This document shows, piece after piece, positions 1 through 13,360 of a stretch of DNA of 13,360 nucleotides. The translations under genes and the position numbers were made by a program. Each line of letters opens with the position of its first letter. Position 1 is the stretch's first letter. This stretch comes from Candidatus Nanohaloarchaea archaeon (lineage in GTDB: Archaea; Nanohalarchaeota; Nanosalinia; Nanosalinales; Nanosalinaceae). The DNA lies in assembly GCA_046497485.1 (NCBI GenBank), contig JAWOFP010000044.1:1-13360 (forward strand). The letters are read 5' to 3'. The notes beneath the pieces were generated by a model, which was not told where the DNA came from, made no database searches, and was given only the letters and a program-made list of their open reading frames with translations.

Positions 1-387
1 TACTTTGGAACTCTACAGCTCCCTATGCTCGTAATTATGCCAGCTCTAATTATTACTTCCTTCGTAATGGTCTTTACAGGCGTGGCTCAATCATTATACA
101 GTTTCATTCTCCAGACATCAGCTGTAGGACTCCAACTACCAGACTTAGGGATTCAGAATATTTATCTAACCTTGCTTGGGGCAAATATGAAGGTCTATAT
201 CCCTCTACTCTTGAGCCTGGGAATGGTCGGATTTATCATAAAAACGGCCTACAACTACAGCGGTGAGAGACCTAAGAACATTCCAGCACTACTGTTTTAC
301 TTTTTGGCATACTTCCTATTACAGTCGATCTTCTGGGTGGCAGCTGTTTTAAAAGAAGCGATGCGAAGTAGAAAAGTATGGACGTAG
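1..387 (+). CDS. 3' part of a membrane protein, probably the C-terminal TM region of a family 2 glycosyltransferase (PgaC/cellulose-synthase-like); 5'-truncated by the window
   Basis: The frame is open from base 1 (YFGTLQLP precedes the ATG at 25), so the listed Met is probably internal. It has about three hydrophobic helices ending YFLLQSIFWVAAVLKEAMRSRKVW, which resembles the tail of membrane GT2 enzymes. The catalytic motifs lie outside the window. Confidence 0.5.
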   Translation, partial: YFGTLQLPMLVIMPALIITSFVMVFTGVAQSLYSFILQTSAVGLQLPDLGIQNIYLTLLGANMKVYIPLLLSLGMVGFIIKTAYNYSGERPKNIPALLFYFLAYFLLQSIFWVAAVLKEAMRSRKVWT

Positions 388-1034
388 TTCAAGATTCTCT
401 ACTCAAGGCCTCAGCATTCACATTTATACTCGTGGTTTTAGGTATTCTGGTAGGCCTTCAGATGGATGATATGAGGCAGGACCGCCTCACAGAGGAGCTG
501 GATCGTTCAAATCTTGAGACTGAAACATTCTCAGTGCTAGATGCATATATTTCGGGTTCAGACGGTGACCACTGCCAGTTAATGGATGTTCAAATTCCAA
601 AGATAGGCGAAAGAAATGCTCAGCTCGGTTCAGAACTGCAGAGGTTTGAAGCTCAGAATCTTGGCAGCGATGAAGAGTATAGGTTTATCAGAGATAGATA
701 TTACAACAACCAGCTGAGGCTTTACATGGCTATGAGTAATTATAGAGATAGGTGTGGAGATACAAATCAGACTACTGTGCTTTACTTTTTCGATGATTCA
801 GCTGAAAGCAGCAGAATGGGATCTGTCCTGAATGAAATAGTATTACAGACAGAAACACAGGTATTCAGTTTTAATACAGAAGTTGATTCTCCAATTGTAG
901 ATATCTTGGAAAGAGACCATAATGTAACTCAGTCCCCAACAATAGTAGTGAATGATGAAAAGAAAATTGAAGGATTTATCTCAGTCGGAGAACTTAGATA
1001 CGATGTAATTGAGGGTAACTCGACTGAACAGTAA
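378..1034 (+). CDS. Membrane-anchored protein with a helical region and a C-terminal thioredoxin-like fold (no CxxC)
   Basis: N-terminal TM helix (AFTFILVVLGILVGL), followed by Trx-like elements VLYFF, QVFSFN, HNVTQSPTIVVN (cis-Pro loop) and KIEGFIS. Overlaps the upstream gene by 10 nt. Confidence 0.65.
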   Translation: MDVVQDSLLKASAFTFILVVLGILVGLQMDDMRQDRLTEELDRSNLETETFSVLDAYISGSDGDHCQLMDVQIPKIGERNAQLGSELQRFEAQNLGSDEEYRFIRDRYYNNQLRLYMAMSNYRDRCGDTNQTTVLYFFDDSAESSRMGSVLNEIVLQTETQVFSFNTEVDSPIVDILERDHNVTQSPTIVVNDEKKIEGFISVGELRYDVIEGNSTEQ

Positions 1035-1048
1035 TTTTTCTAATTAAC

Positions 1049-1912
1049 TTATTCTAGTGTAACTCTATTGCTTCTTCCTTCTTTCTCTTTGCTTAAAATC
1101 TCTAATTCTTCAAGTTCTGATACAAGGCCTGAAATCTTTGCTTTGGAATACTCCGACTCTTCCACTATATCTTTTTGAAGCATGCTTTCCTCTTCTTCCA
1201 GCATCTCAACCACAAGTCTTTGATCTTCCGTGAGTTTATCCTTTACTTTTTCCTCGTCGGAATCTGATTTTCTTTTCAAGTATGCTCTAGCGAATCCGGC
1301 AAGTAGTATAAGCGCGGCCAGTCCGATCACAGCGTTCCTGAAACTATTCCCAAGTTCCTCATAAGCTACCTCGAAAGCGATTGTCTCACCAAGTTCAGGG
1401 TCTTGAGTCCATTCGACGTGAATTCTTCTACCTTCACTTCCTACTTCGCCAAACTCCGGATCAATTACAGGAGTAGTATCGTTTTCCTGGTTAACTACCC
1501 CTGTACCTTCTGGTAATACAGCTCGGAAAGTATACTGGTCTGTAGGCCTGTAAACATTCTGACTATATCTGAAGATGTTTGCGTTGTTCCTGTTAGTTGT
1601 AAGGCCTGAAGTAGTGTAATGGATATCTGCTGTGAAGTTAGTATACACATCTGTCTCACAGCTTATTTCTCCGCCTAAACTTAGCTCTTCAAAGAAGCAG
1701 TCAGCTTCCTCACCGTCGATTTCTACTCTCAGATTATCCACGGGGTGATTTGTAATATAGGTCATTCTGGAAGAAGTTAGTTCGCCGAACTCTACCTCTT
1801 TCTCAACTGAGTTATCCTGTAGATCGAACTCTACATATTCGCTTTCTATATTTGTGGCTGAAGCTAGAGAAATCAATGCTAATAGGCCTATTAGTAGCGT
1901 TAGTTTTCTCAT
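1049..1912 (-). CDS. Transmembrane winged helix-turn-helix protein (COG2512-like): signal peptide, extracellular beta domain, one TM helix, cytoplasmic MarR-like wHTH
   Basis: Signal peptide MRKLTLLIGLLALISLASA; TM AVIGLAALILLAGFA followed by basic residues; C-terminal LTEDQRLVVEML...MLQKDIVEESEYSKAKISGLVSELEELEILSKEKEGRSNRVTL. Confidence 0.8.
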   Translation of the reverse strand: MRKLTLLIGLLALISLASATNIESEYVEFDLQDNSVEKEVEFGELTSSRMTYITNHPVDNLRVEIDGEEADCFFEELSLGGEISCETDVYTNFTADIHYTTSGLTTNRNNANIFRYSQNVYRPTDQYTFRAVLPEGTGVVNQENDTTPVIDPEFGEVGSEGRRIHVEWTQDPELGETIAFEVAYEELGNSFRNAVIGLAALILLAGFARAYLKRKSDSDEEKVKDKLTEDQRLVVEMLEEEESMLQKDIVEESEYSKAKISGLVSELEELEILSKEKEGRSNRVTLE

Positions 1913-1930
1913 TTCAGGTTCTTGGTTAAT

Positions 1931-2335
1931 TTATCCTCGGTTTTCGGTTTTGGATACAAGCATGCCTCCGACACCCATTTCTGCATAGCGCCTCATAATA
2001 TCTGCGACATCTTGAAGAGTCTCCTGACCTTCCTTCAATGAAAGTTCATAGTTATCAGGAGATTCTAGCTGGATATATGTCGGGCCATAATTAATTACGA
2101 GCGCGATTGCTTCTTCAAAGCTTGAGGCCTTAACTACTACTTCAGCTACTTGAGAGTATCCTTCCTCGAGATCTGGGTGAGGGTTTTCCACTTGCTCAAC
2201 TTCTTCTAAGGTTGTCTCAATTATCTCTGCGTCGGGTTCATTTCCTAGTTTTTCCAGGTGTTCATCAAGTGAGCCTTCAACTGCCTCTTCTGTAGCGGCT
2301 ACTGCCTCAAATATCATCCAAAGTTTAAGTTCCAT
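1931..2335 (-). CDS. Acidic cytoplasmic hypothetical protein, resembling a conserved archaeal family of unknown function
   Basis: 134-aa ORF with an alternating alpha/beta pattern (WMIFEAVA, YSQVAEVVV, INYGPTYIQLESP) and a TATA-like TTTAA 26-30 nt upstream. It lies 18 nt from the wHTH gene on the same strand. Confidence 0.7.
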   Translation of the reverse strand: MELKLWMIFEAVAATEEAVEGSLDEHLEKLGNEPDAEIIETTLEEVEQVENPHPDLEEGYSQVAEVVVKASSFEEAIALVINYGPTYIQLESPDNYELSLKEGQETLQDVADIMRRYAEMGVGGMLVSKTENRG

Positions 2336-2356
2336 AATAAATTTTTAGTTTTCCTC

Positions 2357-2369
2357 AAGCTTAAAGCTT
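2357..2369 (-). promoter_or_regulatory. TATA-like box (TTTAA on the - strand, 2361-2365) embedded in the dyad AAGCTT-A-AAGCTT
   Basis: Perfect 6-1-6 inverted repeat; the TATA-like core lies 26-30 nt upstream of the ATG at 2335. Confidence 0.5.
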
Positions 2370-2450
2370 TGAAGGTCAGGCCTTATGTAAATAGGGCGTT
2401 TTCGTGGTAAATTTTCTGAAAGGTAGCTGGATTTTAGTTGAAGGGAAGGA

Positions 2451-2464
2451 TTAAAACCAGGCAT
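2451..2464 (+). promoter_or_regulatory. TATA-like box TTAAAA followed by AGGCAT, upstream of the ATG at 2480
   Basis: TTAAAA at 2451-2456 is 24-29 nt upstream of ATG 2480 and has a purine-rich BRE-like segment (GAAGGGAAGGA) before it. Confidence 0.5.
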
Positions 2465-2479
2465 ATACAAGTAAAATTC

Positions 2480-2899
2480 ATGGACTTGAAGCAGAAAATT
2501 CAGGAAATCGAATATGAGTACTGGCTTGACAAGAGAGAGTTCGGGAAAGTAATGATAATAGCTAGTCTATCAATTCTGGTGGTATCCATTCACGCAATAT
2601 ATACAGTGAATGATGCGGTAGATCAGGCCTCAAACTCCAGTGAGAGAATGGAGACTACAGCTGTTCTGGTAAATTCCGATTCTTTCCAAAATAGTATGGA
2701 GAACTTTGCTGACACTGGAGCAACGATAGGCGGAGAGCCGGTTTCAGAAGTAGTGTCGGATCTTCAGTATGCATCAGAATCAGTGGAGGAAATGAATCAG
2801 ATGTCGGAGGAATTGGAAAATGCTAGAACTACTTACCAGTGGACGGTACTTCTTGGAATTCTGGGGCTGGTTGCAGGGATAACAGCCATATATATCTAA
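2480..2899 (+). CDS. Hypothetical membrane protein with two TM helices flanking a helical acidic loop
   Basis: TM segments VMIIASLSILVVSIHAIY and WTVLLGILGLVAGITAIYI. I moved the start from TTG 2438 to ATG 2480 because the TATA-like box lies between them. Confidence 0.7.
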   Translation: MDLKQKIQEIEYEYWLDKREFGKVMIIASLSILVVSIHAIYTVNDAVDQASNSSERMETTAVLVNSDSFQNSMENFADTGATIGGEPVSEVVSDLQYASESVEEMNQMSEELENARTTYQWTVLLGILGLVAGITAIYI

Positions 2900-2926
2900 A
2901 AGTCTTCAGAAATAATTGTTTTCTAA

Positions 2927-4693
2927 ATGAAAAGACTAGTTTTAATAACTGCGCTAGTATTTATGACTGGCCTGGCTTCGGCAGCTAATCTCACAGTTGA
3001 GGTATGGGACGAAGATGAGAATGTCCAAGATGCCAATCTTTTGTTGGAACAGGATGGCGCTACTATTGATGACGGTACGGTAATAGATACAGAAGTGAAT
3101 GATGGAGAAGATTATAATTTTACTCAAGAAGTAAATGGTCTTGAAATCACGATATATAATTTTTCTATATCTCAAGACATGGATTTCAGGCCTAGAATAC
3201 TTGATCTGGATGTTCCTCAAGGCTCTGATTACTTGACGGAATTGGATCCTTTCTACTTTGTAAATCAAAGCTTTGATTTCTCTCATGCTGAGATTAATTC
3301 AGGTAAGACTGAAACTCCGGACAGAATAGCCAAATGCACAGAATTTTCAGATTTAAGATGTGAGAGTTGGGAGGTGAACAGTACTTCAGACTACGAAGAT
3401 AATTCTCCTTTGGATTCAGAAACTTACAGCTATGAAGTAAATAATTTTTCTGCTTATTCAACAGGGAATAACGCTTCTCTACCAGTAATTAATAACCTGG
3501 AGATCTTTAATGTTACAGATTTAGCTGATCAAAGAACTTCAGGTGAGAAAATCAGTGAAGGCCTTAATAAGACGTTTTTAATTGATCATAAAAGATGGAA
3601 TCAGTATAGATTTGAGTTCAATTTATCAAATAACGGCTCAGAAGACTGGGATTTAAGTTCAGGCGACTTACTTGAACATAGAGGGCTTAACAGCTCTTGG
3701 AGTGTAAATAATAGCGATATCTATTATACTATAGACCAGACTTTTGATGGAGGTAGTTTCGACTCAGGAGTTGTTGAATGGAACACGGGTAATGGAGGTA
3801 CACTTGGAACCAATGAAGGTATGTCGGCAGAATATATTGTGAATGTATCTCAGAACTCGACTTCAACCTATGATCAGGAGTTTGAAGCTAATAGTAGTGA
3901 AGGCGGGTCTGAAATCGACTTTCATGAACTGGAAATTCTGATTTATGGTTTCCTCGATCCAGTGATTGAGAGGCCTGAAGATGGTTCAATTGTTCAAAAT
4001 AACAGAAATTTCAAATTGAACGGTACAGTAAAGTGTCGGGATGGAGACTGTGGCGAAATTGACTTAACACCAAGGAGGAACAGCTCAAATGGACAAATAG
4101 CGATTGATGGATCGGTATTTGATATCCAGGACTCAAGTAGGAGTAACTGCCAGAGTTTACTAGAAGATGAGGTATGTGAAGTTGAATGGTCTGTGAATGC
4201 AACAGGAGATCCTGATATAAGTCATAAAATAGACTTCTTGGCTGATTCTAATTATCAAGAAGTGGGTTCTGATTCAACAGAGTTATCAGAGGTCACAATT
4301 AGAGATATTCTTTTAGTTGATCTCGACTGGAATACTGTAGATTTTGGGATTCTTGATCCGGGAGAACGTGAAAAACCTGCTAGGAATAACTCTGGGGGAT
4401 ATAATTTGACTGTAGAGGAGGAAAGCAATAAAATTGATAACCTTTGGTTAAAAGGCTCAGAACTTGTAAATGAGGAAAACAGCAATTATACCATTGGAAT
4501 TGGTAACATGAGTTATGCTCAAAAAAATGAGGTAGATCAGTCCTCGAACATTACATCTAATTACTCTTTGATAAATACTGATCTTTCGCCAGGTCTAACC
4601 AAAACCTTCTATTACTGGATAGATGTTCCTCTAGGGATTTTAAGAGGAGCATACTCTGGTTCAATAACATTTAAGGCAAATCAGACGGAATGA
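2927..4693 (+). CDS. Secreted multi-domain beta-sandwich surface glycoprotein with a C-terminal pilin/fibre-subunit-like domain and no membrane anchor
   Basis: Signal peptide MKRLVLITALVFMTGLASA, about 26 N-x-S/T sequons and three local Cys pairs. The last domain runs from VDFGILDPG to IDVPLGILRGAYSGSITFKA. Confidence 0.7.
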   Translation: MKRLVLITALVFMTGLASAANLTVEVWDEDENVQDANLLLEQDGATIDDGTVIDTEVNDGEDYNFTQEVNGLEITIYNFSISQDMDFRPRILDLDVPQGSDYLTELDPFYFVNQSFDFSHAEINSGKTETPDRIAKCTEFSDLRCESWEVNSTSDYEDNSPLDSETYSYEVNNFSAYSTGNNASLPVINNLEIFNVTDLADQRTSGEKISEGLNKTFLIDHKRWNQYRFEFNLSNNGSEDWDLSSGDLLEHRGLNSSWSVNNSDIYYTIDQTFDGGSFDSGVVEWNTGNGGTLGTNEGMSAEYIVNVSQNSTSTYDQEFEANSSEGGSEIDFHELEILIYGFLDPVIERPEDGSIVQNNRNFKLNGTVKCRDGDCGEIDLTPRRNSSNGQIAIDGSVFDIQDSSRSNCQSLLEDEVCEVEWSVNATGDPDISHKIDFLADSNYQEVGSDSTELSEVTIRDILLVDLDWNTVDFGILDPGEREKPARNNSGGYNLTVEEESNKIDNLWLKGSELVNEENSNYTIGIGNMSYAQKNEVDQSSNITSNYSLINTDLSPGLTKTFYYWIDVPLGILRGAYSGSITFKANQTE

Positions 4694-5358
4694 AAGGAAT
4701 AACTCTGATATTGGCTTTAACTGTATTTATTTCAATGGTTTCGGCGTCTATAGGAACTTTTACGGGAGATCTGAAACAGGAAGGTCCTGAGGCCGAATTT
4801 ATTGTAGGGATTGCTTCCGATAAACCTTTAAAAGTAGAAATTGACGTGCCTGAGAGAGAAGGCCTCAATATTACTTATAATCAAAGCTTTAGATTTGATC
4901 CAAATAATGAAGATAGGGTTTATCAAAGAGGCTCAACTTCTTTACCTGTAAGAGAATACCAAATCTCTGTCGAGTCAGTAGATGTAACTCAAGAAACTTA
5001 TAGTATCCCAGTAAATTTTAAGGCCTATCCTGAGAGTAAAAATGCTGGTACAAGCCCTAGAGTTATTCAAGAGAGGGTTTATATGTTCAACTACGTTACT
5101 GATCTTTCACCTAATCATGGATGGGATGGTAGTTTGATAGATAACGGTGATAACTCGGTTAGTAATAACGAAGATCAAAATAAATCCTCGGGTGCTGATG
5201 AAACTCTTGATTTGGGCAATAATTCGGAAAACTCTTTAACAGAGGGTAACCAAACAGATGATGTTAGAGTGGAGAACTCTACTGACAGGACGACACAAAT
5301 TTTACTAGGCTTGATCCTGTTACTGTCGATTTATATACTGAAAGAGGGCTTAAAATGA
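4690..5358 (+). CDS. Secreted single Ig-like domain protein with an Asn/Asp/Ser-rich stalk and C-terminal TM anchor
   Basis: Signal peptide, beta-rich domain (YSIPVNFKAY), sequon-rich linker and TM ILLGLILLLSIYIL. ATGA overlaps with both neighbouring genes. Confidence 0.7.
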   Translation: MKGITLILALTVFISMVSASIGTFTGDLKQEGPEAEFIVGIASDKPLKVEIDVPEREGLNITYNQSFRFDPNNEDRVYQRGSTSLPVREYQISVESVDVTQETYSIPVNFKAYPESKNAGTSPRVIQERVYMFNYVTDLSPNHGWDGSLIDNGDNSVSNNEDQNKSSGADETLDLGNNSENSLTEGNQTDDVRVENSTDRTTQILLGLILLLSIYILKEGLK

Positions 5359-7376
5359 ACAAAATGGTTTCACTGGCGATGGTAATGTTCATAGTAATGG
5401 GGGCATTTACACCTCAAGTATTTTCCCAGAGCTCTGATGATACATCTGTTTCAGTCTCCATAGATCGTACCTGCTCTGTAAATTCAAGGGATTTTCGATT
5501 TAATGGCGCTTACTTCTCAAATGATCTACAGTCTGAGATTGTAGGCCTAAATACTACAGGTAATTTTGAATACTTGCCTAATAGTCGGGGGGAGATGAGC
5601 TTCTCGGAGTTTAATATTTCAGCCTATAGAACAGAGGAGATAGAAACAGCAGGTATCGGTAATGAAACAGATAACAACACAACTGATGAAAACACAACTG
5701 ATGACGAAATCAATAGTTCTAGTTTAAATATTGAAACAACTGAACTGGATGAAGAGAATAAAACATATATCAATCTTTCAAAACAACCGAATAATTATAC
5801 TCAATATTATTTACTGAACTCAAGTAATGCGAACACTGACCCAAGCCTGTCTAGGCTTTTCCCTGAGGCGGACAACGCTAAGCATTATGTCAGGTCGTTT
5901 AGACACAATACAACTGAAGAAATAACAGAAAAACATCAGAACTCATCATTAATCGGTTATAACTCGACCTGGGAGCCTCTAATTAGTGTGCCTAGATTAT
6001 TAACTTTTGATGCTCTTTATGAACCTGGTAAGTATACTGCTGAGCTATCTATGAAATATAGATGTGAGTTTAGTCCTGGAGTAGATTCAGATTTTTACGT
6101 TGAAAGTGAAGATCGAGTTTTCACCATGTCCGAGTACGAGACTTACATCGAAAACAATAGTGTAAATGAAGCTCAGGACCTCAGCATCGATGGATTAAAC
6201 GTTTCAGAATATGACGGAGAGGCCTCAGAACCTTATGCTGTTACTAATGAAGAGGAAAATATTGTGACGGATGAATTCGCGATACTTGATCTTGAGGGAG
6301 AAGGGGTAATACCTGATGATGTAGGTGAAGATAATGAAGTGAACCAAGAGGTTGAAACCGATGCCGAGATACCGGATAACGCCACTACAGAGTTTGAGAC
6401 AGATGCAGACGAGACATTAGATGAAGCAGATCCTAGGCAAGGTGCTGATTCTAACTTCCCGGGAGAAACTGAAGTGCCAGAGCCAGAACCTGAACCTGAG
6501 CCCGATCCAGTACCGTTACTGAGCCTAAGTATTAGGCCTTTAAACTCCACATATGAAGCGCCCAGAAGCAGGTTTACAGAAGTAGGCCTTGAAATCGAGA
6601 ATATAGGTGAAGAATCTGTCAACAATGTGGAACTAGAGCCTAGGTATTCTGAAGGTATGAATTGGGAGTCTCAGATAGGGAATATAGATTCTCTTGAGGT
6701 CGGAGATTCTGTGAATAGATCAGTATATGTGAATCCGGGTGAAGATGTAAGTCCTGGAACTTATCAGATACCTGTCTATGCATCGAATGCTGAGTCGGAT
6801 ATAGATATGCAGTATGTGAACGTAGAAGTACTACAGCAGGTTTTTCAGGGTACTTTGAATATTCAGGAGGCGCCTAGAGATGTCCGGTTTGAGAGAAACA
6901 GCAATAATACAATACCGATCTTAGTAGAGAACCAAGGAGAAGACTCAATTCAGAATGTTCAGGTGGAAGTTGAGAACTCTGAGGCTTGTGGAGAGTATAC
7001 TGTTGATTCAGTTGATAGTATTTCTCCTGGAGAGTCTGCTTCAATCTCTGTCCAATTTACGACAGGAGCCGATATTACGGAGTGTTCAGGGACAATTGTT
7101 GCTTCATCTGAAAACGGAGACTTAGCGTTCTCAGAATTTAATATGGATGTAAAGGAAGAAGTCGGACCTATCCCTGAAGAGTTCAGAGTGCCGATAGTTG
7201 CTTCCCTCTGGACAGTTATGCTGCTAGCTTACGCAGTACTCACAAAGAAATACGGTGTCCACAACATGACTGTTAAGGTTCCACTAGTCTTACTTGTGGT
7301 GGGAGAGGCCTTTATTGTAATATATCTATCCTCAGTATACTACAATGTGATGCCTCCAGGGCTCTTACCATTCTAG
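5355..7376 (+). CDS. Large acidic surface protein with a Pro-Glu linker, two CARDB/NEW3-like (COG1361/COG1470-like) Ig domains and two C-terminal TM helices
   Basis: Signal peptide; LEIENIGEESVNNVEL...VSPGTYQIPVYA and ILVENQGEDSIQNVQV...SISPGESASISVQF; two hydrophobic helices at the C-terminus. Confidence 0.75.
   Translation: MNKMVSLAMVMFIVMGAFTPQVFSQSSDDTSVSVSIDRTCSVNSRDFRFNGAYFSNDLQSEIVGLNTTGNFEYLPNSRGEMSFSEFNISAYRTEEIETAGIGNETDNNTTDENTTDDEINSSSLNIETTELDEENKTYINLSKQPNNYTQYYLLNSSNANTDPSLSRLFPEADNAKHYVRSFRHNTTEEITEKHQNSSLIGYNSTWEPLISVPRLLTFDALYEPGKYTAELSMKYRCEFSPGVDSDFYVESEDRVFTMSEYETYIENNSVNEAQDLSIDGLNVSEYDGEASEPYAVTNEEENIVTDEFAILDLEGEGVIPDDVGEDNEVNQEVETDAEIPDNATTEFETDADETLDEADPRQGADSNFPGETEVPEPEPEPEPDPVPLLSLSIRPLNSTYEAPRSRFTEVGLEIENIGEESVNNVELEPRYSEGMNWESQIGNIDSLEVGDSVNRSVYVNPGEDVSPGTYQIPVYASNAESDIDMQYVNVEVLQQVFQGTLNIQEAPRDVRFERNSNNTIPILVENQGEDSIQNVQVEVENSEACGEYTVDSVDSISPGESASISVQFTTGADITECSGTIVASSENGDLAFSEFNMDVKEEVGPIPEEFRVPIVASLWTVMLLAYAVLTKKYGVHNMTVKVPLVLLVVGEAFIVIYLSSVYYNVMPPGLLPF
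5676..5705 (+). repeat. Two tandem 15-bp units AACACAACTGATGA(A/C) encoding NTTDE/NTTDD
   Basis: Directly visible; each unit encodes an N-glycosylation sequon. Confidence 0.8.
6474..6515 (+). repeat. Degenerate 6-bp repeats encoding the VPEPEPEPEPDPVP linker
   Basis: CCA GAG CCA GAA CCT GAA CCT GAG CCC GAT CCA; synonymous positions vary, so the repeat is maintained at protein level. Confidence 0.8.
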
Positions 7377-7391
7377 AAAGAAAAAGAGTGT
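7377..7391 (-). terminator. Probable oligo-T archaeal terminator between convergent genes
   Basis: The - strand reads ACACTCTTTTTCTTT immediately after the stop of the 521-aa gene. Confidence 0.4.
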
Positions 7392-8957
7392 TTAACTCAT
7401 TTTCTGAATTACTTCTTCACATATATCTATAATCTCATTAGGATCGTCCACATCAAACTTTCCAGTATACTGTTCTCTATGCAGTTTTAGGAAAAATTCT
7501 GCCAAAGACTCCATTGATTCCTCTTCGGTAGGCATCGTCTCAGCCAGTTCTTTGTATGTCATCTCTCTTTCAAGTTCCAGTGTTCTCTCTAGGAATCCTT
7601 TCATGATATGAGCAGTCTTGATTGAGGCCTCTTCATCGTCCAGTTCTCTGTACTGATCAAGTATTTCACTGACTCTGTCAGCGTTAATTCCGGAGTTTTT
7701 ATCTTCGCTTTTTCCATTATCTCTGCTTAACTTGTTTCTAATGTTAGACTTGAGGTCTTCAATTTTTTCCTTAGTGGATTTTCCTTGATCTTCTTCGCTG
7801 CCCTCATCGTCCCACCTGACCGCACCCATAAGCATCTCGAGATCTTCTTCTGCCTCCTCTCGCATCTCCTCATGCTCTTCCTTGGACTCCTCCTTTTCAT
7901 CAATACTTTCGGCTATCTTCTCCAAGTCCTCAGTGCTGGAACTCCTTAATTCTTCCTCTTCCATTCCCTGATCTGAAAGCTTTTCGATCAAATGCTCTCT
8001 ATGCTCCTTCTCAGACCTGATTTTTTCCAGATCTTTAACAGAAAAGTTTTCAAGCTCCTCATCGCTCATATCCAGGTCAAGATCACCCGCTAACTCTTTC
8101 TTTTTTTCCTTTGAACTTTCATTTTCAGACTTTGGATCCTCACTATCTTCATTTTCTTCCTCTGATTGATCTACTTCATCATCCTCTTTTTCTTTTTCGG
8201 AGGCCTCATCAGATTCATCTTCATCATTTTCTTCATCCGACTCGTTATCATCGTCCTCGGAATCCTCCTCGTCATTATCAGAGTCTTCTTCATTTTCTTC
8301 CTCGCTTTCAGATTCCTCTGATTCACTATCCTCTTCTGAATCTTTCTCCTCTGATTCTTCCTCTTTATCATCATTTTCTACTTCTTTACCTAGGCCTTCA
8401 TCTTCTCTAACTTCATCGAGATCTTCCTTTAATTTTTCCAGATCTTCATGAGCCTTCTCCATGTCCTGACCCACTTGTCTCTTCTTAATCTTTTTCTCAA
8501 GAAAGCTCTTAGCAGTCTTACGGTTCTTTACACGCTCTTCCGCGTTCAACACGTTTTCAAGCTGCTCAGCAGTCAAAGGATTTTCATTAACAAACTCCTT
8601 CAACTCATTGACTGTTCCACCGACTAAATCAATCAGCTTATCCTGGTCGATATCAATATTCTCTTCATCGAAATGCTCGATGTCCTCAACTCTCTCAATT
8701 TCATTAATTAAATCGGATAATTCGCCTACATCGTTATCTGCTAGGCCTAGATAAGCTGAGACATTCTCCTCTGTTATTTGTCTATCGATAAACTCTATTA
8801 TTTCGTCCCTGTTTTTACCTGAAGATTCGGCTTCTTTCAACGCTCTCAGATCATTCAAAGTTAACTCCATCTCTGAGACTTTTTCCTTGAAATCTCCGCT
8901 ACTTCCGGTTGTTAGTTCGGAAATATTTCCTATACTCAGCTTTCTATCATCCGACAT
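7392..8957 (-). CDS. Very acidic soluble protein with two 50-aa AE-x3-KNR repeats, a D/E low-complexity tract and a C-terminal helical domain resembling Bat-locus accessory domains (DUF4129/DUF4381-like)
   Basis: Internal repeats at residues 12-61 and 108-157; C-terminal IMKGFLERTLELEREMTYKELA...LAEFFLKLHREQY; lies directly downstream of the VWA gene; no TM helix or signal peptide. Confidence 0.65.
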   Translation of the reverse strand: MSDDRKLSIGNISELTTGSSGDFKEKVSEMELTLNDLRALKEAESSGKNRDEIIEFIDRQITEENVSAYLGLADNDVGELSDLINEIERVEDIEHFDEENIDIDQDKLIDLVGGTVNELKEFVNENPLTAEQLENVLNAEERVKNRKTAKSFLEKKIKKRQVGQDMEKAHEDLEKLKEDLDEVREDEGLGKEVENDDKEEESEEKDSEEDSESEESESEEENEEDSDNDEEDSEDDDNESDEENDEDESDEASEKEKEDDEVDQSEEENEDSEDPKSENESSKEKKKELAGDLDLDMSDEELENFSVKDLEKIRSEKEHREHLIEKLSDQGMEEEELRSSSTEDLEKIAESIDEKEESKEEHEEMREEAEEDLEMLMGAVRWDDEGSEEDQGKSTKEKIEDLKSNIRNKLSRDNGKSEDKNSGINADRVSEILDQYRELDDEEASIKTAHIMKGFLERTLELEREMTYKELAETMPTEEESMESLAEFFLKLHREQYTGKFDVDDPNEIIDICEEVIQKMS

Positions 8958-8986
8958 AACAAGAATTTAGTAGGCCTTAAATAATA
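8958..8986 (-). promoter_or_regulatory. Putative leaderless promoter: TATTATTTA-AGGCCT-N14-ATG
   Basis: AT-rich box 21-29 nt upstream of ATG 8957, with AGGCCT at 8972-8977. Confidence 0.5.
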
Positions 8987-8988
8987 CT

Positions 8989-9942
8989 TTAGGGTATGAC
9001 TTCGAAATCGGTAGTCCTGTAAACTGCATCTAGTACAAGTAGAATTCCAGCGAGCATAATCAGGTAGCGGGAAACATCAGTCTCGACCTCTTGCTCCTCT
9101 AACTCAACTATAGAGTCTTCCAGGCCTTCACGGCTTGTAGCGAATCTTGCCTCGCCGCCAGTCTCATTCGCTAGACCTATCAATTTAGTCTGATTTAGGT
9201 TAGGGAACTGAGCCCGAGTAGCTTCTTCACCTCTTATCGTATCGTCAGTCTCTTCCTCTTCTGTTTCTGCCTCTCCGATACCAATCGGGTTCACTGTAAC
9301 ATTTTGTCTAGCTGCAAACTCTGCAGCCTCCTCAATTGACTGCCCAACGTTGTTTGTTCCGTCTGTAATCAGTATAACCGTTTTAGTCTGATTAGAAGAC
9401 ATAAGCATTGACGAGCTTGTAGCAACTGCATCACCTGTGGCTGTACCTGCTGACTCGCCCATCTCAACGTTGTTGATTGCGGCCCGAACCTGGCTCATAT
9501 CCGAGTTCAATTCTAATTCTTCATTCACATCTCCAGCGTAGGATACGACTCCTACATTACTAGAGTTGCCGAGTCTGCCTACAAACTGGTTACTGGTCTC
9601 TTTTGAGGCCTCGAACCGGTTAGGCTCGACATCCCCTGTAAACATTGAGGAAGAAACATCCATTGTGATAACAAAGTCGTTGTCTGCGCCTTGGACAGTC
9701 TGAACTATCGCTGGACTGGAAAGGCCTATCAATAAGCAGGTAATTGCTAAAATCCGGGTTATCATAATTAATGTATCTGACCGGATTAAATCGCCTCCAG
9801 CGACCTTCTTCAAGGTCTTGTAGTTTCCGAACTTCATGGTCCTTTCTTTCTTTTTAGTTCTTCCATACATGAAAATCAGAATAACTAATCCGTTCAATAG
9901 TAGTAGCATATTTGCGTACTGATCCGTGAATATAAGTTTCAC
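8989..9942 (-). CDS. BatA-like von Willebrand factor A domain membrane protein
   Basis: BatA-type N-terminal TM pair (...RILAITCLLIGLSSP), MIDAS motif DVSSS, PNRFEASK, GTATGDA, ILITDG and a C-terminal TM helix. The GTG start overlaps the upstream TGA (GTGA at 9942-9939). Confidence 0.9.
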   Translation of the reverse strand: MKLIFTDQYANMLLLLNGLVILIFMYGRTKKKERTMKFGNYKTLKKVAGGDLIRSDTLIMITRILAITCLLIGLSSPAIVQTVQGADNDFVITMDVSSSMFTGDVEPNRFEASKETSNQFVGRLGNSSNVGVVSYAGDVNEELELNSDMSQVRAAINNVEMGESAGTATGDAVATSSSMLMSSNQTKTVILITDGTNNVGQSIEEAAEFAARQNVTVNPIGIGEAETEEEETDDTIRGEEATRAQFPNLNQTKLIGLANETGGEARFATSREGLEDSIVELEEQEVETDVSRYLIMLAGILLVLDAVYRTTDFEVIP

Positions 9943-10835
9943 CAGTCACCACCTTCCTCATCTAAGTATTTAGCAAATTTAGCGGAAAAGTTATCCCGTG
10001 AATCCACCTTAATTATCGATGCTCCTGCCGATTCGACTTTGTTGATTACTCTCTGCTCCTCTTTTTCAGCTTCTTCCTCATATTCATCCTTAACTTTGGA
10101 AGTATTGACAACTAGCTGATCATTTCCTGAGGCCTTCTCAAACCTCATGTTCCCGTTTTCCGGGAGCTTGTAGTCTCTGAGATCTTTCACCATTATGTTC
10201 ATGACATGCCGGAACTTTTTCGATGCGACAAGCATCTTAGCTTTCCAGTCTCCTTGAATATCTATAAAATCCGATACAATGAACAATGAAGTATTTTCCT
10301 TAATCTGTCCTACAACACTGTCGAGAGCGTCTTCAAGATCAAACTGGCCTCCGTAATTATCAAATCTAGTGACTTCAGTCAAGATCTTTTGGTACTGAAC
10401 CTGGCCTCCTGAAGGAAGCATAACAAGTTCATCGTCTCCATAAATCCCGAACCCAACATTAGATCCCATATCAATTGAAGCATAAGCTAAAGCGGCGCAT
10501 ATGATGGCGGAGTACTCTGATTTCAACTTGTCTGCGGTCCCAAACATCATGGAGTCGGAGGCATCTAAGACAATGAAAATATCCATGTCCTTCTCCTCCT
10601 CATACTCCTTCACATAAAGATCGTCACCGGTCGCGGAGTTCTTCCAGTCAATCCTTGAGGCATCATCGCTTGTCTGATACTGCCGGAGATCCGAGAACTC
10701 GATTCCCGAGGCCTGGAACTGCTCTTTGTACTTCAAGGCAAACATGAATGCGTCCGCCACCTTCTTCACCTCGGTATCCACTTTCTGGGTCAGGTCATCT
10801 TTCCCGAAAAAGTCTTCAGCTCTGATATCCGACAT
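9939..10835 (-). CDS. DUF58 (COG1721) protein with a VWA-like domain
   Basis: GIEFSDLRQYQTSDDASRIDWKNSA, LYVKEYEEE, IVLDASDSMMFG, FIVSDF; located immediately downstream of MoxR. Confidence 0.92.
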   Translation of the reverse strand: MSDIRAEDFFGKDDLTQKVDTEVKKVADAFMFALKYKEQFQASGIEFSDLRQYQTSDDASRIDWKNSATGDDLYVKEYEEEKDMDIFIVLDASDSMMFGTADKLKSEYSAIICAALAYASIDMGSNVGFGIYGDDELVMLPSGGQVQYQKILTEVTRFDNYGGQFDLEDALDSVVGQIKENTSLFIVSDFIDIQGDWKAKMLVASKKFRHVMNIMVKDLRDYKLPENGNMRFEKASGNDQLVVNTSKVKDEYEEEAEKEEQRVINKVESAGASIIKVDSRDNFSAKFAKYLDEEGGDW

Positions 10836-10867
10836 AAGAAATTAGTAGGTAGGCCTCGAATAAAAAA
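10836..10867 (-). promoter_or_regulatory. Putative leaderless promoter: TTTTTTATTCG-AGGCCT-N15-ATG
   Basis: T-rich TATA-like box 24-32 nt upstream of ATG 10835, with AGGCCT at 10851-10856. The T-run could also terminate the moxR transcript. Confidence 0.5.
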
Positions 10868-10873
10868 TAAGGC

Positions 10874-11884
10874 TTACCTTACTGGCACTCGGTTCACAAT
10901 GTTTTCAATAATATCTTCAACTTCGATTCCTTCTGCTTCTCCCTCATAGTTAAGCATTATTCTGTGGATGAAAACCTCTTCTATAACTGCCCTGATATCT
11001 TCAGGAGTTACATAATGCCGCTCATTGTACAATGCGTGGGCTCTTCCTGCTAAAGCCAGGTTAATAGAAGCTCTCGGTGTACATCCCCACTCAATATATT
11101 CCTCATATTCCAAATCATAGTCGGCAGGGTTTCTTGATGCGTCCACTAGGTCTACAATATACTCTTTAATTTCCTGTCTAACTGTTACCTGCTTCGCAAA
11201 TTCTTGAAGATCTGTAACATCTTGAGCAGTTACAACCTCATTAACATTGAAATCCTCATCATCCATAATGTTCGCGTTCATATCGATAATCTTTTGCTCA
11301 TTCTTCTTCTTAGGATAATCCAGGTAAATCTTGAACAAAAAACGATCAATCTGAGCCTCAGGGAGCGGATAGGTTCCACCTTGTTCTACAGGATTCTGTG
11401 TAGCCATTGTAAAGAAAGGCTCAGGTAAATGGAAGGTCTCATCGCCGATAGAAACCTTATGCTCCTGCATTGCCTCAAGCATCGCAGACTGAACTTTTGG
11501 AGGAGCACGGTTAATCTCATCCGCCAAAATGAAGTTAGCGAAGATAGGACCCTTCTCGACATAGAAACCTTTATCCTCGTTGTAGGCCTCAACGCCGACA
11601 ATATCTGAAGGAAGCTTGTCAGGTGTGAACTGGATTCGTGCGAACTCAGTATCTTCGACAACTCTACCCAGTTGCTCAACTAAAAGGCTTTTACCTAGGC
11701 CTGGTACTCCTTCAAGCAGAATGTTTCCTCCGGCACAGACTGTCAGTATGATCTTGTTAATAACATTTTCTTGGCCGATATATCCTTTCTGGATCTCTTC
11801 TTCCATTCGATGCATGATCTCGCTGAAATGCTCAGCCTTCTCTTGCATCTCATCATCACTCAAATCTGCATACTTACTAGCCAT
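10874..11884 (-). CDS. moxR: MoxR family AAA+ ATPase (MoxR-proper type)
   Basis: Walker A GVPGLGKS, RIQFTPD, Walker B ILADEINRAPPKVQSAMLEAM, ATQNPVEQGGTYPLPEAQIDRF and lid motif GCTPRA. Confidence 0.97.
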   Translation of the reverse strand: MASKYADLSDDEMQEKAEHFSEIMHRMEEEIQKGYIGQENVINKIILTVCAGGNILLEGVPGLGKSLLVEQLGRVVEDTEFARIQFTPDKLPSDIVGVEAYNEDKGFYVEKGPIFANFILADEINRAPPKVQSAMLEAMQEHKVSIGDETFHLPEPFFTMATQNPVEQGGTYPLPEAQIDRFLFKIYLDYPKKKNEQKIIDMNANIMDDEDFNVNEVVTAQDVTDLQEFAKQVTVRQEIKEYIVDLVDASRNPADYDLEYEEYIEWGCTPRASINLALAGRAHALYNERHYVTPEDIRAVIEEVFIHRIMLNYEGEAEGIEVEDIIENIVNRVPVR

Positions 11885-11914
11885 ACAAAGTAATCGGTAG
11901 GCCTTGAATAAAAA
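11885..11914 (-). promoter_or_regulatory. Putative leaderless promoter: TTTTTATTCA-AGGCCT-N14-ATG
   Basis: TATA-like box 23-30 nt upstream of ATG 11884, with AGGCCT at 11899-11904. Confidence 0.55.
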
Positions 11915-11937
11915 TGATGCGAAAAAAGTTCTGTAGA

Positions 11938-12345
11938 TTAATTTTCCAGAAAGCTTTCAATACCCTCGATTATAATTCCTTCAAGCTCTGCAGCGATTGA
12001 GTCAGCTATCTTACCTTCATAGACGGGCCTGTAGAAACCAGTGTTGTAACTTAATCCATCTTCAGAATATTCTAACTGAAGCTCGGGATGAAAGTTTTTA
12101 GGATTCAGATCGACTTCCTGTGGATACTCATCCGGAGTTAACTGCGGGACCAGTGTCAGGCGATCTTCTGTTTCGAAGGCAAAGATATTACTGACTGTCA
12201 AACTCCTGTCCTCGAGATAATCAGAGAAACTTTCTAATCCTTCAAAATCCACTTCATAATCCGGGTCAAGCTCTGCTCTTAATTCACTAACAGTTCCAGA
12301 TTTAACAATTTTCAGGCCTTTATCACTGTACTGAACCTCTGCCAT
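11938..12345 (-). CDS. Acidic hypothetical protein, paralogue of 12384-12890
   Basis: 135-aa ORF sharing four collinear motifs with the adjacent ORF. Confidence 0.7.
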   Translation of the reverse strand: MAEVQYSDKGLKIVKSGTVSELRAELDPDYEVDFEGLESFSDYLEDRSLTVSNIFAFETEDRLTLVPQLTPDEYPQEVDLNPKNFHPELQLEYSEDGLSYNTGFYRPVYEGKIADSIAAELEGIIIEGIESFLEN

Positions 12346-12383
12346 AACATTAATCTGTTAGTAAACTGTTAACTCTCTTCCGC

Positions 12384-12890
12384 TCAGTAAACTTCTCTTT
12401 CAAGGCCTTCAACAATTAACTCATCAGAATAATCAGCTAACCTTCCCAGCAGCTTCCTGAAAACAGGATTAGGAAAACCAGGGTTATCTGCCTCCATAGA
12501 GAATACTCTATCATAAGTCACACCTTCTGCTCCATAAACCTCATCCACATGAACATCTAATTCAGGCCTAAAAAGTCTGGAAACCACATTGTCACTGCTA
12601 TAATCAATTTCTGGAGAAACCACTAAGTTATACAGCGAATCCTCCGTGGAGAACGAAAACTCCCAGTCACGCACATCAAAACCATTCGACTCCAGATAAT
12701 TCTCAAAACTTTTCCAATCATCTTCACAGTGAACATTTTCAAACCAGTCATCCAAGCCACGATCCATACCACGAGTAAAATCATTAAACCTAGAACCCTC
12801 CAAAACACTCACAGGCAAATCAGGCCTATCAACAACAACTGTTAACTCCGAAGGACTATCTTCTTCAACATAACCAGTAAAACCACTCAC
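12384..12890 (-). CDS. Acidic hypothetical protein, paralogue of 11938-12345
   Basis: 168-aa ORF with a GTG start and a TATA-like TTTTATC 23-29 nt upstream; shares motifs with the neighbouring ORF. Confidence 0.7.
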   Translation of the reverse strand: MSGFTGYVEEDSPSELTVVVDRPDLPVSVLEGSRFNDFTRGMDRGLDDWFENVHCEDDWKSFENYLESNGFDVRDWEFSFSTEDSLYNLVVSPEIDYSSDNVVSRLFRPELDVHVDEVYGAEGVTYDRVFSMEADNPGFPNPVFRKLLGRLADYSDELIVEGLEREVY

Positions 12891-12956
12891 AGAATATAGT
12901 TAGGCCTCAAAAGATAAAATAATACAGTTCAGATAAGTTGCTTAAAAATGCTGTTC

Positions 12957-13020
12957 AAAAAAAATTAACACTCAACAGGCCTACTATCTGAGTCAATTAG
13001 AAAGAAGAAAAAGAAAAGAA
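12957..13020 (-). terminator. Pyrimidine tract, imperfect hairpin and T8 run downstream of the 13034-13360 gene
   Basis: The - strand reads TTCTTTTCTTTTTCTTCTTTCT, then AATTGACTCA...TGAGTGTTAA, then TTTTTTTT. Confidence 0.55.
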
Positions 13021-13033
13021 ATTGAAATGTGGT

Positions 13034-13360
13034 TTATTCTGCCGCTGAAGCAAGTACTGTGATAGTACCTTCAGAGATTCTGTCTTGATCAATTCCCTGT
13101 GGAACTTGAATTCCAATATTCACTGGGAATGAGTCGCCAGGCTGTAACTGGTTTCCTGGACTCCCTGCATCAAGAATTGCTGCCTGTGATCCTGCGGTTG
13201 ACCTTCCTGGAGCGGTTGCACCAGTCGGTGAATCTAGATCGATGTTGAACTTGGTTCTGATAAGGTGTGCGCCGTCATCTGTGTCTGCGTAAGGATAAAG
13301 GTTGTAAATTCTAACCTGTTCATCTACAAGATTTACATCGCTTGGTACACTTGCAGATCC
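13034..13360 (-). CDS. 3' end (108 aa) of a gene absent from the ORF track; probable secreted beta-sandwich/fibre subunit
   Basis: My translation: GSASVPSDVNLVDEQVRIYNLYPYADTDDGAHLIRTKFNIDLDSPTGATAPGRSTAGSQAAILDAGSPGNQLQPGDSFPVNIGIQVPQGIDQDRISEGTITVLASAAE*. The TAA stop is at 13036-13034 and the frame is open to the window edge. Confidence 0.75.
   Translation of the reverse strand, partial: GSASVPSDVNLVDEQVRIYNLYPYADTDDGAHLIRTKFNIDLDSPTGATAPGRSTAGSQAAILDAGSPGNQLQPGDSFPVNIGIQVPQGIDQDRISEGTITVLASAAE

Follow-up and report, generated by a model that had tools for sequence, protein, structure and literature searches.

We report that the hexamer AGGCCT is a highly iterated palindrome in the genome of a nanohaloarchaeon, and we tentatively propose that it is a site read by a protein and biasing recombinational repair in its own favour. 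The window, that is, the whole stretch of 13,360 nucleotides that was analysed, holds 39 exact copies, spanning 406 to 12977-12982, as against a mean of 2.56 and a maximum of 8 in 200 dinucleotide shuffles; the enrichment is thus 15-fold when judged by the shuffles and about 20-fold when judged by base composition, the latter being the figure given in a preliminary description of this DNA. The same description had stated that some 80% of GGCC lies in the A-GGCC-T context with variable flanking bases, that every complete gene carries the word and that all three frames are used, and each statement is borne out by the counts: 39 of 49 GGCC, 13 of 13 complete called genes, and the readings at 406, 452 and, on a minus-strand gene, 1544. 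The two genes at the window ends have none, and six of the 39 copies are intergenic. The sites are distributed as follows.

406..457, gene 378-1034 (+): two copies (406, 452), read K-A-S and V-G-L
1125..1889, gene 1049-1912 (-), DUF7343: four copies (1125, 1544, 1602, 1884), that at 1544 read R-P
2125..2130, gene 1931-2335 (-): one copy
2378..2383, intergenic, divergent genes on both sides: one copy
2625..2630, gene 2438/2480-2899 (+): one copy
3188..3976, gene 2927-4693 (+): three copies (3188, 3559, 3971)
4860..5026, gene 4690-5358 (+): two copies (4860, 5021)
5543..7311, gene 5355-7376 (+), CARDB/NEW3 surface protein: five copies (5543, 6220, 6534, 6584, 7306)
7625..8748, gene 7392-8957 (-): four copies (7625, 8201, 8392, 8743)
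8972..8977, intergenic, 15-20 bases upstream of the start at 8957 (-): one copy
9122..9727, vWA gene 8989-9942 (-): three copies (9122, 9606, 9722)
10130..10714, DUF58 gene 9939-10835 (-): two copies (10130, 10709)
10851..10856, intergenic, 16-21 bases upstream of the DUF58 start: one copy
11584..11702, MoxR AAA gene 10874-11884 (-): two copies (11584, 11697)
11899..11904, intergenic, 15-20 bases upstream of the MoxR start: one copy
12314..12319, gene 11938-12345 (-): one copy
12403..12827, gene 12384-12890 (-): three copies (12403, 12564, 12822)
12902..12982, intergenic: two copies (12902, 12977), that at 12902 lying 12-17 bases upstream of the start at 12890

The contexts of the copies at 11899 and 10851 are nearly identical. 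The closest relatives of the MoxR protein are nanohaloarchaeal (73-85% identical), in agreement with the halophilic archaeal host that had been supposed; the AGGCCT-rich hosts are tiny salt-loving symbiotic archaea.

Confinement to the window, which would have spoken against the signal, is not what the genome displays: with all contigs counted there are 3,249 copies in 967,558 bases, 14.8-fold above an order-1 model, and each of the 66 contigs carries the word, with densities of 1.8-5.8 per kb. The initial description of an iterated, HIP1-like palindrome is upheld, the enrichment being on a HIP1-like scale and extending to genes and spacers alike. The spacing in rich genomes is about one per 300 bases. 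An origin in codon-pair bias, composition or an assembly artefact has a vanishingly small probability and is already contradicted by the present data. Genes contain 2,935 copies, compared with 312 after synonymous codon shuffling and 900 when codon junctions are kept. A dicodon check, proposed at the outset, left part of the excess standing (1,006 vs 534 and 1,413 vs 905 in-gene copies), although the dicodon model accounts for roughly half to two thirds of the copies in genes; it absorbs so much because AGGCCT dominates those dicodons. Against such an origin, the spacers hold 251 copies for 6.6 expected, about 38-fold (intergenic observed/expected ratios of 38 and 36), codon-level counts find the word in all three reading frames, the excess is seen in closed genomes as well as metagenome contigs, and with this null no other word rises beyond about 2-fold. 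Where proteins can encode it silently, AGGCCT is present at 65-78% of the positions, the realised fraction being 0.67-0.78 across conservation classes. In the closed rich genome G010, one periodicity peak near 76 kb was found in the 10-90 kb range examined, with islands uncontrolled.

The form of the force is that of a whole word. One-off comparisons gave odds ratios of 5-56 (G000) and 6-97 (G010) at each of the six positions, with similar enrichment for transitions and transversions. The full word has a ln OR of 3.0-3.7 as against 0.0-1.2 for the half-sites in G000 and G010, which is more than twice the half-site effect in both genomes, the response being graded in G022. We suggest that a protein with two-fold symmetry likely recognises AGGCCT in the double-stranded DNA, and does so without methylation. 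The odds of an isolated site are raised 20- to 40-fold, equally in genes, spacers and promoter spacers, the force being blind to function, and the interval from the TATA-like box to the start codon has about twice the density of sites. Neighbouring sites repel each other, with a log-odds penalty of -1.6 below 30 bp, -0.7 at 30-60, -0.4 at 60-90 and -0.1 at 90-120 bp, and beyond about 120 bp the effect is flat at any gap length; the interference range is 40-120 bp. A 10-bp period in the spacing disappeared after control for encodable positions. AGGCCT also shifts the amino-acid pairs of the encoded proteins, the R-P peptide frequency being 1.59 vs 0.79 in the poor genome G024 and that of [KEQ]-A-[SFYCW] 1.77 vs 0.93. 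Integrated elements are largely without the word. G010 has one copy in 20 CRISPR spacers, an uninformative number, and two in 4.3 kb of rRNA genes.

Among nanohaloarchaea the distribution is patchy. A survey of the phylum found 12 of 70 genomes rich, one decaying (G004), and within one genus two of six are rich; a quick tree leaving out G026, G027 and G028 forces at least three changes of state, and another quick tree was built from 28 RpoA' rows. Matched pairs of rich and other genomes exist (G003 and G004; G005 and G060 with four congeners). AGGCCT sites are conserved between genomes beyond neutral expectation: sharing is about 70-80% at 47-57% fourfold divergence in nine of ten rich comparisons, and most rich relatives share from 9/12 to 27/33 sites, while G004 keeps one of 14 at similar synonymous divergence, this lineage having lost the word. 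The short rich locus L396 shares only 3 of 10 sites. Synonymous divergence beside shared sites is not reduced (O/E 0.95-1.06). Contigs from one study gave 40/1,103 differences, none making or breaking a site, which is too few to interpret. Neither poor G024 nor 19 poor loci showed a substitute iterated word. Viral contigs scanned for triple sites gave no convincing nanohaloarchaeal virus among the at least 121 stretches listed, ranked by density, and our literature search found no paper describing AGGCCT as an iterated word in these archaea.

Repair directed by methylation, as envisaged for HIP1, would have a resident methylase mark GGCC or AGGCCT and repair fix the new sites; we accord it a very small probability. 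It is consistent with the local saturation that a biased-repair model predicts, with the occurrence of AGGCCT as a methylated target in another organism (PMC12128166) and with the single C5 methylase of the genome, on contig C53. Yet this enzyme matches M.HaeIII over the catalytic half alone (residues 4-168), adjoins a McrB-like ATPase and did not turn up in any other rich genome searched. The orphan GGCC/AGGCCT methyltransferase suggested for a search did not emerge: C5 methylases (PF00145) occur in 1/7, D12 methylases (PF02086) in 0/7 and N6/N4 methylases (PF01555) in 1/12 of the rich genomes searched; G010 matches none of the three families, and its type IIG gene ends before the catalytic motif. 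Full-length HaeIII-like GGCC methylases sit instead in two poor genomes that avoid AGGCCT. A PADLOC scan of 255 of the 1,202 G010 proteins gave no Dnd/Ssp cluster, the sole match being a cysteine desulfurase. The Vsr-like nuclease also suggested was likewise missing from the rich genomes searched (0/5), and very-short-patch repair by Vsr biases one T-to-C position, in contrast to all six positions here. As no tested methyltransferase family nor Vsr tracks AGGCCT, methylation-directed repair is unlikely to be its source.

The uptake sequences of Pasteurellaceae and Neisseria are longer, non-palindromic words in competent bacteria. According to PMC2817400 they build up in coding DNA, raise the matching peptides and are scarce in foreign genes; AGGCCT likewise doubles peptide frequencies and is rare in foreign genes. 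A tag for DNA uptake or self-recognition during exchange, comparable to these sequences or to HIP1-aided transformation, is nevertheless improbable: DprA was not found (0/5 genomes), and an interference of about 100 bp would be short for taken-up fragments. The earlier suggestion of a site for an uptake protein is thereby weakened as regards a classical role, DprA being absent from 3/3 closed rich genomes.

The main rival to drive is selection for a chromatin site, in which AGGCCT would be the centre of an archaeal histone or other nucleoid particle and each copy would slightly help to pack a very small cell; we consider this possible but doubtful. The interference range fits the footprints of histones, 30 bp for a dimer and about 60 bp for a nucleosome, with centres rich in GC (PMC10899632, PMC3691661), and an A/T excess of +6 to +14 per mil lies 8-30 bp from the centre, with peaks near 5, 15 and 25 bp and nothing beyond 31 bp. 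A GC-rich centre, A/T flanks that may be phased at 10 bp, a unit of about 60 bp and low occurrence over rDNA, as in the G010 rRNA genes, recall the archaeal nucleosome positioning code outlined in PMC3691661; that code consists of loosely defined dinucleotides and is depleted at promoters, whereas AGGCCT is one exact hexamer and is enriched, not depleted, in promoter spacers. The phased flanks exceed controls in G010 and G022, but in G000 they equal those of control words, and realised sites show no dependence on phase at synonymous third positions (z 0.2-1.7). A histone variant offers a further lead: threonine at position 63, equivalent to L62 of HMfB at the tetramer interface (PMC6136690), occurs in 7/7 strict-rich genomes with that gene vs 3/33 poor ones, and in 9/9 strict-rich vs 1/26 poor metagenome loci. 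It is also present in decayed G004 and poor G007, G017 and G053, is not matched in three rich g19 genomes and represents only about three independent lineages, and within the family, rich and poor loci have the same residues at the DNA contacts. Drive and selection are not distinguishable from static counts and from the conservation of sites.

No gene whose presence tracks AGGCCT was found among the candidates compared across genomes. The screen used G000, G010, G024 and 700 of the 1,047 kb of G022 and gave 158 candidates, most of which lie outside the cross-genome tests, among them an AbrB protein, a Cdc6 paralogue and the PolB2 cluster. HhH-GPD glycosylases and NucS are each present in 5/5 without tracking, and tracking was equally lacking for EndoQ, an alkyltransferase-like protein, a 70-aa winged helix, DUF2582, DnaG, a two-domain protein without assigned function, a small SAM methylase, a PHP protein and the type IIG remnant.

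We return to the reading of AGGCCT as a protein-read site spread by biased repair. Given that the word is kept despite protein change and that no matching methylase was found, a DNA-binding protein would likely bias repair. Where a locus is present in two differing copies, the one bearing the site would be favoured by repair or gene conversion, and the 40-120 bp range may correspond to a repair or conversion patch; the biased-repair model of Elhai predicts saturation at about one site for each repair tract (PMC4390886 section 3.4). Both the reader and the biased repair are inferred. The failure to find DprA, the unreduced synonymous divergence beside shared sites and the low sharing at L396 count against this reading, as does the absence of a tracking gene among the candidates compared. 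The preliminary description had included chromatin and repair among its options, and of these the idea of a protein-read site holds. One candidate is an AddAB-like helicase-nuclease, which would stop at AGGCCT as at Chi; the alternative is a histone variant that would shield the site. In G000, G010 and G022, all three rich genomes examined, the AddA helicase retains a C-terminal nuclease, absent in poor G024, and adjoins an AddB-like gene. Since full-length AddA is the common form (89/124 homologues) and clusters with full and truncated AddA show no significant difference in motif-encodable peptides (p 0.27), the intact nuclease is at most necessary. Like the Chi sites of AddAB and RecBCD, as presented in PMC4614115, AGGCCT is short, species-specific, over-represented and probably methylation-free, and an AddAB-like pair is encoded here. 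Chi, in the same account, is read on one strand of single-stranded DNA, for example AGCGG in Bacillus; this suits AGGCCT poorly, its half-sites being weak and the full palindrome super-additive, but a six-base palindromic Chi may still be conceivable.

HIP1 proper is GCGATCGC in cyanobacteria, a different word from the one in this archaeal host. Together with the alternate cyanobacterial palindromes (PMC4390886, PMC5861425), it resembles AGGCCT in being a palindrome enriched more than 15-fold, in occurring in genes as well as spacers, in its conservation from genome to genome and patchy presence among relatives, and in having an unexplained function. The archaeal hexamer differs in occurring about once per 300 bp, as against about once per kb for HIP1-type words, in its clear repulsion below 120 bp and in having no cognate methylase found, a HaeIII-like methylase accompanying depletion instead. 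The reason for such words has been a question for some three decades, and AGGCCT represents a denser case in archaea of 1 Mb, one in which the methylase central to cyanobacterial models is not found, sister species are either on or off for the word, and an interference range of 40-120 bp can be measured. With small genomes and the matched pairs named above, the reader should be findable. The word can also serve as a marker for binning and for recently acquired DNA. It is conceivable, although we would not expect it, that AGGCCT is the first archaeal self-promoting DNA word, methylation-free and acting through a candidate AddAB-type archaeal Chi or a tetramer-centre histone variant, which would have rewritten the genes and proteins of several lineages and would decay when its reader changes. 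If this were true, sister species with and without AGGCCT would make the cause of iterated palindromes directly testable.

AGGCCT in nanohaloarchaea is a genuine, genome-wide, lineage-switchable highly iterated palindrome. The preliminary description reported an approximately 20-fold enrichment in the window, with most GGCC lying inside A-GGCC-T and the word present in every complete gene and in all three frames. All of this is upheld by 39 sites against a mean of 2.56 and a maximum of 8 in 200 dinucleotide shuffles, by 39 of 49 GGCC in the AGGCCT context, and by sites in 13 of 13 complete called genes, in three frames, six sites being intergenic. The enrichment is not confined to the window, a single contig of the 968-kb assembly of the source genome (G000), which carries 3,249 sites over all 66 contigs; gene coordinates beyond the window come from our own gene caller. 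The nearest relatives of the window MoxR are Nanohaloarchaea. Within the genes of G000, 2,935 sites are observed, whereas synonymous shuffling yields 312, or 900 if codon junctions are preserved; the word occupies 65-78% of the places able to encode it silently, and spacers hold 251 sites against 6.6 expected; under the codon-and-junction null, no other word exceeds about 2-fold in four genomes. The loss of signal considered possible under a dicodon control was partial, the model absorbing some of the excess and leaving 1.6- to 1.9-fold. The excess goes beyond a codon effect, and AGGCCT alters protein composition: R-P pairs stand at 1.59 against 0.79 in the AGGCCT-poor relative G024, G-L pairs at 1.44 against 1.02, and [KEQ]-A-[SFYCW] at 1.77 against 0.93.

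The proposed survey of relatives found 12 rich genomes among 70 of the phylum, at 2.0-4.8 sites per kb on rounded genome sizes, with the decaying lineage G004 at 0.95 and 57 genomes under 0.7. The 38 metagenome loci are likewise bimodal (12 at an O/E of 10-30, the remainder at 3.5 or less). One genus contains two rich and four poor species, and on a quick RpoA' tree no fewer than three changes are required and a single rich clade is rejected. Conservation in orthologues, also proposed earlier, reaches about 70-80% of sites among rich relatives at 47-57% fourfold divergence, the exceptions being one short rich locus (only 3 of 10 shared) and G004, which retains 1 of 14 sites, with losses mostly by single changes; set against retention in rich relatives, this loss indicates that the force can be switched off. 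Comparisons between genera find 679 sites in common out of 1,851 aligned. As separate observations, one stretch (MFS, EndoQ-like gene and neighbours) is present twice in G000, on contigs C12 and C31, at about 81% nucleotide identity, which suggests that the assembly includes a second strain or species; no DnaG was detected in four of four genomes of genus g21 and two of two of g15, closed ones included; and a DUF2582 winged-helix domain (G000 C62:50084 and orthologues) lies inside an 840-920-aa reading frame in most family genomes.

Site pairs less than 30 bp apart occur at 0.28 of expectation, which reaches 1.0 near 120 bp, unlike well-sampled control words, which cluster slightly. With amino-acid context fixed, the neighbour penalty in G000 is -1.6, -0.7, -0.4 and -0.1 log-odds at successive distances to 120 bp; it is similar in the closed rich genome G010 and limited to under 30 bp in G022, a rich relative with a graded form. 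Since the filled fraction past 120 bp is constant at any gap size, the force is local and not gap-minimising. Promoters show no depletion; from the TATA-like box to the start codon, density is about doubled, and of the six intergenic sites in the window, four are located 12-21 bases upstream of a start. The rRNA genes of G010 hold 2 sites in 4.3 kb, and an integrated element of ~27 kb in G022 (L162-L163) is nearly AGGCCT-free; an integrase-like gene is present on it, along with apparent heavy-metal genes. Two window features concern the MoxR region:

8989-11884: consecutive MoxR AAA, DUF58 and vWA/BatA genes, next to large acidic surface proteins
10848-10862 and 11896-11910: near-identical 15-base contexts around the sites that precede DUF58 and MoxR, respectively

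Judged from sequence, the shared context is a possible promoter element of a MoxR-DUF58-vWA operon.

All six AGGCCT positions are favoured, against transitions and transversions alike (odds ratios 5-56 in G000, 6-97 in G010), which rules out single-base Vsr-type conversion. G000 and G010 exhibit weak half-sites and a super-additive full palindrome, G022 has GGCC itself enriched, and soft base preferences extend ~3 bases past the word. This is the pattern expected for a two-fold symmetric protein on double-stranded DNA, and we infer such a reader; together with a biased repair step, it would constitute a drive favouring site-bearing copies. Drive and selection for a chromatin site yield identical static counts. 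We tentatively favour drive, because the force ignores promoters, is repeatedly lost and reaches local saturation, as expected under biased repair (PMC4390886). Chromatin selection, which we consider somewhat less likely, draws on the main histone (related literature: PMC10899632, PMC3691661), whose identity to that of G010 is 92-95% in G004 and the other six strict-rich genomes with the gene; the four poor congeners of the rich species G005 and G060 reach 84-89%. At 60-63% neighbour identity, strict-rich pairs show 91-95% histone identity against about 84% in poor pairs. Position 63, which the numbering in PMC6136690 places at the tetramer interface, is threonine in 7 of 7 strict-rich genomes, an association resting on about three lineages; as this threonine is found also in 3 of 33 poor genomes and G004, and in none of three graded ones, it is neither sufficient nor universal. 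A small phased A/T excess lies within 30 bp of sites, above that of control words in G010 and G022 and equal to it in G000, and third-position phase had no predictive effect on site realisation. A clear 10.0-bp period marks the AA/TT autocorrelation of G010, G022 and G024; in G000 the period is weak and near 11 bp.

One candidate reader is an AddAB-like enzyme, for which AGGCCT would serve as a Chi-like site, AddAB-type enzymes being regulated by over-represented Chi sites (PMC4614115). An AddB-like nuclease adjoins a UvrD-type helicase in four of four genomes examined, and the C-terminal RecB-type nuclease of the helicase is kept in three rich genomes and missing from G024, where addA lacks the domain and two small ORFs separate addB from addA (L072:8661-14031). 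Nanohaloarchaeal AddA homologues come in two sizes, about 750-780 or 890-945 aa. Three findings weigh against a Chi role: 89 of 124 homologues are full-length, comparing peptides between clusters gave no significant difference (p 0.27), and the half-site pattern is unlike single-strand reading.

The resident AGGCCT/GGCC methyltransferase and Vsr-like nuclease envisaged in the preliminary description were not borne out: among the rich genomes searched, PF00145 matched in one of seven and PF01555 in one of twelve, and there was no hit to PF02086 in seven or to Vsr in five. The C5 enzyme of G000 resembles M.HaeIII in its catalytic half only and adjoins a McrB-like ATPase; a type IIG gene stops ahead of its catalytic motif in closed G010, survives as a 215-aa piece in G000 and is complete in poor G024. 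Profile scans covered 106 (Pfam) and 255 (PADLOC) of the 1,202 G010 proteins, and an unusual modifier may lie among the rest. Two nanohaloarchaeal methylome papers report GDGCHC, and the string GGCC does not occur in the main text of either (PMC11001535, PMC10266531). Consistent with the earlier impression of novelty, the motif is apparently undescribed in archaea, no account having been found among the matches listed in full-text literature, a scope outside which most subscription journals fall (for AGGCCT methylation in another organism, iterated palindromes and uptake sequences, see PMC12128166, PMC5861425 and PMC2817400, respectively). The likeness to cyanobacterial HIP1 thus stands for its genome-wide behaviour but not for the methylase: AGGCCT is a HIP-type word with no cognate methylase found among the families searched. 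The pattern is indeed opposite to that of HIP1, as full-length HaeIII-like GGCC methylases occur here in two genomes that avoid AGGCCT, G024 (L089:488-2386) and G020 (L003). In G024 the methylase is accompanied by an NgoPII-family nuclease, and such a system would cut the DNA of AGGCCT-rich relatives about every 200-300 bases.
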